Sequence record: OP870143.1
Reading direction: 5' to 3' (one strand)
Source of the DNA: Escherichia phage vB_Eco_F22
Length of the DNA stretch: 64,000 nt
Below, piece by piece: positions 1 to 64,000 of this stretch. How positions within the stretch are numbered: position 1 is the stretch's first letter; every line of letters starts with the position of its first letter. Both the position numbers and the translations under genes were made by a program. The notes under the pieces are model-generated. The model saw only the letters and a list, made by a program, of their open reading frames with translations, was not told the DNA's origin and made no database searches.

Positions 1-210
1 TTTCTCTGCCATAGTAGATACATATGAGTTAAGCATACCTACTGCTTTAGTAGCAGTACCAAATGTATCTGCAACAGTAGTAGCAGCAGAGTTAACAGTA
101 CCAAGTAAAGTTCCTGCGGTCATACGTACAGTAGCGGTAGTAGTCATGATGATAGCTCCAATAGTTGATGATAGGACGACATGTCCATAGGTTGCGGAGC
201 AACGTGTAAC
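1..210. repeat. Left arm of a perfect 210-bp inverted repeat (reverse complement of 304..513); truncated by the window edge
   Basis: Manual reverse-complement comparison: 1..210 matches 304..513 exactly, symmetry axis near 257; the 93-bp spacer is itself partly palindromic. Confidence 0.85.
191..203 (-). promoter_or_regulatory. Mirror copy of the 311..323 hairpin motif on the minus strand, directing leftward
   Basis: Lies in the left arm of the inverted repeat; a minus-strand ATG at 145..147 opens a reading frame running off the window start. Confidence 0.3.
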
Positions 211-303
211 ATGTAAAGTGGTGTGGCAGGGGCTACACCCTTACACTCAACCATCCCCCCCGGTATGTTGACCGTGTAGCCACTACCCTACCCCACCTTA
301 CAC

Positions 304-513
304 GTTACACGTTGCTCCGCAACCTATGGACATGTCGTCCTATCATCAACTATTGGAGCTATCATCATGACTACTACCGCTACTGTACGTATGACCGCAG
401 GAACTTTACTTGGTACTGTTAACTCTGCTGCTACTACTGTTGCAGATACATTTGGTACTGCTACTAAAGCAGTAGGTATGCTTAACTCATATGTATCTAC
501 TATGGCAGAGAAA
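304..513. repeat. Right arm of the 210-bp inverted repeat; contains a hairpin motif and the first 49 codons of ORF 367..690
   Basis: Exact reverse complement of 1..210. Confidence 0.85.
311..323 (+). promoter_or_regulatory. Hairpin motif GTTGC-TCC-GCAAC upstream of ORF 367..690; candidate virion-RNAP-type hairpin promoter
   Basis: 5-bp GC-rich stem with 3-nt TCC loop, followed by ctatGGAc; same family as motifs at 929, 1242 and 5106. Confidence 0.4.
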
Positions 514-690
514 CAAGCCATTCGTACTAAATTAGAAATGCATACATTCGTAAACAAATTAGCTGAAGAAACAGCTATGAACGAGACTATGCGTAAGAAA
601 AGTATTGAAGAATTCTGCAAAGATTCAGAGAACGCTCGTATCTATAACGCAGAATATTCAAAAGTAATCGACATCCTGACTAAAGACTAA
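367..690 (+). CDS. Hypothetical early protein (107 aa); 5' 147 nt duplicated in inverted orientation at 1..147
   Basis: ORF with GGAG 9 nt upstream of ATG; followed by a terminator hairpin. Confidence 0.5.
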   Translation: MTTTATVRMTAGTLLGTVNSAATTVADTFGTATKAVGMLNSYVSTMAEKQAIRTKLEMHTFVNKLAEETAMNETMRKKSIEEFCKDSENARIYNAEYSKVIDILTKD

Positions 691-696
691 ATCAAT

Positions 697-724
697 AGGA
701 GGCTCTTCGGAGTCTCCTTTTATA
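697..724 (+). terminator. Intrinsic terminator
   Basis: Hairpin AGGAGGCTC-TTCG-GAGTCTCCT followed by TTTTAT. Confidence 0.6.
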
Positions 725-777
725 AACATTAGATAGATAGTCTATTTTGCATAAAAAGTTAAAAGAGAATCCTACTA

Positions 778-924
778 TGAGCAAACTAGAAAACGCATTT
801 ATCCTGACTGTTTGTGTACTTGCAATTGTTACTTTGGTTTCCATTCACATTGGGAAACCTCTGGTAAATACTGACTATGGCAATGGTCAAAAAGTAAAAT
901 CCATCTTGCTAATGGATAAGTAAA
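778..924 (+). CDS. Possible small hydrophobic protein (about 48 aa), not in the ORF track
   Basis: ATG..TAA read by eye in the 690-976 gap; predicted single hydrophobic helix; weak RBS. Confidence 0.2.
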
Positions 925-928
925 AACC

Positions 929-941
929 GCTGTTCCACAGC
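929..941 (+). promoter_or_regulatory. Hairpin motif GCTGT-TCC-ACAGC upstream of ORF 976..1191
   Basis: 5-bp stem, TCC loop, followed by ttacGGATa; member of the repeated motif family. Confidence 0.4.
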
Positions 942-975
942 TTACGGATACATTTCAACCAATTAGGAGACATCC

Positions 976-1191
976 ATGCACACAGAAAATATCCGTATAA
1001 TTGAGAATTGCTTTAGTAACAAACCAGTAGACCTCAGCAACGCAAGAAGGTCTACTGATAAAGAGTATGGAGAGTTTCTATCCTTACTCGATGAGTATCG
1101 TATGCAAGGGCATGTTGAATTACATGCCTATCTGCATAACTCAGGCTACTTCATGGATAAACTGGAATCTGAAACAGGCTGTCCATTCTAA
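976..1191 (+). CDS. Hypothetical early protein (71 aa)
   Basis: ORF with AGGAG RBS; downstream of hairpin motif at 929. Confidence 0.5.
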   Translation: MHTENIRIIENCFSNKPVDLSNARRSTDKEYGEFLSLLDEYRMQGHVELHAYLHNSGYFMDKLESETGCPF

Positions 1192-1241
1192 GTAAACAAT
1201 TCCCTCTTAAGAGGGAATCAGCACAGAGTGCTTAAAACCAG

Positions 1242-1256
1242 GGCTGCTCCGCAGCC
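1242..1256 (+). promoter_or_regulatory. Hairpin motif GGCTGC-TCC-GCAGCC upstream of ORF 1269..1751
   Basis: 6-bp stem, TCC loop, followed by tttGGATgattt then ATG at 1269. Confidence 0.45.
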
Positions 1257-1268
1257 TTTGGATGATTT

Positions 1269-1751
1269 ATGCATCCACTAATCATTGAAATCTTAAGTCT
1301 TTTCTTGGGTTTAGTCACCGACGGACAAACCCATAAATCAAACAATCATTTATCTGGAGAGTACAAAATGTCTATTCAAAAATTCACTTTCGGTCAATCT
1401 AACCCTGCTGCTACCACTGAAACTAAAACTGCTAAGCCTAAAGCTCAGTTCTGGTTGAACATTGGTTATATTGCTAATGAAGGCTCTGAAGATGAGAAGT
1501 TCATCTCTCTGCCTACTGGTATTCCACTGGATACTCAGGAACCACTGCCTACTAATAGCAGCAATGCTGACTTCCGTGCTATGCGTTGTGCACAGAACGA
1601 CTTGCTGGAACAGTTAATCGAATATGCTCAGAACCTGGAACCAGGTGAAGAAGGTATCATTAACCTGCAAGTTCAACTACGTCGTGTGAAAGCAGAGGCT
1701 GCTGACATCCCAGCAGACGAGAATAAATATGCTCGTAAACTGACTTTCTAA
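1269..1751 (+). CDS. Hypothetical early protein (160 aa; alternative start at 1368 with GGAG RBS gives 127 aa)
   Basis: ORF immediately downstream of hairpin motif at 1242; terminator hairpin at 1761..1790. Confidence 0.5.
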
Positions 1752-1760
1752 TCAACAACT

Positions 1761-1790
1761 GGACTCCCTTCGGGGAGTCTTTTATTTTTA
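1761..1790 (+). terminator. Intrinsic terminator
   Basis: Hairpin GGACTCCC-TTCG-GGGAGTC followed by TTTTATTTTT. Confidence 0.7.
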
Positions 1791-1894
1791 ACTAGACGAT
1801 AAGCTATTTCTACTTTTTGAGTATCTTTAGACGAAGGGTACTGAAACAGTAACCAGATAGATATAGATTTATATTAGATGAAGGAGTAACCACT

Positions 1895-2191
1895 ATGCGT
1901 ACATTATGTAACCGTTATAACTCACAAAAGTTGATTGATACGTTGCAACCTTGGGGTAGTAAGATGTCACTGAATGCTCGCTGGCAGGTAAGTGTAAAAG
2001 ATGAAAACGGTCACTGCTATGACCACTTCTTTGTAACTAAACCTACTCGTAAACAAATCCGTAAACTTCACAATGTGCAAAAACATTACCTATCACAAAA
2101 ATGCTATGAGTGTGGTAAGAGAATAGAACTAGGTAAAGAATTTACTTTTGATGATCTCAACTATGCTCACACTGACTGCCTGAAAGGATAA
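1895..2191 (+). CDS. Hypothetical Cys/His-rich protein (98 aa), possible zinc-binding
   Basis: ORF with GGAG RBS; HCYDH...CYECGKR...HTDC pattern. Confidence 0.5.
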   Translation: MRTLCNRYNSQKLIDTLQPWGSKMSLNARWQVSVKDENGHCYDHFFVTKPTRKQIRKLHNVQKHYLSQKCYECGKRIELGKEFTFDDLNYAHTDCLKG

Positions 2192-2195
2192 GACT

Positions 2196-2414
2196 ATGCT
2201 GGACTTCATTGCGTTTGTAATACTCTGCTCTGTACTGTATCGCCTGCGTGGTTACATCCTCAATGGAGCCAAGTGGGTAAGAACTAAGTTGGTACTTATC
2301 TGTAAGTTACCCGTTGTATTCGTTAAGTGTCTGTTTGCTTCCATAGTAGCTAAAGAAGTTCGTAAGCAACTCTGGGCTAAAGAAGCAGAAGAGTTTGCAA
2401 AGAGGAACCAGTGA
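2196..2414 (+). CDS. Hypothetical small protein (72 aa) with hydrophobic N-terminus
   Basis: ORF closely following the previous gene. Confidence 0.4.
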   Translation: MLDFIAFVILCSVLYRLRGYILNGAKWVRTKLVLICKLPVVFVKCLFASIVAKEVRKQLWAKEAEEFAKRNQ

Positions 2415-2584
2415 TATTCACTAACATTGAGGATGCCATTGAAGAATGTATCTTCCGTAGATATCACACTGGAGTACAGAAGCGACACTATGGTGTTGTA
2501 CAGCTCAATGGTTATCAAATGGCTGTAAGAATTGTACGTAACAATAAACCTTTTAACTTTATGTGGAGTACTAAACATGCGTAA
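2411..2584 (+). CDS. Possible small protein (about 57 aa, GTG start overlapping the upstream stop)
   Basis: Read by eye; not in the ORF track; weak support. Confidence 0.2.
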   Translation: MIFTNIEDAIEECIFRRYHTGVQKRHYGVVQLNGYQMAVRIVRNNKPFNFMWSTKHA

Positions 2585-2706
2585 GTCATTAATCATGGGA
2601 ACCAAAGCTGACGTACAGAAGATGAAAGAGCGTCTGGCTGCTAAGCAACAGACATCTGAACCAGTACGTAAGATTGTTACCTTCAACCATCCGTGCATAA
2701 AATAGT
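2578..2706 (+). CDS. Possible small protein (about 42 aa)
   Basis: ATG with GGAG about 10 nt upstream; ends just before terminator hairpin at 2708. Confidence 0.25.
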
Positions 2707-2707
2707 A

Positions 2708-2745
2708 AGGAGTCCTCCAATAGGAGGCTCCTATTTTTTATTTTT
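2708..2745 (+). terminator. Intrinsic terminator
   Basis: Imperfect hairpin AAGGAGTCCTCC/AGGAGGCTCCT followed by T-rich run. Confidence 0.55.
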
Positions 2746-2782
2746 GAATAGTTAGTTATGTATTTAAATAGGAGAAAGAGCC

Positions 2783-3097
2783 TTGAATGAAATAGTATGT
2801 ATACTTCCTCACTTAGCTAAAGTAGCTGACAGGAATATACGGGTACATTTACCCTTCCCATTAAGTAATCCATTCACTCGTAATGAAAGAACCACAGTAG
2901 AAGATATAGAGGTAGCTTATGAGGCTTATCTTCGTAATCGTCTTATTAGTGGTGACAAATTAATTACAGCAGAGATGGAAAGGATTGCATCCTTTGTCAC
3001 AGATAGTACTAAGAAACCTGTTGGTTTAATTGGTACTGAATCTGATGTTAACGTTATTCGTAAAATATTAATGGAGGCTTTAGGTGAACAACCTTAG
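2783..3097 (+). CDS. Hypothetical protein (104 aa; TTG start in track)
   Basis: ORF with AGGAG upstream. Confidence 0.45.
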   Translation: MNEIVCILPHLAKVADRNIRVHLPFPLSNPFTRNERTTVEDIEVAYEAYLRNRLISGDKLITAEMERIASFVTDSTKKPVGLIGTESDVNVIRKILMEALGEQP

Positions 3098-3317
3098 TGA
3101 TGTAATAGTAGGTAATGAAATATTCGTTAACCGAAAAGGTTATGCACGAATTAAGCTAAAGAGTACTAACAGAACTATTGTTCGTAAGGTGTACTCTAAA
3201 CCTTTTAGTAATTTCTCTATTGATGAGGTGCGTATTAATAACAAAATGTACCTCATAGATAGTAAAGTATCTGTATGCCATACAGACGGTAAAACCTCAC
3301 TTGAATATGCTTATTAA
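3084..3317 (+). CDS. Hypothetical protein (77 aa; GTG start)
   Basis: ORF overlapping the upstream gene end; same transcriptional orientation. Confidence 0.4.
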   Translation: MNNLSDVIVGNEIFVNRKGYARIKLKSTNRTIVRKVYSKPFSNFSIDEVRINNKMYLIDSKVSVCHTDGKTSLEYAY

Positions 3318-3329
3318 GGAATAAACAAA

Positions 3330-3551
3330 ATGTTGTTCAGCACTAATTATGGTATTTGCCCGATTTGCAATAAAGGAAGAGGAGTTGCTAATCATAAGAA
3401 GTGTAGTCGTATCCTACAGAAACAACGGAACCAGGAAGAATGGGATAAGTTGTTAAATAATCAGCATAAAGAAGAGAACCAACAGATGGCTGTTAAGGCA
3501 TCTACTCAACGTATTCGCCGTATTAACTATATACAGGGGTATCAGAAATGA
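3330..3551 (+). CDS. Hypothetical basic protein with CxxC motif (73 aa)
   Basis: ORF; CPICNKG near N-terminus; 4-nt overlap with the next gene. Confidence 0.45.
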   Translation: MLFSTNYGICPICNKGRGVANHKKCSRILQKQRNQEEWDKLLNNQHKEENQQMAVKASTQRIRRINYIQGYQK

Positions 3552-3904
3552 AACTAATTGTAGCTGGGGGACGTGACTTCACTGACACCAATCGTATGAT
3601 TGCTGAATTACAGAAGCTAGTAGAATCAGGTGAAATAACTGATTCACCTGAACTTGTATGTGGTATGGCTCGAGGAGCAGATATGCTTGCATATAGTCTC
3701 TGGGCTAATAACCGTATGCCTATCCACAACTTCCCAGCAAACTGGAATAAGCATGGAAAGTCTGCTGGTTATAAACGTAATCAGGAAATGGGTGAATTTG
3801 CAGATGCTGCTGTATGTTTCTGGGATGGTAATTCCAAAGGAACCAAGCACATGATTGATATCATGAATAGGCTTAATAAACCTGTATACATTGTGAGGTA
3901 CTGA
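3548..3904 (+). CDS. SLOG/DprA-like Rossmann-fold protein (DUF2493-like, 118 aa)
   Basis: N-terminal VAGGRDF and central GMARGAD motifs resemble the DprA/SLOG GxARGxD signature. Confidence 0.5.
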   Translation: MKLIVAGGRDFTDTNRMIAELQKLVESGEITDSPELVCGMARGADMLAYSLWANNRMPIHNFPANWNKHGKSAGYKRNQEMGEFADAAVCFWDGNSKGTKHMIDIMNRLNKPVYIVRY

Positions 3905-4162
3905 GTGATTATTACATTCCCTGTAACTAAATCATTTAACTATATGGGACAAACTATTGAAGTCCCATTATGGGTTAAATATGTAGCATTATTACCTCGT
4001 CCTCAGAAAAGCAAGAATGCCTCACTAATTGGATTTAGTAGAAAGCCTAAGCTAACCGAAAACTGTATTTGGAAGTCTAGTGGTAGACAAGAGGAAATTG
4101 GTTTTTGTGACTATGTGCTTCAACCAAATACAGTATATCTAACTCTGGAGAAAGTAGAGTGA
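3905..4162 (+). CDS. Hypothetical protein (85 aa; GTG start)
   Basis: ORF tightly packed with neighbours. Confidence 0.4.
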   Translation: MIITFPVTKSFNYMGQTIEVPLWVKYVALLPRPQKSKNASLIGFSRKPKLTENCIWKSSGRQEEIGFCDYVLQPNTVYLTLEKVE

Positions 4163-4479
4163 ATAACATTGTAGTAGTACATGATAATACATTTACTGAT
4201 GTCGATAAGATGATGCGTAATATTGATTACGTATCTCAGACTAGTAAAGCATTCAATGAAGAGTTCACTATTTACTGTGAACCAGAGTCACCACTGGTTC
4301 CTGTATTAAAGGAAGCAGGTCTACCGTTCTCTACAGAGAACTTCCCAGAAGAACCAGAGTACATGATTACATTCATATATGACTTACATGATGGCTCACA
4401 TGCCAGTGAACTAGCCATGAACCAATGGCGTAGTAAACGTCCTGTATTCGCATTTCAGGTACTTAAACCAAAGGATTAA
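4159..4479 (+). CDS. Hypothetical protein (106 aa; GTG start)
   Basis: ORF with 4-nt overlap to the upstream gene. Confidence 0.45.
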   Translation: MNNIVVVHDNTFTDVDKMMRNIDYVSQTSKAFNEEFTIYCEPESPLVPVLKEAGLPFSTENFPEEPEYMITFIYDLHDGSHASELAMNQWRSKRPVFAFQVLKPKD

Positions 4480-4483
4480 TCAA

Positions 4484-4843
4484 ATGAAAGAGATATTCGT
4501 ATTCACTACTAACACATTAGGTCAGCATACCAATGCTGCTGCCAAGTTAGCCTATAAGAAGCATGGTGCTCGTTGGGGTATGGCCTATGGTCATTATGGT
4601 AATAGCTTTGCCATTCCAGTAAGAGATGGCAATGGTAACCGTATCAAAGAGGGTGCTATTTATGGCTTCATTGAAGGTTTTATTGCCTATGCGTCTACTA
4701 ATCCGCAGTGGGATTTCAAAGTCATGAGTAATGACTATCTGGACCCATACCAATTCATTAATGTAACTGGCAATGTACTGTTACCGGAAGCATGGCGTAA
4801 ACACTTAGGTGATGCTTACAACTACTGGGGAACATTCTCATGA
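4484..4843 (+). CDS. Hypothetical protein (119 aa)
   Basis: ORF; no motif recognised. Confidence 0.5.
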   Translation: MKEIFVFTTNTLGQHTNAAAKLAYKKHGARWGMAYGHYGNSFAIPVRDGNGNRIKEGAIYGFIEGFIAYASTNPQWDFKVMSNDYLDPYQFINVTGNVLLPEAWRKHLGDAYNYWGTFS

Positions 4844-5100
4844 CATATGAAGAACTATGGGCTGCTCAGGTCAGAGCCAGAGCACTCACACGGCATGACA
4901 TCTATTGTGCATTGCAGAACGAATTAAAAGGTCGTACTAAGCTAGGTCACATATCAGGTTTAGTTAAAATACCTATGCGTAGTCTAGTATGGCCTTATCA
5001 GAAAAAAAGTAATGAATTTAACGGTAATGGTTTATATGTACGTATTAACTACCTTGGTCAAGAGAACAGTATTCGTATTGCCTTTTGGACTAAGCGGTAG
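4840..5100 (+). CDS. Hypothetical protein (86 aa)
   Basis: ORF with ATGA overlap to the upstream gene. Confidence 0.45.
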   Translation: MTYEELWAAQVRARALTRHDIYCALQNELKGRTKLGHISGLVKIPMRSLVWPYQKKSNEFNGNGLYVRINYLGQENSIRIAFWTKR

Positions 5101-5105
5101 GCAAT

Positions 5106-5120
5106 AGCTGCTCCGCAGCT
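5106..5120 (+). promoter_or_regulatory. Hairpin motif AGCTGC-TCC-GCAGCT upstream of ORF 5134..5364
   Basis: 6-bp stem, TCC loop, followed by tgaGGATgtaatc then ATG at 5134; near-identical core to the 1242 motif. Confidence 0.45.
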
Positions 5121-5133
5121 TGAGGATGTAATC

Positions 5134-5364
5134 ATGGCAGTATCCATTCAGGAAATCATTGTTAAAAGGCACAAGAGAAAATGGGAAAGCTATTACAAGC
5201 TAAAAGAGGTAATTAATGCTGCTTACCTTAGTGAAGAAGGTTATGCCTGGGTTGAACTAAATAGTGTATGGCCTTGGAGACATAACATCTATACAGACAG
5301 TTTAATCATATTCTACAGCTATGCGAATGAGCATAGTGGTAGGCGTCTAATTGCAAGAATGTAA
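5134..5364 (+). CDS. Hypothetical protein (76 aa)
   Basis: ORF directly downstream of hairpin motif at 5106. Confidence 0.5.
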   Translation: MAVSIQEIIVKRHKRKWESYYKLKEVINAAYLSEEGYAWVELNSVWPWRHNIYTDSLIIFYSYANEHSGRRLIARM

Positions 5365-5386
5365 TTAACTAATTGGAGAATATGCG

Positions 5387-6205
5387 ATGTACTCATCAAT
5401 AGAACATCAGAAGCAGCTTGAAGTCCTATTCAATAAAAATCAATTACTGCCTCGCATGAGGAAGGAATTCGAGGACTCCAAAGAAATTGACTTTAAGGCA
5501 TTCGCTGCCTATTTAGAAATTGATTATAAGCTGCTCATTGATGCAATGGTGCAGATTGCCCTACATAAACGTGCTGACATCCAGACTATGATTGGCTCTC
5601 TCATGAGTCACTCAGATGATGCTCAGTACATCGCTGACTGTCTATATAAGATGGCAGAGAATGACTGCTTCAACTATGACCCTACCATCGACAAATTCGG
5701 TGTTATCTATGAGATTAGTGAAGATGTTCAGATGGAACTGGAAGCATTCCAGTATCCATTACCTATCGTAAGTGCTCCTAAGCCTGTTCTGTGTAACCGT
5801 GATACAGGTTACTACGAAAGCAGAGGCAGCATCATCCTCAAGAAGAATCATCATGAAATGGACGTCTGCCTTGACCACATCAACCGTATGAACAATCAAC
5901 GTCTCTGTATTAACTGGGACGTTGCCAACTATGTAAAAGACTCTCGTCCTAACATGGATAAACCCAAAGAGGGGGAAACCCGTCAGGACTATGAGAAACG
6001 TGTTAAAGCCTTTGAGAAGTACAGTCGTACTGCTAAGGAAGTAATGGAGTTAGTAACTCAAGAAGGCAATAACTTCTCACTAGCACATAAGTACGATAAG
6101 AGGGGCAGAACCTATGCCTGTGGATACCATATCAATTTTCAAGGGACTTCATATAACAAGGCAGTGATTGAATTTGCTGATAAGGAGCTGGTAAACGATG
6201 ATTAA
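5387..6205 (+). CDS. Phage RNA polymerase II small subunit (N4 gp15-like)
   Basis: 272 aa, immediately upstream of the catalytic subunit; size and position match the N4 RNAPII heterodimer. Confidence 0.5.
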   Translation: MYSSIEHQKQLEVLFNKNQLLPRMRKEFEDSKEIDFKAFAAYLEIDYKLLIDAMVQIALHKRADIQTMIGSLMSHSDDAQYIADCLYKMAENDCFNYDPTIDKFGVIYEISEDVQMELEAFQYPLPIVSAPKPVLCNRDTGYYESRGSIILKKNHHEMDVCLDHINRMNNQRLCINWDVANYVKDSRPNMDKPKEGETRQDYEKRVKAFEKYSRTAKEVMELVTQEGNNFSLAHKYDKRGRTYACGYHINFQGTSYNKAVIEFADKELVNDD

Positions 6206-6346
6206 TAAACGTGCAGTAGAAGACTTCTATGCTCATAGAGAGTTGGTACTGAAACGCATCAATGAAGCAATGAAACGTGAGGCTGAAGCTAAAGCTAAGC
6301 ATAACCGTAAATAAATCCAAATGCGAGCCAAGAGGACTAATCTCAA

Positions 6347-6589
6347 ATGAGTAAGCTATTAAAACTGTGGTTAATTAGCCAAAGTGAAAACCGTGGGCAT
6401 GACTCCTTTGATTCTGCTGTTGTAGCAGCCTACACAGAGGAAGAAGCTAAACAAATTAATCCAGACGGAGAATGGAAACTATACACCGCCTGGTGTTCTT
6501 CACCAGATAAAGTACATGTTGAGTACCTGGGTATTGCCACCGAAGGCGTGGAACCAGGAATAGTATTGTCATCATTTAATGCTGGTTAA
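6347..6589 (+). CDS. Hypothetical protein (80 aa)
   Basis: ORF between the two RNAP subunit genes. Confidence 0.4.
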   Translation: MSKLLKLWLISQSENRGHDSFDSAVVAAYTEEEAKQINPDGEWKLYTAWCSSPDKVHVEYLGIATEGVEPGIVLSSFNAG

Positions 6590-6643
6590 TCATCCAATAA
6601 GCAGGCTCTCCATAGTGGGGAGCCAAGAAGCGAGGAATATACA

Positions 6644-7861
6644 ATGCAACTGTTAACTGCCCGTGAATACCTGAAAGTAGATGTCGCTAACAACTATGGC
6701 TTAGATAAAAAGACATGGGATGAACGTATTAGCTGGTTCGATGAGAACGAAGCTAATCTGCTCAATCTGGTAGATGAAGCTGAAGAATCTGCACTGTTCT
6801 ATGCTGGTGTAAACGCATGGAAAGATATGAAAGCTGGTAAGCCTATTGGTTATGCCGTAGCTCTGGATGCTACATCATCTGGCTTACAGTTACTGGCTTG
6901 CCTGACTGGTGACCGTTCTGCTGCTGAACTGTGTAACGTAGTTAACTACATGGGCAAGAATGGTAAGCCATTACGTCGTGATGCTTATACAGTTATCTAT
7001 CATAAGATGCTGGACATCCTTGGTGAAGCATCTCGTATTAAACGTAGTGACACCAAGCAGGCAGTTATGACTGCATTCTATGGTTCAGAAGCTAAACCTA
7101 AAGAAGTATTCGGTGAAGGTATCCGTCTCAAGACTTTTGAGAATGTAATGGAAACTGTTGCTAGTGGACCTTGGGCATTGAACAAGTTCTTACTGCAATG
7201 TGGTAACCCAGACGCTAACCGTTATGTATGGGTATTGCCTGACAACTTCCATGCTGTCATTAAAGTTATGGTTCCTGAAGTACAGACTGTTAACTTCTTA
7301 GGTAAGCCATTCGACATCACTCGTATGGTCCAAGGTACTGAAGAGAAGACCCGTATGCTCTCTGCTAACATCACCCACTCTATTGATGGGATGGTAGTAC
7401 GTGAGATGCTGCGTCGTTGTAACTTCAACATGAACCAGGTGAACTATATTAAGTCCCTCTGTGAGGGAACCAGTGAATACATGGTTGGCTCTGATGATAA
7501 CTATGAAATGGTTAACACACTGTGGTCTAACTATGAGAAGTCGGGATTCCTGTCTACCCGTATCTTTGATTATCTGGACTCTGAAACAATTGCATTGGTT
7601 GATACAGATGTAATCATGGCTATGCTCAATACCATGCCTAAGAAACCATTCCCTGTAATGACCGTACACGACTGCTTCCGTTGTCATCCTAACTACGGTA
7701 ATGACCTGCGTCGTCAGTACAATCAGATTCTGTCTGACATTGCTAAGAGTGACCTACTGGGCTTCATCCTGTCTCAGGTACTGGGACAAGAGTTCTCTGC
7801 TGGTAAGCTGGATGACAGCCTTTGGCAGGACATCCTTGAAACAGATTATGCATTAAGTTAA
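6644..7861 (+). CDS. Phage RNA polymerase II catalytic subunit (T7-like single-subunit RNAP palm; N4 gp16-like)
   Basis: ALDATSSGLQ (motif A), RSDTKQAVMTAFYGSEAKPKEVFG (motif B, close to T7 RSVTKRSVMTLAYGSKEFG), TVHDCF (motif C); terminator at 7869. Confidence 0.8.
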   Translation: MQLLTAREYLKVDVANNYGLDKKTWDERISWFDENEANLLNLVDEAEESALFYAGVNAWKDMKAGKPIGYAVALDATSSGLQLLACLTGDRSAAELCNVVNYMGKNGKPLRRDAYTVIYHKMLDILGEASRIKRSDTKQAVMTAFYGSEAKPKEVFGEGIRLKTFENVMETVASGPWALNKFLLQCGNPDANRYVWVLPDNFHAVIKVMVPEVQTVNFLGKPFDITRMVQGTEEKTRMLSANITHSIDGMVVREMLRRCNFNMNQVNYIKSLCEGTSEYMVGSDDNYEMVNTLWSNYEKSGFLSTRIFDYLDSETIALVDTDVIMAMLNTMPKKPFPVMTVHDCFRCHPNYGNDLRRQYNQILSDIAKSDLLGFILSQVLGQEFSAGKLDDSLWQDILETDYALS

Positions 7862-7868
7862 TAAACTG

Positions 7869-7903
7869 GCCTCATACCTTCGGGTATGGGGCTTTTATTT
7901 TTT
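7869..7903 (+). terminator. Intrinsic terminator after the RNAPII catalytic subunit gene
   Basis: Hairpin GCCTCATACC-TTCG-GGTATGGGGC followed by TTTTATTTTTT. Confidence 0.75.
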
Positions 7904-7905
7904 GC

Positions 7906-8103
7906 TTGGAGGTAGTCAACATGCCAGACATCTATGATGTTATTACTAAAACCGTACTGATAGTTTTATCTGCTATTGTGATACTCACTATAGTTAACGC
8001 CCACAAATCCAAGTTTGCTTATTGCTACTATGGAGCATACTCTGCCGGATGTTTTGTATTAGCCGGTTGGATAGCTTACTGGATTTACCACATCAACAAC
8101 TAG
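7906..8103 (+). CDS. Small membrane protein (65 aa, two hydrophobic helices)
   Basis: ORF between two terminators. Confidence 0.4.
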   Translation: MEVVNMPDIYDVITKTVLIVLSAIVILTIVNAHKSKFAYCYYGAYSAGCFVLAGWIAYWIYHINN

Positions 8104-8130
8104 CCACCCTCAAGGGTGGCTTTCTTTTTT
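8103..8130 (+). terminator. Intrinsic terminator
   Basis: Hairpin GCCACCC-TCAA-GGGTGGC followed by TTTCTTTTTT. Confidence 0.7.
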
Positions 8131-8177
8131 ATCAGCCTTCATAATGATTAGGCATATTTACTCAAGAGGATACATAC

Positions 8178-9011
8178 ATGCCAACCCTAAAGATTGCGTT
8201 TAATAAAACTACCAACGTTGCTACCGTGCTTGATTCAGGTGGCAGTGTTCCAGGTGGTTCCGTGGAAGTAGGTACTTTTGAACATCCAGATGCCACTTAC
8301 CCTGATAGCTTAGTTATCTATCACGGTGTTCGTGACCTGTTGTATAAACGTTCTGCTAAAAACCCTGCTGAAGAAGGCTTCTGGCCTGACAACATCGTGG
8401 ATATGCAATCGGTCACTATCGACATGCAAGCTACTCCACGACTGACTGTTGCTACCAAACTGCCTCGTGTAGTCTCTGCCATCGAAGGAGTAGATGTTAA
8501 CTGGCATATTGATGTAGCAGGTGGTAAAGCACCATTTACTTATAAGTGGCAATTCAAAGCTGATACTGCTGGTGCAGTATTCACTGATATTGATTCTGGT
8601 GATAACGCATCTGCTATCACTGCAACATTGACCCTTAGTAACGTAACAGCTGCTTCTGCCGGTACTTATAAAGTGATTGTTACTGATGCTAATGGAACCA
8701 CGGTAGAAGATACCTCGTTGCTGGCTGTAGGTTACTACGAAGCAAGTTCACTGGTAGCTACTCCTACTTCACTGGCTCTGTCTGTTGCTGAAGATCTCGC
8801 CGCTGGCAAGACTGTAACCATTGCTGCTATGCCTGTTGGTTCATCTGCTGGTACTTTGTCTATCAAGACTGCTCCAGATTCTGCCCGTGCTACAGCTACC
8901 ATTGCTGGTAACGTACTGACAGTTAAACCTGTGGCTGCTGGTGATGCTACTTCTGTTGTAGTTACCAACGGTACTGTCGATGTAACCATCGCTGTTACTG
9001 TTGCAGAGTAA
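8178..9011 (+). CDS. Ig-like domain protein, possible capsid decoration protein (N4 gp17-like)
   Basis: TYKWQF...TLTLSNVTAASAGTYKVIVTDANGTT resembles Ig-like/Big domain strands; position after the RNAPII genes matches N4 gp17. Confidence 0.45.
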   Translation: MPTLKIAFNKTTNVATVLDSGGSVPGGSVEVGTFEHPDATYPDSLVIYHGVRDLLYKRSAKNPAEEGFWPDNIVDMQSVTIDMQATPRLTVATKLPRVVSAIEGVDVNWHIDVAGGKAPFTYKWQFKADTAGAVFTDIDSGDNASAITATLTLSNVTAASAGTYKVIVTDANGTTVEDTSLLAVGYYEASSLVATPTSLALSVAEDLAAGKTVTIAAMPVGSSAGTLSIKTAPDSARATATIAGNVLTVKPVAAGDATSVVVTNGTVDVTIAVTVAE

Positions 9012-9063
9012 GGGTATCCCTTATTTGGGGTTATAAACCCCGAAAGGAAACCCTCAAGTTTGG

Positions 9064-9091
9064 CCTCCCTATTGAAGGGAGGTCTTTTTTT
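9064..9091 (+). terminator. Intrinsic terminator after the Ig-like protein gene (third of three consecutive hairpins)
   Basis: Hairpin CCTCCC-TATTGAA-GGGAGG followed by TCTTTTTTT. Confidence 0.7.
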
Positions 9092-9148
9092 GACTATTGT
9101 TTGTCTGTTATATGAATATGTATCAATCTACTAACTAAGAAGGTAACT

Positions 9149-9409
9149 ATGCGTAAAATTGCTATTGGATTCGGTTGTAGTGCTGTTACGGGCCTTATCG
9201 CTTATGCTGCCCACGTAATCTTGGGTATGTCACTGATTGACCTGACACCGGTCATGGTAGCTGCTATCGCAGCCCCACTATTTGGTATCGTAGTCTTTGA
9301 CTTTAAAGCATTCAGCCGTGCTGCTGCTGAAGTAAGCAATCTAATCCTGGGCCGACTTGGACATCGTTCCTTTGGTTCTGGTAGTCTATGCCGACCTCAT
9401 GGTCTGTAA
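9149..9409 (+). CDS. Small membrane protein (86 aa)
   Basis: ORF with predicted hydrophobic helices. Confidence 0.4.
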   Translation: MRKIAIGFGCSAVTGLIAYAAHVILGMSLIDLTPVMVAAIAAPLFGIVVFDFKAFSRAAAEVSNLILGRLGHRSFGSGSLCRPHGL

Positions 9410-9428
9410 AGTATAAACTGATAGATAA

Positions 9429-9453
9429 ACCCCAGCATTGACTGGGGTTTTTT
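9429..9453 (+). terminator. Intrinsic terminator
   Basis: Hairpin AACCCCAG...CTGGGGTT followed by TTTTG. Confidence 0.6.
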
Positions 9454-9659
9454 GCATCTGGAGCCAGGAAATGTATAAAGAGATTGCATTCTTCTCGTTC
9501 TTGTTAGGAGGGTTAATTGGTGCAGGAATTGTAGCTATTTCTAATACCTACTTTGGTTCTACTCCAAACTCTGTAACACAAACCCACAAGCATGAATGTG
9601 AATTGAATATCCCTCGTAATCAAAACTGCGTAATGCAGTTCGTACCGGAGAAGAAATGA
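9438..9659 (+). CDS. Small membrane protein (likely true start at 9471 with GGAG RBS)
   Basis: ORF; the track N-terminus overlaps the terminator hairpin at 9429. Confidence 0.35.
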   Translation: MTGVFCIWSQEMYKEIAFFSFLLGGLIGAGIVAISNTYFGSTPNSVTQTHKHECELNIPRNQNCVMQFVPEKK

Positions 9660-9841
9660 AACTTACCCAGTCCCAAGTAATATTCCTTCGCATGGTTCAA
9701 GGTGGTTCTGCCACCAGCAACCGTAATAACAAAACCGCACAGTCTCTTAAGAAGCTGGGCTTAGTACAGTTCAATACTGGTCTTGGGTGGTCATTAACCC
9801 CTACCGGAGTAATTCAACTCAACGAATTAAAAGGTAACTAA
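9656..9841 (+). CDS. Hypothetical protein (61 aa)
   Basis: ORF with ATGA overlap. Confidence 0.4.
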   Translation: MKLTQSQVIFLRMVQGGSATSNRNNKTAQSLKKLGLVQFNTGLGWSLTPTGVIQLNELKGN

Positions 9842-10168
9842 ATGAAAACTTTAATTGCTGTTGCTGTAGTAGCTTTATCAGTTCTGTCATTCGGTGCTCA
9901 AGCATCTAGTCGTGCAACCTTGCTGGAAGCTGCTGCTGATTACAAAGCTAATAATACAAACTTTGTGAACCAGGGTTACTTCATGGGCATGGTTACCATG
10001 GGGGTGGAAGCAGGAAAGAACTGTGTACCTGACGATATGAAGTTAGGGCACATTTTTGACAGAGTGGCTTCTATTATTCTGTATGACCGAAAGGTTAATG
10101 CAATGAAAGTACCTTCAGACATGGTTCTGTTAGCGATTGATACAGCGTATCCCTGCGTTAAATCTTAA
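9842..10168 (+). CDS. Secreted/periplasmic protein with signal peptide (108 aa)
   Basis: N-terminal MKTLIAVAVVALSVLSFGAQAS. Confidence 0.5.
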   Translation: MKTLIAVAVVALSVLSFGAQASSRATLLEAAADYKANNTNFVNQGYFMGMVTMGVEAGKNCVPDDMKLGHIFDRVASIILYDRKVNAMKVPSDMVLLAIDTAYPCVKS

Positions 10169-10202
10169 TTAGTAATTCCATTAACTTTAGGAGAGTAAGT
10201 AA

Positions 10203-11255
10203 ATGGCGAGCATTGACTCCTTGACTGTATGTAATACACGCCAAGCCCGTAACTTTATTATCCGTGCCTTACAAGCAGGTAACGTACCGTTCCTGACTTC
10301 ATCGCCGGGCATGGGTAAATCTGCAATTATCCGTTCTGTTGCAGAAGAATTTGGCATGAAGCTGATTGACCATCGTCTATCTACTTCTGCCCCGGAAGAC
10401 TTATCTGGTCTACCATTCCGTAATGGTGACCGTGCAGAGTTTATCCCTTTCGCTGACTTATTCCCTATTGAGGGTGACGAAGTACCGGAAGGTTATAATG
10501 GCTGGCTCCTGTTCCTTGATGAGTTCAACTCAGCTAAGAAAGAAGTAGTAGCTGCTGCATATAAACTGATTCTAGACCGTATGACTGGACAGAAAAAACT
10601 TCACCCCAACGTGATGATTATCTGTGCCGGTAATAAAGCTACTGACCGTGCTATCGTTAACCCTCTAGGTACTGCAATGCAGTCCCGTGTTGTCCACTTC
10701 GAAATGGAACTTAACTTCGACATCTTTGTTGAAGACGTAATGATTCCACAAGAATGGGATGAGCGTCTGGTTGCATTTTTACATGCTAACCCAGGTTATC
10801 TGCACGACTTCGACCCTGCCCATAAGAACAAAACATTCTGTTGCCCTCGTACCTGGGACTTTGTTAATAAAGACCTCAAGAACCGACCAGAAGGTGCTTT
10901 GCCTGATGAAGATTCTATCTACTATGCAGGTCACGTTACTGCTGGTAAAGCTACAGAATTTGTTCAGTTCACCCAGGTATACAATCGTATGATTACGATT
11001 GAGAAGGTAGTCAAAGACCCATTGGGCTGTGCACTACCGGAGGATAATAACCTGTGTTGGGCTACCGTTAACCACCTGGCTAACAAGACTACTGAAGATA
11101 ACTTCGCTGATGTACTTAAGTACATTGAACGCTTTAAAACGTTCACCCATAAGATTCTGTACTTCCGTACAGTAGGCAAAGCATTACCAGAAATTCAGGC
11201 TACCCCTGAATGGCGTAAGGCTGCTGCTAATATCTCTCGTTACATTCACGGATAA
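10203..11255 (+). CDS. AAA+ ATPase, MoxR-like
   Basis: Walker A SSPGMGKSAI, Walker B LLFLDEFN; 350 aa. Confidence 0.7.
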   Translation: MASIDSLTVCNTRQARNFIIRALQAGNVPFLTSSPGMGKSAIIRSVAEEFGMKLIDHRLSTSAPEDLSGLPFRNGDRAEFIPFADLFPIEGDEVPEGYNGWLLFLDEFNSAKKEVVAAAYKLILDRMTGQKKLHPNVMIICAGNKATDRAIVNPLGTAMQSRVVHFEMELNFDIFVEDVMIPQEWDERLVAFLHANPGYLHDFDPAHKNKTFCCPRTWDFVNKDLKNRPEGALPDEDSIYYAGHVTAGKATEFVQFTQVYNRMITIEKVVKDPLGCALPEDNNLCWATVNHLANKTTEDNFADVLKYIERFKTFTHKILYFRTVGKALPEIQATPEWRKAAANISRYIHG

Positions 11256-11262
11256 TCACAAC

Positions 11263-12438
11263 ATGAACCAGATACCTCAGCACACACTTAGTGATGAACA
11301 ACTCATGCGTGAGTATGACCGTATTCAGGCCAAAGCCTTTCTCGGACGTAGTGCAGCGTTTTTTGGTTCATTGCTGTGTAGTCTTAAGTTCTCATGGAAA
11401 CGTGAAGACTGTCCTACCGCATGTACTGATGGGATAGAACTGCATTTCAACCCAGACTTCTTTATCTGGATGTGTCCTGATGCAAGAGAAACAGTATTAA
11501 TGCACGAGCTATGGCATGTGGCATATCTACATGACATCCGTCGTGGAAGCCGTGACCCAGAAGTCTGGAACCAGGCTTGTGACCACTTCATTAACCTTCA
11601 GTTAGAAGAAGATGGTTACAAGTTCACTGGTATCGACGAAGGTATTTGTAAAGACCCTCAATATAAAGGATGGGTCGAAGAAGACATCTACGATGACCTG
11701 ATGAAGAACCCTCAGAAAAGGCAGAAGCCGTCAGGGGGTGCTGGAGCAGGTCTTGCTGGCGACATGAAATCCCCCACTTCGGGACAGTCCCAGGGTGCTG
11801 TCGTCAATAACGTAGTACGTGCAATGCAAAGCCAGAAGATGGCTGGTGGACAGATGCCTGGTAAAGGTGCTGGTCGTATGGAAGAGGTCATTACCCAATT
11901 CCTTAAACCAGTGGTTCCTTGGCAGGAAGTTCTGATGAACTTCTTTACCGACATTGATGACACACATTATACGTGGGCCAGACCTAATCGTCGTTACACT
12001 GACATCTATCTACCTTCACTGGAAGATGATGAAGGACGTCTACGTCACTTAGCCTACTTTGAGGATGTATCTGGTTCCATCAGTAGTGCTGACTCTCTGC
12101 GTTTTAACTCAGAGGTTGCCTACGTTAAGAGCCAGTTCAATCCTAAGAAGATGTCCCTAATTACCTTCGACGATATTATCCAGGAAGAAATAGACATCAC
12201 TGAAGAAGATACTTTTGAAGAGATTAAGATTACAGGTCGTGGTGGTACAAACCTTGAACCAGTACGCGAATGGATTATTAAGAATAAGCCAACCGCTGCA
12301 ATCATATTCTCCGATATGTATGTTCGTCCAATGGAAGAATTGCCATTTGATATTTCCATCATCTGGTGTGTTCTGAATAATCCCAATGCTACCGTACCTT
12401 TTGGGGAGGTAGTTCATATCCCTAAAGGAATGAAATAA
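11263..12438 (+). CDS. VWA-domain protein with N-terminal HExxH metallopeptidase-like region (DUF2201-like partner of the MoxR ATPase)
   Basis: HELWHVAYLH motif; gene pairing with upstream AAA+ ATPase; 391 aa. Confidence 0.5.
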   Translation: MNQIPQHTLSDEQLMREYDRIQAKAFLGRSAAFFGSLLCSLKFSWKREDCPTACTDGIELHFNPDFFIWMCPDARETVLMHELWHVAYLHDIRRGSRDPEVWNQACDHFINLQLEEDGYKFTGIDEGICKDPQYKGWVEEDIYDDLMKNPQKRQKPSGGAGAGLAGDMKSPTSGQSQGAVVNNVVRAMQSQKMAGGQMPGKGAGRMEEVITQFLKPVVPWQEVLMNFFTDIDDTHYTWARPNRRYTDIYLPSLEDDEGRLRHLAYFEDVSGSISSADSLRFNSEVAYVKSQFNPKKMSLITFDDIIQEEIDITEEDTFEEIKITGRGGTNLEPVREWIIKNKPTAAIIFSDMYVRPMEELPFDISIIWCVLNNPNATVPFGEVVHIPKGMK

Positions 12439-12944
12439 TGGTTGTTAATGGTAATTCTCTATATCGCTCATCTCAGTTGCTGGATGTTCCAGACCATAAG
12501 GTATCTGAACATGGTGTAAGCTATGGATTAGGTGAAGCTGGCTACGATATTCGTATCAAACAGGACATTACCTTCTATCACTTATTTGGGTTGATTCCAA
12601 TGGTGAAGGTCGTTGATGGAAATCAAGTATCACGCCATTTCGGTAAGTTCACATTGGCTTCAGCAATTGAGAAGTTCAACATGTCCCCTTCCTGTGTAGC
12701 TATCGTTCACGATAAGTCTACATGGGCAAGACGTGCATTATCAGTGTTCAATACCGTAATAGAACCAGGATGGAAAGGGTATTTGACTCTTGAACTGGTC
12801 TATCATGGTCGTAAGAAACTACATATCCCGGCTGGTGCTGGGATAGCTCAAGTATTATTTCATCTGGTTCAGGAACCTGCTAATTACAACGGCAAGTATC
12901 AGAACCAGGAAAATCAACCAGTAGCTGCAAGAAGCAGTAAATAA
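12438..12944 (+). CDS. dcd: dCTP deaminase / dUTPase-superfamily enzyme
   Basis: GEAGYDIRI, KSTWARRAL, EPGWKGYLTLEL and GAGIAQVLFH motifs typical of the Dcd family. Confidence 0.65.
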   Translation: MVVNGNSLYRSSQLLDVPDHKVSEHGVSYGLGEAGYDIRIKQDITFYHLFGLIPMVKVVDGNQVSRHFGKFTLASAIEKFNMSPSCVAIVHDKSTWARRALSVFNTVIEPGWKGYLTLELVYHGRKKLHIPAGAGIAQVLFHLVQEPANYNGKYQNQENQPVAARSSK

Positions 12945-12953
12945 GGAAAACTC

Positions 12954-13163
12954 ATGTCAGTATTTCAAGTAACTCATGCAACCTCAGATGTACGTTTAAC
13001 CATTAATGCTGCAAATGTAGTTGCAGTGGAACAGATTCCACTGTCTGATTGCGCTCGTATTACACTTGTAAATGAAGGTACTTTGGATACCAAAGAAAGC
13101 TATCGTTCAGTACGTAATTACCTGAAGAAAGCTCTTGCTCCTGCAAGCAAAGATGCTGAGTAA
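12954..13163 (+). CDS. Hypothetical protein (69 aa)
   Basis: ORF followed by terminator-like hairpin. Confidence 0.45.
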   Translation: MSVFQVTHATSDVRLTINAANVVAVEQIPLSDCARITLVNEGTLDTKESYRSVRNYLKKALAPASKDAE

Positions 13164-13236
13164 GTAGCTGCCTAAATAGCCCAGCATAGTTGGGCTATTT
13201 GTGAAGAAACTAACTCAACCCCACATAGGAACTATC

Positions 13237-13497
13237 ATGGAATCTTTAGCAGCAATCCTTATTCTGTTATTTGCACTAGCTGTATACCTTATCCCTACCA
13301 TTATTGCTTTTGCACGGGGCCATGCCTCTAAGTGGGGAATTGGTGTACTCAACATCGTATTAGGCTGGTCTTTGGTCTTCTGGGTAGTAGCACTGATTTG
13401 GTCACTGTCTAATAAAGGACAGTCTCAGACTACAATCGTTAACGTTGGTAGTGGGAACCAATACAACGTGTCTCAAACGAGCCAGTCTGATAAGTAA
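13237..13497 (+). CDS. Small membrane protein resembling the superinfection-immunity (Imm-like) family; track start 13201 is GTG
   Basis: LIPTIIAFARGHASKWGIGVLNIVLGWSLVFWVVALIWSL resembles the Imm_superinfect signature; ATG 13237 has AGGA RBS. Confidence 0.5.
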   Translation: MESLAAILILLFALAVYLIPTIIAFARGHASKWGIGVLNIVLGWSLVFWVVALIWSLSNKGQSQTTIVNVGSGNQYNVSQTSQSDK

Positions 13498-13571
13498 CTA
13501 ACCTAAGCATCATTGCATAGTGGTGCTTGTGGAAGTTACTTTCAGCTCATTGCTTATCCATCTCCTAATCC

Positions 13572-13599
13572 AAGCCCACCTAACCCGTGGGCTTTTTTA
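13572..13599 (+). terminator. Intrinsic terminator
   Basis: Hairpin AAGCCCAC-CTAACCC-GTGGGCTT followed by TTTTTAA. Confidence 0.65.
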
Positions 13600-13614
13600 A
13601 TTACAGGTACTCTT

Positions 13615-13998
13615 ATGTCAAACAGACAAAATGGTAAGTCTATCTTATATGGACTGGACTTAAGTAAACTGGAACAAACTGCAATGCTTACTTTAGGTAA
13701 AACTATACATGACCAAGTAGAGAATGAAATAGAATCAGATGTTTATGCAGCAATGCAAGCTGCTATTCTGAAAGGATGGACTAGTAGATCATTTAATGTT
13801 TTCCCATACATCCCTCCTGAACCTCATCTGAAATCTAAGGTAGACCGTATCATAGATAAGTTCTGGCTTAGTCCTTGCTATGACGAAATGCATCTTTACC
13901 TGGCTCAAATACAAAAGAATCCACGTACTAAGGATTTGTTCAAAGGCAAGAGCACTACCCATCATTACCCTTGGTATAGAAGAGGTAGTAAATACTAA
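13615..13998 (+). CDS. Hypothetical protein (track ORF 13513..13998, trimmed to the first Met after the terminator hairpin)
   Basis: ORF; hairpin plus T-run at 13572..13599 sits inside the longer track ORF. Confidence 0.4.
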   Translation: MSNRQNGKSILYGLDLSKLEQTAMLTLGKTIHDQVENEIESDVYAAMQAAILKGWTSRSFNVFPYIPPEPHLKSKVDRIIDKFWLSPCYDEMHLYLAQIQKNPRTKDLFKGKSTTHHYPWYRRGSKY

Positions 13999-14441
13999 TG
14001 CGTATCCCATTCCTAAGAAAAAGGGAACGAAATCCTGTTCTTTATAATAAAGGCATAGAGGATGAGTACGAACTTAACCGTAAGGCCCGTTCCTACGCAG
14101 CAAAATTATTAATGGGGGCTACCAACCCTGATAGATTACTGGACTTTGTTTTCGAACAAGTCTTTATCATATACAGCTTAGCTATGTCTGCTGGTTCACA
14201 AGAAGTAAGTGATAAGGCAAGAGATGCTCTCTGTATGCTCCGTAAAGAGTATGAAGCCCTCATGTATGAAGACTTGTACTCCTTTAAAAAAGAAACCGCT
14301 GTAGCGTGTTCTGTGGCTCTTACTGAAGGTATAGCAGTATTACAGGAACTACCACGTAGTGAGTTTAAACTGGTATATGTTCAGGCCAAGAGGATTACAG
14401 AAAGCCGTAGTGGTATTACCAACTATCTAAGGTCATTCTAA
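13998..14441 (+). CDS. Hypothetical protein (147 aa)
   Basis: ORF with ATGA-type overlaps on both sides. Confidence 0.5.
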   Translation: MRIPFLRKRERNPVLYNKGIEDEYELNRKARSYAAKLLMGATNPDRLLDFVFEQVFIIYSLAMSAGSQEVSDKARDALCMLRKEYEALMYEDLYSFKKETAVACSVALTEGIAVLQELPRSEFKLVYVQAKRITESRSGITNYLRSF

Positions 14442-15385
14442 TGATTAAGGCAACTGTCATTGCAGATTCCGTTCATCATGCAACGGGTACTCGTATTACT
14501 ACCTTTGAATTGGTCTATCCCCGATTCATTCACAGTGAGTTTATGACCCACCGTGTATTCAACCGAAATGCTTCAAGTAGTCGTGCTATCCCTACTTCTA
14601 AGTTCATCGAACAAGTTCGTAATGAACCAGTGATGCCAAGTCACTGGGGCAAGAACCAGAAGGGTATGCAGGCATTTGAGGAACTGTCCGAAGACCAACG
14701 TAGTGATGCAATCTTTATCTGGAACCAGGCTGCGTCAAGTGCTGCTACCTATGCGGAAATGCTTCGTCGTGGACAAGTTCATAAGCAGATTGTTAACCGT
14801 ATTCTGGAACCATTCACACATATCCGTGTAGTGGTAACTTCAACTAGCTGGGCTAATTTCTATGGCTTACGTGACCATGAAGATGCCCAACCAGAGATTC
14901 GTGAATTAGCTCAAGCAATGCGTAAGGCTCATAATGAAAGCACTCCAAGAGCACTCCCACAAGGGGAATGGCATTTACCGTATATTGCTCATATTGATCG
15001 TGTCGGGGCTTATAATTACTGCAAACATCAGCGAATTACTCGTGATGAACCAAGTAGTGAAGAAGTGTATGGCTTACTTCTTAAGGTAAGTGCTGCTCGT
15101 TGTGCTCGTGCTTCTTACAACAATTTTGAAGGCCGTCCTTCTACTATTGAAGAAGACTTAGGATTGTTTGCTAAGTTAGTAGAGAACCAACCTATTCATG
15201 CATCCCCTACAGAACACCAGGCAACTCCTATGCTGTTCGGTGATAAGTTCATTAACAACCAGAACCCATTAACCTGGGAACAGGGTGTTACTTCAATGGA
15301 TCGTGAAGGTAATCTGTATTCAGGTAACCTGTTAGATTTCATCCAATTCCGTAAACTAATCCCCGGAGAAACAATTACAGAATGA
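14441..15385 (+). CDS. thyX: Flavin-dependent thymidylate synthase ThyX-like
   Basis: THRVFNRNASSS fits the ThyX RHRx7S signature with one substitution; 314 aa; adjacent to dCTP deaminase. Confidence 0.5.
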   Translation: MIKATVIADSVHHATGTRITTFELVYPRFIHSEFMTHRVFNRNASSSRAIPTSKFIEQVRNEPVMPSHWGKNQKGMQAFEELSEDQRSDAIFIWNQAASSAATYAEMLRRGQVHKQIVNRILEPFTHIRVVVTSTSWANFYGLRDHEDAQPEIRELAQAMRKAHNESTPRALPQGEWHLPYIAHIDRVGAYNYCKHQRITRDEPSSEEVYGLLLKVSAARCARASYNNFEGRPSTIEEDLGLFAKLVENQPIHASPTEHQATPMLFGDKFINNQNPLTWEQGVTSMDREGNLYSGNLLDFIQFRKLIPGETITE

Positions 15386-15618
15386 AACGTTTAGCTATCC
15401 AAGCCCTGTTTATAAGTATCATCCTGGTTCTGGAATTTGTATTTGCACTGCATGGTGCACAGAGCCTAGAAGAGATGTTCTTCGTAGTAGCCCGTTTTTC
15501 TGCATGTGTTCTTAGCTTATGGTGTGTGTATTACTATGCACGCGATTATGTAGCCATCAAGGAACAGGATGATGCTAAGGAACGTCTATTACAATTCGTA
15601 GAACAGAATCGTAAGTAA
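15382..15618 (+). CDS. Small membrane protein (78 aa)
   Basis: ORF with hydrophobic helices; terminator at 15624. Confidence 0.45.
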   Translation: MKRLAIQALFISIILVLEFVFALHGAQSLEEMFFVVARFSACVLSLWCVYYYARDYVAIKEQDDAKERLLQFVEQNRK

Positions 15619-15623
15619 ACCTA

Positions 15624-15650
15624 AGACCTCCTCCGGGAGGTCTTTTTTTG
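15624..15650 (+). terminator. Intrinsic terminator
   Basis: Hairpin AGACCTCC-TCCG-GGAGGTCT followed by TTTTTTTG. Confidence 0.75.
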
Positions 15651-15678
15651 GTTTCAATTAACTCTTTTAGGGGGGCAT

Positions 15679-15891
15679 ATGCCTGCTAAATACCGTATCA
15701 AAGACACTCCACTAATGTGTGAGGGTGAGAAGGGTGACATTGTATATGCCTGTATCCAGGATGATTTCAATGCTGCTCTGATGTTAACCCAAATGACAAA
15801 TACACTGCATGTATCAGTAACACTGGACCCTACCGGTGACTATCCATGCTTCCCTATCCCTGCCCATAACCTGGAGCAAATCCATGATTAA
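15679..15891 (+). CDS. Hypothetical protein (70 aa)
   Basis: ORF with GGGGG RBS-like stretch upstream. Confidence 0.45.
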   Translation: MPAKYRIKDTPLMCEGEKGDIVYACIQDDFNAALMLTQMTNTLHVSVTLDPTGDYPCFPIPAHNLEQIHD

Positions 15892-16198
15892 TCCTGAAGT
15901 TATTCATAGTAAAACTGGTAAGGCTATTCCACTTAGTGATATTGCAGTTACCGGTGATATTGCTGCTTGTCCGGCTAACATCGCTTCCCTGTGTATGTGC
16001 ATTGCTGCACTAGCAGAGGAACGTAAATTATGGCTGGAACCAAGCAAAGAAATGGTACTAGCTGGCATGTCTGAACTGAATGCACTTCTGAAAGAAATGT
16101 ATGACGAGGATGGTCAATTAGTTGAGCCAACTGATGACCAGATTTCTGATGCTGTAGTATTTATCCTTCAAGCAATGGCAGGTAAACGTAATGGCTAA
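15884..16198 (+). CDS. Hypothetical protein (track ORF 15836..16198, trimmed to the ATGA-overlap start)
   Basis: ORF; internal Met overlaps the upstream stop. Confidence 0.45.
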   Translation: MINPEVIHSKTGKAIPLSDIAVTGDIAACPANIASLCMCIAALAEERKLWLEPSKEMVLAGMSELNALLKEMYDEDGQLVEPTDDQISDAVVFILQAMAGKRNG

Positions 16199-16382
16199 TG
16201 TAAATATCGCCTCAGAGAAAACATATAGCATTCAAATTAATGGCTTAACAGAATATCAGGTCTTATTCCTAATGAATGCTTTTCAAAACAGTCCAGTGGG
16301 TCACCATCCTAATGATGAACCACGGGAAGAAGCTGAGCTTCGTAAAGCTATTTTTGATAAGTGTAAACAAGTACTACTTTAA
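16191..16382 (+). CDS. Hypothetical protein (63 aa)
   Basis: ORF with ATG overlapping the upstream stop. Confidence 0.4.
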   Translation: MANVNIASEKTYSIQINGLTEYQVLFLMNAFQNSPVGHHPNDEPREEAELRKAIFDKCKQVLL

Positions 16383-16409
16383 GCAACATTTAAACTGGAG
16401 AGTAAATAA

Positions 16410-18974
16410 ATGTTAGTTGCAGATACTAATCAATCAGCCACTTCAGCGACACTGGGTGGCAAAGAAGCAATCGCCTTTGGCATCTCTGATGACCCGGCAT
16501 TCTTTCACGTATTAAGTACTTCCTTGTATAACAACCCTACTCTGGCAGTAGTCCGTGAGACTATCTGTAACAGTTGGGATGCCCACATTGAAACAGGTAA
16601 GACTGATACACCTATCCGTATTACCATTGATACTGACAACTTTATTACCTTCCGTGACTTTGGTAACGGAATCCCGGATGAACTCATTGGTTCCATTTAC
16701 GGTGTCTATGGTGCATCCACTAAGAAGTCCAACAGCAGTGTTACTGGTGGCTTTGGTCTGGGATGTAAATCCCCATTCGCTTATACAGATAGCTTCCAGG
16801 TTACTTCATGGAACCAAGGAAAGATGTCTGTGTATAACGTAGCTAAGGCTGCAATTGAGAATGATGGTAAACCAGGTATTGTTCCTATTGTTACTGGTAT
16901 TCCTACTGAGGAATCTGGTCTGGAAGTTAAATTCCAGTTAGGTAAGCACGACGTAAATACCTTTGTGCATTACATCACATCAATTGTGTTTAACGGTGAA
17001 ATTAAGGCCGAGCTTAGTCTTCCCAAATTAATTCGTGAAGAAACAGGTAATAGTATTCAACAAGGTGACTACACGCTACTGAATACATTAGGTATGTCAT
17101 TTGAACCTGGTTCGTATGATATGTCTGATAGCTGGTATCAAAGCTATATGGGTAGCAGTAACATCTTTGTTCGTTACGGTAACGTAATGTACCCAATAGT
17201 ATCCAGCCCAGCTAGTGAAGAAGCTGTAGGTCTTATTCTCAACTTCATGAATATTATTGGTGCTGACACTTTAGTAGTTCAGGCTGCACCAGATACCTTA
17301 GCTATTGCCCCTAGTCGTGAAACCCTGTCTAACCAGAAGCTAACTGACGATGGTATTACTGCTCTATGTGTAGATTTAGTAGACCGTATGGAGAAAGAGA
17401 TTAAGGCTAAGATTCCTGAAGCTATTAAGCAGATTGAAGAATACGCCTCTGAATCTTCTACTCAATATTGGGAATACCCATCTTTCCTGGGTGCTGTTAC
17501 AGATAGAACTGTTCAACGCTATATGTCCTCCAGTTTGTGGGCTAAGCAACGTAAGCATCATATTAAGCACTGGCGTAATCTATCCAATAAGGCATTACTA
17601 GCTCGCCCTGAGTATGCAGGTCTTAAAAAACTGTATAGTAAAGCTATGAGTGCTCTTAAGGATACTCGTGCAGATGGTACAAGATACCCATTCCAGGAAT
17701 TAGTATACCGGCATCTGCACTTACCTCAGCTTGCTGCTTTAAAAGCCACTGGTATTAAGTGGTCTGGTTACATAATGAACCAAGGTTATAGTGTTGACCT
17801 GGTGAAAGGTAAACTTACTGACTACTTTAAGATAGGTTATAACTCCCATCTAGGTATTGGTATTTTCACTACTAAGAACGTTGTAGTTACTCGACGTTTA
17901 TCTGATTGTGCAGACTCTTTCTCATACTTCCCTGAATACAACCGGGGTGACCTGGAGCGTACAGCTTTTGTTCACGTCGTTGGTCCTAAGAAGGGTGAAG
18001 CAGAAAAAGCTGTAGCAAAGTTCACTGCTATGGGTTATCGGGTAATTGACCTTACTCAATATAATGAGTGGGACAAGCCAACTAACTTCCGTAGAGAACA
18101 GGCTAAGATAGCTGCCGAGAAGCGTGCTAAGACAATAGCTGCCAATAAAACCAAAGCAGGAGGTAAAACTAATGCACTGGTTTCATTGAATGCTGTACTA
18201 GGTATTATTCGTGAACGAAATATGAGTGGTGATTGGGAATCCAGGCCATATATTCAGGGGGAGTTTGCTGACCCAATCTACCATGAGAAGTCTGGTTTTG
18301 TTGAAGTAGAACTGCCCAAGTACTACGTACCAGCCAATCAGGTTGGTTCTGGTAGACCAGAAACTGCCAAGATAGGAACCATGTGGAAATGGTATGAACT
18401 GTCCGATGAGATGAAAGCAGAAACTGTTGTCTGTCGTAATCAAATCGAAGTTAACAAGGCCAAACGTCGTGGTGCTATTCACATTGACGATATTCGTCTT
18501 AATGAACTGATGTCTGTTATTACCAGTAAGGGATTCAAGAAGTATGTCACTGAACAGCGTATCGGTGTTCTGGAATATGTAGGACTGGATGACAGAGAAT
18601 ACTGGGAAATTCTCGACATTCTGGGACTAACATTCAAACCATTACAGAATCTGGTTCTTAAACCAGAGTATGAATGGGCGTGTGACTTCCTAAGAAACCA
18701 TCCACGTAACAAAGAGAGACTTATTGAGATGGGCCTCATTAAGTCAGTAGACGACTTAGAGCCATATGTAAGGATGGTTAATCCCCGTATGCACAAGCAT
18801 TACGAAGTACTTAAAAAGTACAAAGAACTATTCTGTTATAGCTGGGGTGCTGGTGACATCCTACAGAGCCTGGACTTGGGTAATTTAGTTAAACATCTCA
18901 AGAAGAATCCAGAGGATATTCCTGGGTTTAAGCCCCTCTACCATAATCGTCTAAATAAACTGAAAGGTAAATAA
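16410..18974 (+). CDS. rIIA: GHKL-family ATPase, rIIA-like protein
   Basis: ETICNSWDAH (N-box), FRDFGNGIP (G1), GGFGLGCKS (G2) in the N-terminal region; 854 aa. Confidence 0.55.
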   Translation: MLVADTNQSATSATLGGKEAIAFGISDDPAFFHVLSTSLYNNPTLAVVRETICNSWDAHIETGKTDTPIRITIDTDNFITFRDFGNGIPDELIGSIYGVYGASTKKSNSSVTGGFGLGCKSPFAYTDSFQVTSWNQGKMSVYNVAKAAIENDGKPGIVPIVTGIPTEESGLEVKFQLGKHDVNTFVHYITSIVFNGEIKAELSLPKLIREETGNSIQQGDYTLLNTLGMSFEPGSYDMSDSWYQSYMGSSNIFVRYGNVMYPIVSSPASEEAVGLILNFMNIIGADTLVVQAAPDTLAIAPSRETLSNQKLTDDGITALCVDLVDRMEKEIKAKIPEAIKQIEEYASESSTQYWEYPSFLGAVTDRTVQRYMSSSLWAKQRKHHIKHWRNLSNKALLARPEYAGLKKLYSKAMSALKDTRADGTRYPFQELVYRHLHLPQLAALKATGIKWSGYIMNQGYSVDLVKGKLTDYFKIGYNSHLGIGIFTTKNVVVTRRLSDCADSFSYFPEYNRGDLERTAFVHVVGPKKGEAEKAVAKFTAMGYRVIDLTQYNEWDKPTNFRREQAKIAAEKRAKTIAANKTKAGGKTNALVSLNAVLGIIRERNMSGDWESRPYIQGEFADPIYHEKSGFVEVELPKYYVPANQVGSGRPETAKIGTMWKWYELSDEMKAETVVCRNQIEVNKAKRRGAIHIDDIRLNELMSVITSKGFKKYVTEQRIGVLEYVGLDDREYWEILDILGLTFKPLQNLVLKPEYEWACDFLRNHPRNKERLIEMGLIKSVDDLEPYVRMVNPRMHKHYEVLKKYKELFCYSWGAGDILQSLDLGNLVKHLKKNPEDIPGFKPLYHNRLNKLKGK

Positions 18975-18978
18975 TCTG

Positions 18979-21024
18979 ATGAAAATCGAATTGATTTCTA
19001 TCATCGCACTGGCAGTTGACAGTCGAAACCTCACACTGTGGAAGCCAGATGGCTCCACGGTTGTATATCCACAGAGTGACCCACGGGTTGCTCGTATTGT
19101 ATCTGAAGCACAGACTAAAGGTCTGGGCACTATCCATGACCAAATAGAAGTAAACATTGCACCAGAAGTAGAGTTACGTATTGAATATCTGGAAGCAGAG
19201 AAGAACACCAACGGATTCGTCCGTTTCTTCAAGGTAGCTAAGGCTAAGCTAAAAGAGTTCTTCGAGGACGGTACAAGTAACCAGCCAGCTCGTATCATTT
19301 CAGATATTAAGCTGGGTAATCCTATTAAGACATTAGTATCTAAAGCTATGGATACCTTCCTGGCTGTTCAGGCTAATGAACCAGAAGTAACAGTAGCAGA
19401 TGGTTGCTATGACAAACGTGACAATCTGATGTGGGTTACTGGTTGGGACAAAGACCATAACCATCTTGCACTGGTTCGTTTTATTAACGACGTACTGGGT
19501 TGGGGTTATGACCATACTAATCGCATCCTTGCACGGGAATGGCCTATTGCAATTCGTGCGGTATCCGATGATGAAATGGGTGAGTTTGCTAAACAAGCTC
19601 AGAATATCAAAGGCGTACACGTTGTATTTACCAATCGTGAAGAAACACCACTGCCTTATGTGGAAGTGGTTAAAACTACTAACCAGGATAAGCTGGCTGC
19701 TGCTTCAGAGAAGCTGGCTGCATTAGGTGCTATCAGTACTGATGATGCTAACTTCCACACTGATGTGAAGGAAGATGAGGTAGTTGTTGCTGTTACCAAC
19801 AATGGGGTTATCCCTGGGGTTGAGAACCTGCAACGTCACCTGCGTCAGTCTGCCAAGCTGAAAGACTACAAGGGCTTTACCAAGTTCCTTGAGCGTCTGG
19901 CCCCGGTTATTAAAGACCGTCTGCACTCAGTGGAAGACCTGATGAAGTTCATGGAAACTGCTGAACTGCCTATCGCTGATGATGGCTCCATCCTGTTCCT
20001 GAAACGACTTAAGTTCAGGAGTACAGAAGATGGTAAACGTGTATTCGTTGACTGTCACTCAGGCAACATCCGTCAGTGGGTAGGCTGTAAAGTACAGGTA
20101 CGAGAAGACCTGGTAGACCCTGACCGTCGTCAGGACTGCTCCAATGGTCTGCACGTAGCATCCATGAGTTACATCCGTACCTTCGGCGGTAACGTAACTA
20201 TCCTTGGTAAAGTAGCACCAGAAGATGTATTTGCTGTTCCTGAGTACAACACTAATAAGATGCGTGTAGCTGCGTATCACATTATTGCTGAACTACCAGA
20301 AGAAGAACGTTGCAACGTTAACAATGGCATCTATCTGTCTAAGACAGAAGTAGGTAAGAAGTTACTTAATGATGCCATCGTTGGGAACCATAGCTCACCT
20401 ACCACACTTGTTATGGTTGGTGGTCACTATGGTACTAACCTCAAATACACTAATCTCTCATCTGGTTTTGTAGAACAATTCCGTACAGTTGCTAATAAAG
20501 AAGCACTGAATATGGAAGAGTCACTGAATGAAGCTGTAGCCGCTGAACCAGTGAAGGCTACTGACCTTAAACCTGTTGTTAAGAAGGCTCCAACTGTGAA
20601 AGAACAAATTCAGGAACTCCTTGGTGAGTTCTTATCTGCATCTACTATGGAAGATAAGTTAGCTGCTGCTGACTTATTGGTAGAGTTACGTGGCAAAGCT
20701 CGTAAGCCTTGGGCTGCTCTAGGTGTTTGTAGTTCTGCTGTAGATGCTATTGCTGCTGTACGTAGTACTCGTATTCCTGTTCCAAAGCCTGAACCAGTGA
20801 AGAAAGCTAAGGCTGTCCGTTCGGCTGCTGCTACTAAAGTAGCTCCGTCCGGTAAACACGCTGATAACCTGCGTAGCATCCTGAACGATACGTCATATTC
20901 TGACTATCAGAAAGGCCATGCTCTGCAAGACTATAAGCGTCATGCTAAGAAGTCGTTCACTGCAATGGGTCTGACTGAAGAAGAAGCTAACTTAGCTACC
21001 AAACTGGTCAAAGCTGCTAAGTAA
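18979..21024 (+). CDS. Hypothetical protein, possible rIIB-like partner (681 aa, Ala/Lys-rich C-terminus)
   Basis: Large ORF immediately downstream of the rIIA-like gene; no motif verified. Confidence 0.35.
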   Translation: MKIELISIIALAVDSRNLTLWKPDGSTVVYPQSDPRVARIVSEAQTKGLGTIHDQIEVNIAPEVELRIEYLEAEKNTNGFVRFFKVAKAKLKEFFEDGTSNQPARIISDIKLGNPIKTLVSKAMDTFLAVQANEPEVTVADGCYDKRDNLMWVTGWDKDHNHLALVRFINDVLGWGYDHTNRILAREWPIAIRAVSDDEMGEFAKQAQNIKGVHVVFTNREETPLPYVEVVKTTNQDKLAAASEKLAALGAISTDDANFHTDVKEDEVVVAVTNNGVIPGVENLQRHLRQSAKLKDYKGFTKFLERLAPVIKDRLHSVEDLMKFMETAELPIADDGSILFLKRLKFRSTEDGKRVFVDCHSGNIRQWVGCKVQVREDLVDPDRRQDCSNGLHVASMSYIRTFGGNVTILGKVAPEDVFAVPEYNTNKMRVAAYHIIAELPEEERCNVNNGIYLSKTEVGKKLLNDAIVGNHSSPTTLVMVGGHYGTNLKYTNLSSGFVEQFRTVANKEALNMEESLNEAVAAEPVKATDLKPVVKKAPTVKEQIQELLGEFLSASTMEDKLAAADLLVELRGKARKPWAALGVCSSAVDAIAAVRSTRIPVPKPEPVKKAKAVRSAAATKVAPSGKHADNLRSILNDTSYSDYQKGHALQDYKRHAKKSFTAMGLTEEEANLATKLVKAAK

Positions 21025-21086
21025 TAGCCTGTTCAAATGCCCTCACTTATAATAAAGTGAGGGTAAATTTGAAGAGGAAATGTACT

Positions 21087-21482
21087 ATGAGTAGTGTATA
21101 TCGTGTAAACCGTAAGGCTACTGATGAAGACATCATTCGAATGAATGCTGTTGGATTGTCTCTGGCAACCATTGCTAAAACATTGGGTGTTCACCCAACA
21201 ACCGTGACCTTACGGTTACGTTCTTTAAACATTGAACCAGCCGACACACGTCGGACGTTCATGGAGAATGTACTCCGTCCATTACCAACCCATGTGGCAG
21301 ATTGGCTATCAGAACAAGTTGGTCCTGCTTATGAGATTCGTTCATATGTAAGGGACTTGATTCTGGAGGCATATAATAATCGCCACCTTAACCAAGAGAG
21401 TGAGCATGACAAGTTCATCCGTTTGTACGCTGGAAAGAACCGAAGCCTGGTTCAAGAAAGCAGTACCGAATCCGACGAGTAA
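21087..21482 (+). CDS. Putative HTH DNA-binding protein (track ORF 21057..21482)
   Basis: LSLATIAKTLGVHPTTV helix-turn-helix-like segment; GAGGAA RBS before ATG 21087. Confidence 0.45.
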   Translation: MSSVYRVNRKATDEDIIRMNAVGLSLATIAKTLGVHPTTVTLRLRSLNIEPADTRRTFMENVLRPLPTHVADWLSEQVGPAYEIRSYVRDLILEAYNNRHLNQESEHDKFIRLYAGKNRSLVQESSTESDE

Positions 21483-21858
21483 GAACATTAGTACCCAGGT
21501 GGGCTGTCACCTGGAAGAAGTAGCAGAGATGCTTAATGCCCTCACTAACGCTGACCCAGAGTTAGCTAGTAAGATGGGCTTCCTAAGTGAAGCCATTGAC
21601 CACGTAGGTAACCTCATCAAAAAGAATGGGGGTATTGTGGTCAAAGACCGTGTGGAACTGTTGGATGCTCTGGCTGATCAGATTGTTACAGCAACTGGCA
21701 TCGGTACTTTCCTTGGGATGAATGTCCCTGGAGCATTGGCTGAAGTCAATCGCTCAAACTATTCTAAGTTCGAAGATGGAGAACCCATCTTCAATGAGAA
21801 CAAGAAAGTCATGAAGGGGAAAGACTATACGCCACCAGACCTGAGTAAATTTATCTGA
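21400..21858 (+). CDS. MazG-like NTP pyrophosphohydrolase candidate (start uncertain; overlaps upstream gene by 83 nt)
   Basis: HLEEVAEM and ELLDALADQIVTATGIG resemble MazG EExxE and helix motifs. Confidence 0.4.
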   Translation: MSMTSSSVCTLERTEAWFKKAVPNPTSKNISTQVGCHLEEVAEMLNALTNADPELASKMGFLSEAIDHVGNLIKKNGGIVVKDRVELLDALADQIVTATGIGTFLGMNVPGALAEVNRSNYSKFEDGEPIFNENKKVMKGKDYTPPDLSKFI

Positions 21859-21865
21859 GGTATAT

Positions 21866-21997
21866 ATGACTGAAGATTTTCTGGCATGGTTTGATAAGAA
21901 TTTCCCTGTACATCTTTGGCCTTCCGAAGAAGAACGAGAGGAAATTAAAACATACACATGGCTCGCTTGGCGTGATGCTAAAAGAGTAAATATTTAA
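21866..21997 (+). CDS. Possible small protein (43 aa)
   Basis: ATG with GAGG RBS; ends before terminator at 22001; not in the ORF track. Confidence 0.25.
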   Translation: MTEDFLAWFDKNFPVHLWPSEEEREEIKTYTWLAWRDAKRVNI

Positions 21998-22000
21998 AAA

Positions 22001-22024
22001 TAACCCTCTACGGAGGGTTTTTTA
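22001..22024 (+). terminator. Intrinsic terminator upstream of the helicase gene
   Basis: Hairpin AACCCTC-TACG-GAGGGTT followed by TTTTTAC. Confidence 0.7.
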
Positions 22025-22036
22025 CTGGAGATTTAA

Positions 22037-23347
22037 ATGTTTTCCAAACCTACCAAAGCCCCATTGAACCAGGGGCAAGAAGCGGTTGCGAAGGAGTTCT
22101 TCGACTTCCTGCTCGACCCTAATGCCACAGAGTTCGGAATCAGTGGACCTGGAGGAACTGGTAAGACATTCCTGATGTCGCACCTTATTGATGACACTAT
22201 GCCTGCATATATGGAAACCTGTTCTTTGATGGGAACCAAGCCTCTGTATAACGAAGTTGTCATGACTGCGACCACGAACAAAGCTGCTGAAGTTCTGGCT
22301 CAGGCTACTGGACGACCAACCTCTACCTATCATTCCTTCCAGGGACTGATTGTTAAGAATGACTTTAAGACTGGTGAAGCTAATGTCGTACCGTCTAAGT
22401 CATTCACTATTAAGAAGAACAAAATTATCTTCGTAGATGAAGCATCCATGATTGACCGTCAGTTACTTAAGTATGCTCGTGAAGGTACTCACCAGTGCAA
22501 ACTGGTATTCGTAGGTGATGCTTCTCAGCTTCTGCCTGTTAAAGAGAGTAAGTCTCCAGTGTACGCAGGTAATATCCCAACACACTATCTGACTGAACAG
22601 ATGCGTACCGATACACCAGAACTCAAAACATTGCACCAGCAATTGCGTGATACGGTGGAAGGTAAGACAGGCTTCCTACCTATTAAATGTATTCCAGGTA
22701 TCATTGACTGGGTGCAGGGGGAAGAGATGGAGAAACTGGTTCTCAGTCACTTCACTCAGCCCACCAATAGCCGTATTGTTGCTTACACAAATGACCAGGT
22801 TATTAATTACAATAACTACATTCGTGAAGCTAATGGATATGTGGGTGAATACTCCATCGGTGAACAGCTTGTTTCTAACTCAGCCGTTCGCTTAGGCGTG
22901 GATGACCGTCTGTCTATCGAGCAGGACGTAAAACTCATTGACCAGGATAGCAGTACTCGCATGATTAAGGTTACAGGTGACCTGGAACTGGAAGTTCGTG
23001 ATAGTACTCTTGACCTTGGCTATGGTGGTATTGTTAGTGAAGTACCGGTTCCTACCGACCCAGACTACTTCAACCGTTTGGTTAAGTGGTTAGGTAAAGA
23101 GAAGAACTGGGAACCTTATTTCCGTCTTAAAGAAACCATTCCAGACCTTCGTGCTACTCATGCATGTACTGTTCATAAATCACAAGGCTCTACTTACGAC
23201 ACAATCTTTATTGATGCAAATGACCTCTCAAGCTGTCGCCAACCTGATATGGTTGCCCGTCTGCTTTACGTCGCTGTGTCTCGTGCTCGTAAGCGTGTAG
23301 TGTTCTATGGCAATCTTGCCAGTAAGTATGGTGGTCTAACTTTCTAA
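22037..23347 (+). CDS. SF1 DNA helicase, Dda/RecD-like
   Basis: Walker A GPGGTGKTF, Walker B VDEASMI, and HKSQGSTYD motif characteristic of RecD/Dda helicases. Confidence 0.75.
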   Translation: MFSKPTKAPLNQGQEAVAKEFFDFLLDPNATEFGISGPGGTGKTFLMSHLIDDTMPAYMETCSLMGTKPLYNEVVMTATTNKAAEVLAQATGRPTSTYHSFQGLIVKNDFKTGEANVVPSKSFTIKKNKIIFVDEASMIDRQLLKYAREGTHQCKLVFVGDASQLLPVKESKSPVYAGNIPTHYLTEQMRTDTPELKTLHQQLRDTVEGKTGFLPIKCIPGIIDWVQGEEMEKLVLSHFTQPTNSRIVAYTNDQVINYNNYIREANGYVGEYSIGEQLVSNSAVRLGVDDRLSIEQDVKLIDQDSSTRMIKVTGDLELEVRDSTLDLGYGGIVSEVPVPTDPDYFNRLVKWLGKEKNWEPYFRLKETIPDLRATHACTVHKSQGSTYDTIFIDANDLSSCRQPDMVARLLYVAVSRARKRVVFYGNLASKYGGLTF

Positions 23348-23357
23348 GGGAGGGTAT

Positions 23358-23888
23358 ATGCCTCAGATTGGTTCAGCGACTATTGGTCAGGTTGCCAATA
23401 GCAGTGAGATAGTCAAACACCTGTTCTTAGCAGAACTGGTTCGTCTTGATGGTGTGTTAAACGGTATCATTGATAAGAACGACCGTATCAATGGTGTAGA
23501 TGTATCGGCTGGATTCCTTCACCAAGGGGAGTTCTATCAGCGTTCTAACGCTACCAGACCTCCAACCTACGGTGAGCGATTAACACTTAATCCAGAACTT
23601 TGGCCTGCAATGGACAAGTATCTGAAAGCCTCCAGTCGTCTGATTATGGAAGTACACCTTGTGAACCAGACTGTATATCGACTGGTTCGCGGTTGTATGT
23701 CCTATCAGGATGTACGTGATGCTTTACCTGAATGTCTGGTAGCTCAGGACCAGACTGGTCAGTACAAAGGGCTACCACGTACTCGTGAAGCAGCTTGGAC
23801 TCTTGCTGGTGATGCTATGGCAATCAAACAGTATGAGAAGATTCTACCTTCTATTGAGTACTATGCAGCTTCACATCTGATCTTCTAA
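23358..23888 (+). CDS. Hypothetical protein (176 aa)
   Basis: ORF between the helicase and DNA polymerase genes. Confidence 0.5.
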   Translation: MPQIGSATIGQVANSSEIVKHLFLAELVRLDGVLNGIIDKNDRINGVDVSAGFLHQGEFYQRSNATRPPTYGERLTLNPELWPAMDKYLKASSRLIMEVHLVNQTVYRLVRGCMSYQDVRDALPECLVAQDQTGQYKGLPRTREAAWTLAGDAMAIKQYEKILPSIEYYAASHLIF

Positions 23889-23897
23889 GGTAAAGCT

Positions 23898-26477
23898 ATG
23901 CGTTACATCACCTCTCAGGATACTGGCAAGTATCCTATTGCTATCCTCGGTCATCAAATCCGAAGGGAGGAGATGATTAAAACCTACCTGCTGCCTTATG
24001 ACCTAAGCATGGAAGATTTCATCTTCCTTGAACTTCATTCTGCTCCCGGTAAGAAGAAGACTCCTGCAAGGGAGATTAAAGAGTTCATTCGGCAGGAACT
24101 ACAGCAAGTACTGGATGATGCAGAGACTCAGTACATTATATGTACCGATTCTGACTACTTTAAGATACTGACTAAAGAAGCTAAAGCAGAGGCTAACCTC
24201 GGCTATGTTTGTGACTCAGTATGGGGTAAGCAGAAGGTTATCTATACACCCAGTTACAGACAGGTCTTTTATGACCCACCTGTAGTGAAAGCCAAGATTG
24301 CTCAGGGTATGGATGCATTACTTAACCACATTCGTGGACAGTATGCTGAACCAGGACAGGGAATCATTGAGTTTGAAGCCTATCCAGATACGCCTGAAAA
24401 GATTAAAGCCTGGTTAGACCAGTTGCTTGAGATGAATAAGCCTCTGGCTATAGACATCGAATCCTTCGGTTTAAAGCACTATAACGCTGGTATAGGAACG
24501 ATTACGTTCTGTTGGAGTAAGACACAAGGCATAGCCTTTAATGTGGACTACGAGCCGATTAAGGGGGCTACTGAAGCTCCTTATGGGCGTATCAACAGGA
24601 ACGATGTTGTTCGTAACCTATTACGTGAGTTCTTCATTAAGTACACACAGCGGCAGATGTATCACAACATTAGCTATGACGTGTACATACTTATCTATCA
24701 GTTATTCATGGATAATCTGATTGATACGGAGGGCTTACTGCATGGCATGGAAATCATGCTGCGTAACTGGGACTGTACTAAGTTAATCACATATCTGGCT
24801 ACTAACAGTTGTGCTGGCAATCACCTTAGTCTTAAAGACCAGGCTCAGGAGTATGCTGGTAACTATGCTCAGGATGATATTAAAGACATTCGTCTTATTC
24901 CTAATGAGCAATTGTTACGCTACAACCTCATTGATGGTTTGTGTACCTGGTACACCTATGAGAAGCACTGGGATACTCTCATTGCTGATGACCAACTAGA
25001 TGTTTACAACAACATCTTTAAGCCAGCCTGCGAAGATATTATCCAGATGCAACTTACCGGTATGCCCATGAATATGGATACCGTTAACCAAGTAGCTAAG
25101 GAGATGGAAACTGACAGGAACCAGGCTCTGAAAACTATTCGTGAGTCTAAGCTCATGAAGAATTTCACACTGATGCTTCGTCAGGAATGGGTAGACGATA
25201 AGAATGCTAAGCTTAAGAAGAAGCAGGTAACATTGGCTGACTGTGACATTGAGTTTAATCCTAACTCCGGTCCACAATTACAGAAACTGTTATTTGATTA
25301 TATTGGCTTACCGGTTCTTAGCCTTACTAAGAGCAAGCAACCTGCTACTGACGGCGACACTATTAAAGCACTGCGTACACATACGCAGAGTGAAGATGTT
25401 AAGGAACTGCTCAATGCACTTATCGACTATAAACTCGTGGATAAGATTATCACTAGTTTTATACCAGCTTTCAGGAATGCCCAACCGGGGCCAGATGGCT
25501 GGCACTACCTATTCGGCAACCTCAATCTGGGAGGCACAGTATCAGGACGTCTCTCAGCGTCTGAACCTAACCTACAGACCATCCCCAGTGGTTCCAAATA
25601 TGCCAAGAAGATTAAGAAATGCTTCGAAGCACCACCAGGCTGGATATTTTGTGGACTGGACTTTGCAAGCCTTGAAGACCGTATCTCAGCTTTAACTACG
25701 AAAGACCCTCAGAAACTTAAGGTGTATACCGATGGTTATGATGGGCATAGTCTACGTGCATATGCTTACTTCGGTGAGCAGATGCCAGACATTGTAGATA
25801 CAGTTGAGTCAATCAATTCTATTCAGACGAAGTACAAGCACTTGCGTAGTGATTCTAAAGCCCCAACCTTCTTGCTTACCTATGGTGGCACGTATATGGG
25901 CTTGATGAAAAACTGTGGCTTCTCGGAAGAGAAAGCTAAGACAACAGAGAAACGTTATCACGATCTCTATGTAGTTAGTGATATGTGGGTTCAGGCTAAG
26001 CTAGACGAAGCTGCCAAAACTGGTTATGTAACTGCTGCATTTGGTTTGAGAGTGCGTACTCCTTTACTGGCTCAGGTATTACGTGGGACATGTAAGACTC
26101 CATATGAAGCAGAAGCTGAAGGTAGAACTGCTGGTAATGCCTTGGGGCAAAGCTGGTGTCTACTGAATAACCGTGCTGGTTCAGAGTTTATGCGTAAAGT
26201 CAGAGCCAGTGAGTTCAGATTAGATATACGTCCTAGTATTCACATTCATGATGCTCAGTACTTCATGATTCGTGACAACATGGATACCTTGCAGTACACG
26301 AACAAGCATTTGGTTGAAGCCGTTAACTGGCAAGACCATCCTGATATTGCTCATCCAGAAGTTGGTTTGGGTGGGGAACTATCCTTGTTTTACCCAACGT
26401 GGGCTAACGAGATTGAGATTCCAAATCACGCTACCCCAGAAGAAGTTAATCAAATAATTCAAAAGGCATTCGCATGA
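23898..26477 (+). CDS. Family A (Pol I-type) DNA polymerase with 3'-5' exonuclease domain
   Basis: Exo motif LAIDIESFGL; polymerase motif A RLSASEPNLQTIP, motif B KAPTFLLTYGG, motif C HIHDAQ; 859 aa. Confidence 0.85.
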   Translation: MRYITSQDTGKYPIAILGHQIRREEMIKTYLLPYDLSMEDFIFLELHSAPGKKKTPAREIKEFIRQELQQVLDDAETQYIICTDSDYFKILTKEAKAEANLGYVCDSVWGKQKVIYTPSYRQVFYDPPVVKAKIAQGMDALLNHIRGQYAEPGQGIIEFEAYPDTPEKIKAWLDQLLEMNKPLAIDIESFGLKHYNAGIGTITFCWSKTQGIAFNVDYEPIKGATEAPYGRINRNDVVRNLLREFFIKYTQRQMYHNISYDVYILIYQLFMDNLIDTEGLLHGMEIMLRNWDCTKLITYLATNSCAGNHLSLKDQAQEYAGNYAQDDIKDIRLIPNEQLLRYNLIDGLCTWYTYEKHWDTLIADDQLDVYNNIFKPACEDIIQMQLTGMPMNMDTVNQVAKEMETDRNQALKTIRESKLMKNFTLMLRQEWVDDKNAKLKKKQVTLADCDIEFNPNSGPQLQKLLFDYIGLPVLSLTKSKQPATDGDTIKALRTHTQSEDVKELLNALIDYKLVDKIITSFIPAFRNAQPGPDGWHYLFGNLNLGGTVSGRLSASEPNLQTIPSGSKYAKKIKKCFEAPPGWIFCGLDFASLEDRISALTTKDPQKLKVYTDGYDGHSLRAYAYFGEQMPDIVDTVESINSIQTKYKHLRSDSKAPTFLLTYGGTYMGLMKNCGFSEEKAKTTEKRYHDLYVVSDMWVQAKLDEAAKTGYVTAAFGLRVRTPLLAQVLRGTCKTPYEAEAEGRTAGNALGQSWCLLNNRAGSEFMRKVRASEFRLDIRPSIHIHDAQYFMIRDNMDTLQYTNKHLVEAVNWQDHPDIAHPEVGLGGELSLFYPTWANEIEIPNHATPEEVNQIIQKAFA

Positions 26478-26779
26478 CTAAAAGTACTAAAGAAACCGTC
26501 GTCAAAAAATATCATTGGATGGTGGCAGCACAGGTAATCTTCCAGCTTCCTAAAGCTGAAGATGGTTCCCTGCTTACCATGAACACAATGCTGCTCACTG
26601 ACGAACCTCATGTGACTTATAAAGATTTGGCTCGTGTCAATCACTCCCTGAAGATTAGTCTGGACCAGCGTTTCGACACCTCGGTTGACCTGAAAGATAT
26701 TGTTTATCTGTCTCTTAGCAACCTGGGTCTGATGTCTGAACCAGAGTTCCAGGCAAACATGATTCCCAAGGGGGAATAA
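26474..26779 (+). CDS. Hypothetical protein (101 aa)
   Basis: ORF with ATGA overlap. Confidence 0.45.
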   Translation: MTKSTKETVVKKYHWMVAAQVIFQLPKAEDGSLLTMNTMLLTDEPHVTYKDLARVNHSLKISLDQRFDTSVDLKDIVYLSLSNLGLMSEPEFQANMIPKGE

Positions 26780-27063
26780 TGACTAAGCTCTCCGGTGGTC
26801 TTAATAACTACTATGTAGTTCCAATTAAGAATCCCCAACGGAAAGAGCAAGAGCCATATCAAGCAGAGTGTGAGGATATTATCCAAGCACTGGGCATGAC
26901 CTTCGATGAAGGTTGTGCCTTTAAAGCTCTATGGCGAAATGCTGCTGCCCGTATGGGTAATGGTAAACCAGGTAACTCTTCGGTGTACGACTCAGAGAAG
27001 ATTGTGCACTATGCCAATCGAATATTGAAAAAGGCTTATAATGAAGATAACCAACAATCATGA
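26779..27063 (+). CDS. Hypothetical protein (94 aa)
   Basis: ORF with ATGA overlap. Confidence 0.45.
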   Translation: MTKLSGGLNNYYVVPIKNPQRKEQEPYQAECEDIIQALGMTFDEGCAFKALWRNAAARMGNGKPGNSSVYDSEKIVHYANRILKKAYNEDNQQS

Positions 27064-28021
27064 TGTCTCATTGGCTCTGGCTGTATGGCTATTACATGAC
27101 GAGTATGATTACGTAGACAATCCTAAGTACCTGTCTGCTACCACATTGCTTAAACCTATTAAGCAAATCGTCATGAAGCATCGTGTAGATTTTAGTGACC
27201 AGTCCATTGATGTTATGGATTTCGTATCCACATCAATGGGTACTGGCTTACATGACTCTATAGAGAAAGCCTGGAAGCTGGGCCATAAGACTGCATTGAA
27301 GAAGCTAGGTTATCCTCAGCGAGTAATTGATGCAGTAGTCATTAACCCAACCAAAGCAGACTTTGCTGCTAATCCTGACCTTATCCCAATCTACATTGAA
27401 CAACGTGGAACCAAACAGGTTAAGGGATGGACTATTGGTGGTAAGTTCGACATCGTAACGGAAGGTCTGCTGCAAGACTTCAAGTCTACCTCAACCTATT
27501 CCTGGGTTGCTGGTTCCCGTGATGATGAACACAAGATGCAAGGCAGCTTGTATCGTTGGATTCACAACGACATCATTACTGAGGATGTAATTCGTATTAA
27601 CTACATCTTCACCGACTTCATGAAACACATGGCTAACAGCAATCCGAACTATCCTGCTAATCGCATTATGCATAAGGATATTCCATTGCTATCTGTCGAG
27701 AAGACTGAGCGTTGGGTAGAGGAGAAGATTCACTTAATTGAAAAGTACTGGGATGCACCTGAAGAGGAAATCCCTGAATGTACTGACGAGGAGTTGTGGC
27801 GAACAGAGCCACAGTTCAAATACTTCTCTGATGCTTCTAAGGTAGATGTACCTGGAGCCAGAAGTACCAAAAACTTTGACGATATGGCATCTGCCCGTAT
27901 CTTCATGGCTGAAAAAGGTGGCAAGGGTGCTATCAAGGTCGTGGAGGGACAGGTTAAAAGATGTCTTTACTGTCCTGTCGCATCTATTTGCAAACAAAGA
28001 GAGAGATATTTTCCATCATGA
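27041..28021 (+). CDS. PD-(D/E)XK nuclease, Cas4/RecB-like, with C-terminal Cys cluster
   Basis: GKFDIVTEG...QDFKS nuclease core; C-terminal CLYCPVASIC (C-x2-C-x5-C) plus an upstream Cys, consistent with an Fe-S nuclease. Confidence 0.55.
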   Translation: MKITNNHDVSLALAVWLLHDEYDYVDNPKYLSATTLLKPIKQIVMKHRVDFSDQSIDVMDFVSTSMGTGLHDSIEKAWKLGHKTALKKLGYPQRVIDAVVINPTKADFAANPDLIPIYIEQRGTKQVKGWTIGGKFDIVTEGLLQDFKSTSTYSWVAGSRDDEHKMQGSLYRWIHNDIITEDVIRINYIFTDFMKHMANSNPNYPANRIMHKDIPLLSVEKTERWVEEKIHLIEKYWDAPEEEIPECTDEELWRTEPQFKYFSDASKVDVPGARSTKNFDDMASARIFMAEKGGKGAIKVVEGQVKRCLYCPVASICKQRERYFPS

Positions 28022-30171
28022 GTATTGACCTTACCGGAGTAGTGCACCATCCAGCGATTGAAGAAATCGTAGATGTGCTCTGCAATAAAACCCAGAATAA
28101 CGACCGGGGATTCTTCCGTGTCGAAGTAGCCTACTTCTTGGCTAAAATGGCATCCTGCATGGGTGCAACCATCGTAACTAAAGACCGTGGTGACCTGCCG
28201 GTAAACATCTACGCTATGGCGTTGGCTACATCTGGTTTCGGTAAAGGTCACTCGGTAAATATCATTGAAGACGGGTTCATGACTGGCTTCCGTAAACGTT
28301 TTATGGAAGACACCATGCCCGTCATTGCAAATGACCGTTTATGGAAGATTGCTAACGAACGTGCTGCTCGTCAGGGTACGGACCAGAATGATGAGTTTGA
28401 TAAAGTCGAAGCAGAGTATAAACGTGCTGGGGCATTCCCATTCACATTCGACTCTGGTACAGCACCTGCTGTAAAACAACTTCGTCACAAACTACTTATG
28501 GCTGGTTGTGGTGCTATTAACCTACAGATTGATGAGATTGGTTCCAACCTCATTGCCAACGTTGAAGTACTTAACCTGTTCCTTGAGTTGTATGACCAGG
28601 GGAAAGTAAAACAGAAGTTAACCAAGAACACTGCTGAAAGTATTCGTGGTGAAGAACTGGATGGTAAGACTCCTGCTAACCTGCTGCTGTTCGGTACTCC
28701 GAGTAAGCTGCTGGATGGTGGGCAGACTGAAGACCAGTTCTATGACTTCCTCGATACAGGGTATGCACGTCGTTGTCTGTTTGCGATTGGACACTTAGAC
28801 AAGCGAGCACATGCAACGCTGACCCCGGAAGAAATCTACCGTAACCTGATTAAGCAGGATAACGTTCAATCTCTTGGTAAGTGGGCTAACCACTTCCATA
28901 GTCTGGCTGACCCAAACCTGTTTGGCTTTAAGATGATTGTGGAAGATGCAGTGGGTATTGCTTTAATTACTTACAAAATTGATTGTGAGAAAAAAGCAGA
29001 AGCTATGGCTGACCACGAAGAAATTCGTAAGGCTGAAATCTCTCACCGTTACTTTAAGGCTCTTAAGCTGGCAGGTGCACTGGCGTTTGTTGACCAGAGT
29101 TCATTCATTGAGATGTCTCACCTTAAACAAGCAATCCTGCTCGTAGAAGAATCCGGGGCAGCATTCCAGGGTATTCTCAATCGCGAGAAAGCCTATGTGA
29201 AGCTGGCTAAGTACATTGCCTCCGTAGGTAAGGAAGTGACACATGCTGACTTGCTGGAGTCATTACCATTCTATAAGAGTGGTAATGCAGCTCGTAATGA
29301 GATGATGACTCTTGCTACAGCATGGGGTTACAAACAGCACATCATTATTAAGAAGACCTTCAATGAAGGTATTGAGTTCTTCCGTGGTGAGACTCTGAAA
29401 GAGACTGATACCAATGAGATGATAGTGGCATATAGTGATAGCTTTGCTTATGACTATGTTGGTGAACGTGTACCGTTTGACCAATTACATGTATTAACCC
29501 AAGCTCCCGGTATGCACTGGGTGAACCATCACATGAAGAATGGACATCGTTCTGAAGAGAACGTTATTCCAGGATTTAACATGATTGTTATTGACTGTGA
29601 TGGTGGAGTACCTCTGCATACGTGCCATGAACTGATGAAGGAATATAAGTTCATGACCTATACCACTAAGCGTCACACCGACGAAGAGAACCGCTTCCGT
29701 CTGATTATTCCAATGAACTATGAGTTACACCTCGACACTGAGGAATACAAAGAGTTCATGAATAACGTTATGGCTTGGCTACCATTTGAAACGGATGAGT
29801 CTGCTAACCAACGAGCCAAGAAGTGGATGTCCTGTGAGACTGGTTCCTATCATTACAACCTTGATGCAAATCTGTTGGATGTACGTGACTTTATTCCTCG
29901 TACCAGTAAGAACGAGCAGTTCCAGAACCAGATGAAGGAAGTTCAGTCGTTAGACAATCTGGAGCGTTGGTTCGCTGGTCGTATTGCCTCCGGTAATCGT
30001 AATAATCAAATGATTAAGTACGCACTGGCATTAGTAGACAGTGGTTGGGACTTTGCTCAAGTACAGCAAGCCGTCTACTCATTCAATAAGAAACTGGCTA
30101 ATCCATTACCAGATGATGAATTGAATTCAACCGTAATGGTCACCGTGGCTAAACGCTTCGCTGGCAAGTAA
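28018..30171 (+). CDS. DNA primase / primase-polymerase-type replication protein with PriCT-like C-terminus
   Basis: 717 aa from the ATGA-overlap start (track ORF begins 27961); VIDCDGG and a C-terminal PriCT-like segment; replication-module position. Confidence 0.5.
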   Translation: MSIDLTGVVHHPAIEEIVDVLCNKTQNNDRGFFRVEVAYFLAKMASCMGATIVTKDRGDLPVNIYAMALATSGFGKGHSVNIIEDGFMTGFRKRFMEDTMPVIANDRLWKIANERAARQGTDQNDEFDKVEAEYKRAGAFPFTFDSGTAPAVKQLRHKLLMAGCGAINLQIDEIGSNLIANVEVLNLFLELYDQGKVKQKLTKNTAESIRGEELDGKTPANLLLFGTPSKLLDGGQTEDQFYDFLDTGYARRCLFAIGHLDKRAHATLTPEEIYRNLIKQDNVQSLGKWANHFHSLADPNLFGFKMIVEDAVGIALITYKIDCEKKAEAMADHEEIRKAEISHRYFKALKLAGALAFVDQSSFIEMSHLKQAILLVEESGAAFQGILNREKAYVKLAKYIASVGKEVTHADLLESLPFYKSGNAARNEMMTLATAWGYKQHIIIKKTFNEGIEFFRGETLKETDTNEMIVAYSDSFAYDYVGERVPFDQLHVLTQAPGMHWVNHHMKNGHRSEENVIPGFNMIVIDCDGGVPLHTCHELMKEYKFMTYTTKRHTDEENRFRLIIPMNYELHLDTEEYKEFMNNVMAWLPFETDESANQRAKKWMSCETGSYHYNLDANLLDVRDFIPRTSKNEQFQNQMKEVQSLDNLERWFAGRIASGNRNNQMIKYALALVDSGWDFAQVQQAVYSFNKKLANPLPDDELNSTVMVTVAKRFAGK

Positions 30172-30227
30172 GCAAACAGGAGTCTTTCTTTGGTTTGAAG
30201 GACTCCTAAACTAAACGAGGAAAAATA

Positions 30228-30980
30228 ATGTCCGAAGAAATCTCCAACGATATGAACACTCAGCTAATCCTGATTGCAGGATTCTCAGCAAGTGGTAAAT
30301 CAGCATCGCTGCGTAATATCCGGAACCAGGAACGCTGGCTGTATCTGAATACAGAAGCAGGCAAGCGTCTACCTTTTCGTAATAAATTCAACACCTACAA
30401 CATTGAAGACCCATATCAGATTTGGGAAGCATTTGATGTTGCATCTCCAGGTGGTGAAATGGCAGATGATGTTGATGGTATCATCATCGACTCTGCTACC
30501 TTCATGATGGACATGTTGGAATCCCAGTATGTATTGCCATCTGCTAATACTCAGAAAGCCTGGGGAGACTTTGCACAGTTCTTTAAAATACTGCTGCAAC
30601 AGAAAGTCGTTAAGTTTGGTAAGCCAGTAATTATTACTGCACATGCCAAAGATGAACTCGACGAAGCTGCTGGTGTGATGAAAACATTCATCCCAGTTAA
30701 AGGCTCCCTGAAGAACAATGGCCTTGAGGCTTACTTCTCTACAGTGGTTTACGCAGAACGTGTAGACATTAAGGAACTGGAGAAGTACGGCAACAAGATG
30801 CTTGATATTACGGAAGAAGAACGTGACTTAGGCTATAAGCACGTATTCCAGACACGTCCAACCAAGAAGTCTGTTGGTAAACGACTTCGCTCACCGATGG
30901 GTATGTTTGATAAGTCGCAGACTTACATTGATAATGATGCCCAAAAACTCTTAGACCATCTGGCTGAATACTACGCTTAA
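30228..30980 (+). CDS. P-loop ATPase (RecA-fold, Sak4-like candidate)
   Basis: Walker A GFSASGKS, Walker B IIIDSATF; 250 aa. Confidence 0.5.
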   Translation: MSEEISNDMNTQLILIAGFSASGKSASLRNIRNQERWLYLNTEAGKRLPFRNKFNTYNIEDPYQIWEAFDVASPGGEMADDVDGIIIDSATFMMDMLESQYVLPSANTQKAWGDFAQFFKILLQQKVVKFGKPVIITAHAKDELDEAAGVMKTFIPVKGSLKNNGLEAYFSTVVYAERVDIKELEKYGNKMLDITEEERDLGYKHVFQTRPTKKSVGKRLRSPMGMFDKSQTYIDNDAQKLLDHLAEYYA

Positions 30981-31020
30981 GCGTTTGCCTGGTTGTTAAT
31001 CACTTATTAGGAAAAATATT

Positions 31021-31824
31021 ATGTCACTGTTCGGTAACTTGAAAGAAAAAACCAAAAACGTTGAAGCTGCAAAAGACACTCTTGGTGGTGGTGGCTTCGG
31101 TGCTAAAGAATCTGATATCTACACTGGTACTGTAAAAGTAGCTTACGTAGGTAAAGCTGATTCTGGTGCAGACTGGATGCAGTTAATCATCGAAAACCTG
31201 AAAGGTTCTGACGGCAATGATGCTGGTGAGTTCCGTGCTCAGGTGTACTTTACTTCCGGTAATGCTAAAGGCAATAAGCCGACTTACGAGAAGAATGGTA
31301 AAGAATACTTCCTGCCTGGCTACACTGTCATTAATGACATGATGCTGATGGCTACTGGTTGTGAACTGCCAGATGCAGACTTCGAAGAGAAGATTGTTAA
31401 AGTCTATGACTTCGACCTGAAAGCTGAAACCAATAAGTCTGTCATGGTTCCAGTTGACCTGGTTGGGCAGACTGTTACCTTCGCTCTGGAAAAGGTTCTG
31501 GAAGCTAAGCAGGTTAAAGGTGACAACGGTTACGTTGACTCCGGAGAAACTCGTGAAGTAAACGAGATTCAGAAAGTATTTCACCCGGAATTGCTGGTCA
31601 CAGTCGTCGAGGCTCAGGAAGCAGAGAAGGCTGAGAAAGAACTGACCCCAGAACTGGCTGTATTCTATGCAGCATGGCTGGAAAAGAACAAAGGTAAAAC
31701 CCGTGATAAGACCAAGGGTTCTGCTGGTGGTAATGGTAAAGGTGGCCTGCCTCCTAAACCAGGTGCAGGTGCTGGCACAGGTACTACTCCTGCTGGTGGT
31801 AAATCTCTGTTCGGTAAGCGTTAA
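31021..31824 (+). CDS. Single-stranded DNA-binding protein candidate (N4 gp45-like) with Gly-rich C-terminal tail
   Basis: 267 aa; position between replication ATPase and resolvase as in N4; no OB-fold motif verified. Confidence 0.4.
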   Translation: MSLFGNLKEKTKNVEAAKDTLGGGGFGAKESDIYTGTVKVAYVGKADSGADWMQLIIENLKGSDGNDAGEFRAQVYFTSGNAKGNKPTYEKNGKEYFLPGYTVINDMMLMATGCELPDADFEEKIVKVYDFDLKAETNKSVMVPVDLVGQTVTFALEKVLEAKQVKGDNGYVDSGETREVNEIQKVFHPELLVTVVEAQEAEKAEKELTPELAVFYAAWLEKNKGKTRDKTKGSAGGNGKGGLPPKPGAGAGTGTTPAGGKSLFGKR

Positions 31825-32378
31825 TGAAAATCCCAATTGTCGGTGCAGACATTAGCCTCCGCAATTGGGGATTAGCTCGTGGGATGCTGGACATTGAGTC
31901 CGGCGTCTTCGAGCAGGTCGAACTTAAACTGGTTCAAACTGAAGTTGACCACAACAAACAAGTTCGAACCAACTCCAAAGATATACAAGCTGCCCATGAT
32001 TTGTTTCTTGGTTGTGAAGAATGGTTACGGTCTGCTAAAGCAGTATTCGTAGAAGTGCCAGTAGGCTCTCAGTCTGCTAATGGTATGAAGTCCTATGGTG
32101 TATGCGTAGGATTAATCGGTGCATTCCGTGCATTGGGTTGCCCAATCTTTGAAGTATCCCCAATTGAAAACAAACTTGCACTGGTCGGTGATAAAACTGC
32201 ATCCAAAGACACGATGATCCGTGCTGCTCATGCCATCTATCCTGAAGCCAACTGGCTCACAGATAAGAAAGGTAAACTTCTGAATAAGAATGAGCACTTA
32301 GCCGATGCAATCGGTGCAATCCACGCTGGGGTAAATCTTCCAGCTTTCCAAAATCTCATTAAATTAATAAAGGCATAA
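31824..32378 (+). CDS. RuvC-like Holliday junction resolvase
   Basis: N-terminal VGADISLRNWG, FVEVPVGSQ and HLADAIGAIHAG, matching the RuvC acidic catalytic residue spacing; 184 aa. Confidence 0.55.
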   Translation: MKIPIVGADISLRNWGLARGMLDIESGVFEQVELKLVQTEVDHNKQVRTNSKDIQAAHDLFLGCEEWLRSAKAVFVEVPVGSQSANGMKSYGVCVGLIGAFRALGCPIFEVSPIENKLALVGDKTASKDTMIRAAHAIYPEANWLTDKKGKLLNKNEHLADAIGAIHAGVNLPAFQNLIKLIKA

Positions 32379-32379
32379 T

Positions 32380-32829
32380 ATGCAAATCGTTCTGAACCAG
32401 TCTGAAGTAGAAGCTGCTATTGAAGCTTATGTAAACGAACAAGTTAATCTTGCCGGGGACATTAATATCCTGGTGAATGCAGATGGTACTGCCACCATTG
32501 GAATCAATGAAGAGGTCGGTCATAGTGATGACACTCCCCCCGTGGTAGAGAAGAAGACTCGCCGTCCTCGTAAGAATCCACAGGAAGCCAAACACCGTCC
32601 AGTAGAACCGGAACCGGCTGTTGAGGATGAAGCTGAAGAAGAGGTAAAGGAAGAAGAAACCCAGACCTCTACTGGTGGTGTGAACGAGAGTTCTACGCCG
32701 GAAGCTGAAGAAGTAGTAGCTGAACCAGAAGCACAAGAAGAAGCTGTGCAGGAGGAAGTTAAGGCAGAAGAACCAGCAGAGAAACCTGCTGCGAAGCCTT
32801 CACTGTTCGCTGGCCTGAAACGTAGTTAA
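32380..32829 (+). CDS. Hypothetical protein with highly acidic Glu/Ala/Pro-rich C-terminal half
   Basis: 149 aa; C-terminal 70 residues are mostly E/A/P/V. Confidence 0.45.
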   Translation: MQIVLNQSEVEAAIEAYVNEQVNLAGDINILVNADGTATIGINEEVGHSDDTPPVVEKKTRRPRKNPQEAKHRPVEPEPAVEDEAEEEVKEEETQTSTGGVNESSTPEAEEVVAEPEAQEEAVQEEVKAEEPAEKPAAKPSLFAGLKRS

Positions 32830-33060
32830 TCTGGTAGGTGGCTCAGAAGCTGCTGCTAGGTGTGGTAGTGTTTATAGTCCTGATGCTACTACTAGTCAGG
32901 ATTATAGACGTGTCGGCTCCATACATAGCTTTTATCATCACTGTCATTATCCTGTGGAAATGCAGTGGTAAACACGGTGGTGACAAGCCGCCAGAATAAC
33001 AACAACCGAACCAGTGGACTTTAATACTCTCCGAAGTCCATTGGTTCAACCGGGGTTGAT

Positions 33061-33231
33061 ATGAACAAATTTACTATTCACTGGCTCAATGGAAAGGTTA
33101 GTTCTTTCATGGGTGGAGAACCTGCTGAAGGAAACAAAGCATTCCACATTGATTCAGAAGGCTGCAAAATCTTAATACCATATGCTTGGTATAAAGATGG
33201 TGAAGTTGAAGCATTAAAAAAGAGTAGTTAA
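33061..33231 (+). CDS. Possible small protein (about 56 aa) upstream of the structured non-coding region
   Basis: ATG..TAA read by eye; not in the ORF track. Confidence 0.25.
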   Translation: MNKFTIHWLNGKVSSFMGGEPAEGNKAFHIDSEGCKILIPYAWYKDGEVEALKKSS

Positions 33232-33999
33232 TATCGTGAAGGGTTCTGTCAGAATCCTTTGAGATAGGAACTCCTATCATAACCTTTCTTAACTTAATCT
33301 TTGCCGTATGGCACTGACGCTAGGGGTGGCCCCCCATCCGTCAGACAGACTATTTTAAGAATGGGTTATCTCAGAAAATGTAAAGCAACATTCGGGTTAA
33401 TCAATGGCCTCTCCTATAGAGGCCATTTCTGAATCTTAGGCTATATCCCAAAGGTTAATATCTTTGGGATAAGGCTTCAGATCCCTTATCAAACTAACCG
33501 CTCAATGTTGAGCATTTTAATCACATAAGCCCCTATATGGGCTGGGTTAAATGTCGGATAGCATAGCTACCTACAGCATCGAATTGTTAGGTCTTACATG
33601 CAATATAGGGTATAAAGGGAGGACTCGTCCCCTCCCTCCTATTATGACATCCTATCAATGAGTACACTTCAAGTGGTAGGCCTGCCGCTCTTGAAATTCA
33701 TCTGCAAAGCTGGAAGTGTACTCTTTGATAGTTTTCGTAAGCGATTATGCGGTTTTTTAGAAACGAACCAATAACATAAATGCAAACGATGATGTTGTTC
33801 TGATGGCAGCCTAATAAGCCAAGCGTCAGTCAGGAGTGAGTCGTCCTGATTATCAAACGACCGTGGAGTACTCCCGTCCATGTATTAGAAACGGGGGACC
33901 AATTACCAGTTGCACGAGATGGCTTGACATGTTCAAGTTTGGACTAAGTGTGACACCGCTAGATTGGAGGGCTGCTGCGGTAAGCTATAGACTCCAACC

Positions 34000-34270
34000 G
34001 GAGGTTCGAATCCTTCACTGGTAACCAATTCAAAGTAGCACTGCATAGAACGCGAAAAGGTACAGCGACGTTAGCCATACGGTATTGTGAGGTTCGAGTC
34101 CTCACCTATGAGCAGTGACGACTGCAACAGTGCTACTCTGAATTGGAAGAATTAAGACGGGTCTGGTGAAGTAGATGGGGTTCGATTCCCCCAGGTGGAG
34201 TAATCCACTAGCGTGCTTGGTGCACGAATAAGACTTAATACTGGTGGTTCGATTCCATCCCCCGTTACCC
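34000..34270 (+). other. Four tRNA-like T-arm modules (GGTTCGAATCC, GGTTCGAGTCC, GGTTCGATTCC x2) that do not fold into canonical cloverleaves
   Basis: T-loop motifs spaced 88, 88 and 67 nt; module 1 is followed by ACTGGTA-A-CCA whose 7-nt complement TACCAGT lies about 107 nt upstream. Confidence 0.3.
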
Positions 34271-34461
34271 AAAGTCGCCAGGTACTTATGGCAAATGGGT
34301 AGTAACGAACTAGTCATTCGTCAAACGCCCACCTAATTACGAGTCAGCAAGAACGCCTTCATTTAAACTTAAACAAAAAAGCTTAACGCAATAATTATGT
34401 AGGGGTATGTAAGGATTGCGAAGAAGGAGCCAGTTAGAGCCTGGCATGACTCACCCATTAT

Positions 34462-34535
34462 GTCCACTTAGCTTAGACTGGGAAAGCAACCGACTAATAA
34501 TCGGAAGGTCACTGGTTCAAATCCAGTAGTGGACA
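34462..34535 (+). tRNA. tRNA gene (74 nt); anticodon loop CTAATAA, anticodon tentatively AAT; CCA not encoded
   Basis: Manual cloverleaf: acceptor GTCCACT/AGTGGAC (7 bp), D-stem GCTT/AAGC with GG in loop, 4-bp anticodon stem CCGA/TCGG, T-arm ACTGG-TTCAAAT-CCAGT. Confidence 0.5.
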
Positions 34536-34769
34536 CCTATTCAGCAGTAACATAGTCCTGATTGCATAGCACTCTAAAGACAACACTGGTAAGACAGTCC
34601 AGTGGCTGCTAATGTATTGTTATTCCCCTCGACGGGAATTTCGCTAGTGAAGGTAACACTTAAAAATCCAAAGCTACGTCTTACTACTATCGGGCTATCA
34701 ACCCACGGTCGCTTAACCCTATAGCGGTAGTAGTTTGACGGCCTGCCTCGTTGACTGCGTTAAAGTCAC

Positions 34770-34811
34770 TAAGTCCCTCGGAGCCGTCACTCTGGGGGAC
34801 TTTTTTATTTG
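34770..34811 (+). terminator. Intrinsic terminator closing the structured non-coding region
   Basis: Stem AAGTCCC.../...GGGGACTT with about 15-nt loop followed by TTTTTTATTT. Confidence 0.5.
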
Positions 34812-34994
34812 AGAACTACTTATTGGACGATTCATATGATTGACCTAATCTTAACACCGTATGCCTATGAGGTAACGGATAACCAAGGACGTAAGTCTTT
34901 GGTGTTTGCAGGTAGCGTAGCCTATAACAACGCAGTCATGTTTAAATACAAACTCAAACCACTCTATGAGGCTAATAATGGCAACAGTAAGTAA
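34809..34994 (+). CDS. Hypothetical small protein (61 aa; TTG start in track, ATG at 34836)
   Basis: ORF starting inside the T-run of the upstream terminator; weak RBS. Confidence 0.3.
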   Translation: MRTTYWTIHMIDLILTPYAYEVTDNQGRKSLVFAGSVAYNNAVMFKYKLKPLYEANNGNSK

Positions 34995-35358
34995 AGAATC
35001 AATCGAAGCTAAGATTAAGAGCGTCTACTATTTCAACGGTGCTGATGCAGTAAAGTCTGCCTTCGTTAACCCTTCTGCACTTCCGGCAGACGATTTGTCT
35101 AACCTGGGCCTGGTAACCTACTGTATTATCATCCTGGAAAACGGCTTCAAAGTTGAAGGTGTATCTGCCTGTGTTGACCCGACCATCTATGATGAGCAGA
35201 AAGGTCGTCAGTATGCATATGAAAACGCATTCAATAAGATTTGGGAAATAGAGGGTTACCTGCTGCGTCAGGCACTGCATGAGAAAGAGGAGACTGCTAA
35301 GGCTCTGGCTTCCTTTGCAGAAAACAACACCTGTGATGGTGGTGGTTGCACCATTTAA
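34978..35358 (+). CDS. Hypothetical protein (track ORF 34966..35358; GAGG RBS favours ATG 34978)
   Basis: ORF; terminator-like hairpin at about 35440. Confidence 0.45.
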   Translation: MATVSKESIEAKIKSVYYFNGADAVKSAFVNPSALPADDLSNLGLVTYCIIILENGFKVEGVSACVDPTIYDEQKGRQYAYENAFNKIWEIEGYLLRQALHEKEETAKALASFAENNTCDGGGCTI

Positions 35359-35476
35359 CAAACAGGTATATGGTAGTTTTTACCGAAAGGTACTGAACTA
35401 CCTGTCATGTGGTAAGGCTCTAGAAGCCAAAACAAAACAAGCCCTCCTAGTGAGGGCTTTATCATTTGAGGTAGTT

Positions 35477-35965
35477 ATGTCAGAAGAAATTAAAGTTCAC
35501 TTCACCAACTACATTGGAACCAAGTGTGTAAATGGTTTCAAGATGAACAAGGAAACATATTGCAAACTTCGTGGCTGGGATGTGCCTGCTAATGAAGACC
35601 CATTAGAAGTAGGTTACCTAGTAGAATACCCGGATTCTAAACCTAACCATGAGCAATTCCGTGGTTATATTAGCTGGTCACCGAGGGCTGCATTTGAGGC
35701 TGCATATCATGATGTAGATAAAGGCTGTAGCTTTGGTCATGCAGTAGAACTTATAAAACTAGGTCACAGACTGACCCGTAAAGGCTGGAACGGTAAGGGA
35801 ATGTATATCACCCTAGTATCTGGTGAAAATTGGGCTATGGATAAACATGAGAATACCATATGTGAGAAACGGGATTGGTTGGGCATAAAAACTGTTGATG
35901 ACCAGTTTATGCCTTGGGTTCCATCCCAATCGGATGTATTAGCCGAAGACTGGATAATTCTATAG
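35477..35965 (+). CDS. Two-domain protein with C-terminal DUF2829/Tad2-like domain (candidate anti-defense)
   Basis: VELIKLGHRLTRKGWNGKGMYITL resembles the DUF2829 signature; GAGG RBS before ATG 35477; track ORF 35279 overlaps upstream gene. Confidence 0.45.
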   Translation: MSEEIKVHFTNYIGTKCVNGFKMNKETYCKLRGWDVPANEDPLEVGYLVEYPDSKPNHEQFRGYISWSPRAAFEAAYHDVDKGCSFGHAVELIKLGHRLTRKGWNGKGMYITLVSGENWAMDKHENTICEKRDWLGIKTVDDQFMPWVPSQSDVLAEDWIIL

Positions 35966-35973
35966 GAAACTAT

Positions 35974-36267
35974 ATGGAACTCTTTAAGAAAGGGCAGCTT
36001 ATACCAAAGCGTATTGGTGGATTGCATGTTCATCGTAAGGCAAGACATCGTTTAACCTTTGGTTGTGATGTACAAATTGATGGTAACAATTGGATTGCCG
36101 TACCAGATACAGGAATTGCAATGGTTCACTGTAAGAAGTTAGGTATTCGTAGAAACAATGGTACTTATCAAAATGTACATGCTGATTTTGTAGATATTCA
36201 TTTTGAAGCCAACAGGATTGATTATGTAATCAAGACTGAACGAAAAATTCTTGTAGTTAAGAAGTAA
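35974..36267 (+). CDS. Hypothetical protein (track ORF 35914..36267, trimmed to ATG with AGGA RBS)
   Basis: Last + strand ORF before the convergent terminator. Confidence 0.4.
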   Translation: MELFKKGQLIPKRIGGLHVHRKARHRLTFGCDVQIDGNNWIAVPDTGIAMVHCKKLGIRRNNGTYQNVHADFVDIHFEANRIDYVIKTERKILVVKK

Positions 36268-36272
36268 AATAG

Positions 36273-36300
36273 AAGCCCCTCATTAGAGGGGCTTTTTTAT
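36273..36300. terminator. Bidirectional terminator at the convergence of rightward and leftward transcription
   Basis: Hairpin GAAGCCCCTC-ATTA-GAGGGGCTT flanked by A-run upstream and TTTTTTATTTT downstream, between + ORF end 36267 and - ORF end 36302. Confidence 0.7.
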
Positions 36301-36301
36301 T

Positions 36302-39300
36302 TTAGTTTACCAGGTTCATCCAAGGGTTCAGGTTGTGAGCACGTAGACCTTGCCCAAAGCCCCATGAGTAATCCAGCCCACCCTTAGCAGCAATGCTAAA
36401 GATGTTGTCCTGAATAGGCAGACCAACATTACCAAACATGGTAGGAGTTGGAGCCAGCATTGCCATTGCTGCATGCACCGGGTTATTACGAATCATGGAC
36501 ACTGCAACCTTAGCTGAACGAATCTTAAAGTTGTAGAACCACATCAAACCAACACTTTCCATATACCCACGGAAGCGACCTGGTAAACGGTCATAGTTAA
36601 CAAACTCTTCAGTTACACGTCCCAGTGCTTCTTCACGAGTCTTACCTTTACGCTGAGTCAATTCATCATAGATGATTGCTTTAGCGATAAAGTCAGAGTA
36701 CTCAACTGTCTTTTGGATACCCTGGAACAGAGCAGTATCCTTGGTGATAAGTGCATAACGTCCAGCAGTACGTACAGACTTAGGTAACTTATCTGCCAGC
36801 TTTTCCATATATTCGTGAAGTTTGCCTTCAGTAATCAGAATGTCATCACGACCGATACCAGCATCTGCAATTGAAGAGAACTCACCAGCTTCCAACAGAG
36901 GCCAGATGCTCATACGCTTATGGCTATCAGTAATGGACTGAATCTCAGCCTTAAGTTTACGAATCTGGTTCGGGTTAGTAGCTGCACGTAATTCTGCTTC
37001 TGCATCTACCTGACGCAGACGAGATTTCAGGTACTGGTTAATCTCAGCAGTTTTCTGTGGAATGCTTTTAGCAATGTTCTTAACCGGTACACCACGGGCA
37101 ACCATCTGGTAAAGGTTAGCCAAGAAGTTAACAGCAGGTACGACTACTGACTTAACTACAATCAGAGTCTTGGCTTCTTTAACTAAGTTTTGAACCAGGT
37201 TCTCACCACCCATTGTGTACTTATAAGCACGGTTGCCAAATACACCCAGCATAGCTTTCTTGAAGGTATCCAATGTTTCCGGGGACCAACGAGAATTACC
37301 AGACCAGGCATCACCTACAGAAGCTGCACGATAACCAAGTGCATCATTCAGCATGTCACGACGCACCCACAGTTCACCCTCACCAAACAGACTTTCTGCT
37401 TTCTGACGTGTTTCACTGTTCATTAGCTTAAGAGCATCAGCAGTTACTGGGTCCAGTTTAGAACCAAGAAGGTTAACGTACTGGGATTTATTAGAGGCAG
37501 ACATCTTAATGTCGTTCTCATACATGCTATGCAGGTTCTCAATCAACATATTGTTGAAACGCTGAGCCTTAGCTTCTTCCACCTGACGACCACGCCATAC
37601 ACCAATTGCACGGGCAAGGTGATTCTCGCCTTCAATGTGCTTCAGCATGTTAGGGTCAATGGATTGCTCATAGGCAACCACATTACCTTTGTCATCATAT
37701 ACAGGCAGAAGTGGTTCATTACCACGTTCACCACGAGCCAGTGCTTTAGTGATACGGTCTACGGAAGGCTTGTCAGTAATACGACCAGCTACCATCGAAC
37801 CCATCGTAAAGCCCGTACCGATGTCTACACCACCAGCAGTATTACGAACGTTTTGTAGGATACCCTGTGAGAAAGGAGCCTGTGCCTGTACCGGTGCGAA
37901 GTAGTAGCTGCGTGCTGGACCACGGTTAGCAGAGCTACCTTGATAAGTACCCAGACGTACATAAGATTTCTCAATCAAATCTCCAAACTGGCTATCTTCA
38001 GCAACAATCAGATTAACACCCTGTTTAGTCTCACTAGGGATATGCCCTTTGTACTGGTTCAAGGTTGCACGCATATCAGACTTGGCTTTAGCCATTTCAT
38101 CTTTACGCTGACCAACCAGGTAAGAAGTAGCAAAGTCCATTCCATCAACTTCTGTCTGAGCCAGAGAAGATAACATCTCACGGTCGGACTTGTTCATTGC
38201 TTCCAGTGCATACAGGGTAATCAGTTTATCCAGTTGAGCTACATCTACAGTAGAACGAGCAGCCTGACGTTCACCAAGCATACGAGAGATTGCAGTAGCA
38301 TTACGCAGCAGGTTATTACCGACTGTACCGTTAATCATGAACTGAGCCAGTTGCTTAGATTTACGACTAATAAGAGGCCAGTTACGACCAGCTTGTTTCT
38401 GCAAATCTGCTTCCAGCTTATTCACTTCACGGTCAACAATCTTCTGGTCAGATAGTAGGTCACGGATTTCAGCCAGAGACATAGTGTCACGCAGAACAGC
38501 TAAGTCAGTTTTACCCATGCCAGTGTGCATTGCTTTCCACTCATCGTTAGTCAGCTTACGGCTGAACTTAGATGCGATAGTGGTAGGCAGGTGTTCACGG
38601 AATTGCTGACGGTCTGCTTGTACCTGTGCACGAACTGCTTTAATCAAATCGTATACAGAAGCATTACTCTTAGTACGACCAGTTAAGTCATTAACCAGGT
38701 CATGGAAGGGTTGCCATACCTTACCCTGGTTCATTGCAGCCATAACACCTTCAGCTACAATTGCACCATTCTTCTCAGTAGCAATAGCAGCCACCAATTG
38801 TGCAGCATGGGCAGCACCTTTAACCAATGGATTCTTAGTATTAGCTGCAACTTCGCGAGCACTTTCTAAAGCACGAGTAGACAGTGCATCAATAGAATCC
38901 ACCAGATACTGGTTAGCACGATCAATAGCATTACCACTAGGAGTAGCAACGGAATCATAGAATGACTGTGCATTGAGGCTAGTCTGCATGATTGTCTGAG
39001 CCAGTGCATCCATACCTTCCTGTACGTTGGTAGCTTTAGTGTCACCTGCTACACGGGCATTCAAGCTAGACATTGCAGCAGTACCAATGTTAGTCAGCAT
39101 TGCATCAATGGTATTACCGGATTTCTTATCTGCTTTCATAACAGGAATGTTAGCCAGTACGTTACGTACCTCTTCACTTACCATTGCCAGACCAACAAAG
39201 GTAGGCAGTAAGGAAGAACGACCCTGTGCATCAAACTCGATATTGTTAGCACCCATGATGGTATCGAACTTCTGCTGTGCATAGTAACGGTCAGCAGGGT

Positions 39301-42300
39301 TGGTACTATCCGGGTCAGCCATGAATGCTTCAACGGTCAGATTCTTAGTAACGTGTGCATAGTATTCCTGTGCACGAGATAGAGCAGCCGGACTAATAGC
39401 AGCCTCAGTAGCCAAAGCAGCAACGATATTAGTGAACAGGCGTTGTTCCTGCATATTCATAGTGAAACCATGAGCCTGAACATCACGGGTTACTTTAGTA
39501 GCATTCACTACTGCATCAGAGAACTTACCTTTACGAATTACTTGTTGCACTGGTTCTGAACCAATGTAGTTAGTAATCAGCTTATCAAAGGTCTGCCCCA
39601 ATTCTTCCAGACGGGTATTGTCGCCATACGCCTTGTTATGGAACAAGGTAGTGTCCTTGGATACAGCAGCCGTAGGAGCCTGCCCACGCATAACTACGGA
39701 AGAGTTAAACAGTAAGCCAGAGAACATATCATCTGCATTAGCAGGAGCTTTCTTACGACCGAATACCAGACGCTTGATTGCTTCATACACAGACTGAACC
39801 ATAGTCTTCAGTGCAGTAGTCTTCTTCTGCTTACTAATTAGTTCACGGTTGGTTAAGCCCCAAGCCATGTATTCGTTCAGTGCAGCAGCTTTAGCCATTG
39901 CCGGTTCAATGAAGCCATTAGACAAGTGACCGTTAATGGTATTGAGTGCATCAGCATATGCTTCACGTACTGCCGGGGTTTCATCCTTAACATCCAGAGT
40001 ACGGAACTGGTTCATCAGGTCTTCAATATTCTGAACTGCTTCATTAGGAGTACCCTCATAATGAGCCAGTACAGATTCAAAAGTAGAAGCATGTACCAAT
40101 TCATGAACCAGAGTCTCTAAGGAAGGGGTAACTAAGTAGATGGTCTTATCATCAAAGTTAGTCCAGCCATATGCATTACCAGCTTCGGCAGCTTCAATAT
40201 CTTCCGGTGCTGGGCGAGTAATGTTCTTCTCAATAGCATAAGCATCCAGCTGAGCAGGAGTACCGTAAACAACCTTGTAGTCTTTAGCAGCAAGGGATTT
40301 CTGTACTTCTTTCAATACCGCTTGCTGTTCAGGAGACATCTCTTTAGCCAGCTTAGTGATAGCAGTATTAGACAGCAGACGTACACCAGACTTCAGTACA
40401 CGACCAACCTGTTCCATTGCTGGTACTTCTTTAACAGGTGTTTCTTCAGCAGGTACTTCTTTCACTGGTTCTGCTTTAGCAGCACGTACTGCATCACGGC
40501 GCTTATTTAATTCGGCATCAAACAGTTCGTTTAGCTTAGCTACTTGCTGGTCTACAGTCAGACCTTCCAGAGAGATTTTACCGTTGTTCACATAAGGAGC
40601 ACCTACAGCAGCCATCTGGTCAACAGTGGTCTGTACCTGGTTCATTACTTTGTGGCGAATATCTACACCTAAAGCAATGTTACGCAGATTACGTTCAATG
40701 AGGTTAACACCGGATTTCTCAATCATATCAATCTTATACTGCCTGTCTCCCTCAACACGACTGATATGGGAAAGCTGTTCAAAATCTAAAGCGGAACGAG
40801 CAATGTCATCAATTGTCTTATCTGACAACTTATTAAAGTCTACGTTCTTCATGAACTTAGAGAAGGAGTCATACACGTTCTTAATAGGATTGCCCTGCCA
40901 AGAAGTATAAACAGCCTCATTAGCTTTACGACTTGCATCAGTGATGTCATTGATACCAATGTTCATACCATCAAAGATTTTCAGGGTATTCTTCGGAGCA
41001 CCTTTCATAGTAGAAAGGGTCTGCATCATCATGCCATCACCAGTACCAATGGTCATAAATGGAATACCTGCAACACCTGCTTGTGAAGGAGCATAGATGC
41101 TCATTGGCACACGCATACGGTCGTCTAAGTTGGTAGCCAGTACTTGGTTAGCAACATCAGTATTCTCACTGCCAGCAATGTAAAAAGTCTGTGAACCAGT
41201 CTCAATCATTGGAGCCAGTGGAGACAGGGATTTCTGAATTTCATTCAGCTCTTCCTGTGTTAAGAAATCGCCCTTCTTCCAGGTTGGGTCTTTTTCTTTT
41301 TCTGCCAGTTTAGCCTGTACTGCTTGTTGGAACATATCCTGCAATACTAAAGACTGAATTTGAGTAGCCTTCTGCAAGTTCTCAGTGGAGTGCATCAGAC
41401 CTTCACCAACGGTGAACCGGATACTTTGTCTCATTGGTTCAACGAAGAAGTGCAACATGTTCTCTTGTAGGTTCTTAAGAGCATCACCAGATACAGTAAA
41501 CTCCTGGGGATCTAACTCACCAGTCAGAGCACCATCTACTTCCTTAATAAATAACTTACCTTTACGCTTAGCTGGAATCTTACCAGTCAGTGCTTCCATA
41601 GAAGTAAGGAAGGTATCCAGCATAGCCTGAGCATCTGCCTCAGACGCAGCCTCCTTACCAAACAATGCCATAGCTGGGGAAATGCTAGGGTCAGTAGCAC
41701 GTGCTTGTAGAACGTCACTGAGGCGTTCGTAGATGGCGTCAGTAATTGCACTAACCATCTTGCCAGCAATACCACGAGCACCAGAACCATAGATGGTAAT
41801 GGTCAGGGGGTTTTTAGCGATGCCACGTTTCAGGTCCAGAGTACCGTCTTCATTCAGGTTAAAGTCTTTAATGAACAGGTCCATTAGCTTCTGGAGATGA
41901 TCCATCTGGCTCATAACAGGAACGTTGTTACGGTAAGCACTACGTAATTCATTTAGATAGAATTGCAAACTATTGGTAGATGCTTCATACAGGTCAACAT
42001 TATCGTCGATAGAGCAATGTTCGTTCATCGTTTTACCAGCACGACCAAAGAACAAACCACCCTTGGCAGTATTCTTAATCCAATTTGGAGTGAACTTACC
42101 TCCAGTCATTAATACCATTGCGTTGATTGGGCCGTTGGTTACACCATCGGCTTCAACGTACAGAGGAGTATTAAAATTAGCACGGTTATCACTGTTCAGG
42201 TAACGGGCATATTCCATCAGAGCCATGAGAGCCACGAAGGATTTGTTATCACCCAAAGAGGTCTTCAGGATATCTACTGCATCTGTCGGTAAGTGCCCAG

Positions 42301-45300
42301 ACTTATCAAACTCAACCATCATATCAACAGCAGGTTTCAATTTGCCTTCCAGAGCTTTAGTCAACTCTTCAGACATAGCTTCACGGGACATTTTATGTAC
42401 CTTGATGCCTAATGCCTGAGCCAGTCCTAACTGGAAGTCAGAGAACGCTTGGCTATTTTCATTACTCAGGTCAATAGTAGAGAAGGTTGGCAGAATTGCT
42501 TCACGAACCAGCTTACTGGATTGTGGGTTGTTCTTACCAAGCATCTGCATACGACCTACTCGGGTCATGTTATAGCCATAGTGAATGGGGGTATCCAAAC
42601 CATTCTCTTGTTCTTTTAGATGATTAATTAAACCGAACAGAGAATCATATGCCATAGATACTGATAAGTTCTTACCTTCCAGTGATTTAGCATTATTTTT
42701 ATTCAGCAAATCAGGATTAAGAGTACCAGCACCCATTAGTTCCAGAATGCTGTCTCGACCCAATGCTTCATAGAAGTTAACCATCGGCATGTGTACACGG
42801 AACTCAGTAGCCTGTTCAGCTTTCAGTGCAGCTTTCTGTTCGGGGGTATTCTTAACAGCAGGATTACGTAACTGAGTTTGGGCCACGGAAGGAATGTCGT
42901 CACCAAAGTACATTTTCTCTTCCGGATTTACCAACACAGCTTCTTCAATTGCTGTAGGGAAATTATTAATAGGGTCTTTATCAGCCAACTTATTAATAGT
43001 GTACAGACCAATAGTCTTATTAGAGTCCGGGTCAATCTCAGACACATCCAGCATAGTCTCTGTAACTGCACCCATCTCAATGAGGGAAGACAGAATCTCT
43101 GTAGCCATTGCCACTGGAATGCCTTTTGTATAACCCAGTGGTGCATTAGGGTTACGATTCAAACCCCAATAAGATTCAATCTTCTGAGCCAGTGAGCTAG
43201 TAGCTTCGACCAGGGTCTGGGCATTCTCAAATTCAGCCAGAATACTTTCTGGTAACAAGGATGCTTCTACTCCAGTAATGGCAGCTACGTCTTTTATGTC
43301 TTTAATGGCAGCATTCTGTGCAGCAGTCAGTCGCCATTGCAGACCAGCAAGCACGGCAGTCTCTAACAACTGGTCATTGAACTTAAAGGTATCACCATCT
43401 TTTTCAACGATATTCAGCAGTTTGCCACCTACCCAACGGTTAGCTTCAGTACCTTCTGCAAAACGTTTACCAACGTTCTTATTAGCAAGGAACTTAGCCA
43501 GTCGTTCAGACAGAGTAGTCTTCAGTGTTTCCCCAAAGTCCATCAAATCTTGGTAACGTTCTAACACATCACCCGTGAGAGCGTTATTTTCTTTTTGAGT
43601 GAATGCTTCAAAGCGAGCAGCAGAAGACAGTGCTTGCTTAATATCAGCTAAAGGAGATTCAGAACCAATGGTACGGGACTTGGGTTCTTCTGGCAGGGTA
43701 AATGCTTTCAGGAACTGGTTCGGTGTCTTTTCATTGTTATAGACAGGGAACACTGTTTCCATCTCAGAAAGAGGTTTGCCACCTACTGTATAATCTGCTT
43801 TTAGCTGAGCCAGCGATACTTCATCTTTCTCCACGTTGTTAGTGTTACGGCCAGAGGTATCTACACCAACCAGAATCTGTGCATTATTGGCTTCAACGAA
43901 AGATTGAACAGTATTGAATTGTTCAGCGGTCAGCTTTTGATTATCAAACAGTTGTAGGGACACAAACGGTTGTTCACTGCCTTTATAGAAAGTAGAGCGA
44001 ATAGAACCAGTATCCAAAGACATATCACGATAGCCATCATGCCCAAATACGTCAGACAGGCTGATATGGTCGCCATTAGAACCAACCACAGTACCATCAG
44101 CAAACAACCACGGACTCTCTCTACGGTCACCACTCTTATTAAGAGTTTCCTGTGAAATGGTATTTTCTTTCACATAAGCATCTCTTTCAGATTCAGTAGG
44201 TTGCTCAATGGTATCCTCATTAGTGAGGGTAGCATCTACTGTTTCAGGCTTAGTAGTAGAAACTTCTTCTGTTTTTGGGCTAGTCTCCTTAGTAGGAGCA
44301 GTCTTATTTTCTACCACTGGTTTAGCTTTAGGCTGTACAGTAGTAGTGTCCTCTTGCACTGGTGCAGGAGTTTCATCAACCTGATTCACTGGTTCATTAG
44401 TCTGTTGAGACTGAGTGGCATCAAGACCACCTTGACGGAACTCTTTAACTACCTGGGCAGCAGGCTTGTTCAGACGTGAATCCAACGAGGTAACTTTCAC
44501 ATGAGAAACATTAAGCTCCGGGTAAGCCGTAGCAAGTGCATTAGCAATATCAGCTACGGTTTTGGCCTCCAGTCCTACTTGCTGTGCAAACTTAACAGAC
44601 TTGGTATCGTAAGGATTAACACCGAGGCCAGTACGACTACGTACCCATTCACGGGAAGGCGAGAGAGCCTGATAATGAACAGACTTATTCTTATCCGCAT
44701 TCCCCGAAATCAGATGCTCATTCAACGCTCCGACCTTATTCTGCATGTGCTGGGCGAACTTCATAAAGTCGCTCAGATAAGCGGAGGCCAAATCGAAGTT
44801 ACCAGAGTTATACGCAGAACGAATGCGTTTCGCATGTTGCAACGCAGAGTACTGTCCTTCATTAGAACGAGACTCGTCGGTTTTAATCTGTTTACTAACA
44901 ATGTCTTGAGGACGTAAGCCTAGTTCTTCTGCTTTAGCGTCGAACTCTCGTGCACCCTGTAACAAGGCAGCAGCAGATTGCAGGGCAGCACGTTGACGAT
45001 TCCCCAGTGTAATCTTACCTTCGCTTGCGTGCTTCAGAACCATGTTCACTGAATCTGCATCCAGTACTTCTGGAGATACATCAGCAGCCATAGCAATGTT
45101 GTTTGCTTGGGCTTGATTAGCTTCTTCAGTAGCTTTCAGCTTACCTGCTTCAGCCTGTTCCTGAATCATAGAATGGATGGCACGGAATGCACGAAGTACT
45201 TTAGGGGTATTCTGTACGTTAGCCATCAGACCAGAGAACTGGTCTACGATTGCAGCAGCAGGGGAACCCTGTTCCAGATTAGCCAGAGCACCCGGGTCAC

Positions 45301-47149
45301 GGTTAATGAAGCTATCCATGGACATGATGTTGTCATACATCTGGATTGCAGCTTCCATTTGAACGTTAGGGTCTTCGGCAGTATTAACCAGGTCAGCCAT
45401 CTTCTGAATAGCTTCTACACGGTTAGTGGAACCAGAAACAGCTTCACGGATTACTGGGTTAGCTTGTTCCAACTCTACCGGGTCGAACTTCATTGCCTGA
45501 GTTAAGTCAGCAGCATACTGGGTAGCAGCAGCTTTCTCTTCCGGAGAAATATCCATTGCATCTACTGCTTCCTGTACAGTTGCTTGTGCTTGTTCTGCCT
45601 GAGCAGCAGCTTCCTGTGCAGCAGCATTAACCGTAGCATCAGCTACAGGGGATGCTTGTTCATTACGCTTGGCAACTTCTTCACCACGTTGAACCAGAAT
45701 GTTAGTAAGAGGAGATGCAGCTTTTGCTAGTGTTTTACCAACCAGAGAAGCACCAGCCAGGGTAGTACGAAGAGTAGGGCCAGCAGCAGCACCGGCAGCT
45801 TTAACAGTTGCACCAGGGACTTGAGCAACTCCAGCACTACCGAAGCCATAAAGTGCACCAAGACCTGCTTGCTCACCAACCCCTTTGAGGGTGTCACGGG
45901 ATGCATCAACGTTTTCTTTGATTGCAGTATTCTGTGCGAACTGACCAAAGCCGGATTGAATACCTTCCTCTACAGTTTCACGCAGCATATTAGAACCAGC
46001 ACCTGCCAGTGAACCTACCTTAAGTGGGTTAAGTTCAAAGCGAGATACCAGTGGGCCGGTAGCAGCAGCAACTGGAGCAGTTAAGCCAGCAGCAATGATA
46101 CCTGTTTCAGATGCAGTCTGACGACGTGCTTCATCAGGAGATAAACCATCAGCAATATGCTGTTGGTAAACAGGAGACTTACTTGCCAGTTCTTGGTGGG
46201 ACATCTTCATGATTTCAGAAGCAGTCTGTTGGTATGCACCACCAGCTTCCATACCACCGATTGCAATAGCAGGTGCAGCAACACGACCAGCAGACAGTGC
46301 AACCTGTGCAGGACGTGAACCTAACCCAGCAGCTAAGGTAATACCCTTAACAGCTTTATCACCACCTACCATTACTTTACCGAGTGCAGATACACCACGA
46401 ATAAGTGGACCACCGGTAAAGAGGGAACCAACACCTTCACTCAGTCCGTCAGAGGCAGCCATACCATTATCAAGTGTATTAGCAACAGAATCGAAAGCAT
46501 CACGACCAATACGAGACAAGGAGGCAACCAAATCGTTCTCCCCATTTTTGATGTCTTGTTCATAAAGTTTCTGATTCTTTTGAGCAGAAATCTGGTTCTG
46601 ATTCTGAACAACCTTACGGGTAGCATTCAGTGCATCAGACTGTAGATTGTGTACGCCTTCATTCAACCAATCCATCCCGGAAGCAATGGTTGCCCCGGCA
46701 TTATCATTGACCAAACCTGTGCCAAGAGCAGCAATGCCCCCAAGGGTATTAGCAACACCAAGACCAACACCAGAAAGAGTATCGCCAAATGCTTCTGCGT
46801 TAGTACGTTGTTTAGATAAGTCCTGACGTACAACATCCGCAGCATTAGCTCGGCTATTAAGAATTTGTAGACCTTGCTCATTACCGTATTTATTAATGAT
46901 TTCTAATGGGGAGGCTTGAGTGAAATCTGCCTGAAGTGAACCTGGTTCGAATGCACCGATTCCAAGATTACCTACACGTCCGGTCTGGAGATTGTAAGCA
47001 TTCTCTGGGGTTAATTGGAAAGGGATTTGCCCTTGTGCAGCTTGCTTCTGAGAGGTTGCAGTAGAGACATCGACTCGCTTAGCATTAGTGATGCTGTCTG
47101 CGAAACCTGCCAGACGGTCAAATGTTGACATAGCATGTTTCCTGTTCAA
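36302..47149 (-). CDS. Giant virion RNA polymerase (N4 gp50-like vRNAP), 3615 aa
   Basis: Single uninterrupted 10.8-kb ORF; central T7-like palm motifs LYVEADGVTNGPINAM (A), KNPLTITIYGSGARG (B), KIFDGMNIG (C); first gene of the leftward block. Confidence 0.8.
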   Translation of the reverse strand: MNRKHAMSTFDRLAGFADSITNAKRVDVSTATSQKQAAQGQIPFQLTPENAYNLQTGRVGNLGIGAFEPGSLQADFTQASPLEIINKYGNEQGLQILNSRANAADVVRQDLSKQRTNAEAFGDTLSGVGLGVANTLGGIAALGTGLVNDNAGATIASGMDWLNEGVHNLQSDALNATRKVVQNQNQISAQKNQKLYEQDIKNGENDLVASLSRIGRDAFDSVANTLDNGMAASDGLSEGVGSLFTGGPLIRGVSALGKVMVGGDKAVKGITLAAGLGSRPAQVALSAGRVAAPAIAIGGMEAGGAYQQTASEIMKMSHQELASKSPVYQQHIADGLSPDEARRQTASETGIIAAGLTAPVAAATGPLVSRFELNPLKVGSLAGAGSNMLRETVEEGIQSGFGQFAQNTAIKENVDASRDTLKGVGEQAGLGALYGFGSAGVAQVPGATVKAAGAAAGPTLRTTLAGASLVGKTLAKAASPLTNILVQRGEEVAKRNEQASPVADATVNAAAQEAAAQAEQAQATVQEAVDAMDISPEEKAAATQYAADLTQAMKFDPVELEQANPVIREAVSGSTNRVEAIQKMADLVNTAEDPNVQMEAAIQMYDNIMSMDSFINRDPGALANLEQGSPAAAIVDQFSGLMANVQNTPKVLRAFRAIHSMIQEQAEAGKLKATEEANQAQANNIAMAADVSPEVLDADSVNMVLKHASEGKITLGNRQRAALQSAAALLQGAREFDAKAEELGLRPQDIVSKQIKTDESRSNEGQYSALQHAKRIRSAYNSGNFDLASAYLSDFMKFAQHMQNKVGALNEHLISGNADKNKSVHYQALSPSREWVRSRTGLGVNPYDTKSVKFAQQVGLEAKTVADIANALATAYPELNVSHVKVTSLDSRLNKPAAQVVKEFRQGGLDATQSQQTNEPVNQVDETPAPVQEDTTTVQPKAKPVVENKTAPTKETSPKTEEVSTTKPETVDATLTNEDTIEQPTESERDAYVKENTISQETLNKSGDRRESPWLFADGTVVGSNGDHISLSDVFGHDGYRDMSLDTGSIRSTFYKGSEQPFVSLQLFDNQKLTAEQFNTVQSFVEANNAQILVGVDTSGRNTNNVEKDEVSLAQLKADYTVGGKPLSEMETVFPVYNNEKTPNQFLKAFTLPEEPKSRTIGSESPLADIKQALSSAARFEAFTQKENNALTGDVLERYQDLMDFGETLKTTLSERLAKFLANKNVGKRFAEGTEANRWVGGKLLNIVEKDGDTFKFNDQLLETAVLAGLQWRLTAAQNAAIKDIKDVAAITGVEASLLPESILAEFENAQTLVEATSSLAQKIESYWGLNRNPNAPLGYTKGIPVAMATEILSSLIEMGAVTETMLDVSEIDPDSNKTIGLYTINKLADKDPINNFPTAIEEAVLVNPEEKMYFGDDIPSVAQTQLRNPAVKNTPEQKAALKAEQATEFRVHMPMVNFYEALGRDSILELMGAGTLNPDLLNKNNAKSLEGKNLSVSMAYDSLFGLINHLKEQENGLDTPIHYGYNMTRVGRMQMLGKNNPQSSKLVREAILPTFSTIDLSNENSQAFSDFQLGLAQALGIKVHKMSREAMSEELTKALEGKLKPAVDMMVEFDKSGHLPTDAVDILKTSLGDNKSFVALMALMEYARYLNSDNRANFNTPLYVEADGVTNGPINAMVLMTGGKFTPNWIKNTAKGGLFFGRAGKTMNEHCSIDDNVDLYEASTNSLQFYLNELRSAYRNNVPVMSQMDHLQKLMDLFIKDFNLNEDGTLDLKRGIAKNPLTITIYGSGARGIAGKMVSAITDAIYERLSDVLQARATDPSISPAMALFGKEAASEADAQAMLDTFLTSMEALTGKIPAKRKGKLFIKEVDGALTGELDPQEFTVSGDALKNLQENMLHFFVEPMRQSIRFTVGEGLMHSTENLQKATQIQSLVLQDMFQQAVQAKLAEKEKDPTWKKGDFLTQEELNEIQKSLSPLAPMIETGSQTFYIAGSENTDVANQVLATNLDDRMRVPMSIYAPSQAGVAGIPFMTIGTGDGMMMQTLSTMKGAPKNTLKIFDGMNIGINDITDASRKANEAVYTSWQGNPIKNVYDSFSKFMKNVDFNKLSDKTIDDIARSALDFEQLSHISRVEGDRQYKIDMIEKSGVNLIERNLRNIALGVDIRHKVMNQVQTTVDQMAAVGAPYVNNGKISLEGLTVDQQVAKLNELFDAELNKRRDAVRAAKAEPVKEVPAEETPVKEVPAMEQVGRVLKSGVRLLSNTAITKLAKEMSPEQQAVLKEVQKSLAAKDYKVVYGTPAQLDAYAIEKNITRPAPEDIEAAEAGNAYGWTNFDDKTIYLVTPSLETLVHELVHASTFESVLAHYEGTPNEAVQNIEDLMNQFRTLDVKDETPAVREAYADALNTINGHLSNGFIEPAMAKAAALNEYMAWGLTNRELISKQKKTTALKTMVQSVYEAIKRLVFGRKKAPANADDMFSGLLFNSSVVMRGQAPTAAVSKDTTLFHNKAYGDNTRLEELGQTFDKLITNYIGSEPVQQVIRKGKFSDAVVNATKVTRDVQAHGFTMNMQEQRLFTNIVAALATEAAISPAALSRAQEYYAHVTKNLTVEAFMADPDSTNPADRYYAQQKFDTIMGANNIEFDAQGRSSLLPTFVGLAMVSEEVRNVLANIPVMKADKKSGNTIDAMLTNIGTAAMSSLNARVAGDTKATNVQEGMDALAQTIMQTSLNAQSFYDSVATPSGNAIDRANQYLVDSIDALSTRALESAREVAANTKNPLVKGAAHAAQLVAAIATEKNGAIVAEGVMAAMNQGKVWQPFHDLVNDLTGRTKSNASVYDLIKAVRAQVQADRQQFREHLPTTIASKFSRKLTNDEWKAMHTGMGKTDLAVLRDTMSLAEIRDLLSDQKIVDREVNKLEADLQKQAGRNWPLISRKSKQLAQFMINGTVGNNLLRNATAISRMLGERQAARSTVDVAQLDKLITLYALEAMNKSDREMLSSLAQTEVDGMDFATSYLVGQRKDEMAKAKSDMRATLNQYKGHIPSETKQGVNLIVAEDSQFGDLIEKSYVRLGTYQGSSANRGPARSYYFAPVQAQAPFSQGILQNVRNTAGGVDIGTGFTMGSMVAGRITDKPSVDRITKALARGERGNEPLLPVYDDKGNVVAYEQSIDPNMLKHIEGENHLARAIGVWRGRQVEEAKAQRFNNMLIENLHSMYENDIKMSASNKSQYVNLLGSKLDPVTADALKLMNSETRQKAESLFGEGELWVRRDMLNDALGYRAASVGDAWSGNSRWSPETLDTFKKAMLGVFGNRAYKYTMGGENLVQNLVKEAKTLIVVKSVVVPAVNFLANLYQMVARGVPVKNIAKSIPQKTAEINQYLKSRLRQVDAEAELRAATNPNQIRKLKAEIQSITDSHKRMSIWPLLEAGEFSSIADAGIGRDDILITEGKLHEYMEKLADKLPKSVRTAGRYALITKDTALFQGIQKTVEYSDFIAKAIIYDELTQRKGKTREEALGRVTEEFVNYDRLPGRFRGYMESVGLMWFYNFKIRSAKVAVSMIRNNPVHAAMAMLAPTPTMFGNVGLPIQDNIFSIAAKGGLDYSWGFGQGLRAHNLNPWMNLVN

Positions 47150-47193
47150 ACTTATATCGTATATAGGTAACTTACTCTACAGTAAGCCAGTGT

Positions 47194-47216
47194 AAGAAAA
47201 AAGCCCCGTAGGGCTT
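47194..47216 (-). terminator. Intrinsic terminator between the upstream virion gene and vRNAP
   Basis: Hairpin AAGCCCC-GTA-GGGCTT; read on the minus strand it is followed by TTTTTTCTT. Confidence 0.55.
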
Positions 47217-47225
47217 TTATTAGTA

Positions 47226-49178
47226 TTACCGATTTTGTCTTGGTTGCATATACTCGGGCAGTCCTTGTGCCTGACGTAAGTATCGTGCAGCACGCTCTTC
47301 ATCTTCCTTGGCTCGTGCCCTGTCCACACTAGCCTGTGACTGGAAACCTCTTGGAGCCAGGTTAGCTGGGTCAGCTTGAACTTGTGCCTGTGCAGCTTGG
47401 AGCATTGCAGCAGCTTTAGTAACAGCTTCCTGTCTTGCAGGTAACAATGCAGTAAGACCTGTTTGTCCGGTGTTAATCTTATTCTGGGTATTTGCCAGTG
47501 CAGCTACAGCAGCATCATATGCAGTCTGTGCTGCCTGAATATTCTGCATAGCTTGAGCACGACCCAGGTTACGAACACTACCTTCCAGTGGCTCTCCCCG
47601 TTTCACACCCTCAATTAACTGTTCTACCTGACGGTCATTAAGACGCATACCATTACCGGCTTCATTGGTAATGAGTGGGTTAATTGCATCAATAGCACGG
47701 CTAATATAACCCTCTGGTACACCGGTCTGTGCACGTTGCATAACAGCAGCAGCCATAGCTGGTGACATATTCCCACGTTGAGAAATATCATTCAGTCGGT
47801 TCAGTACCCAGTTACGGTCAGCACCTTTAAAATCACCCTCCAACAGACGGTTAGCAATCTCACCTACTGGGGTATTATCAGTGACAGTACCGAGGAAGTC
47901 TGTATTAAGACTACCGGTGTTATCCTGCATAGAACGAGTACCAATCATACCGGTAGCCAGAGTAGATACTGCCTGATTACCAACCATAGCTAGTGGGTCA
48001 GCCCCCACTTCTGCTTGGGCAATAACAGGTTTAATCTGTTCCCAAGTCATATCCTTATAAGCACCCGGAGTAGAGTTAGGCAGAGCAGCCCAGGTATCTT
48101 TAAGGTTGCCATTCTTACGGGCCTCGAAGATAGCCTTACCAATCTTATCCTGGTTCTCAGGAGAAAGAGGCTGGCTTTGCCAATCTGAACCAAGAACTTT
48201 GGGAGCGAAGTCTTGCAGAGTAGCTTGGTTAATCTGGAATGCACCAACAGGTGAAGCACCCTGGTTCGTCTTCATACCTTCTTGATGCTTAACTACATCA
48301 CCAATACTCATTTGAGTAATAGGAGTAGAAGTACCAGCAAACTGGTAAGTAACATCATAAGGGGAACCCTGACGTGTACCAGCAGTACCCGGAGCAGATG
48401 CAGCACCCACACCATTACCGTATACACCCGGGTAAGCACTAGCCAGTAATCCCTGCAAACGTGCCTGTGCAACCGGGGACAGGTTCTTACTATATGCTTC
48501 TGCCAACAGACGGGCATCATTAGGGTTCTCAGCACCACGGGTAATCTGTGACATTACACCCATAGCAGCCTGACTATCAGCATCATTACGCTGAGCAACA
48601 CCTAAATCAAAACGATTCTGAGCTTGATTAATAGCCTGACCACCCTGACCTTGAAGACTACTCAGCATGTCCAATTGCTGGTTAGCAGGGAGTGCAGACA
48701 ATGCATCACGGGTCTGACTTAATGCAGCATTAATACGGTTCTGGTCACCGGACTGATAAGCCTCAGACAGTAAACGAATAGCAGGGGAAGCATTATCTAA
48801 TGCAGAGTTAGTATCCTGCAAACGTCCAAAGATATAAGCATTGTAGTCATTGGTTCCCTGCTGACCTTGTTGAGTCAGTAATGTACCTGCTCTCTCGTCC
48901 AGATTCTGGAGAGTACGCTGGTTTATCAGTGAAGGGTCAACCCCCTGAAACAATGCACCAGATGCTAAAGCATTACGGTACTCATTCGGGTCTTGATACT
49001 GCATAGCATTCATCATGACGGCATTGCCAGCCTCCTGCTTGGCAGCGTTCTGGAAATTACCCAGTGCATCACTTAAGCCGGAGGTGGCGTTACCAATCAT
49101 GTTGCCAAATGTGCGAATGCTGTCACCAACTCCAGAGAAGTTAGGTGCATCAACATTTCTCCACGTTATCTGAGCCAT
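47226..49178 (-). CDS. Virion-associated protein (650 aa)
   Basis: Large ORF directly upstream of vRNAP on the same strand. Confidence 0.5.
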   Translation of the reverse strand: MAQITWRNVDAPNFSGVGDSIRTFGNMIGNATSGLSDALGNFQNAAKQEAGNAVMMNAMQYQDPNEYRNALASGALFQGVDPSLINQRTLQNLDERAGTLLTQQGQQGTNDYNAYIFGRLQDTNSALDNASPAIRLLSEAYQSGDQNRINAALSQTRDALSALPANQQLDMLSSLQGQGGQAINQAQNRFDLGVAQRNDADSQAAMGVMSQITRGAENPNDARLLAEAYSKNLSPVAQARLQGLLASAYPGVYGNGVGAASAPGTAGTRQGSPYDVTYQFAGTSTPITQMSIGDVVKHQEGMKTNQGASPVGAFQINQATLQDFAPKVLGSDWQSQPLSPENQDKIGKAIFEARKNGNLKDTWAALPNSTPGAYKDMTWEQIKPVIAQAEVGADPLAMVGNQAVSTLATGMIGTRSMQDNTGSLNTDFLGTVTDNTPVGEIANRLLEGDFKGADRNWVLNRLNDISQRGNMSPAMAAAVMQRAQTGVPEGYISRAIDAINPLITNEAGNGMRLNDRQVEQLIEGVKRGEPLEGSVRNLGRAQAMQNIQAAQTAYDAAVAALANTQNKINTGQTGLTALLPARQEAVTKAAAMLQAAQAQVQADPANLAPRGFQSQASVDRARAKEDEERAARYLRQAQGLPEYMQPRQNR

Positions 49179-49190
49179 GATGGTTTCCTA

Positions 49191-49655
49191 TTAACGGGTT
49201 AGTTTATTAGCTGCAATGTAAGCATCAGCTGAAGACTGGTCACGGTTCTCTGCTGTAGCACGACTACGAGCACGGTCTTCCAGTGCAGTGTTATAAGACT
49301 TAATCTGGTTATTCAGGTTAGTGTTAGTAACACTCTTAGTAAAGTTCAACTGGTCTTTGGCTAACTTGTTAGCCTGGAAACCACTATAGATACCAGCTAA
49401 GGAACCAAGTGCACCAAGTCCTAGTTGGAAGGTGGGTACGTTCATACCCAACTGATTAGCTGAACCAGATAAGAAGGAGGTAGGGGAAGCCACTCCTGTA
49501 CCTGTATTCATACCAATAGCTGCACCCGGATTATAGTTCATAGCTGGAGTATTAAAGTTTTGATTGTTATTAGACATCCAAGACATAGCAGCTGGCTGTG
49601 GGGTTTGGTTGCCTGTTAAAAATGACAAATCCATGGGGATTCTCCTGTTAAACAA
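49191..49655 (-). CDS. Hypothetical virion protein (154 aa)
   Basis: ORF in the late structural block, 8-nt overlap with the upstream gene. Confidence 0.5.
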   Translation of the reverse strand: MFNRRIPMDLSFLTGNQTPQPAAMSWMSNNNQNFNTPAMNYNPGAAIGMNTGTGVASPTSFLSGSANQLGMNVPTFQLGLGALGSLAGIYSGFQANKLAKDQLNFTKSVTNTNLNNQIKSYNTALEDRARSRATAENRDQSSADAYIAANKLTR

Positions 49656-52290
49656 GGTCAGTATTAAGGGTCATATCAGAGTAGCTGCCAACCATGTTTA
49701 AAGACATGTCAGCTATATCCGAACCAGTCATAAGAGTACGTGAGAGGAAAGAATCCATCGACTCCATTGACACAAATTGCATAGGGTCAATTACACCCTG
49801 CCCAGCAGTACCAAACATTTCTTCATACTGCTTATTGATTGCCATCATATCAGTATTGTACTGCTGCATTAAATTCTCTGCTTTCTGAATAGTAGCAGCC
49901 GTGGATGCATTAATATACTGACTAATGCCGTTACCCACTGAACTGGTAAGTTGCATGATGTTCTGAGCATTCATCATTTCACTGGCTAAGGTAGATAAAG
50001 ATGTACCAGTAGACATAGCAGTACCAACGTTCATAGCTACCATTGAAGCAACAGCAGCAATGATAAAACCTAGCTTATCACCAAAGAGTGAAGTGGATAC
50101 TTTAGTGACAATAGATATCAGAATCATTGCAGCAATGGCGTTTGCTACAGCACCAACTATTACAGCAGCTAACCCAACAAAACCTAGCGATGCACCAACT
50201 GCACCATATGCCCCAAGAATACCAGCACCACCAGTACCCATAGTAAATACGGATACAACGACAGCAACCACAACAACCACAATCTTAAAGGCAGAGGTTT
50301 GATACCACTTCTGCTTAACCTTCTTGTATGAGTTCATCACTAAGTAGGAACAAGCAGTAGACAGTTGGGTACTACGAGTCAGTGACATTGAACGGTAGAT
50401 GTTAGTGTGTAGTGGAATAATGAATCCACTTTCCTCTGCATCACCCATTGCTTCGGCAACATCAATACTCACTGACTTATTTTTATATACTCTATTGTTG
50501 TGGTTTAGTCCCAGTACTCTAAGTTTACGGTAGGTGTCATTACCATCCTGCCAAAGCAATTCATACTCCTGCATAGAATAAAACGTAGGAGTAACTTCTA
50601 GTTTTTTGTTAGCACCAGTACGTATGTTCTTACGGGTAAGGGTTATATCCCCTGCATATCTGGCTCGAAGTTGCCCCTGCTTAGCACCAGCCCATGCTTT
50701 ACCAGAATGAGTAGTTTCAAACACATAGTTCCAACGGATGGTCATGTCATACTTATAATGCTTACTACTATGTACCCTAAACTCTCGCTTAGGTATGACA
50801 GGGTATTCTGGTAGTGGAGGAGGTGTTCCAACAATTTGACCTTCCTGTCTGTTCCACCATTCTACGTATGCATCGACTGCATCGTTTGCTGCCTGATAAC
50901 CTGCAATCACTGCTTCCAGTGTGGGGTAGGTTGGGTCAGGTGGGAATGCTTCAGTAGCCATCTGAAAGAAACGGTAGATGTATTCCTTAGCAGTATCTTC
51001 TGGAGTGTTAAGAGATACACCGAATGTGCCATAGATGTACTGGATATCACCTATGTCGTCATTCTTCTTAAGCTCAGTAACTACTTTATTAAGCTTACCA
51101 CCAGTAGCTTTATAGAGTGCCTTCTTACAGTGGGGGTAGATTGGGTCATTCTCTACCCATTGTTTATCATTCCTGATTGGAATGAATGGATAGAATCGGT
51201 TATCGGTAGCTTCCGTTTCAAACAGTGAATCGAGTGCAACGTTACCAGAGTTCTGCTTATAGATAAGCATCTTAGGAGTACCAACAGCAGTCATCTCAGT
51301 ATCAGTACGAGTAGTCTGGGATGAGTACTTACGAACCAGTGTCTCTGTGGTTGTGGTAATTGTATCTGTGCGAGTAACACCACCACCTAAATCAACTACA
51401 TTGGTAGTTACAGTAGTACTGGATTGAACCTCACCAAACTTTGTATGAGTCATTACCCTGTCAGATACAACTACAGTTACATCATCAGGCTTCTCAGTGA
51501 ACCCCCTACGGTAAACCTTAACGTAAGAGTTCCAGTTATCTACACTTGGTTCAGTAACAGTACTGTCTTCATCCGGTCTACCATCAGAGTAAACAGAATG
51601 GGTCTGTATAGTCTTAGTAAGATTGGTTGTATTAGCTGTAGTATCGCTTGAGATAGTGGTCCACAACAAAGTAGACGGTAAGTCATCTTCATCATCATAG
51701 ACAGTAGTCGGACCTACTACCGGTGGATTGATAATAGGGGACTTATAGAATGAGTAATCAGCATAGAGATACAAAGCACCTGGTTCAAAGTTAGTAGGTG
51801 TGAATGTAATGGTAGAACCTCCATCCAGGGAGGTCATAGTAATTTCATTGGTATCTTCATCAATGTCTATATCAAATCGTTCCATAATTCGACTTGGGGC
51901 ATTCTCATAAAGATACTGGTCACACCATTGCTCAAAGTCAGCAAAGCCAATCTCTGCTGCCTGAACATAGACAGATTCTCCGGCAGGTGGGGTAATTTGA
52001 CCCTCTATAACAGTAGGGTCAATCTTAGCCAGTACACCTAACGAAGAACCAGCCATACCAACTTCTGAATCATAGTGGTTCTTACTCCAGCTGGAGAACA
52101 GTCGCATACGAATACCCGGCCCATTCAGATAACTATCAGAGATAGTGTCTGCCATAGTGAATCCCGTATTGGAAACAATGTTACCAATGACTACAGTCTT
52201 CATATAGTTTGGACGTTTGTGTATATCCCCTGCCATGTTATAGACAGAGGATGCTACGTATACTTTGGTCTTCCCACTGAATAAGCCCAT
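49648..52290 (-). CDS. Large virion structural protein (880 aa) with extended Gly/Ala/Val-rich hydrophobic segment
   Basis: Long ORF; about 90-residue hydrophobic stretch starting VVVVAVVVSVFTMGTGGAGILGAYGAVGASLGFVGLAAVIVGAVANAIAAMILISIVT. Confidence 0.55.
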   Translation of the reverse strand: MGLFSGKTKVYVASSVYNMAGDIHKRPNYMKTVVIGNIVSNTGFTMADTISDSYLNGPGIRMRLFSSWSKNHYDSEVGMAGSSLGVLAKIDPTVIEGQITPPAGESVYVQAAEIGFADFEQWCDQYLYENAPSRIMERFDIDIDEDTNEITMTSLDGGSTITFTPTNFEPGALYLYADYSFYKSPIINPPVVGPTTVYDDEDDLPSTLLWTTISSDTTANTTNLTKTIQTHSVYSDGRPDEDSTVTEPSVDNWNSYVKVYRRGFTEKPDDVTVVVSDRVMTHTKFGEVQSSTTVTTNVVDLGGGVTRTDTITTTTETLVRKYSSQTTRTDTEMTAVGTPKMLIYKQNSGNVALDSLFETEATDNRFYPFIPIRNDKQWVENDPIYPHCKKALYKATGGKLNKVVTELKKNDDIGDIQYIYGTFGVSLNTPEDTAKEYIYRFFQMATEAFPPDPTYPTLEAVIAGYQAANDAVDAYVEWWNRQEGQIVGTPPPLPEYPVIPKREFRVHSSKHYKYDMTIRWNYVFETTHSGKAWAGAKQGQLRARYAGDITLTRKNIRTGANKKLEVTPTFYSMQEYELLWQDGNDTYRKLRVLGLNHNNRVYKNKSVSIDVAEAMGDAEESGFIIPLHTNIYRSMSLTRSTQLSTACSYLVMNSYKKVKQKWYQTSAFKIVVVVVAVVVSVFTMGTGGAGILGAYGAVGASLGFVGLAAVIVGAVANAIAAMILISIVTKVSTSLFGDKLGFIIAAVASMVAMNVGTAMSTGTSLSTLASEMMNAQNIMQLTSSVGNGISQYINASTAATIQKAENLMQQYNTDMMAINKQYEEMFGTAGQGVIDPMQFVSMESMDSFLSRTLMTGSDIADMSLNMVGSYSDMTLNTDLV

Positions 52291-52291
52291 A

Positions 52292-53134
52292 TTAGTTCAG
52301 CCCGTTGTTAGACTTCAGCTTGGTCAGAATGGTATCAATACTTGCGTTAGTGAAACCATTAGGTGGGTTCAAGCCTTCATCAATAGTCTTCTGTGTAATC
52401 CATGCATCAGTAAACAGCTTAGATGCTTTAACTTCTGCATCACGTTGGTAAGAAGTAATTTGCTGAGAGTACAACTCTTTCTGCTTACCTACAGAACCAG
52501 TAACAGTAGCTCCATCACTTCGGGTATCTAGCGTCTGTGCACGTTGTGCTTCGGTCTGCTCAGTAATCAGCTTAAGCTGTTGAGGTAACATCTGGTCAGC
52601 ATTAAATAATGCAGCACAGTATGTTTCAGACTCAGTAGCAATCTTCAGTTTAGTAAGAGCATACTCACTCTTAGCAGACAGTGCCTGAATCTTAGCCAGT
52701 ACATACTGAGCTTTAGAAGTTGCCAGTTGAACGCGTGCAGTAACTGCCTGAATCTGTGCCATAGCAGCAGCCCAGTATGCTTGGTCACGACCAAGTAAAA
52801 ACTGAACAGCATTACTCATGCACGATTCCATCATAGCAATGTATGCTTTGGTGTATTCACCACCAGTAATACGATTAGCTTTAAACTCAGCTTTAAGGTG
52901 ATTGTGTGCAGATTCCATTAATGCATCAAACGTACCACTACCACCTACTTCACGGGTAGTAAGTGATTCATTTGTTACTTTAGTAATAGCATCAAAGATT
53001 GGGGAATTATCACCACCAGGGATATCCCATTCAGGACCAGACATATCAATGTCAGGGAGGGTAAAGTCATCACCCTTAGTTAACTCTTCTAGGAGTCGGT
53101 TAGCTTCTACCTCAGCAGAACAAGACATAATCAT
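52292..53134 (-). CDS. Structural protein (280 aa)
   Basis: ORF in the late block. Confidence 0.5.
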
Positions 53135-53204
53135 TCCTCTTGGTTCAAAAAGAAACGGCCCACGGAGTTACCCCAGTGAGCCGTGTTGAACTGTAGCTTA
53201 TACG

Positions 53205-53846
53205 TTAATCGTTCAGGCTACCAGCAGCAATCTGTGCTTGAGCCAGTTGAGCCAATTCTGCTTCAGTCAGCGGAGGCAATACTTCAATGGAGAACTCACG
53301 TGCTTCTGTTGCACGGATATCCGGTAAGCCATTCTTACCTTTGCGAGTCGTAATGTTGATGAACTTACGCTCTTTAAGGAACTCATAAATACAGTACGGA
53401 ATATGATAACCATTGTCGGTGACTTCACCGAATGGAACAAACTTACGTACAGTACCCATATATTCGTTAGCTACGGTGATAATCTCACCCGGCAGGTCTT
53501 TCTTCTTAGGATCAAGGTTCTGGATACGTACACGAATCAGTCGAGTCTGTTCTGCACGAATCTTCTGACCCAGAGTCATTTTCTTAACACCTGCTTCTTG
53601 TTTTTCACCCAAAGGATTAACAGCAGTTTCTTTTACTTCTGGTTCATCTTTTGCTTGTGCAGCTTCAATCTTCTCACGGAGTTTCTCAACGGAGATGTTG
53701 TTAGAGAACTTAATATTCATCAATGTTGCACGTTGCTTAAGAACTTCAAGTTCGCTAGGCATTGCAATATCGTTAACGGTATCTTCGTTGCCCTGTACGT
53801 CCAGTTCTACGTCAGTGGTCGGTTTATCGTTAATGCTCATGTTCAT
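53205..53846 (-). CDS. Hypothetical structural protein (213 aa)
   Basis: ORF downstream of the capsid gene. Confidence 0.5.
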   Translation of the reverse strand: MNMSINDKPTTDVELDVQGNEDTVNDIAMPSELEVLKQRATLMNIKFSNNISVEKLREKIEAAQAKDEPEVKETAVNPLGEKQEAGVKKMTLGQKIRAEQTRLIRVRIQNLDPKKKDLPGEIITVANEYMGTVRKFVPFGEVTDNGYHIPYCIYEFLKERKFINITTRKGKNGLPDIRATEAREFSIEVLPPLTEAELAQLAQAQIAAGSLND

Positions 53847-53882
53847 ATTTCCTGTGGTTCAACTAGTTTTATTAAGAGGGGG

Positions 53883-53906
53883 ACTTATGTCCCCCTTGTT
53901 TTATTT
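53883..53906. terminator. Strong hairpin downstream of the major capsid gene (orientation ambiguous)
   Basis: Hairpin AGAGGGGGAC-TTAT-GTCCCCCT; T-run is stronger on the + strand reading than on the - strand. Confidence 0.35.
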
Positions 53907-53913
53907 AGGACTA

Positions 53914-55116
53914 TTACAGAGGAGCAACAGTCTTAATCAGAGCCAGACGTTCTGGACGTTTAACCAGGATACCGTAGTACCACTTGATGGAACTGAAGCC
54001 AGTCTCACCATACGGATCATTACGGTCAGCAGTTTCTCGACCAGGCATCTTAGTCATGATGGAGAACTTAACAGACTTACCATCAGTCTGGAAGCCAATG
54101 GTAGAGAAGGAGTCATCACCAACTACCAGCATCGGGAATACGTCGTAGTGTTCTTGACCACTAACCATAGAAGAACGATAACCTGGGTTAGTAGTAACCT
54201 GAGCACCAGCACCTGCCCAATGCAGCATTTCTGGAACCTGGATAATACGGAACTTGTCGATACAACCAATCTCACCATTCATCAGAGTACCAGCATCAGC
54301 ATAGTGCTGAACCTCGATGAATGCTTTGTTACCGAACAGGTCTTTCATCGCTTTCAGTTCTGGAACCAGTTCAGAACCAACGTACATTACACGAGTACCA
54401 CCAAGTACTTTGGTATCAGTAAGTTTAGAACCAGTGATGATAGTAGTCTGGGTCGGAGTACGGTTCTCAGTAAGAATCTGGTCAAGACGCATCAGGTTCT
54501 TATAAGAAACTACAGACGGGGTAGAACCTTCACCGGTGATGGTAGCATCGGAGGTAGCAGCACCTGCATACAGTACAGTACCAGCAGCAGCCAGCAGGTC
54601 TTTCTGGAGAACAGCTTCAGTCAACTGTACAGCACCGTTCATCAGTTCACGGGACAGGTGCTCTTTCAGTTGGTCGTCAGAATCAAAGTCCAGAGACTCT
54701 TGAGTAAATTCGTAGAAGAAACCGAACTTATGAATGGAACCTTCACGAGACAGACGGGTAAAGCCTACACGGTTAACACGACCACCATTCTCTGTCAGCA
54801 GAGGCAGTTTAGAAGTGATGTTACCAACGTCTCGGGAAGAACCATACAGGTTACCATTAACGATGGTAGCACCCTTAGCATCAATACCCTGGTCGTTGAT
54901 GTTCTTATCATCAAGCAGTGGGACGTACTCATACACCTTAACAGTCTTACCATAGTTCTTCGGCATGTTAATGGTGTTAGCCAGTGGCATGAAATACTGG
55001 TCTTTACGGGACTGAATAATAGCTTTCTTCAGCCAGTAATAGGTATTCATCTGGTCGGAACCAGCACCATCAATGCTAGATTTCTGGCCGTCAATTGGGG
55101 CGTTATAGTTTAACAT
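53914..55116 (-). CDS. Major capsid protein candidate (N4 gp56-like, 400 aa)
   Basis: Size and position (portal - small protein - scaffold-like - this gene) match N4-like capsid modules; strong hairpin directly downstream. Confidence 0.55.
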
Positions 55117-55132
55117 ATCATCTTATTCCTGT

Positions 55133-56353
55133 TTAAAGACTACCCGGTACTGGGAGTTTAGCGAAATCTTCATCACTCATAGCGAGTGGGTTTACAATAG
55201 GTGTTGCTTTACGTGTAGCAGCCCGACTAAGGGAAGCTGCTTTAGCTTGCTCACTGTTAGCCAGAGTCTGCTTAGGTTGTGCTACACGCACTACCGGCTG
55301 AACTACTGGTTTAACTGCTTGTACCGGTTCTGGCTTAGCCACTCGGTTAAATGCCCCTTGTTGTGCAAGGAGGTTACCGACGTGGTTATAAGCCTGAATG
55401 AACGGAGTACCTACCGGAATCTGGCCTAACATCTGAAGACGGTTCACTTCGTTTGCAATGGTGTCATAAATACCATTCTCACGTTGTTCGTGAATAGTCT
55501 GGAGTAGGCCACGATTCTGGTAAAGAGCATCTTTACTGGCAGCATCCCATGTCGAGCCGATAACACCTAATGTAGCTTGTCCTTCTTGAGTAGACTTTAA
55601 GTCGTCAATTTCGGTTGCAAAATCTGCTTCGGTGTCGGTAACACGGTGATTGCCACCCTGGTAGTTAATTTCCTCATCTGGGTTAAAGTCCAGAGGATCT
55701 GTACCAGAGTCTTTGAGCAACTTCTTAATGGCTTCAGGATTCTTTTTATCCAGGTCAATCAGGAAGGAAAGTTTGTCCTCATCCATTAAACCGTTGTTCT
55801 GTAACATCAGCATTACCTTACGGTAAGGCTTTAGTTCTTGCATCTTACGAGTATAGTTAGCACCCATCTGCATCAGGCTAATGGCCTCCTCCGGTGAACG
55901 GGGAGTAATCACTTTGCCGTTAGCTTTAAAAGGAGCCATCAACTTTTCGTAACTTTCCTTATAGTTGAAGTCAGCAGGCAGACCTTCAGACTGTTTGCCT
56001 TCTTCTTCCTGTTCCTGGCCTGGTTCAGTAGTAGAAGGTTCAGCTTTAGTAATCGGCTCGCCGTTACTATCAACTTCTGTGTCAACAACTTTATCATCAA
56101 CTTTATCAGAAGTTAAAGGATTTGCTGAATCTTCTTCATCTGGTTCGGCTTCGGGGGAGGTTTCTTCGGTTGGTAGGTCTTCAACAGCAGGGGTGTCAAC
56201 TTCTTCATCAGGAGTCTGTACGCCGTTGGTTTCTGGGTTGTTCTGAGTGGAAGTATCTTCCTCAGCGATAATTGCTGGGGCTTCCATATTCAGAATCTCA
56301 TCATCCGACATTGCGAGAATGTCGGAAGCTGTGGTTGCAGCTTCCGTAGTCAT
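55133..56353 (-). CDS. Acidic protein between portal and capsid genes, scaffolding-protein candidate (406 aa)
   Basis: Highly acidic N-terminal region; syntenic position between portal and capsid. Confidence 0.4.
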   Translation of the reverse strand: MTTEAATTASDILAMSDDEILNMEAPAIIAEEDTSTQNNPETNGVQTPDEEVDTPAVEDLPTEETSPEAEPDEEDSANPLTSDKVDDKVVDTEVDSNGEPITKAEPSTTEPGQEQEEEGKQSEGLPADFNYKESYEKLMAPFKANGKVITPRSPEEAISLMQMGANYTRKMQELKPYRKVMLMLQNNGLMDEDKLSFLIDLDKKNPEAIKKLLKDSGTDPLDFNPDEEINYQGGNHRVTDTEADFATEIDDLKSTQEGQATLGVIGSTWDAASKDALYQNRGLLQTIHEQRENGIYDTIANEVNRLQMLGQIPVGTPFIQAYNHVGNLLAQQGAFNRVAKPEPVQAVKPVVQPVVRVAQPKQTLANSEQAKAASLSRAATRKATPIVNPLAMSDEDFAKLPVPGSL

Positions 56354-56372
56354 AGGAAATATCTCCGGTTAA

Positions 56373-56717
56373 TTATTCGTCTTCAGGTTCAGCACGAACT
56401 GCGTCGAGTTCTTCTTCTACCTGTAGAATAACGTCAGCTTCGTTTTCACCCATGCGAATAGCGAGGTCGAGCCAACGACGTAAGTGACCAGCAGCTTGAG
56501 CCATGTTCAATGCATCTGCACGGTTATTTGCTTCAAGCAGTGGGTCACCAGACTCTTGCACGTAACGTGCACAATCTTCCGTACAGAACTGGCGAAGAAT
56601 TACTTTACGGAACAGTGGATTCTCCAGAAGTTTACGTACATCTTCTGCATGTGCAACTGCACCTTTAGCAGCTTCCAGTCGATGTTCCAGTCCAGCGATT
56701 GTTGATTCTTTACTCAT
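56373..56717 (-). CDS. Hypothetical protein (114 aa)
   Basis: ORF between portal and scaffold-like gene. Confidence 0.45.
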   Translation of the reverse strand: MSKESTIAGLEHRLEAAKGAVAHAEDVRKLLENPLFRKVILRQFCTEDCARYVQESGDPLLEANNRADALNMAQAAGHLRRWLDLAIRMGENEADVILQVEEELDAVRAEPEDE

Positions 56718-56730
56718 GTGAAGGTCTGCC

Positions 56731-59001
56731 TTACAGGTTCATGCCAAGAGCCGATGCTGGGTCTTGGCTAGGGTCATAGTATTGGGAACTAAGTGAATAA
56801 GCCGGGTCTTGTTGAGCAGCTAAATCACGTTCTGGTATAGAGTTCCCGTCAGTCAAAGTATTATATCCAACAGCAGCAGATATGTTGGGGGTAGTTTCCC
56901 CTTCTTTAATAGGTGTTGTCAATGCCTTAGTTATCTGAAGGTTCTGGTTTCCTTGGGATTGTGCTTTTTGTTTTTCCATATCACGAGCATGTTTAGTACC
57001 AGATTCCTGTTCCAGATAATCCAGGTCTTTAAGGTCACCAGCAGAAGCAGCCTCTTTAGCCTTAGCCATATTGAGTGCAATCTTACTTTGTAACTCTTCA
57101 TTCTCAAGCTGTGCTTTCTGAATTGCCAATTGCTTAAGCTGTTCTTCCATAGGGTCTGGTTGTGGTTGCCAGGTACGTAACTCATGGGCCAGGTCAGGCA
57201 TACGTTTAAGTTCTGCAATCTTAGCTACAAGAGATAATGTAATAGTCTGGTCAACCGTATTACCCAATGTTTGAACCATGAAGCTCAAGTCCTGAGATTT
57301 CTGGTTATCAATTTCAGCAGTGTTAATATCAACCTCAATGTCGAAGTTACCTTTAAGGTCTTCACGGTTAATCTCTACATACTGCTCGTTAGTAATACGT
57401 ACGACTTCTTTCTCAGATAAGAACACAGCATTCATTGCACAAATCTTAGTACCAATGTCTGCCATACCTTTAGCCAATCGACGAAGGATTGCCATCTCAC
57501 GTTTGGATGCTGCATCAAGTGCACCACGAATACCGGCAGCCACATCTCCATAAGCTGAACCAGTTACACCACCAGAGAATGCTTTGACCCCAGTTAATGC
57601 TTCTGCTTCCTGGTTTTGCATCTGAGTCATTACTATTGCTGACTGAGGTAACTCAGGGAACTTATGTTCCATAATGGCCTGACTAGGATTACCTTGCATT
57701 GGGTTATATTCATAGTCTTGTCCATCGTCATATCGACGTCGGTTTAGTGTATCCAGCATCCCTTTAGGATAACCACGTTGACCATTTGCACTTCGACCTA
57801 ACAGGTCAATCATCCCACGCATAGTTGCACCAAGAATTGCTTGGTTATCTCCTAACAGTTCAGCATCAGCTTCACCGAATAGCTCTCGTTTACGTGGCAT
57901 GTAAGGAACAACTACCAAAGGTAACTTACCATCCGGGAAAGGGTTCTTCTCCATACGAATAAGAGTAGAGCCAATCCAGGTAGCAACAATTGGTTCCAGA
58001 GAACCATCATCATTGATGTCGTAAAATCCCCAGTACTCATAAGCAACGACTTTCTTACGTAGTGCATCCTTAAACTGGAAGTCGCTTGGAGTTTTACTCT
58101 CATGGTCTGGATCAGTCATAGGACTGGAGCTTTCCCAATCAATCTTATCTAAATTGTGGTAACGATCTTTGTTCTTCATGAGGTCTGCTTTACATGTCTC
58201 AAACGAGATAACTGCATACAGAGCCTTATCCAAATCACCATTACAACTAGGGTCAATAACTACGTTATTAGGGTTAAGCATTTCAACGGTGGGTCTGTTA
58301 ACCAGTGCCTTCTCTACTTCTACTTCAGTAACCCCAGTCTGGATTGCATAGGTAGCTTCCCCAGTTTCATTGAAGTAGTTAACAGCTTCTTTAATATCTT
58401 CAGGCATTGTTTCATCGTACTCACGAGGATTCTCTGCCTGAAGCTGTAAAGCCTGTTGAAGAACATCTGCCTGTTCCTGGTTCTCAATTGGATACAACTG
58501 AAATACTGGAGTTTCAGTTTTAATCTTAACAGTCTTACGTTCCCAACCAATACGAGCAATACCAGTACCGTCATCTACGACACTGTGTACGTAATCATCT
58601 ATCAGTTTCACTTTATTAAGCTGGGTACGGAATTGGTAGTTAAGAACTAATTCATTCTGACGTGCAGCTAATTCATCTTCAAAAGTAACCGGAGTTACTT
58701 TAAAGAGTTTATTAGATGAGAGGAATGGTTCAGACAATGGAGCATATCGCCACTCTGCCTGACGGCGAACCAGTCTAGGCTGGACTTGCGAACGTCCCTT
58801 AACCTTTGGGGGTTTAGCCTTACCCTTGACTTCCATCAGGTCATTCCACTCACGAATCTGTGCCATAATCGCATCGTGAGCAGGTTTAGCTGATTCCAAA
58901 TCACCCTTCAGCAATTGGATACTTGGTTCCTTCTTCCAGTCCGTTATCTTCTCTGATTGAGCCGGGTCTGGTAAAGGCTTAAAAGTGTCTTGGTGTTCCA
59001 T
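56731..59001 (-). CDS. Portal protein candidate (N4 gp59-like, 756 aa)
   Basis: Size and synteny upstream of the capsid assembly genes. Confidence 0.55.
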
Positions 59002-59009
59002 AGTTATTC

Positions 59010-59531
59010 CTATTCAAAAAGTTTACGGTCAGCCTGAATTTGTTTACCCAACTCAATTAGTTGGTTGTCACGGAGTCTAACAGTTGCCCGGAGTTCTTCA
59101 ACCAAACGTCTGCCTTCTTCAAGACTGTTGTCGAGTCTGGCTGCATGGCTTGCAAGACTTCTGCACTCAAGGGTTCCGGCTTCGGCTTGACGTTTATATA
59201 CCGATGCTCGTCTTTCAGACTGTTGCATCCGGCTGTCGTAATCACTGCTAACGCGAGCAAGCTCGCTTGCGTAATTACTCTCAGCCGTCTGCAACCGGGA
59301 AGTGAGTAACCCGACTTCATAACTATGGTTTCTTTGGAGAGCATTGTATTTGTCCTGTAGTTTTTGTATTGCCTTCAGGTCTTCAACCTTTTGGACATCC
59401 CACTTCTTTTGAACAGTAGACTGCCCATTGGAATTGCCCCAAAAGTAAATGGTGGCCCCGAGGACCACCACCAGAAGATAAGGCCAACCTTTAGAGATTA
59501 GCATCTTCATTACATGCCTCCAGTGGTACAT
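59010..59531 (-). CDS. Rz-like inner-membrane spanin (i-spanin)
   Basis: N-terminal transmembrane helix [16 protein letters not shown] followed by coiled-coil-like periplasmic domain; contains embedded lipoprotein ORF. Confidence 0.55.
59057..59320 (-). CDS. Rz1-like outer-membrane lipoprotein spanin (o-spanin), embedded in the Rz gene in another frame
   Basis: Lipobox-like [12 protein letters not shown] with Cys, Pro-rich KPKPEP segment; fully inside the Rz ORF; start codon uncertain (track ORF 59057..59344). Confidence 0.5.
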   Translation of the reverse strand: MKSGYSLPGCRRLRVITQASLLALAVITTAGCNSLKDEHRYINVKPKPEPLSAEVLQAMQPDSTTVLKKADVWLKNSGQLLDSVTTN

Positions 59532-60126
59532 TACCGATTCGGTTAGCTACCCAACCATACGTAAAGTCTGGCATGTTCAATGAGGTGTAGTGGTTCAGTT
59601 GTTTAGCATCAAGCAACTTAATCATTACCTTACATGCTGCAACTTTGCCTCGTTTTTTCTGTAATACTTTATATGCATTAACAGTACCTGCACCGACTTT
59701 ACCATCAACTTGTATTTTAGGGTAGTCTTTGCCATCACGGGACATTTCATTAAGAGATTGCTGCAACCATTTAGCTGGTCTGGTTACACCAGTGTTAACA
59801 CCAGCATCAACCAGTTTGTGTGTTACAGCAGGAGATATATCAGCGAAAGCTACGAAGTTAGGCTTGAGTACGTAGTCATCAATGTATATCTCAGCAGCCA
59901 TCTCTTTCGATAAACCCTTCATGGAACCATTCCAACCATACTCAGTAGCCAGAACTTCTTTATGAGACTTAGCTACCGATTGGGTAATACCATGATTAGT
60001 TTCCCCACCTGGGTCACGAGGATTGTTTACGTACCCTCCTTCCATATAGAACACTGCCCCCAGAATAGCAGCGACAACTCCTCCCACTGCACCACCTTTT
60101 GCAGCAAGTTTTTGTTTAGCTTTCAT
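59491..60126 (-). CDS. Endolysin, GH108-type N-acetylmuramidase with N-terminal signal-anchor (SAR-like) segment
   Basis: YMEGGYVNNPRDPGGETNHGIT matches the GH108 N-terminal signature; Gly/Ala-rich hydrophobic stretch GGAVGGVVAAILGAVF. Confidence 0.65.
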   Translation of the reverse strand: MKAKQKLAAKGGAVGGVVAAILGAVFYMEGGYVNNPRDPGGETNHGITQSVAKSHKEVLATEYGWNGSMKGLSKEMAAEIYIDDYVLKPNFVAFADISPAVTHKLVDAGVNTGVTRPAKWLQQSLNEMSRDGKDYPKIQVDGKVGAGTVNAYKVLQKKRGKVAACKVMIKLLDAKQLNHYTSLNMPDFTYGWVANRIGNVPLEACNEDANL

Positions 60127-60442
60127 GAGAATCTTCCTTTGGATGGAATCGTATTAGTCTGCCCACAATATTTAAAGCAAACAGTGCGATTGTAATACTG
60201 GAACCATGTGGGATATCTTCAAGGATGTGACGGGGTAGTCCTGTTAGCATTGGTTGGATAATATCTACAGCAGAAAACAGAATTAATCCAAACGTACTAA
60301 TCTGAACAGATGCCCACTTCCAGGACTTCTTCCAGTTAGGTACTAGTCCTATCTTTCTTTTTAGCTTGCAAACCATGCGAATATCTCCCGTCTTGCAGCA
60401 GCCAATACACCAATAATTGCACCTGCTCCAGCCCAAACCCAC
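60116..60442 (-). CDS. Putative holin (two transmembrane helices; true start probably near 60376)
   Basis: Small membrane protein adjacent to the endolysin. Confidence 0.4.
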   Translation of the reverse strand: MGLGWSRCNYWCIGCCKTGDIRMVCKLKRKIGLVPNWKKSWKWASVQISTFGLILFSAVDIIQPMLTGLPRHILEDIPHGSSITIALFALNIVGRLIRFHPKEDSHES

Positions 60443-60693
60443 TTACCAAAAATCCCAGCACCGGCAACTTTATGTTTAATGGTGATGAACTCTTCAATGG
60501 TGGGTTCAGACTTAGTGATGCTCTCTTCTACCCGTTTAAGTCGGGTACTAAGGTCGCCCATAGACTCACTTAGCTTTTTAATAGACTCTTCCATTTTCTC
60601 CCTTTCTCTCGATTCACGAGTTTGGTTTTCGAAAATGTTTCTCAGTCTCTCCTCGAGTCTGGCTAGAGTTACGTTATCTGGTTCATTTCCCAT
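60361..60693 (-). CDS. Coiled-coil protein with C-terminal transmembrane helix (holin/antiholin or lysis-associated candidate)
   Basis: 110 aa; charged helical N-terminus, C-terminal GIFGKWVWAGAGAIIGVLAAA. Confidence 0.4.
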   Translation of the reverse strand: MGNEPDNVTLARLEERLRNIFENQTRESREREKMEESIKKLSESMGDLSTRLKRVEESITKSEPTIEEFITIKHKVAGAGIFGKWVWAGAGAIIGVLAAARREIFAWFAS

Positions 60694-60761
60694 AGGGACT
60701 TTCTCAGGTTAGTTAAGTCGTGATTGACTGAAACAGTCTACATAAAGGATTGTTTGGGATA

Positions 60762-60788
60762 CAACAAAAAAGCCCCCAGACGGGGGCT
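60762..60788 (-). terminator. Intrinsic terminator downstream of the tail gene
   Basis: Hairpin AGCCCCC-AGAC-GGGGGCT; minus-strand reading followed by TTTTTTGTTG. Confidence 0.65.
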
Positions 60789-60797
60789 TTGTTTTAT

Positions 60798-63053
60798 TTA
60801 GGTGTTATCAGCAACTACCTCAAGTACTCCGTTATTAGAACGAAGGCGTTTGTAAGTACTATCCCCCACATCTCGGAGTATAATCCCTTTGGTAGCATAC
60901 ATAGTACCGAAACGTCCATCCTTAGAACCAATATCCTGCAAGGAATCTGTTACTGCTGTCATAACCCCTGCAACACGATTAACTTTACGGGCATACCAGA
61001 CATTTTTGCCAACATCTTTATCCATAGCAACATCGAAGTTAAAGTTTGCAGTATTGGTAGATAAACCATTCATTGCTGCACTAGAAGTATCAACAGTAAT
61101 CTTGAGAGTACCTCCAGTAAGTCCATCAGCAGAAACGTACAACTCTGCATTCTTAAAGTTACGAATGCCACCTAGACCATTGGCAAAGGTAACTTTAGAT
61201 GCATCACCATAAACAATTAACCGATTCTCTTTGAATCGTTCTGCGTAAAGACCGAAAGGAGTAGCGTCCTGATCTTCAATATTAATTGTTGCATGGTTAG
61301 TGTTAATGGTGGGTGGGATACCAAATGTAATAGTATTCCCTTTAAACTCTTTAACTTTGAAATTCAAACGATACTCATCAGCATAATCATTTGCATATCT
61401 GTTCTGAAGTTCACAATCAATAAAGCTATAACACTCAAAACCCATAGCAGCAGGCCAGCCAGTATCAATAATACTGCCTATGATGGTTGTGCCTACAAAC
61501 TTAATATTACGGGCATTACCAGCATTGGATACAGCACCCTCAGAGTGCATACTATGTAGCACGCCACCCACAACCAGAATATCGTTAACAGTCCCCGGTA
61601 CGGATACAGTCTGGAATGCACACTTACCGGTGTTAACAATTTTAGGGTTAATAACACGAATGTTGTAAGGGTTTCCCCCTTCAGCTTCAATATCAATACC
61701 TGCTTCCGGTCCGGTATAATGAGTACCAATCCCACCAGCTTTATTGCCTGAGCGGGTAATTACTGGATTAATGATATCAATGTTAGCTCCACCAGTCAGG
61801 GAGTAGCAGTTGCGCCCACAGGAATCCCAGTAACAGTCTTCAATAACAGTGCGTGGAACAATATCCAAGAAACTGAAGCTACCGGTAGATTGATGATATA
61901 AGCCATCTACAGGCGAATTAAGGTATTTATGTCGGTAAACACGAGCACCTGCTGACTGGTTAATCCACATGTTATAACAAGGAATCTGATAACCAGTGTT
62001 ACCAAACTTACCCCCCCATACAGCAGAGGCTAAGTTACCATCACTGGTCCCACCATTAATTACGACGTTAGGTGCTTTGTACAGTTTAATAAGAAAACCT
62101 TGGTAAGCCATATAGCTATAATCAGGGGTTTCAGCTACAACATCCGGTGCAATAGAACCAGTAACAGGATCAAAAGCCCCTAAACGCATACCGTCATTAA
62201 TCTTAAGTGTCCAGTTACTCATCTCCAGTTCGATATTAGCATCCGTCATATGAATGGAGAACCAGCCTTTAGCAGAAGCATCTGTCCAGGCACGCTGCTC
62301 ATAGGAAGGTTTATAAGAACCACCCTGACCAGTAGAACCAGTGAGATACTGGGAACCTACTAAACTAGTGCCAGCAGGGAATATCACCTTAACCGGTTCA
62401 GTTACCTGTGTGCTTAAGTATTGACCCAATTCCCAAAGAGCGTCTGCGTTATCAGCAGAGTCAACAGTTACACCAAAATCCGTAGCATAGATTACACGTC
62501 TACCCATTAAATCCATGTTAGCAGCTACGTTGGTATTAATTGCATTAGGCATACGAACATAGGGAACTTCTTCAGACTTAACTAATGGGCTTAACTTACT
62601 CCAGGCATCATTAGCTACACCACCTGAGTTTTCTGGTGTAGAGGATGCCGGGACAACTTTAGGGAATGCACCATTCCAAATATAATACTCACCATTATGA
62701 ATCAGTCTTTGGTTTTTAACGGTAAGGGTAGCCCCAGTAGTAAATGAACCGGGAGAGTTAATATACTCCTTACGTTCTACAGCCAGAGCACCTAAGTCAA
62801 CATTACCAGCAGAGTGAACTAATACCCCAGCAGGACTAAGACTTACAGCAGTAACACCTGAACCAATATCAGCAGGTAAGGAGTAAGCACGCTGTGACGC
62901 TTTGTCATAGATGACTTTATAACCGCTTAGTACAGCACCAGTAGAGAAGTAAACAACCTCAGATTGCTTAACCCCAAAGTGACGGGCTACTGCTTGTTTG
63001 TTGGTTAAGATTCCAGTTGAACCCTTACCACCTTGTGAAAACATTTCGTTCAT
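60798..63053 (-). CDS. Tail protein (tailspike/sheath-like, receptor-binding candidate), 751 aa
   Basis: Large late ORF flanked by minus-strand terminators; Gly/Asn/Thr-rich repeats suggestive of beta-structure. Confidence 0.5.
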   Translation of the reverse strand: MNEMFSQGGKGSTGILTNKQAVARHFGVKQSEVVYFSTGAVLSGYKVIYDKASQRAYSLPADIGSGVTAVSLSPAGVLVHSAGNVDLGALAVERKEYINSPGSFTTGATLTVKNQRLIHNGEYYIWNGAFPKVVPASSTPENSGGVANDAWSKLSPLVKSEEVPYVRMPNAINTNVAANMDLMGRRVIYATDFGVTVDSADNADALWELGQYLSTQVTEPVKVIFPAGTSLVGSQYLTGSTGQGGSYKPSYEQRAWTDASAKGWFSIHMTDANIELEMSNWTLKINDGMRLGAFDPVTGSIAPDVVAETPDYSYMAYQGFLIKLYKAPNVVINGGTSDGNLASAVWGGKFGNTGYQIPCYNMWINQSAGARVYRHKYLNSPVDGLYHQSTGSFSFLDIVPRTVIEDCYWDSCGRNCYSLTGGANIDIINPVITRSGNKAGGIGTHYTGPEAGIDIEAEGGNPYNIRVINPKIVNTGKCAFQTVSVPGTVNDILVVGGVLHSMHSEGAVSNAGNARNIKFVGTTIIGSIIDTGWPAAMGFECYSFIDCELQNRYANDYADEYRLNFKVKEFKGNTITFGIPPTINTNHATINIEDQDATPFGLYAERFKENRLIVYGDASKVTFANGLGGIRNFKNAELYVSADGLTGGTLKITVDTSSAAMNGLSTNTANFNFDVAMDKDVGKNVWYARKVNRVAGVMTAVTDSLQDIGSKDGRFGTMYATKGIILRDVGDSTYKRLRSNNGVLEVVADNT

Positions 63054-63065
63054 ATAAACCTCATT

Positions 63066-63096
63066 GTTTTTCTATAAAAGCCCCCTCGGGGGCTTT
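63066..63096 (-). terminator. Intrinsic terminator between the two tail genes
   Basis: Hairpin AAAGCCCCC-TCG-GGGGCTTT; minus-strand reading followed by TTTTATAGAAAAA. Confidence 0.55.
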
Positions 63097-63098
63097 CT

Positions 63099-63956
63099 TT
63101 AAAAGAATTGAGAATCAATTGAGTAGGTAATTGTCCCACGTAATTCAGCAGTAGGAGTAATGTCCGATTCTAATAGTGCTGTCGTAGCCTCTTCAGGCTG
63201 TTTAAGTATTTGAATTACATTAGACCCTCTATTCATTACTACAGAAAGTTGTGGGGTTCCTGGTTGCAATCCAGTATATGCACTAATAGTACCACTTGCA
63301 GCATTCTTAGCAGGGTAGGGCATATTACGTATTTGCATAGCACCCGTTTGACCACCTGCACCATTAAGCTTAATAAAGAACTCTACGGTAACTGTATTAC
63401 CTGTTTTAGTGTACTTAATATCTTTAGTAGCACCTCCCACATCTGAGGTTACTGAACCAAAAGTAATAGCTGCAAGGGGAACGTCAGCAGTTTCATTCCA
63501 TGCCTCAAAATTGATGAGGTTGGAATCTCCAGTTACAATATGTATAAACTTGTTGCTGCCAGTATTAACAATAATCTTAGAGCCAGCAGCATTAGCACTT
63601 ACCCCAATCTTAGGCAGTTCTCCATTAGAGAAACGTCCATTGTTAAAGACAATATGGTTGTTAGGTCCATGTATCCACATATCCCTGGAGTATGTAGTTC
63701 CATATGCTAAAAAAGTATTAAATATGATAAAGTTATCATTACCTACTGAAATTAAAGGGTTTTGCTCATTTGTTTTAGGCAAGCAATAAAAATCATCAAC
63801 AGTCATATCATTGCCAGAATTAAAATGAGCAGCTACCCCATAACCTGCATCAGTAGCAGATGGTAACTCAGAACCACAACCACTAATGTGAAGTCCATTG
63901 TTATTGTCAAAGTAATAGGCAGTACGCACCGTACCATCAGAAGCACAGCTTTGCAT
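63099..63956 (-). CDS. Tail fiber-like or appendage protein (285 aa)
   Basis: Late ORF next to the tail gene; Gly/Asn/Thr-rich. Confidence 0.45.
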   Translation of the reverse strand: MQSCASDGTVRTAYYFDNNNGLHISGCGSELPSATDAGYGVAAHFNSGNDMTVDDFYCLPKTNEQNPLISVGNDNFIIFNTFLAYGTTYSRDMWIHGPNNHIVFNNGRFSNGELPKIGVSANAAGSKIIVNTGSNKFIHIVTGDSNLINFEAWNETADVPLAAITFGSVTSDVGGATKDIKYTKTGNTVTVEFFIKLNGAGGQTGAMQIRNMPYPAKNAASGTISAYTGLQPGTPQLSVVMNRGSNVIQILKQPEEATTALLESDITPTAELRGTITYSIDSQFF

Positions 63957-64000
63957 ATTACCATATTGATGATTCAGGATACGGTACGCCCCTGGTGCAA

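Follow-up and report, generated by a model that had tools for sequence, protein, structure and literature searches.

A predicted GHKL ATPase gene of Escherichia phage vB_Eco_F22 is followed directly by a long partner gene, and the arrangement raises the question of whether the two constitute an rIIA/rIIB pair and, if so, what such a pair contributes to the phage. We have addressed this within a 64,000-nucleotide stretch of the genome (OP870143.1), referred to here as the window, in which the locus comprises the following features.

16397..16400, + strand: Shine-Dalgarno-like GGAG, read from the sequence, 9 nt 5' of the rIIA-like start codon
16410..18974, + strand: rIIA-like gene, ORF of 854 aa with an ATG start; orthologue of N4 gp33 and G7C gp33
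18979..21024, + strand: rIIB-like gene, ORF of 681 aa with an ATG start; orthologue of N4 gp34 and G7C gp34
21040..21063, + strand: putative hairpin CCCTCACTT-ATAATA-AAGTGAGGG, without a T-run, 15 nt 3' of the rIIB stop

The two ORFs are thus present on the + strand where the initial annotation had placed them, 854 aa and then 681 aa, with a spacer of only 4 nt between the rIIA-like stop and the rIIB-like start. The genes are co-transcribed and probably translationally coupled, and they are flanked by a thymidylate synthase gene (thyX) on one side and by helicase and DNA polymerase genes on the other. A stem_loop is annotated in G7C at the position equivalent to the hairpin, and an Rfam scan of the window returned no RNA family in the rII region, the sole match in the window being a tRNA.

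Identity of the gene pair

The rIIA-like protein matches WBF79668.1 exactly, an entry titled 'rIIA lysis inhibitor [Escherichia phage vB_Eco_F22]', and its partner is 100% identical to the GenBank entry 'rIIB lysis inhibitor [Escherichia phage vB_Eco_F22]'; the phage is a Gamaleyavirus, among the N4-like Schitoviridae. The DNA is 88–92% identical to that of G7C, Bas96, and PhAPEC7, in which the genes are likewise annotated rIIA/rIIB. Among the PHROG families, the rIIA-like protein matches 'RIIA' phrog_2979 (E 4.9e-292) and phrog_612, the family of T4 rIIA itself (E 1.8e-66), while the rIIB-like protein matches 'RIIB' phrog_2886 (E 8.7e-209) and phrog_609 (E 4.5e-28); the precomputed Pfam assignment PF26926 is present in all close homologues of the latter protein. 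These family matches are far beyond chance, and as judged from sequence the two genes make up the rII module of a G7C/N4-type coliphage, an N4-like Gamaleyavirus, with a predicted rIIA orthologue followed by a predicted rIIB orthologue. The identification is correct but ordinary, as both genes had already been annotated as rIIA/rIIB in GenBank for the same phage, and rIIA/rIIB are recognised core genes of the N4-like phages.

Gene pairing and selection

The arrangement is shared widely, with 78 of 80 N4-like viral loci containing an rIIA-like ORF (788–937 aa) followed directly by an rIIB-like ORF (476–840 aa), separated by −265 to +26 nt; in the remaining two a contig end interrupts the pair. 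The length of 681 aa is unusual only relative to T4 rIIB (312 aa), 476–840 aa being the norm in these 78 loci; the description of the second protein as an unusually long rIIB analogue stands for the rIIB identity and falls for the length. The family comprises 579 clusters at 50% identity (E<=1e-30). The match of phrog_609 to both proteins hinted at rIIA-rIIB fusions, of which there are none among the 80 viral loci.

Comparison with other Gamaleyaviruses gives dN/dS values of 0.13–0.22 for the rII genes, which indicates that both ORFs are real genes under purifying selection. The constraint is distributed unevenly, with values of 0.01–0.12 in the catalytic and core domains and 0.16–0.37 in the peripheral domains, compared with 0.025 for the DNA polymerase and helicase, such that the peripheral rII domains evolve 2–10 times faster than the cores. 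The value rises to 0.16–0.25 in the C-terminal region of rIIA (aa ~351–854), and aa 540–681 of rIIB, at 0.19–0.37, are the fastest-evolving part of that protein. By this measure the split between cores and peripheral domains is an arms-race pattern.

Domain organization of the rIIA-like protein

Three regions can be delineated in the 854-aa protein, as follows.

16494..16979, + strand: rIIA aa ~29–190, GHKL (Bergerat-fold) ATP-binding domain, with N-box E50/N54/D57, G1 D83-x-G85-x-G87, and G2 G113–G118
16980..17459, + strand: rIIA aa ~191–350, second domain, transducer/middle-domain-like, with an invariant APSRE motif (R303, E304)
17460..18971, + strand: rIIA aa ~351–854, lineage-specific, mostly helical C-terminal region (from tblastn and a model of low to medium confidence)

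The N-box and G1/G2-like motifs that had been recognised by eye are borne out by Pfam HATPase_c_3, which matches aa 47–155 (E 2.4e-9) and scores 37.7 bits where the cut-off is 25 bits. The residues E50/N54/D57, D83/G85/G87, and G113–G118 are invariant in the window, N4, and T4 proteins, as well as across 111 diverse homologues, and the catalytic Glu, Mg-binding Asn, adenine-binding Asp, and Gly loops are all intact. The Arg-Glu pair R303/E304 is also invariant, and the protein has the combination that characterises GHL ATPases, a Bergerat fold next to a transducer/middle domain from which the active site receives a basic residue. The family profile matches TRAP1 by sequence (E 6e-4), and the best structural matches are to Hsp90 and MORC and not to topoisomerases. 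From its conserved catalytic residues the rIIA-like protein is thus predicted to be a two-domain GHL-type ATPase.

By tblastn the C-terminal region is confined to 125 records of enterobacterial N4-like phages, and it has no significant BLASTP match to T4 rIIA; the model of this half has pLDDT values of 45–88. Single-sequence and profile searches found no deposited structures for rIIA or rIIB, only marginal GHKL matches (Top6B, TRAP1) for the former and none for the latter. We note that a topoisomerase is ruled out, as Toprim and 5Y-CAP/WHD domains are absent from both proteins (Pfam, NCBIfam, PHROG); domain searches also found no endonuclease domain in either.

Domain organization of the rIIB-like protein

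The 681-aa protein is more elaborate, and five segments were mapped in it, with conservation and occupancy taken from a 102-sequence alignment.

18979..19275, + strand: rIIB aa 1–99, conserved beta-rich N-terminal domain of long-form rIIB (occupancy 0.91–1.0, pLDDT 89–97)
19420..19644, + strand: rIIB aa ~148–222, inserted alpha/beta domain, lineage-specific, its fold resembling L7/L12-CTD / ClpS
19819..20313, + strand: rIIB aa 281–445, core common to T4 rIIB (T4 aa ~159–310), with motifs VDCHS and CSNGLH
20584..20778, + strand: rIIB aa 536–600, C-terminal three-helix module copy 1, with motif K571, K575, W578, L581, G582
20842..21021, + strand: rIIB aa 622–681, C-terminal three-helix module copy 2, with motif K653, K657, L663, G664

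The core, of about 160 aa, is the sole part that matches T4 rIIB, with 31% identity between aa 284–442 and T4 aa 159–310 by BLASTP (E 1e-18) and an hhalign probability of 99.06%, and by tblastn this part on its own occurs in about 2,500 phage records. Its model has pLDDT values mostly of 90–97, and a structure search returned no relative of solved structure. Among the invariant residues are R306, D358, D380, R383, C387, S388, G390, L391, H392, Y398, K427, R429, and Y433, and thus, among the polar ones, a Cys...His pair lying within CSxGLH. A Cys2His2 zinc site in the core was considered and rejected, as no more than 74 of the 102 sequences have C359.

Outside the core, residues D14, Y21, G25, Q32, G33, D34, and R36 of the N-terminal domain are at least 90% conserved in the 102-sequence alignment, and the insert at aa ~148–222 has an alpha/beta fold match to ClpS and the ribosomal L7/L12 C-terminal domain. 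The two C-terminal modules are homologous to each other (hhalign probability 99.15%, E 4e-19), with modelled helices at 540–553, 557–574, and 585–596 in copy 1 and at 626–636, 642–656, and 667–680 in copy 2; the copy 1 motif is at least 90% conserved. The repeat is seen only in profile-profile comparison, BLAST self-comparison being non-significant.

Pfam gives no significant helix-turn-helix match in the window rIIB, and neither the N-terminal domain nor the C-terminal modules align with the N-terminal half or HTH region of T4 rIIB (hhalign probability <=1%). The N-terminal HTH missing here is a feature of the T4 architecture and not of the family core. The window, N4, and T4 rIIA and rIIB proteins lack any conserved hydrophobic segment strong enough to be transmembrane, and neither window protein has a conserved signal-like segment. 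The T4 rII proteins were described as membrane-associated in older T4 work, which the sequences neither explain nor contradict.

Probable counter-defence role and alternative functions

The proposed link of rII proteins to evasion of exclusion systems has experimental backing in N4 itself, for which the suggested plating check is already in print. Knock-down of either RIIA or RIIB, in T4, MM02, EdH4, SUSP1, and N4 alike, does no harm on Rex- E. coli, whereas plating efficiency falls when the cells are lambda RexAB+ (PMC11879866), so that the N4 orthologues matter for plating only where RexAB is present. The literature searched contains no report of a Rex phenotype for any Gamaleyavirus, and no mechanistic or structural study of rII; the N4 orthologues are only 41% and 47% identical to the window proteins.

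It seems probable that the locus as a whole is an N4-like rII module in which a GHL ATPase and its rIIB partner provide a non-essential counter-defence against Rex-type systems. The pair would prevent membrane depolarisation by abortive-infection systems of the Rex type, and rIIA may act as an ATP-driven dimerising clamp, like Hsp90, MORC, and MutL, in complex with rIIB; as neither protein has transmembrane segments, the two would form a soluble or peripheral complex. This complex may bind, and mask or remodel, either RexA itself or whatever RexA senses, such that the RexB channel is never opened, and the faster-evolving peripheral domains (the rIIA C-terminal half, the rIIB insert, and the rIIB terminal modules) could give target specificity. 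A version in which DNA is masked is weakened, because RexA DNA binding does not decide the exclusion of T4 rII mutants (PMC11077077).

A possible alternative, although a considerably less probable one, is that the module counters, or is sensed by, systems beyond lambda RexAB, with the lineage-specific domains retargeting it to abortive-infection systems of O-antigen-bearing E. coli. The lineage specificity of the peripheral domains and their 2–10-fold faster evolution relative to the cores are in keeping with this, as are the observations that RIIB of T6 is by itself enough to trigger CARD/NLR-gasdermin systems of Lysobacter and Pedobacter (PMC10312443), and that on uropathogenic isolates the Bas37 RIIA and RIIB orthologues rank with the most significant fitness genes. 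However, divergent rII modules (<40% identity) act without exception against lambda RexAB (PMC11879866), which points to a conserved target, and the literature searched contains no experiment with an N4-like rII module against other systems.

A more speculative reading concerns the rIIB core (aa 281–445), which might function as an enzyme or bind a ligand, with a fold lacking a solved relative, and be loaded or regulated by rIIA; the insert and the tandem KKxxKKSWxxLG modules would then act as adaptors docking the complex on host targets. We regard this as doubtful; if true, it would turn the 70-year-old rII problem into tractable biochemistry.

It is unlikely that the pair is instead a DNA-transaction factor of the replication module, that is, a GHL ATPase (kin of topoisomerase II, MutL, and MORC) with a DNA-binding partner acting on replication or recombination intermediates and evading Rex only indirectly. 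The position between thymidylate synthase and helicase plus DNA polymerase is suggestive of such a role, as are the near-threshold N-terminal HTH of T4 rIIB and the classification of rIIB as a transcription factor by Iyer et al. Nonetheless, N4 and T4 can do without the rII genes on Rex- hosts, Toprim, 5Y-CAP, and endonuclease domains were undetected in both proteins, the structural matches favour Hsp90 and MORC over topoisomerases, and the window rIIB has neither a significant Pfam HTH nor terminal modules resembling the T4 HTH region (<=1%).

A role in lysis timing, by which the pair would preserve envelope integrity and hold lysis back, has in its favour the long latent period of N4-like phages, the delayed lysis of N4, the 'lysis inhibitor' label given to both proteins by PHROG and RefSeq, and the mention in the T4 record of rapid lysis by mutants on certain lysogens. 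It is nevertheless very improbable, since the label is historical and the T4 annotation ties the phenotype to specific prophage genes, N4 knock-down has no plating effect on Rex- hosts (PMC11879866), both proteins lack conserved transmembrane or signal-like segments, and their folds do not resemble those of holins, antiholins, or spanins.

The discovery value of the locus is small, given the GenBank annotation for this phage, the status of the genes as core N4-like genes, and the Rex counter-defence phenotype published for N4. What value is left is descriptive, in that the domain map yields targets for mutagenesis of rII, namely the Hsp90/MORC-like ATPase with R303/E304, the Cys/His motif of the rIIB core, the duplicated C-terminal module, and the L7/L12/ClpS-like insert. 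The tandem three-helix repeat, the lineage-specific insert, and an rIIB core that has no solved structural relative are minor additions made here.

Comparison with known systems

The GHL ATPases (Hsp90/TRAP1/GRP94, MORC2/3, SMCHD1, MutL, and the ATPase subunits of topoisomerases II, IV, and VI) are only 9–18% identical to rIIA, which lacks their DNA-cleavage, CW, endonuclease, and Hsp90-type C-terminal dimerisation domains.

The T4 (Tequatrovirus) genes are closer, being adjacent and in the same order, rIIA then rIIB. The suggested comparison with the T4 proteins gave direct similarity for both partners. The N-terminal ~340 aa of rIIA are held in common with T4 rIIA (725 aa), including the GHKL domain, the second domain, and APSRE (BLASTP, 28% identity over aa 17–351, E 7e-27), whereas the C-terminal halves are unrelated. 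T4 rIIB shares the ~160-aa core with its DCHS and CSxGLH motifs, but has near-threshold HTH_7 and HTH_28 matches at aa 7–50 and ends with the core domain; the window rIIB has instead a beta-rich N-terminal domain, the L7/L12/ClpS-like insert, and a C-terminal extension of about 235 residues, part of which is the tandem three-helix repeat.

The closest relatives are within the N4-like phages. There is no substantial difference from the N4 (Enquatrovirus) pair, apart from the Rex phenotype having been measured in N4 and not in the Gamaleyavirus genus; N4 gp33 and gp34 (841 and 696 aa) are alike in gene order, in position between thyX and helicase/polymerase, and in length, and are collinear over their full lengths with the window proteins, at 40.6% identity to the rIIA-like and 46.6% to the rIIB-like protein. 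Near-identical orthologues of the vB_Eco_F22 pair are found in G7C, Bas96, and PhAPEC5/7, and G7C gp33 and gp34, of the same 854 and 681 aa, are 90.5% and 92.5% identical over their full lengths to the window rIIA and rIIB, respectively.

The rII locus and its probable transcription unit

The window is the genome of an N4-like coliphage, with genes for ThyX, a RecD-like helicase and a family A DNA polymerase. One further ORF, of 3,615 aa, has the size of a virion RNA polymerase. The reading of 16410-21024 as an rIIA/rIIB gene pair is supported, and the pair is already known and annotated: the 854-aa protein is an exact match to WBF79668.1 ("rIIA lysis inhibitor", vB_Eco_F22), and for the 681-aa protein the record "rIIB lysis inhibitor [Escherichia phage vB_Eco_F22]" shows 100% identity. 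At 88-92% identity, the 4.6-kb stretch recurs in the Gamaleyavirus genomes Bas96, PhAPEC5/7, G7C and IME11, whose records label the genes rIIA-like and rIIB-like, and both are regularly named in N4-like phage genome papers (e.g. EC1-UPM). The two proteins are full-length collinear with gp33 and gp34 of G7C (90.5% and 92.5% identity) and of N4 (40.6% and 46.6%).

Features of the rII locus
16410-18974, +, rIIA ORF, 854 aa
18979-21024, +, rIIB ORF, 681 aa
21040-21063, +, hairpin with a perfect stem of 9 bp, loop of 6 nt, no T-run; 15 nt past the rIIB stop

A GGAG lies 9 nt 5' of the rIIA ATG, and only 4 nt separate the rIIA stop from the rIIB start. The hairpin, at a position equal to that of an annotated stem_loop in G7C, is perhaps not an intrinsic terminator but a transcription signal of the N4 type. 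Terminator-like hairpins with T-runs were found (by consensus scan only) at 15623-15644 and 22002-22019, and the pair probably lies within a transcription unit bracketed by these predicted terminators, together with three small ORFs 5' and gp35- and MazG-like genes 3'. The latter, a gp35 homologue with a weak, terminase-small-subunit-like HTH match and an overlapping MazG-like nucleotide pyrophosphohydrolase (ORFs 21400-21858 and 21057-21482, +), appear to share rIIB's unit.

About 3 kb 5' of the pair lies another accessory gene of T4 type, an ORF of 98 aa (13201-13497, +). Its product has two hydrophobic helices, hits phrog_1039 ('immunity to superinfection', E 2.2e-34) and is the counterpart of G7C gp27.1, a T4 Imm-like protein. 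The gap (13498-13997, +) between this ORF and the gp29 homologue is ~500 nt, compared with ~124 nt in G7C; this indel between the two genomes carries an ORF (13513-13998) matching phrog_12812 (E 1.9e-72), whose true start is probably near aa 35. Elsewhere, ARAGORN calls the single tRNA gene (34462-34537, +) as tRNA-Ile with anticodon AAT, and Rfam confirms that it is a tRNA (65 bits); A34 isoleucine anticodons are uncommon in bacteria and their phages.

The rIIA ATPase module

The GHKL motifs proposed in the initial annotation pass profile validation, with Pfam HATPase_c_3 scoring 37.7 bits (cut-off 25), whereas T4 rIIA reaches only 22.1. The N-box (E50, N54, D57), G1 (D83, G85, G87) and G2 (G113-G118) residues, as well as K105, K120, R303 and E304, are invariant both in an alignment of the window, N4 and T4 proteins and among 111 diverse homologues. 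In the AlphaFold2 model (mean pLDDT 67.5), confidence is high (85-96) over aa 40-340 apart from the lid (106-118), and low for the C-terminal half. The model's listed matches are TRAP1 (16.9), GRP94 (16.0), MORC3 and MORC2 (15.0), T6 topoisomerase II ATPase (14.9), ParE (14.6), SMCHD1 (14.5), MutL (13.8) and histidine kinases (7 or less). The best of these span 250-337 aligned residues, and rIIA therefore groups with the two-domain dimerising GHL clamps and not with kinases. A sequence search with the family profile likewise picks up TRAP1 (E 6e-4), by way of an Hsp90-like "LSxxLYxxxxxxxRELxxNxxDA" stretch. This Hsp90/MORC-type classification is a modest addition. The C-terminal half (aa ~390-854) is restricted to 125 enterobacterial N4-like records.

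Architecture of the long-form rIIB and selection on the pair

The 681-aa protein had been considered unusually long for an rIIB. Among 80 related viral contigs, 78 carry an rIIA-like ORF (788-937 aa) directly followed by an rIIB-like ORF of 476-840 aa, and the other two loci end at a contig edge; the long form is therefore the norm in the N4-like family. With a threshold of E<=1e-3, a library-wide search gave 5,868 clusters, of which 579 reached E<=1e-30; typical lengths are 450-760 aa. The AlphaFold2 model is good (mean pLDDT 87.6, pTM 0.69) and, combined with alignment occupancy, yields a domain map of the long form, again a modest addition: a conserved beta-rich N-domain (aa 1-99), a disordered linker, the core shared with T4 rIIB (aa 281-445), a conserved extension to ~aa 500, and a pair of three-helix modules (aa 536-600, aa 622-681) with the motif KKxxKKSWxxLG, which are mutually homologous (hhalign probability 99.15%, E 4e-19). 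No conserved segment of transmembrane strength is present in rIIA or rIIB.

dN/dS of the window's genes against four Gamaleyaviruses
rIIA, whole gene: 0.13-0.16
GHKL domain: 0.01-0.08
rIIA C-terminal part: 0.16-0.25
rIIB, whole gene: 0.15-0.22
rIIB core: 0.08-0.12
rIIB C-terminal modules: 0.19-0.37
DNA polymerase and helicase: ~0.025

The pattern is one of conserved engines and faster-changing interaction surfaces. We note also that phrog_609, which is labelled RIIB and has a profile of 1,055 positions, aligns its positions ~19-310 with rIIA N-termini and ~750-1049 with rIIB cores. Either this PHROG is chimeric or there are fused rIIA-rIIB proteins somewhere; none was found among the 80 viral loci.

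Function and comparison with T4

The plating experiment on Rex hosts suggested in the initial annotation is already published for the closest model phage, N4. When RIIA or RIIB of T4, MM02, EdH4, SUSP1 and N4 is knocked down by CRISPRi-ART, growth on Rex- E. coli is unaffected and plating falls on hosts that express lambda RexAB (PMC11879866); the conditional essentiality of T4 rII is confirmed by HIDEN-SEQ. Exclusion itself is not decided by RexA DNA binding (PMC11077077). Our literature search found no experiments on a Gamaleyavirus rII module, and the Rex role proposed for this pair is therefore extrapolated from N4. In a rival, less likely reading, the pair would be aimed at defence systems other than Rex; T6 RIIB by itself is toxic and sets off CARD/NLR-gasdermin systems (PMC10312443). 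Lysis timing, as in the record names, is a further rival role, as is a primary role in DNA transactions; both are unlikely. As the most likely mechanism of action against Rex, we propose that rIIA is an ATP-driven dimerising clamp that acts with rIIB in a soluble or peripheral complex. This complex would intervene ahead of RexB opening, by sequestering or remodelling either the trigger of Rex or RexA itself, and the variable domains of both proteins would set specificity.

Both proteins proved similar to their T4 namesakes, as initially proposed. BLASTP aligns rIIA with T4 rIIA at 28% identity (aa 17-351, E 7e-27), and the protein matches phrog_612, T4 rIIA's own family, at E 1.8e-66; rIIB aligns at 31% identity (aa 284-442 with T4 159-310, E 1e-18), and a 102-sequence rIIB profile finds T4 rIIB with an hhalign probability of 99.06%. 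Comparison of the rIIB terminal modules with the near-threshold N-terminal HTH of T4 rIIB gave no link. What the pair shares with T4 is limited to the first ~350 aa of rIIA and the ~160-aa rIIB core, with which T4 rIIB terminates.

Follow-up and report, generated by a model that had tools for sequence, protein, structure and literature searches.

An N4 gp42-type, Cas4-fold exonuclease with four invariant cysteines in the replication module of Escherichia phage vB_Eco_F22

The gp42-type gene and its phage family

The window, a 64,000-nucleotide stretch of Escherichia phage vB_Eco_F22 (OP870143.1), comes from an N4-like podophage of the G7C/Gamaleyavirus type, and the 7 kb around the gene described here share 98.9% DNA identity with Escherichia phage E20 and 94–96% with G7C, Bas96 and other relatives. 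In this segment, a 326-codon gene for a RecB/Cas4-fold PD-(D/E)XK nuclease (hereafter gp42) is flanked by the genes for a family-A DNA polymerase and a primase (Table 1), inside the replication module where the sequence-only reading of the window had placed it. Because N4 gp42 and all homologues open with MKITN, as this protein does, the start at 27041 is secure; a 94-aa ORF on the 5′ side overlaps it by 23 nt. At the 3′ end, the stop codon and the primase ATG at 28018 overlap as ATGA, suggesting translational coupling between the two genes. This primase start is favoured by homologue annotations and by the PHROG 2135 alignment over the ATG at 27961, inside the exonuclease gene, at which the mechanical ORF list begins the primase. 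ORFs of up to 87 aa on the minus strand or in other frames within the gene were discarded as spurious, the plus frame being conserved over its full length.

Table 1 Features of the vB_Eco_F22 window and of related loci (positions refer to the window unless another locus is named)
Feature	Position	Strand	Basis or remark
Dda-like SF1 helicase	22037–23347	+	PHROG 325, E 7e-135; Pfam AAA_30, UvrD_C_2
Family-A DNA polymerase (N4 gp39-like)	23898–26477	+	Annotated in relatives; two small ORFs separate it from the exonuclease gene
94-aa ORF	26779–27063	+	Overlaps the exonuclease start
N4 gp42-type exonuclease, 326 aa	27041–28021	+	RecB/Cas4-fold PD-(D/E)XK nuclease
N-terminal motif S32-A-T-T-L-L-K-P39-I-K41	27134–27163	+	Counterpart of Cas4/AddB T-D-L-x-x-C-P-R
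Nuclease motif I, G67...H71...E75	27239–27265	+	G67 and H71 invariant; E75 at least 90% conserved
Nuclease motif II, G133-G-K-F-D137-I-V	27437–27457	+	Metal-binding aspartate; D137 in 151/151 sequences
Nuclease motif III, L143-L-Q-D146-F-K148-S-T	27467–27490	+	(D/E)xK; D146 and K148 invariant
Nuclease motif IV, Q167-G-S-L-Y171	27539–27553	+	RecB-family QxxxY; Q167 and Y171 invariant
Motif P245-E-C247-T-D-E-E-L-W253	27773–27799	+	Relocated fourth cysteine; C247 codon tgt, 27779–27781
Insert of ~55 residues, about residues 254–306	27800–27958	+	Strand-strand-helix-strand in the predicted model (residues 258–301)
Trio C308-L-Y-C311-P-V-A-S-I-C317	27962–27991	+	C-x2-C-x5-C, invariant; codons C308 27962–27964, C311 27971–27973, C317 27989–27991
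DNA primase (N4 gp43-like)	28018–30171	+	PHROG 2135, E 0, from residue 3; Pfam PriCT_1
Sak4-like ssDNA annealing ATPase (N4 gp44-like)	30228–30980	+	PHROG 124, E 8e-50; Pfam AAA_24
N4-type single-stranded DNA binding protein (gp45-like)	31021–31824	+	PHROG 743, E 5e-89
RuvC-like Holliday junction resolvase (gp46-like)	31824–32378	+	PHROG 159, E 3.5e-42
149-aa ORF	32380–32829	+	Directly 3′ of the RuvC-like gene
tRNA-Ile gene, anticodon AAT	34462–34537	+	ARAGORN
gp42-like nucleases with the four-cysteine layout near RecT, ERF, Sak/Rad52-like or RusA genes	L002 2732–4909; L008 4461–8265; L010 4590–6908; L012 4506–6971		Loci of distant relatives
Metagenomic contig regions of the polyvalent-protein observation	L012 10331–10909; L013 6170–6748	L013 -	

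The product matched PHROG 2139 ('exonuclease') over its full length (E 6.9e-153, residues 1–325 against profile positions 2–324 of 330), with a weaker match to PHROG 1706 ('CRISPR/Cas system associated', E 4e-12), and is 71% identical over 325 aa to coliphage N4 gp42, which carries the RefSeq name 'exonuclease'. [quoted passage not shown] Full-length identity, gene position, the four cysteines and the catalytic residues are all shared with N4 gp42, with no difference of substance, and the gene is its orthologue, a previously annotated core replication/recombination exonuclease of N4-like phages that a roseophage study lists as 'exonuclease, N4 gp42-like' among the conserved genes (PMC11934525). 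Full-length homologues were found by tblastn in 471 phage records, mostly of N4-like phages from many hosts, including Escherichia, Pseudomonas, Vibrio, Achromobacter, Erwinia, the Roseobacter group and others, and the family profile retrieved 3957 matches at E ≤ 1e-3, 457 of them at E ≤ 1e-30, from 1.84 billion cluster representatives. A distant homologue, 24% identical, is encoded by Leptospira phage LE4. The corresponding protein of phage ST4, annotated as 'nuclease superfamily protein', is 100% identical, and with an identical protein already deposited in GenBank the assignment of this one gene adds little in practice.

The 94-aa ORF product matched parts only of several longer PHROG families, namely the C terminus of phrog_4521, the C terminus of phrog_7063 (annotated '3'-phosphatase, 5'-polynucleotide kinase') and the N terminus of phrog_37456, as if it were a small domain with varying fusion partners elsewhere among phages. 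Its positional counterpart in N4, gp41, is about twice as long.

Nuclease motifs and fold

In an alignment of the query with 140 representatives of at most 50% mutual identity, the invariant columns were G67, H71, E120, G134, D137, D146, K148, Q167, Y171, P205, C247, C308, C311 and C317, and no others. Invariance across clusters at this level of identity argues that the motifs did not arise by chance, and the same residues, the four cysteines included, are also kept across 120 relatives in the LE4-like alignment. RecB-like PD-(D/E)XK motifs I to IV are all present and in the register of Cas4, with hhalign pairing G67/H71/E75 with G58/H62/E66, D137 with D99, D146/K148 with E113/K115, and Q167/Y171 with Q131/Y135; the D99A mutant of the SSO0001 Cas4 is inactive (PMC3466216). 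The nuclease core picked out in the sequence-only reading is thus found in the translated ORF, as F136-D137-I138-V139 and Q145-D146-F147-K148.

PDDEXK_1 (PF12705) was the sole Pfam match of the protein, scoring 17.6 bits against a gathering cut-off of 22 and so falling below threshold, and NCBIfam gave no match for it. PF12705 matched 51 of the 141 family sequences at E ≤ 0.01 (best 3.7e-7), precomputed PF12705 matches exist on many LE4-like relatives, and, judged by sequence, the vB_Eco_F22 protein is a divergent PF12705 member, not a non-member.

An AlphaFold2 model built from 16 close homologues (pLDDT 77.6, below 50 in the active-site loop, with low TM-scores) was replaced by one from the 141-sequence alignment, which reached a pLDDT of 97.4 and a pTM of 0.91 and has a fold of the RecB/Cas4/lambda-Exo type. 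Its closest structural relatives are Cas4 SSO0001 (4ic1, Foldseek E 5e-7), Cas4-Cas1, Exo5, AdnAB, Dna2 and AddB, with MGME1 also a top neighbour. Aligned by hhalign to a Cas4 profile that we built from retrieved and aligned true SSO0001-family sequences, the gp42 family profile matched over residues 17–174 with 92.8% probability (E 4e-7) and every motif in register, and no non-nuclease family was assigned. Searches of all PDB chains with the single protein and two family profiles returned nothing meaningful (carboxylesterase and antitrypsin, E ≥ 0.1), the LE4-like profile alone reaching 4ic1 at E 0.02, so that homology to Cas4 rests on the profile–profile and fold comparisons.

Cas4 SSO0001, a CRISPR-associated [4Fe-4S] 5′–3′ ssDNA exonuclease of about 200 aa, is about 120 residues shorter than gp42, which has inserts at about residues 76–115 and 254–306. 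Unlike the nuclease domains of AddB, AdnB, Dna2 and Exo5, gp42 stands alone, with no fused helicase. In fold and chemistry the protein resembles Cas4, but it lies outside Cas4 proper and belongs with the pfam12705-type Cas4-like proteins.

A relocated cysteine and the probable metal centre

The protein has only four cysteines, C247, C308, C311 and C317, which correspond to the C-terminal C-x2-C-x5-C trio and the single upstream cysteine of the sequence-only reading and are invariant in both the N4-like and the LE4-like alignments. The C-x2-C-x5-C pattern is shared by 263 of 264 N4-like sequences and all 38 trio-bearing Cas4 sequences, the Cas4 consensus at this position being 'WECxYCxFSxIC'. 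C247 is present in 150 of 151 N4-like sequences (the last has a gap) and in 121/121 of the LE4-like alignment, and the surrounding motif, P.C[TSD]..[ED].W, is found in 329 of 390 family sequences. In canonical iron-staple nucleases, one N-terminal and three C-terminal cysteines hold a cluster that bridges the nuclease core (PMC3466216). Whereas Cas4, AddB, AdnB, Dna2 and Exo5 tie an N-terminal cysteine to the C-terminal trio in this way, all four cysteines of gp42 lie C-terminal to the core. The likeness to a Cas4/AddB-type layout that had been drawn from sequence thus holds for the trio and fails for the canonical N-terminal cysteine. In the hhalign alignment, 'TTLLKPIK' of gp42 faces 'TDLVRCPR' of Cas4 with Pro39 in the column of Cys32, and this register recurred when the LE4-like profile was independently searched against 4ic1 with hmmsearch. 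A cysteine anywhere in residues 1–60 is found in 15 of 267 N4-like sequences, none of them conserved, against 37 of 39 Cas4 sequences, and the fourth cysteine stands a median of 58 residues ahead of the trio in the gp42 family against 155 in Cas4. By elimination, C247 would be the fourth cluster ligand.

Given that the nearest structural relatives are Fe-S proteins and that the trio fits the Cas4 consensus, the four cysteines most likely bind a [4Fe-4S] or [2Fe-2S] cluster, by analogy with Cas4, AddB, Exo5 and Dna2. A structural zinc in a Cys4 site, which would leave the nuclease and its role unchanged, has a precedent in the DUF3799 nuclease 3L0A, crystallised with Zn (PMC3466216), but appears rather unlikely here: Cas4 SSO0001, Cas4-Cas1, Exo5, AdnAB, Dna2 and AddB are all Fe-S proteins, overexpression is known to yield Fe-S proteins with artefactual zinc (PMC3466216), and the agreement of the trio with Cas4 extends to the Tyr after its first Cys. 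The literature searched contained no description of Fe-S in N4-like exonucleases, only generic table entries of the form 'exonuclease, N4 gp42-like'.

The Streptomyces phage Daubenski gp87, a pfam12705 'Cas4 family exonuclease', resembles gp42 in being a stand-alone phage nuclease with a C-x2-C-x5-C trio and recombination neighbours (UvsX-like, resolvase and RuvC), but it keeps the canonical N-terminal cysteine, in 'C-P-R-Y-W-Y-L', that the gp42 family is without, which argues that the relocated-cysteine layout is specific to the gp42 lineage. We speculate, with the balance of our judgement close to even, that the N4-like and LE4-like gp42-type nucleases form a distinct iron-staple branch, in which the first ligand has moved from the N-terminal helix, where Pro39 now stands, to a loop after the core (C247) and the metal centre closes off the inserted subdomain (254–306) rather than stapling the ends of the domain together. 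Such a subdomain may serve as a contact surface for DNA or for a partner, for example the annealase or SSB. The relocated cysteine and the insert are a modest structural variant, of which we found no description in the literature searched; a very large family with four invariant cysteines in a non-textbook order offers a natural test of a purely structural role for the cluster.

Annealase linkage and the proposed role in recombination

Two genes downstream of the exonuclease gene lies that of the Sak4-like ATPase, its presumed partner. Proteins of the Sak4 type anneal ssDNA and are stimulated in this by a cognate SSB related to N4 gp45 (PMC5928155), and it has been proposed that an exonuclease paired with Sak4 makes up a phage recombination system (PMC3483164). 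A comparable linkage recurs among distant relatives in phage genomes that are not N4-like, with the four-cysteine layout retained: in LE4, one small gene separates the nuclease gp62 from a RecT-like annealase; in two metagenomic lineages, an ERF annealase lies a few genes downstream of the nuclease and RusA upstream; and in another lineage the gp42-like nuclease is linked to a Sak/Rad52-like annealase. Two-component recombination modules of phages are recognised by just this pattern, an exonuclease that stays in place while the family of its annealase changes, and the annealase linkage of these distant relatives is the strongest contextual evidence on function. The gene belongs with those of the Sak4-like annealase, SSB and resolvase as a phage recombination toolkit. 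Compared with lambda Exo and RecE, the cysteine-cluster-free exonucleases of the two-component systems with Red-beta and RecT, gp42 has a RecA-like Sak4 for its annealase, whose gene is separated from that of gp42 by the primase gene.

RecE and lambda Exo are 5′→3′ exonucleases, and Cas4 SSO0001, AddB and Exo5 have been described as such (PMC3466216). By analogy with these relatives, end resection in the 5′→3′ direction is the most likely activity of gp42. Taking these observations together, we consider it probable that the vB_Eco_F22 protein is an N4 gp42-type RecB/Cas4-fold exonuclease with a four-cysteine metal centre that resects 5′ ends for recombination-dependent replication. H71/E75, D137, D146-x-K148 and Q167-x3-Y171 would cut DNA with a divalent metal, while C247, C308, C311 and C317 would hold a structural metal centre. 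By degrading the 5′ strand at DNA ends, gp42 would expose 3′ single strands to be coated by SSB and paired by the Sak4-like annealase, and the RuvC-like resolvase would cut the junctions arising from annealing. Such a pathway, which we infer for gp42 from its relatives and neighbours, could serve recombination-dependent replication and the formation of concatemers via terminal repeats.

A 5′→3′ exonuclease encoded by N4 was reportedly purified in 1986, and gp42, with a calculated mass of about 38 kDa, is the sole CDS named exonuclease in the N4 record. It is the obvious candidate gene for the purified enzyme, with which we infer it to be identical; the literature searched did not state the link.

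N4-type DNA polymerases have a 3′–5′ exonuclease domain only and no 5′–3′ domain (PMC2784036), which would leave room for gp42 to act chiefly in maturing the lagging strand, where, like Dna2 or Exo5, it would take off RNA primers or 5′ flaps. The position of the gene between polymerase and primase, its apparent translational coupling to the latter, and the 5′ flap and end processors Exo5, MGME1 and Dna2 among the top structural neighbours are consistent with this role. We nevertheless judge it unlikely to be the main one, as the relatives in unrelated phages accompany RecT, ERF, Sak and RusA, not polymerases. In addition, N4 replication requires the 5′–3′ exonuclease of host Pol I and host ligase, which would cover primer removal. 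Resection and primer or flap removal are not mutually exclusive.

The sequence-only reading had assigned phage Cas4-like nucleases both to recombination and to interference with CRISPR adaptation; the annealase linkage supports the first part, as a probable role, and the second is rejected here for want of either a Cas4 profile match or a cas context. The underlying observation is confirmed and its interpretation supported in substance. A rival reading, in which gp42 would imitate Cas4 mainly to subvert CRISPR adaptation in the host, for instance by feeding host-derived spacers to Cas1-Cas2, draws on the Cas4-like fold and on nothing else at this locus, and on a pfam12705-group Cas4-like protein from a Campylobacter phage that is reported to be linked to host-derived spacer acquisition (PMC5704561; PMC4283603). 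It is very improbable: Cas_Cas4 (PF01930), present on true SSO0001 relatives, matched neither the vB_Eco_F22 protein nor any of the 141 family sequences, PADLOC gave no match, inspection of related phage regions showed no annotated cas genes, the gene keeps its place in the replication module of lytic N4-like phages whatever the host, the relatives of gp42 pair with annealases and resolvases rather than cas genes, and pfam12705-type Cas4-like proteins are not CRISPR-associated (PMC5704561). The resemblance to Cas4 is thereby settled as one of fold, not of CRISPR function.

Several further features were noted around the module. The Sak4-like gene is uninterrupted here, whereas in Bas96 an endonuclease ORF embedded in it splits its CDS into two joined pieces, and the G7C, SP5M and PhAPEC relatives have HNH homing endonucleases inside this 7-kb replication stretch; with no such insertions, the vB_Eco_F22 window has a homing-element-free version. 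The 149-aa ORF directly 3′ of the RuvC-like gene had a strong match to phrog_7641, of unknown function, and a weak one (E 8e-7) to a RusA-like resolvase PHROG, and its product may be a second junction-processing protein. The tRNA-Ile gene is the single tRNA gene identified by ARAGORN, and in Bas96 a tRNA-Val is annotated in the equivalent stretch of small ORFs, which runs from the replication module to the virion RNA polymerase gene. Metagenomic phage contigs with a gp42-like nuclease encode, a few kb away, a 3025-aa polyvalent protein with the Pfam domains ART-PolyVal and LPD38.

Follow-up and report, generated by a model that had tools for sequence, protein, structure and literature searches.

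Positions 33232-34811 of the window (the whole 64,000-nucleotide stretch of DNA analysed, from Escherichia phage vB_Eco_F22) are an array of small non-coding RNA genes on the + strand, which occupies the tRNA-gene slot of this N4-like (Gamaleyavirus-type) coliphage. One of its elements, at 33731-33897, corresponds in its sequence and predicted fold to the mRNA-like and pseudoknot part of tmRNA. This tag module belongs to a family with members in numerous unrelated phages and prophages, whose hosts are enterobacteria or related gamma-proteobacteria. Its short reading frame appears to be under coding-type constraint, as indicated by codon count, third bases and the lack of start codons.

The array and its modules

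The array is flanked by two small genes, 33061-33231 and 34809-34994, with matches in PHROGs (E 2.5e-43 and 6e-21). No credible gene was found in 33232-34808 and the five longest ORFs inside the array have no protein-family match, which agrees with an earlier sequence-only reading of the region as protein-free. The features are as follows:

33232-34811, + strand: the complete array of non-coding RNA genes, bounded on each side by a small gene with a PHROG match
33403-33481, + strand: two very stable hairpins, a 10-bp stem (33403-33427) and a composite hairpin of ~20 bp (33428-33481)
33652-33731, + strand: long hairpin LH1 (CUAUCAAUGAGUACACUUC / GAAGUGUACUCUUUGAUAG); U-U mismatch conserved, apical insert variable
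33731-33897, + strand: tag module, apparently tmRNA-derived, with no tRNA-like domain, 167 nt
33731-33781, + strand: 5' part of the module with GUUUUCGU; putative PK1, then the AUAAAU resume context
33782-33814, + strand: tag reading frame ANDDVVLMAA-stop (GCA AAC GAU GAU GUU GUU CUG AUG GCA GCC UAA)
33800-33829, + strand: helix-5-like hairpin (CUGAUGGC / GCCAAGCGUCAG), its loop containing the stop codon
33828-33861, + strand: pseudoknot PK2 (S1 AGUCAGG/CCUGAUU; S2 GUCGU/ACGAC)
33862-33897, + strand: pseudoknot PK3 (S1 CGUGG/CCAUG; S2 CUCCCGU/ACGGGGG), followed by ACCA at 33898-33901
33904-34027, + strand: CCA-ending tRNA-like RNA with a 7-bp acceptor stem (UACCAGU/ACUGGUA) and encoded ACCA
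34035-34136, + strand: long hairpin LH2 (GUAGCACUG/CAGUGCUAC) enclosing a cloverleaf-like insert, T-arm at 34087-34105
34174-34271, + strand: composite tRNA-like element with T-arm motifs at 34177-34191 and 34243-34259, ending CCCCGUU-ACCCA
34462-34537, + strand: genuine tRNA-Ile, anticodon AAU (ARAGORN; RF00005, 65 bits)
34683-34734, + strand: hairpin (ACUACUAUCG/CGGUAGUAGU) containing CGGGCUAUCAACCCACG
34771-34811, + strand: intrinsic-terminator-like hairpin and U-run closing the array; 13-bp stem 34771-34802 with 7 G-C pairs, then the T-run

The sequence-only reading described the region as packed with strong hairpins. Both stems that it named are present, AAUGGCCUCU/AGAGGCCAUU at 33403-33427 and AUCCCAAAG/CUUUGGGAU at 33445-33470. 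The segment 33392-33492 has a folding energy of -43.1 kcal/mol (z = -6.5), equalled by 0/200 shuffles. Three further segments are exceptional, namely 33648-33735 with LH1 (z -5.6), 34030-34150 with LH2 (z -3.9) and 34676-34811 with the terminator (z -3.6); the remaining segments of the array have ordinary folding energy. LH1 directly abuts the tag module. Its counterpart in PW7 shows compensatory changes (GAGCACC/GGGUGCUC) and a different apical insert, and LH1-homologous stems (GGUAAGAGCA/UGCUCUUUCC) flank the modules at lambdoid-type loci. A census of the long-hairpin family used too strict a search and returned seven instances only.

The T-arm consensus GGTTCRAWTCC occurs four times in the whole 64 kb, always on the + strand and within 34003-34524, against 0.08 expected. 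With the GGTTCGAGTCC variant at 34091 this gives the five T-arm motifs counted earlier. As had also been read, only the last of the five modules folds as a tRNA: 34462-34537 alone qualifies under RF00005 and by ARAGORN. Four or five ordinary tRNAs, the outcome named beforehand as contrary to that reading, are thus not what the region holds, since only one of the five modules is accepted by ARAGORN and Rfam.

The tRNA-like RNA at 33904-34027 is one of those without a tRNA call from either program. It has a D-side hairpin (33923-33937) and a T-arm (34000-34016), and a possible pseudoknot (ACCGC/GCGGU, UUGGAG/CUCCAA) replaces the anticodon arm. It contains C3:G70 in place of the G3:U70 alanine identity pair. 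Across five distinct orthologs all helix substitutions are compensatory, with C-G to U-A and CA/UG to UG/CA in the acceptor stem, A-U to G-C in the T-stem and U-A to C-G in the hairpin. The element is a compensation-supported RNA ending in CCA and is confined to N4-like relatives. ARAGORN makes no tRNA call on the composite element at 34174-34271 either. The CGGGCUAUCAACCCACG motif of the 34683-34734 hairpin is shared with Serratia phage phiMAM1.

The closing hairpin and T-run of the region had likewise been recognised from the letters. The stem at 34771-34802 and its T-run have the G+C-rich hairpin and U-run of a Rho-independent terminator, and the array-end hairpin is annotated as a terminator in the records of PhAPEC5, PhAPEC7 and G7C. 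Pipelines annotate hypothetical proteins, pseudo-tRNAs or tRNA-OTHER over these RNAs.

In total, 140 N4-like phage records align to the array at 80-97% identity, in several pieces per record. Close relatives have gained or lost whole modules. In PBM-3 and ECBP1, an insertion of ~217 nt with two tRNA-like modules lies between 33897 and 33904, and the 34035-34136 hairpin houses another insert with its stem kept. Single modules of the array also turn up alone in unrelated phages.

These observations bear on the interpretation offered by the sequence-only reading. Its description of a non-coding, structured, + strand region associated with a tRNA gene stands; its proposal of one large ornate RNA of ~1.6 kb, of the GOLLD, ROOL or HEARO type, is not supported. 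The array resembles those RNAs in being phage-borne, tRNA-adjacent and highly structured, and a single end terminator without obvious internal sigma-70 promoters would suit one transcript of this kind. However, the modules are swapped, inserted and deleted singly among relatives and are independent in other phages, and no long-range helices enclose the region. GOLLD, ROOL and HEARO were absent from the Rfam results for the window (gathering threshold) and for 33100-34950 even at E <= 10. In these searches, which also covered introns and tmRNA at both gathering and E-value thresholds, tRNA was the sole family to pass. The array is modular, unlike the single fold of those RNAs, and the large-RNA explanation is scarcely credible.

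A further comparison is with phage tRNA clusters that include extra small stable RNAs, such as the T4 species 1 and 2 RNAs (rnaC, rnaD). These share with the array CCA-ending or tRNA-like RNAs among the tRNA genes, presumably released by tRNA-processing enzymes. The array differs in that some of its T-arm structures are embedded in hairpins and lack a free 3' end.

The tag module and its reading frame

The tag module, absent from the sequence-only reading, is the most informative element of the array. Its 5' part contains GUUUUCGU, aligned by Rfam to the GGAUUCGAC element of tmRNA, and is collinear with acc5'-ACACAG-AUUCGAC-GGCGCAU of the permuted tmRNA coding piece. The putative PK1 of this part consists of the stems GUUUU/GAAAC and UUAUG/CAUAA. 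The first shows no compensatory change; pairing in the second reaches 75.6%, and its register differs from one sequence type to another. PK1 is weakly supported. In the helix-5-like hairpin, 4/4 pairs are altered on both sides and 90% of cells are paired.

PK2 and PK3 are covariation-proven pseudoknots. PK2 is present in 78/79 family sequences in 28 stem variants, with 91-95% pairing in its helices 4-5 and 8/9 pairs varying on both sides. PK3 is present in all 79, in 29 variants, with helix 6 100% and helix 7 87% paired. The whole structure of 33 pairs in 7 helices is 90.9% paired, compared with 36-52% when the partners are slid. Compensatory cells number 284 against 78 +/- 11 in shuffles, a value reached by 0/500 shuffles. 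The acceptor stem, T-arm and CCA are all missing from the module itself, and PK4, the third downstream pseudoknot, is absent.

The tag frame of the window begins at GCA without a start codon. In each of the 79 distinct family members the tag is exactly 10 codons long, with 36 nucleotide versions among them; the sample is biased toward conserved copies, since the search pattern fixed GTTTTCGT and AAATGCAAAYGA and only 10-codon frames were retained. The other two frames of these copies run from 1 to 23 codons, and every hit rejected from the family lacks PK2 and PK3. The last Ala codon makes use of all four third bases, the stop may be TAA, TGA or TAG, and amino-acid replacements within the tag are conservative, with the C-termini LAVA, LMAA, LMVA, LAAA and RVAA. 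The tag reads ANDDLMMVAA in P1 and ANEEMYLAVA in HK620. In 72/79 copies, the stretch before GCA, read back to the first in-frame stop or to where the extracted segment begins, contains no in-frame AUG, GUG or UUG. Part of the constraint could be structural because the last codons sit in helix 5.

An alternative to a translated template is an untranslated decoy. As a decoy, the module would titrate trans-translation or tmRNA-binding factors (SmpB, ribosomal protein S1, RNase R), as the mirror image of the tmRNA-inhibiting homolog of mycobacteriophage DS6A, in which only the tRNA-like domain (TLD) is found. Strong inhibition of tmRNA by an RNA resembling the TLD-only sequence of DS6A has been reported, with titration of SmpB as a possible mechanism (PMC4131195). 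The possession of tmRNA-like pseudoknots and a resume region with no acceptor domain is consistent with such a role. However, a decoy needs no exact 10-codon frame, fixed stop, free Ala third positions or conservative replacements, and all of these frame constraints are seen in 79/79 copies. The decoy is considered improbable.

Distribution of the family and its relation to tmRNA

The module is present, unannotated, in P1, HK620, Vi1-like and N4-like phages and in phages of 45-48 kb of the Akira/Roufvirus type. It is matched by 261 phage records, and at least 120 viral contigs match the strict module pattern. Prophage-type copies were found in Escherichia, Pseudocitrobacter, Erwinia and Rosenbergiella genomes. 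Approximately 48 chance pattern matches in the prophage scan have neither the frame nor the pseudoknots and serve as a negative control. In phages, the settings of the tag RNA are the inside of tRNA clusters or late leader regions. A promoter lies immediately 5' of the module in Akira-type phages, and a terminator T-run takes this position in P1. No description of the family was found in the searchable literature on phage tmRNA-like RNAs and tag peptides, in Rfam or in PGAP annotation.

This distribution bears on a further alternative, that the tRNA cluster is decaying and that recombination has spread the module as a captured piece of tmRNA, the region being junk with residual structure. The region is mosaic with many indels among relatives, several T-arm modules lack a tRNA fold, and the pseudo-tRNA or tRNA-OTHER calls of pipelines would fit decay. 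The decayed cluster suggested by the sequence-only reading nevertheless falls short because both the tag module and the tRNA-like RNA show compensatory substitutions in their helices. Furthermore, the module is 70-88% identical across phage groups with nothing else in common, and no copy has a disrupted tag frame. Decay is thus regarded as very unlikely.

[quoted passage not shown] As in tmRNA (RF00023), an A-rich resume context leads into GCA and a start codon is lacking; the tag has 10 codons and the pattern ANDxxxxxAA, like ANDENYALAA of E. coli. The short frame similarly ends in hydrophobic-Ala-Ala and a stop, which lies in a helix-5-like hairpin. H-type pseudoknots follow downstream of the tag, and the 5' element aligns to that of tmRNA. 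A covariance model of the family, R1, finds a single copy in the window (33728-33899, 146.5 bits), and its best match outside the family is nt 80-137 of E. coli ssrA. The module differs from tmRNA in the lack of an acceptor stem, T-arm, G3:U70 and CCA, in having only three pseudoknot regions in ~170 nt, and in being phage-encoded and far below the Rfam threshold.

The best Rfam match of the module is the permuted tmRNA family (tmRNA_permuted, RF04321), at 38.8 bits (E 8e-6) against a gathering score of 47; beta_tmRNA is also matched below threshold. These sub-threshold but specific matches centre on the resume and tag region, and the RF04321 match stems from the unpaired tag region. RF00023 gives only a 5.8-bit local T-loop match in the window. 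Like the coding piece of two-piece, permuted tmRNAs (RF04321, RF01849-51), the module is a separate tag-bearing RNA whose 5' part is collinear with acc5'-ACACAG-AUUCGAC. It also contains the AUAAAU|GCAAACGA context of permuted tmRNAs; of the ARAGORN tmRNA calls recovered with this context, 66/72 are permuted. Known permuted coding pieces open with a 5' acceptor strand and pair with an acceptor piece encoded upstream. The module, in contrast, has no complementary 5' strand (7-bp acceptor stem) upstream, and a promoter or terminator stands immediately before it in several phage groups. No acceptor piece (T-arm, 3' acceptor strand, CCA) was found for it, and ARAGORN is able to detect permuted genes.

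At 100+ loci no 5' acceptor strand or T-arm consistently belongs to the module. At many loci the 1.1 kb downstream contains no T-arm, and where one is present it is part of an ordinary tRNA or of a separate tRNA-like gene. ARAGORN (-m) on 131 sources produced no credible tmRNA and two artefactual calls; one call covering a module is an artefact spanning three ordinary tRNAs.

Several other resemblances were considered and set aside. PK3 with ACCA (33891-33901) was rejected as a TYMV-like pseudoknotted acceptor arm because S1+S2 varies from 10 to 14 bp and because ACCA follows PK3 only in some N4-like copies. Pairing of the long-hairpin strands around the module, like tmRNA helix P2, was rejected because Akira-type and P1 copies have no upstream strand. 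As a tmRNA hallmark, GGACUAAG is limited to N4-like relatives; its other occurrences lie in apparent coding sequence ~900 nt 3' of the module, at a position consistent with an annotated holin gene in HK620. Beyond the tag, BLAST gave two short matches to E. coli ssrA, GUGGAAGCCCU in P1 and UCAACCCGCGCCAGCUC in phiMAM1, with E >= 0.09 and no collinearity.

Phage-borne tmRNA derivatives have been described elsewhere. The complete tmRNAs of the Bxz1 group and Bacillus phage G (PMC4131195, PMC11915505) are seen by ARAGORN and Rfam, unlike the module family. The DS6A TLD-only homolog (PMC4131195, PMC11915505) is an example of a phage maintaining half a tmRNA. DS6A retains the opposite half, the tRNA-like domain without the tag.

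Proposed function of the tag RNA

The favoured explanation, which is considered probable, is an array of separately processed small RNAs that includes a tmRNA-like tag RNA with no tRNA-like domain. Transcription would yield one or a few precursors, from which host tRNA-processing enzymes would release the separate RNAs, with RNase III-type cleavage at the long hairpins. The tag RNA probably serves as a template that is translated in tagging of the trans-translation type, its acceptor function being supplied in trans. Ribosomes would read it from the GCA codon, as in trans-translation, and a phage-specified ssrA-like degron would be added to stalled nascent chains.

Candidate partners for the aminoacyl-acceptor function are the host tmRNA-SmpB and the phage CCA-ending tRNA-like RNAs such as 33904-34027, which may act as a non-covalent acceptor piece. 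Loading of a stand-alone tag RNA in trans with either of these is possible, if rather doubtful. We know of no mechanism by which a message-like RNA is loaded onto a rescued ribosome without a joined or paired tRNA-like domain. No conserved pairing partner of the tag module was found, and RNA duplex prediction of the module against host tmRNA was uninformative.

A more specific alternative is that the tag module and 33904-34027 form a complete but unconventional two-piece tmRNA, with the coding part first and the parts associating after processing. The two are neighbours in the window and in PW7, and 33904-34027 has the 7-bp acceptor stem, canonical T-arm, ACCA and covarying helices of an acceptor piece; it also contains UUGGACUAAGUGUG, which resembles the tmRNA-conserved GACUAAGCAUGUAG. 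In PW7, RF00023 spans both elements in a full-length alignment of 20 bits (threshold 47), although both acceptor strands are deleted from it and many P2 pairs are non-canonical. The 5' acceptor strand comes after the tag, an order that fits neither the standard nor the known permuted gene arrangement. Additionally, 33904-34027 is self-closed with no evident intermolecular helix, and it lacks G3:U70. The parts are separated by two other modules in PBM-3 and ECBP1, and most phages with the tag module have no RNA of the 33904-34027 type. This arrangement is considered unlikely.

In this family only the message half of tmRNA is conserved, with apparent coding-type constraint on the tag, in the model phages P1 and HK620 and in therapeutic-type N4-like and Vi1-like phages. 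Either tag templates reach ribosomes by an unknown route, or viruses interfere with ribosome rescue in a way that forms a new class. The tag module family could enter Rfam. If the tag RNA is indeed loaded in trans, the C-terminal tag of proteins from stalled ribosomes, and with it their fate, would be set by the phage and not by the host. Such a system would represent a new trans-translation architecture and a new viral takeover of host quality control.

The protein-free region and its relatives

The RNA array (33232-34811, + strand) had been described in a sequence-only reading as a protein-free, hairpin-dense region, and that observation was borne out in full. The small genes on either side (33061-33231 and 34809-34994) have PHROG matches (E 2.5e-43 and 6e-21); inside there are no such matches, and the five longest ORFs have no protein-family match. 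Both hairpins singled out earlier exist, and the segment 33392-33492 folds at -43.1 kcal/mol (z = -6.5). Three more segments are much more stable than their shuffled versions: 33648-33735 (z -5.6), 34030-34150 (z -3.9) and 34676-34811 (z -3.6); folding energy elsewhere in the array is unremarkable. The five T-arm-like motifs comprise four copies of the consensus GGTTCRAWTCC and a variant, GGTTCGAGTCC, at 34091. The consensus count in the 64 kb is four (expected 0.08), all on the + strand at 34003-34524. ARAGORN and Rfam accept a single tRNA, in line with the one cloverleaf proposed, and a terminator (13-bp hairpin plus T-run, 34771-34802) closes the region.

A database search found 140 phage records matching the 1579-nt stretch at 80-97% identity. 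Most come from N4-like coliphages of Gamaleyavirus (G7C, PhAPEC5 and ECBP1 type); the set also includes Klebsiella, Salmonella and Shigella relatives. The alignment is split into several pieces in every record. Annotation of the stretch varies among them: none, seven hypothetical proteins, tRNA-Ile, tRNA-Cys, tRNA-Thr, tRNA-OTHER or terminator. Several GenBank genomes, e.g. Mimir124, RudolfBernhard_Bas96 and nithesis, carry 7-9 “hypothetical proteins” across the array, which are likely to be spurious gene calls.

A tag module homologous to the tmRNA message domain

The tag module was first detected by a permissive Rfam scan, as a sub-threshold tmRNA_permuted match (33692-33814; 38.8 bits, E 8e-6). 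This and a beta_tmRNA match both depend on AUAAAUGCAAACGAUGAUGUUGUUCUGAUGGCAGCCUAA. The frame from GCA (33782) reads A-N-D-D-V-V-L-M-A-A-stop, a typical tmRNA tag; that of E. coli is ANDENYALAA. The tag frame is accompanied by:

33731, GUUUUCGU, 5′ of the frame
33800-33829, hairpin 3′ of the tag, enclosing the stop codon
33828-33861, H-type pseudoknot
33862-33897, H-type pseudoknot

The Rfam tmRNA model aligns GUUUUCGU with its conserved GGAUUCGAC element in the Klebsiella ortholog PW7, whose full-length alignment to the model scores 20 bits with both acceptor strands deleted.

The helices covary across an alignment of 79 distinct copies. RNAalifold recovered one stem per pseudoknot, with double changes in 8 of 10 pairs. 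The named structure (33 pairs in seven helices, pseudoknots included) is 90.9% paired, falling to 36-52% when partners are slid by 1-3 columns. Compensatory cells number 284; shuffles give 78 +/- 11, and none of 500 reaches 284. The covariation score is 0.351 versus 0.160. When each sequence was searched without the alignment, all 79 copies had the pseudoknot PK3 (29 stem variants) and all but one, 78, had PK2 (28 variants); PK1 is weakly supported. With a covariance model built from the alignment, the window yields a single copy (33728-33899), and prophage copies from bacteria that lay outside the building set score 113-178 bits. The model's next-best match is the E. coli ssrA tag region (20.5 bits, E 0.005).

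The GCA frame is exactly 10 codons long in 79/79 copies, which were gathered by a pattern fixing the first codons and retained only with a 10-codon frame; in the two remaining frames the length varies between 1 and 23 codons. Rejected pattern matches all lacked the pseudoknots and resembled antisense protein-coding sequence. Among the 36 distinct nucleotide versions of the tag, codons 1-3 are nearly fixed. The third position of the last Ala codon takes all four bases, and TAA, TGA and TAG all serve as stops. Replacements are conservative (D/E, F/Y, L/M, A/V), and the C-termini are LAVA, LMAA, LMVA, LAAA or RVAA. Upstream of the resume codon, as far as the first in-frame stop encountered or the limit of the extracted segment, 72 of 79 copies have no in-frame AUG, GUG or UUG. 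In these respects the tag behaves like coding sequence. Beside this constraint, an untranslated decoy for trans-translation factors seems unlikely; that copies with such covarying helices are functionless relics is less probable still.

No tRNA-like domain (TLD) is linked to the module. Immediately 5′ of its start (GUUUUCG) lies a terminator T-run in P1 and the 3′ strand of a long hairpin in other phage groups, and in Akira-type phages a sigma-70 promoter (TTGACA-17-TAGATT) lies a few bases upstream. A T-arm search of the 1.1 kb downstream found none at many loci, and at one locus the ribosome-binding site of a protein gene is directly 3′ of PK3. ARAGORN, which covers standard and permuted tmRNA genes, made two tmRNA calls only in 131 sources, both artefactual. 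When RefSeq phages were exhaustively surveyed for ssrA in 2014, the sole carriers of tmRNA were mycobacteriophages, Bacillus phage G and DS6A, the last with the TLD only (PMC4131195); a 2025 tmRNA database pipeline excludes truncated forms and candidates with tRNA-like or CDS deletions (PMC11915505). None of the six most frequent tag peptides was found in a paper of the searchable literature. The module is apparently undescribed in Rfam, PGAP annotation and the searchable literature, in which subscription journals are partly covered.

The module is broadly distributed among phages. A blastn query of 33640-34035 matched 261 phage records; the tag and pseudoknot stretch is 70-88% conserved among phage groups without other common sequence, and is annotated in none of those found. 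Copies occur in:

P1, directly after the “dicF-like region” and before trnA/trnT
HK620, between pR′/qut and tQ
D6
SE131-like phages of ~90 kb
Vi1-like Ackermannviridae (phiMAM1, KpS110, Ag3)
Akira/Roufvirus-type siphophages
Aeromonas, Cronobacter and Erwinia phages

In IMG/VR, at least 120 contigs carry the strict module pattern. Applied to bacteria (one genome per species), it gave 56 matches, about eight with the 10-codon frame: Escherichia, Pseudocitrobacter, Erwinia and Rosenbergiella records, and a contig that bears a Bacillota MAG label but P1-type sequence. The remaining ~48 are scattered chance matches of random frame length without pseudoknots, and form a built-in negative control for the pattern. 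PGAP leaves the HK620-type copy of 147 E. coli genomes unannotated.

Other modules in and near the array

The other modules of the array are:

33652-33731, long hairpin LH1
33904-34027, tRNA-like RNA with 7-bp acceptor stem, D-side hairpin, canonical T-arm and encoded ACCA
34035-34136, long hairpin LH2, its tip a cloverleaf-like structure with T-arm
34174-34271, element with two more T-arm motifs
34462-34537, + strand, tRNA-Ile, anticodon AAU (ARAGORN; Rfam 65 bits)

The AAU anticodon (A34) of the last is unusual, and relatives label the gene Ile or Xle. In the tRNA-like RNA, a pseudoknot possibly replaces the anticodon arm, and helix substitutions among five distinct orthologs are all compensatory. 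A non-covalent two-piece system with this RNA as the partner of the tag module is doubtful: the RNA has an acceptor end, but C3:G70 means that it is not an alanine-type acceptor, and it is found in N4-like relatives only.

LH1 and LH2 belong to one family (5′ ..ACAACAGGUAAGAGCAUU / 3′ AGUGCUCUUUCCGUUGU..) in which a U-U mismatch is conserved and the tips can be swapped; the LH2 stem bears another tip in PBM-3. The variants in the window are CAAUGAGUACAC/GUGUACUCUUUG and GUAGCACUG/CAGUGCUAC. Hairpins of this family also occur at loci L002, L004, L007, L096, L112, L116, L120, L123 and others, often immediately 5′ of the tag module or another RNA, and could be RNase III sites or processing scaffolds. 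Some apical inserts are tRNA-like with a T-arm. The insert GAAUGUCRCGUUAGYGAAUGGACAAGGUWUCCUUGCAG is common to Klebsiella N4-like phages (PW7, L096) and L120, which otherwise resembles HK620/Akira-type loci.

PBM-3 and ECBP1 have a ~217-nt insertion exactly between PK3 and 33904 (about 1386-1605 of their loci, L005 and L006). Two tRNA-like modules lie within it: one carries the annotation tRNA-Cys or pseudo-ACA, and the second reads UCCGGUG...CGCCGGA-ACCA. In the window, the ACCA 3′ of PK3 looks like a deletion scar between ACCAAU junctions. The 3′ part of the array has CGGGCUAUCAACCC in common with the Serratia Vi1-like phage phiMAM1. The motif CGGGCUAUCAACCC(A/G)CG lies at 34691-34707 and at about 1987-2006 of the phiMAM1 locus, enclosed by different long-range helices, which suggests yet another common RNA module.

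The compensated tRNA-like RNA, swappable hairpin tips and whole-module insertions fit a cassette-like array of separately functioning RNAs and do not fit one fold. The single large RNA entertained in the sequence-only reading is very improbable. Overall, the region represents a variant phage tRNA-gene cluster.

Further RNAs accompany the module elsewhere. An unannotated conserved RNA, “X”, absent from the window, lies downstream of many tag modules (L001 (P1), L002 (HK620), L024, L025, L055, L064, L066, L085, L086, L094, L108, L113, L116, L121-L124, L129, L163). Its layout is UGUGGUG-AA-UGCGCAGGCUGAUGCGC ... variable ... GCCGGAGAUCAGCACCGGC-CACCACA; both hairpin stems covary (in P1, GCAC/GUGC and GUCGG/CCGAC), the loops are mutually complementary (GCUGAU/AUCAGC) and the 3′ tail has no conserved NCCA. 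STnc100, a gammaproteobacterial sRNA family in Rfam, likewise accompanies phage tRNA regions: close to these arrays, it matches KpS110 (L009, 2498-2711) above the gathering score (48.7 vs 47) and P1 (2682-2801) partially. On the reverse strand of L012 (about positions 55-130 of the sub-sequence given to ARAGORN), a T-arm, 3′ acceptor strand and GCCA occur in the order GAAGGUUCGAUUCCUUC-ACCCUUC-GCCA, and four bases further on comes the 5′ acceptor strand that matches, GAAGGGU-UA-GUGUAAUGG... This permuted-tRNA-like arrangement precedes three ordinary tRNAs and the tag module. P1 carries an exact match to 11 nt of PK3 from E. coli tmRNA, GUGGAAGCCCU (about 1916-1926 of the locus; E 0.5), which may be chance; GGAAGCC-related motifs recur 3′ of the module in P1 and phiMAM1.

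Origin and proposed function

A search of viral contigs for ATTCGAC-N35-65-AAATGCAAAYGA gave 119 loci; ARAGORN called tmRNA in 72, flagging 66 as permuted. The coding piece of one two-piece example reads acc5′-ACACAG-AUUCGAC-GGCGCAU...PK1...AGUAAAU|GCA AAC GAU. The phage module is collinear with it from GAUAG-UUUUCGU onward, whereas at the acc5′ position the window has ACUCUUU (33721-33727), paired within LH1 instead. The simplest history would be descent from the coding piece of a two-piece-type tmRNA with loss of the acceptor strand. A tmRNA cut down to its message and pseudoknot half, the module is the mirror image of the TLD-only RNA of DS6A.

The favoured reading, somewhat more likely than not, is an array of separate RNAs that includes a tag RNA decoded with an acceptor from elsewhere. 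The array would be transcribed toward the terminator and then cut into separate RNAs, at the tRNA-like modules by RNase P and RNase Z-type enzymes and possibly at the long hairpins by RNase III. We know of no precedent for the loading of an unlinked message domain; the acceptor step would be supplied by a separate, hypothetical molecule. Ribosomes stripped of their mRNA would decode the ~170-nt tag RNA from GCA, and this decoding would append a phage-specific ssrA-like degron.

Follow-up and report, generated by a model that had tools for sequence, protein, structure and literature searches.

The four T-arm motifs located between positions 33904 and 34270 of the 64-kb window (the whole stretch of phage DNA that was analyzed) very probably belong to three separate, independently folding tRNA-mimic RNA units, designated here Units A, B and C. 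At least two of them, Units A and C, represent structured RNA families of phage tRNA islands that are new and supported by covariation. In both, a tRNA-type acceptor helix lies by a canonical T-arm, and other, conserved elements take the place of the D and anticodon arms. Unit C, which bears two T-arms, is common to N4-like and T4-like phages, and both families are tied to the 50-year-old question of the T4 species 1 and 2 RNAs. There is also a consequence for annotation, in that these RNAs are covered by gene callers with spurious proteins or with "tRNA-OTHER".

The non-coding RNA operon and its T-arm cluster

The window is of the N4-like (Gamaleyavirus) coliphage type. The units form part of a non-coding RNA operon of ~1.15 kb (about 33650-34810, + strand), located between the gp47-like and gp48-like genes, which contains the following features.

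33652..33731, + strand: long hairpin with a ~19-bp stem, abutting the tmRNA-like domain
33731..33897, + strand: tmRNA-like mRNA (tag-coding) domain, unannotated, assigned by a sub-threshold RF04321 match and by comparison
33890-33896, + strand: AACGGGG
33904..34027, + strand: Unit A, 124-nt tRNA mimic without an anticodon arm, assigned by covariation and conservation
33904-33910, + strand: TACCAGT
34000-34016, + strand: T-arm 1 (module 1), GGAGG-TTCGAAT-CCTTC, followed by ACTGGTA (34017-34023), A (34024) and CCA (34025-34027)
34030..34142, + strand: Unit B, T-arm cargo inside a closing stem, assigned by covariation
34088-34104, + strand: T-arm 2 (module 2)
34156..34270, + strand: Unit C, ~115 nt with two T-arms, assigned by covariation
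34176-34192, + strand: T-arm 3 (module 3)
34243-34259, + strand: T-arm 4 (module 4), followed by CCCCGTT (34260-34266), A and CCC (34268-34270)
34462..34537, + strand: canonical tRNA-Ile, anticodon AAT, in the same transcription unit (Rfam tRNA, 65 bits)
34771..34810, + strand: intrinsic terminator, 13-bp stem and T run, which closes the operon

The window was scanned with a strict T-arm pattern, consisting of a five-position stem with at least four pairs and a G-TTCRANY-C loop. Five matches were detected in the 64 kb, all on the + strand and within 530 nt (34000-34527), compared to a chance expectation of 0.88 per window (200 simulations). The fifth is the genuine tRNA-Ile, with which the tRNA-mimic region has its strand and terminator in common; the start-to-start spacing of the others is 88, 88 and 67 nt. 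All of the motifs named in an earlier sequence-only reading are present at their places, and its observation that D and anticodon arms are unrecognizable agrees with the blank output of ARAGORN and of the Rfam tRNA models. ARAGORN reported only the tRNA-Ile in the window, with no tmRNA and no further tRNA, and RF00005 (tRNA) produced no match in 33895-34280 even at E<=10. Rfam searches at gathering and at E<=10, covering both the whole gap and 33895-34280, returned the tRNA-Ile, a sub-threshold tmRNA_permuted match on the tag domain and noise only. No PHROG match was found in the RNA region, nor any ORF conserved across the relatives. The stem of the hairpin at 33652..33731 carries compensatory changes in Mimir124 and UE-S5a, with variation in its apical part, and the terminator is also annotated in PhAPEC5 and PhAPEC7.

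Unit A

The elements of Unit A are arranged as follows.

33904-10 and 34017-23, + strand: acceptor 5' strand TACCAGT and 3' strand ACTGGTA, the latter followed by A-CCA (34024-27)
33912-15 and 33948-51, + strand: arm 2 (GCAC/GUGU), together with a hairpin at 33921-39
33944-34000, + strand: nearly invariant core, holding a 6-bp arm (TTGGAG/CTCCAA, 33964-69/33992-97) with a 22-nt loop
34000-16, + strand: T-arm

The displaced acceptor pairing that had been proposed for module 1 is borne out by its relatives. The spacing between TACCAGT at 33904 and ACTGGTA at 34017 is a constant 113 nt in all of them, and the two strands covary (TATCAGT/ACTGATA, TACTGGT/ACCAGTA, plus G.U intermediates); an exact 7-nt complement within 130 nt of this module has a chance probability of about 0.007. 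In an alignment of 11 sequences, 99.7% of the cells were paired, with double changes in five pairs (three in the acceptor, one in the T stem and one in the hairpin), a covariation score reached by none of 500 shuffles. Arms 2 and 3 are invariant among the aligned sequences, and their pairings are predicted. The predicted free energy of the unit is no better than that of shuffled sequence (z = -0.21).

Unit A possesses the 7-bp acceptor, 5-bp T stem, 7-nt TTCRANY loop and discriminator plus CCA of a tRNA, and lacks the D arm, the 5-bp anticodon stem with its 7-nt loop, the length of 70-95 nt and the model score. Only 1 of the 55 core positions is variable, versus 22 of the 69 in the remainder; the variable sites sit in helices and loops. 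Such a distribution is what would be expected of a structural handle combined with a sequence-specific cargo. A metagenome scan for further diversity of Unit A recovered mostly near-identical copies; a few 18-mer matches in unrelated sequence contexts were taken as chance. A host origin of the unit was also considered and rejected, as the tag domain is the only part of the query with matches in E. coli genomes.

Units C and B

Modules 3 and 4 together constitute Unit C, with the following elements.

34156-61 and 34261-66, + strand: acceptor-like helix GACGGG/CCCGTT
34177-80 and 34188-91, + strand: stem of T-arm 3, GGGG/CCCC
34195-34208, + strand: GNRA hairpin
34212-26, + strand: hairpin with an invariant UUGG loop
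34243-59, + strand: T-arm 4, followed by the tail A-CC-C (34267-70)

Among 12 aligned sequences, including one from a T4-like phage, 98% of the cells were paired, and compensatory change was observed in 14 of the 25 pairs and in five covarying helices. None of 500 shuffles reached any of these measures, and slid controls were 45-62% paired. The tRNA acceptor, T-arm and CCA features are present in part: the acceptor-like helix has only 6 bp and starts with a G.U pair, one unpaired C separates it from the T stem, and the A-CC at the 3' end is missing the final A of CCA. Owing to these four deviations, Unit C would be a less ideal substrate for RNase P and CCA addition. In T4-like Gapriverviruses, the family occurs as a cassette the size of a tRNA gene, located between tRNA-Met and tRNA-Arg.

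Unit B corresponds to module 2 and is organized differently.

34030-43 and 34128-42, + strand: closing stem of 14-15 bp, conserved
within the closing stem, + strand: cloverleaf-like cargo, with inner helix CATAG/CTATG and side hairpin GCAGT-GACG-ACTGC
34087-34105, + strand: T-arm GTGAGG-TTCGAGT-CCTCAC

The unit has no CCA and no free acceptor end. Its closing stem covaries, as AGTAGCACTG/CAGTGCTACT, AGTAGCATTG/CAATGCTACT and GGTAGTGCT/AGTACTACC, as does its T stem (TGAGG/CCTCA to TAAGG/CCTTA), and at least five different cargos were found within this stem position among the relatives. Taken over the locus, compensatory substitutions maintain the T-arm in all four modules and the acceptor helix in modules 1, 3 and 4, in support of the tRNA mimicry that the sequence-only reading had offered as one of its possibilities.

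Distribution among relatives

The units are gained and lost like cassettes among the relatives. ZQ2 has lost Unit A but has kept Unit C; further units found in relatives are Unit X (66 nt and ending in ACCA) and a tRNA-Cys-like unit; and phage N4 itself carries Unit X together with a stem-closed T-arm cassette. Between genera, the blastn matches of the window with KP8 in this locus comprise the RNA blocks only.

The upstream tag-coding domain

The domain immediately upstream of Unit A resembles the mRNA portion of tmRNA.

33782-33811, + strand: tag frame GCA..GCC (ANDDVVLMAA), preceded by a putative PK1 and followed by UAAUAA (33812-17)
33828-61, + strand: PK2
33863-97, + strand: PK3, the 3' strand of which contains AACGGGG

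Its RF04321 score is 38.8 bits, below the gathering score of 47. The family includes 48 distinct members with nine ten-residue tag variants; a tenth, ANEEAYLMVA, occurs in Mimir124, and the variants end in AA or VA. Stem 1 of PK2 is represented by at least nine complementary versions and stem 2 by four, and PK3 also covaries. As in tmRNA, a tag frame with a resume codon and no start codon is flanked by pseudoknots. The domain is widespread and unannotated, and is without a canonical tRNA-like domain. No relevant literature was found on a tmRNA or tmRNA-like element in N4-like or P1 phages; the phage tmRNAs in surveys of 2014 and 2025 are those of mycobacteriophages and Bacillus phage G, or are among 79 unspecified sequences.

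In Akira and L060, a sigma-70-like consensus promoter, read by eye, lies just upstream of PK1, which suggests that transcripts there start at PK1. Two candidates for a distal 5' acceptor strand upstream of PK1 were discarded: TATCAGT of UE-S5a forms part of the long hairpin and has no conserved counterpart in KP8, and the candidate in Akira falls inside the promoter spacer. An ACCA follows PK3 in most N4-like phages and is absent from UE-S5a, Bp4, P1, phiMAM1 and the T1-like members; there is a slim chance that it forms a TYMV-like pseudoknotted acceptor end. GGGGGACCA at 33901 is a candidate 3' end of the domain.

Proposed function and alternative explanations

The clustering of the T-arms, the covariation, the cassette behavior, the non-coding status and the operon common with a true tRNA lead us to consider that the units are probably stable small RNAs built on a tRNA scaffold, much like T4 species 1 RNA, and excised by tRNA-processing enzymes. 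The acceptor/T-arm minihelix would be the handle recognized by the host tRNA-maturation enzymes. RNase P would cut the 5' side at U33904 and near G34156, the 3' ends would be finished by trimming and by the CCA-adding enzyme, and RNase III may attack the long stem in Unit B. The polycistronic transcript would in this way release each unit as a separate small RNA, stable enough to accumulate. From the conservation pattern we infer a scaffold-plus-cargo function, which would reside in the non-tRNA body: in Unit A the nearly invariant 55-nt core, and in Unit C the part with the double T-loop and the UUGG loop. Any specific downstream role of the mature RNAs is a much more tentative matter; candidate partners include tRNA-binding enzymes, the ribosome and tRNA-targeting defence nucleases. 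If the scaffold idea holds, the units would represent a natural parallel to engineered tRNA scaffolds, and they would supply candidate decoys that mimic tRNA in the conflict between phage and host.

A rather unlikely alternative is a multi-piece phage tmRNA, in which Unit A or another ACCA-ending unit would serve as the aminoacylated acceptor domain for the upstream ANDDVVLMAA frame and bring that frame to stalled ribosomes. The arrangement of the locus is suggestive in this respect: the tag domain ends 6 nt upstream of Unit A, the two form a contiguous block about 89% identical across two genera, and in the presence matrix all 12 of the N4-like loci with Unit A also have the tag domain (Mimir124 read directly). 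Moreover, in the minimal operons of L117, Akira and L109, the tag domain is accompanied by a single 119-126-nt, ACCA-ending tRNA-like unit and a terminator. The tag frame is conserved, including its synonymous Ala codons, which implies translation and hence some tRNA-like entry domain. Against this, the G3.U70 pair of the alanine tRNA-like domain was sought in Unit C, Unit X and the units of L117, Akira and L109 and was found in none of them, and the corresponding pair of Unit A is C3-G70 or U3-A70. The two acceptor strands of this unit both follow PK3, an order that corresponds to neither the standard nor the permuted topology, and RNase P would part the two pieces. Complementarity between the tag domain and Unit A is unspecific, as 180 of 200 shuffles do as well, and IME11, VLCpiP4a, TR2, P1 and many contigs that have no T-arm close by all carry the tag domain but no Unit A. 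Neither Rfam nor ARAGORN calls a tmRNA, the latter in the window or in L001-L006.

The broader version, in which ACCA-ending mimics without an anticodon arm (Unit A and the unrelated 119-126-nt units elsewhere) are the acceptor modules of a rearranged phage trans-translation system, is likewise rather unlikely. Were it true, a new form of tmRNA missed by tmRNA finders would be carried by P1, T1-like, Vi1-like and N4-like phages and, via prophages, by about 12% of complete E. coli genomes. In any event, the tag domain keeps a degradation-tag frame without a recognizable tRNA-like domain, which raises the question of whether trans-translation is run or subverted by the phage through an RNA of its own.

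It is also unlikely that the units are processing punctuation only, i.e., functionless RNase P/RNase III signals that set the ends of their neighbors (for example, the tag domain's 3' end and the ends of tRNA-Ile). Analogies are provided by mascRNA, which RNase P cleaves from MALAT1, and by the t-elements of plant mitochondria. In agreement with such a role, Unit A begins 6 nt past PK3, and in most N4-like phages PK3 is followed by ACCA and then by a tRNA-like unit. For this purpose, however, a minihelix alone would suffice, which leaves unexplained the nearly invariant 55-nt core of Unit A and, in Unit C, the UUGG loop that never varies and the covariation of five helices. In addition, Unit C is kept in ZQ2 and in T4-like phages that have no tag domain.

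Decaying or interrupted tRNA genes, left by recombination and free of selection, are a very improbable source of the units, although the T-arm spacing is roughly that of tandem tRNA genes, the region is mosaic, and the same gap in relatives is annotated with tRNA-OTHER, tRNA-Pseudo and tRNA-Cys. The sequence-only reading had counted both pseudo-tRNAs and interrupted tRNAs among its possibilities. The former conflict with compensatory substitutions that hold every helix and with the conservation of Unit C between N4-like and T4-like phages. As to the latter, the supposedly extra nucleotides of module 1 are its most conserved part, an anticodon arm is not recoverable, and no tRNA or intron model matched at E<=10.

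The same reading had suggested a larger nested fold, in which AACGGGG at 33890 would pair with CCCCGTT at 34260, about 370 nt away, and enclose module 1 and others. An exact 7-nt complement does occur in the window, Mimir124 and PhAPEC7, yet such a complement within 450 nt has a chance probability of about 0.03 per module, and the fold is highly improbable. The 3' strand changes to CCCCACT, CCTTGCC or CCCTGCC without a matching upstream change; EC1-UPM and ZQ2 have CCCCGTT without AACGGGG; and the upstream partner is lost in UE-S5a, St11Ph5, KP8, VLCpiP4a and phages with a different upstream pseudoknot. Both strands are engaged locally with covariation, CCCGTT with GACGGG (34156-34161) 104 nt upstream and AACGGGG within PK3, and the modules are present or absent independently in close relatives.

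Finally, there is next to no chance that the region encodes small proteins, as annotated in some relatives: ORFs of 48-71 codons do overlap it, and hypothetical proteins are called in Mimir124 and Bas96 (PHANOTATE-style), but the longest open frames change strand and frame between relatives, PHROG matches are lacking, and the substitutions are pairwise-compensatory in RNA helices.

Comparison with known systems

The preferred reading, that of tRNA-scaffolded small RNAs, has several precedents. In mascRNA/MALAT1, plant mitochondrial t-elements and engineered tRNA scaffolds, RNase P and the 3' processing enzymes act on a tRNA-like acceptor/T-arm, which also stabilizes the attached or embedded RNA; the phage units would be handled in a comparable way, but those systems are eukaryotic, organellar or artificial. 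The scaffold approach for recombinant RNA is mentioned in PMC3753655. Among phages, sRNA2 of PAK_P3 is an abundant late RNA located between two tRNA genes, with an 11-nt stretch identical to tRNA T-loops (PMC4933390). Neither this phage nor its sequence is related to those analyzed here, and sRNA2 was described without a structure or acceptor helix.

YrlA of Mycobacterium smegmatis is cleaved by RNase P and receives CCA (PMC4201824). Like Unit B, it combines a long closing stem with a cloverleaf-like module bearing a T-arm, but its long stem occupies the anticodon-stem position, whereas that of Unit B extends the acceptor-like helix. The bacterial Y RNA model (RF02553) has no match at E<=10 in the whole gap or in 33895-34280.

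The tRNA-like domain of tmRNA also combines an acceptor helix, a T-arm and CCA without an anticodon arm, and here a pseudoknotted tag-coding domain adjoins; a phage RNA with this domain alone is known from mycobacteriophage DS6A (PMC4131195, PMC11915505). Unit A differs in having no G3.U70 and in keeping an arm in the anticodon-arm position, in addition to the strand order and the failure of ARAGORN and Rfam to see the units.

The T4 species 1 and 2 RNAs (rnaC and rnaD, or "band C/D"), the function of which is unknown after 50 years (PMC3014915, PMC4933390), are stable-RNA genes within a phage tRNA cluster and on the tRNA strand, with no detectable sequence homology to the units described here. 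In T4-like phages, the matches of a blastn search with 33900-34300 fell at one locus only, which is not that of rnaC/rnaD. The two were rejected as homologues of Unit C, since the T4-like copy lies between tRNA-Met and tRNA-Arg while rnaD and rnaC come after tRNA-Arg. The idea that rnaD is a degenerate tag domain, which arose from a common AGAAACGGnGnACCAA, was also dropped, as an nhmmer profile of the tag domain found no match in the T4 region. The resemblance is one of type: rnaC is 139 nt in length and ends in a T-arm (CCGGG-TTCGAAT-CCCGG) plus a 7-nt strand, with no anticodon arm, and the RNAs described here similarly belong to a phage tRNA cluster and share its strand, exceed 100 nt, and have a T-arm near the 3' end and no anticodon arm. 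By comparison with the T4 RNAs, Units A and C have cleaner acceptor helices, of 7 and 6 bp, and an encoded ACCA or ACC.

Genomic context of the tRNA-like motifs

The window derives from an N4-like podophage of the genus Gamaleyavirus (Schitoviridae), whose relatives, as recovered by blastn against GenBank phages, include PhAPEC5/7, EC1-UPM, Mimir124, G7C and UE-S5a. An ORF on the minus strand (36302-47149, 3615 codons) is the counterpart of the virion RNA polymerase annotated in relatives. The tRNA-like motifs lie within a 1.5-kb gap between the gp47-like and gp48-like genes, which contains no conserved ORFs and the following features:

33731-33897: tmRNA-like tag domain, beginning with GTTTTCG, with a putative pseudoknot (PK1), a tag frame and two covarying pseudoknots (PK2 and PK3)
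33904-34027, plus strand: Unit A (T-arm module 1)
34030-34142, plus strand: Unit B (module 2)
34156-34270, plus strand: Unit C (modules 3 and 4), with five helices: acceptor-like helix, T-arm 3, GNRA-capped hairpin, UUGG-loop hairpin and T-arm 4
34462-34537, plus strand: tRNA-Ile, the single canonical tRNA of the gap
34771-34802 plus T run: strong intrinsic terminator, closing the gap

The ORFs over the RNA region differ in strand and frame among relatives and match no PHROG family. In Mimir124 (L142) and Bas96 (L146), the annotation of the region homologous to 33650-34800 lists 8-10 short "hypothetical protein" CDSs, spread over both strands; because neither frame nor strand is conserved and no PHROG match was found, these are probably over-calls.

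The tRNA-Ile carries the anticodon AAT (A34), which is unusual in bacteria and their phages, and is variously annotated in relatives as tRNA-Ile, tRNA-Xle or tRNA-Val. About 50 nt upstream lies the motif TAGGGGTATGTAAGG (34400-34414; one copy in the window versus 0.01 expected), which is conserved in N4 itself, in every Gamaleyavirus compared, in the T1-like Akira and in the comparison sequence L112, and is a candidate promoter, processing element or RNA motif. The stretch between the tRNA-Ile and the terminator (34538-34770) is also non-coding (e.g., CGGGCTATCAACCC near 34691) and has short conserved blocks in common with Serratia phage phiMAM1 (L005, near 1985) and relatives, which suggests that it holds further structured RNA modules.

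All of the motifs described in the sequence-only reading were present, at positions correct to within 2 nt. A strict search pattern for T-arms, which required a G-TTCRANY-C loop on a 5-position stem with no fewer than 4 positions paired, matched five times in the 64 kb, always on the plus strand and between 34000 and 34527. First-order Markov simulations predict 0.88 matches per window, so such clustering departs widely from a random expectation. The chance probability of an exact 7-nt complement is about 0.007 within 130 nt upstream and about 0.03 within 450 nt.

Unit A

The displaced acceptor pairing proposed for module 1 was borne out by its fixed spacing and by covariation in relatives. 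The 5' strand invariably lies 113 nt ahead of the 3' strand (16 N4-like loci), and TACCAGT/ACTGGTA in the window is replaced by TATCAGT/ACTGATA in UE-S5a and ECBP1 and by TACTGGT/ACCAGTA in KP8 and Kpn16-P2, with G.U intermediates in Bp4 and two metagenome copies. In an 11-sequence alignment, 99.7% of cells were paired. Double-sided changes affected five pairs, of which three belong to the acceptor, one to the T stem (GGAGG/CCTTC to GGGGG/CCCTC) and one to a hairpin. None of 500 shuffles reached the covariation score. The minimum free energy of Unit A is no better than that of shuffled sequence (z = -0.21).

In the predicted fold, a 7-bp acceptor is joined by an extended arm where a tRNA has its D arm, by a 6-bp arm (22-nt loop) in place of the anticodon arm, and by a T-arm that leads into A-CCA. 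The final two arms of the body are invariant, and their pairing is putative. Among 17 distinct copies, 1 of 55 core positions (33944-34000 minus two loop bases) varied, versus 22 of 69 outside the core. The "extra" nucleotides are thus the most constrained part of Unit A, the opposite of what is expected for an insertion or a decaying tRNA. The loop GCUGCUGCGGUAAGC within this core (33970-33986) resembles the 530-loop of 16S rRNA, GCAGCCGCGGUAAUAC, a likeness that may be coincidental.

Unit C and the proposed outer helix

Modules 3 and 4 form a single unit, in which the 3' strand CCCGTT that follows T-arm 4 has its partner, GACGGG, 104 nt upstream. This acceptor-like helix covaries (GGTGGG/CCCACT in UE-S5a and St11Ph5; GGCAAG/CTTGCC in KP8). 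T4-like Gapriverviruses (VR5, TH15 and others) carry a homologue, a cassette the size of a tRNA gene placed between tRNA-Met and tRNA-Arg. Across 12 sequences, including the T4-like homologue, 98% of cells were paired, with compensatory changes in 14 of 25 pairs; no shuffle equalled any measure, and slid controls were only 45-62% paired. T-arm 3 has a 4-bp stem at the D-arm position, and the unit carries an invariant UUGG loop, which would act as the D-loop-like partner of a T-loop, and a tail of the form A-CC-Y.

The observation stood in large part, for the motifs and the module 1 pairing, but the 370-nt outer helix between AACGGGG and CCCCGTT found no support. The upstream strand (33890-33896) forms the 3' side of the H-type pseudoknot PK3, where it pairs with CTCCCG (33871-33876); this pairing covaries (CTCCCG/CGGGGG, TCCCCG/CGGGGA, CCCCCG/CGGGGG). 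Relatives have CCCCACT, CCTTGCC or CCCTGCC at the end of Unit C with no matching upstream change, and in EC1-UPM and ZQ2 CCCCGTT is kept where AACGGGG is absent. Both strands pair locally, and the nested larger fold built on this helix lacks comparative support.

Unit B and cassette behaviour

Unit B has no free acceptor end and is closed by a conserved, covarying stem of 14-15 bp: TCAAAGTAGCACTG/CAGTGCTACTCTGAA in the window, AGTAGCATTG/CAATGCTACT in UE-S5a and GGTAGTGCT/AGTACTACC in Kaypoctaviruses. At least five unrelated versions of its interior occur among relatives, and the T-arm cargo, whose T stem covaries (TGAGG/CCTCA to TAAGG/CCTTA), is found only in the window, Bas96, PD205 and IME11.

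The modules behave as cassettes, single units being added or lost among relatives. A tRNA-Cys-like gene and Unit X, an armless tRNA-like unit of 66 nt (TCCGGTG ... TCTGG-TTCGAGT-CCAGA-CGCCGGA-ACCA), are inserted between the tag domain and Unit A in relatives, while ZQ2 lacks both the tag domain and Unit A and retains Unit C and the stem of Unit B. In phage N4, the gp47-gp48 gap (L170, NC_008720 32100-33640), unannotated in that record, contains four tRNAs (Asn, Ser, Thr and Pro by ARAGORN), a Unit X ending in ACCA and a stem-closed T-arm cassette, with no tag domain. Between the window and KP8, of another genus, the RNA blocks are the sole blastn matches within the locus (Unit A 91%, tag domain 90.5%, Unit C 71% identity).

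In St11Ph5 (L144 610-681), PD205, Bp4 and ECBP1, though not in the window, a 72-nt tRNA-like gene immediately precedes the long hairpin and the tag domain. It is scored by tRNAscan as Ala(CGC) or pseudo-tRNA, and its acceptor, GTCGGGG/CCCTGAC, has G4.U69 rather than G3.U70.

The upstream tmRNA-like tag domain

A permissive Rfam scan gave a sub-threshold tmRNA_permuted match (38.8 bits versus a gathering score of 47; E = 7e-6), driven by GCA AAC GAU GAU GUU GUU CUG AUG GCA GCC UAA UAA, i.e., ANDDVVLMAA and two stops. The frame (33782-33811) consists of ten codons followed by UAAUAA; it lacks a start codon, and three codons ahead of it lies a stop in the same frame. It has ten codons in all 48 distinct copies, which encode nine tag variants (among them ANDDVVLMAA, ANDDLMMVAA, ANDDLMLMAA, ANDEQFLAVA, ANDDQFLAVA and ANDNAYLMVA); the Mimir124 tag, ANEEAYLMVA, falls outside this set. 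Synonymous Ala codons occur, and the stop codon lies in a small hairpin that appears, by eye and with pairs uncounted, to covary. PK2 stem 1 has at least nine fully complementary versions and stem 2 has four (GTCG/CGAC, CCGA/TCGG, CCAG/CTGG and CCAA/TTGG); PK3 also covaries. Because the ten-codon frame is conserved and the pseudoknots covary, the domain is, as judged by comparative sequence analysis, one that works like the mRNA-like domain of tmRNA.

The tag domain is 70-95% conserved in many unrelated enterobacterial phages, including P1, D6, RCS47, the T1-like Akira and Sf11, the Vi1-like phiMAM1 and KpS110, Salmonella phage 7-11, and also a Vibrio phage. N4-like phages and dozens of IMG/VR contigs carry it as well. 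Of 5426 complete E. coli genomes, 657 have the domain, for the most part on P1-like plasmids, and none of the 657 has it annotated as RNA. ARAGORN made no tmRNA call in the window or in the comparison sequences L001-L006, and neither PGAP nor Rfam, at its gathering thresholds, detects the domain. An exhaustive tmRNA survey of 2014, with a RefSeq virus set dated November 2012, found that among phages only the mycobacteriophages and Bacillus phage G had tmRNAs (PMC4131195). In Akira and L060, a consensus sigma-70-like promoter, read by eye, immediately precedes PK1.

A long hairpin (33652-33731) with a stem of ~19 bp and a variable apex runs right up to the initial G of GTTTTCG, and its stem covaries in Mimir124. 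Other phages have a different long bulged helix (CACAACAGGTAAGRGCA...TGCYCTTWCCGTTGTG) at the equivalent position or after PK3; it is sometimes T-arm-capped, and P1 has three copies.

Nature of the units

The Units are mutually independent, non-coding cassettes with the helices described, and the comparative support for them is unusually strong. Most likely, they would serve as natural tRNA scaffolds. An acceptor/T-arm minihelix that ends in 3' (A)CCA is the least that RNase P requires of a substrate, and it is also what 3' trimming and the CCA-adding enzyme recognise. In the Units, this minihelix is free to covary, as expected of a structural handle, whereas the embedded body is constrained in sequence (Unit A) or in architecture (Unit C). 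Cut from a polycistronic transcript, the Units would build up as stable small RNAs, with tRNA-binding enzymes, the ribosome or tRNA-directed defence nucleases as possible targets.

It is unlikely that the tRNA mimics instead supply the missing tRNA-like domain of the tag domain. Unit A does begin 6 nt past PK3, and in the presence matrix each of the 12 N4-like loci that have Unit A has the tag domain too. Moreover, minimal operons in L117, Akira and L109 consist of a tag domain, one unrelated ACCA-ending tRNA-like unit of 119-126 nt and a terminator. However, the alanine identity pair is absent; no canonical tRNA-like domain accompanies the tag domain, and no neighbouring unit has a G3.U70 acceptor. 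The topology of the tag domain with Unit A is neither that of a standard nor of a permuted tmRNA: both acceptor strands lie downstream of the tag domain, so that cleavage by RNase P would split the two apart. The tag domain and Unit A show no specific complementarity, and the domain also occurs with no such unit in IME11, VLCpiP4a, TR2, P1 and many contigs. Nested-fold, interrupted-gene and pseudo-tRNA readings find no support, given the local covarying pairings, the constrained Unit A core and the independence of the cassettes.

The adjoining tag domain merits a study of its own. The Units belong with the phage tRNA-like stable RNAs, which are already known but poorly understood. T4 species 1 RNA, with an anatomy of the same kind, is still without a known function (PMC3014915), and sRNA2 of PAK_P3, a highly expressed, T-loop-bearing RNA, lies between phage tRNAs (PMC4933390). 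In M. smegmatis, YrlA is cleaved by RNase P and receives CCA (PMC4201824).
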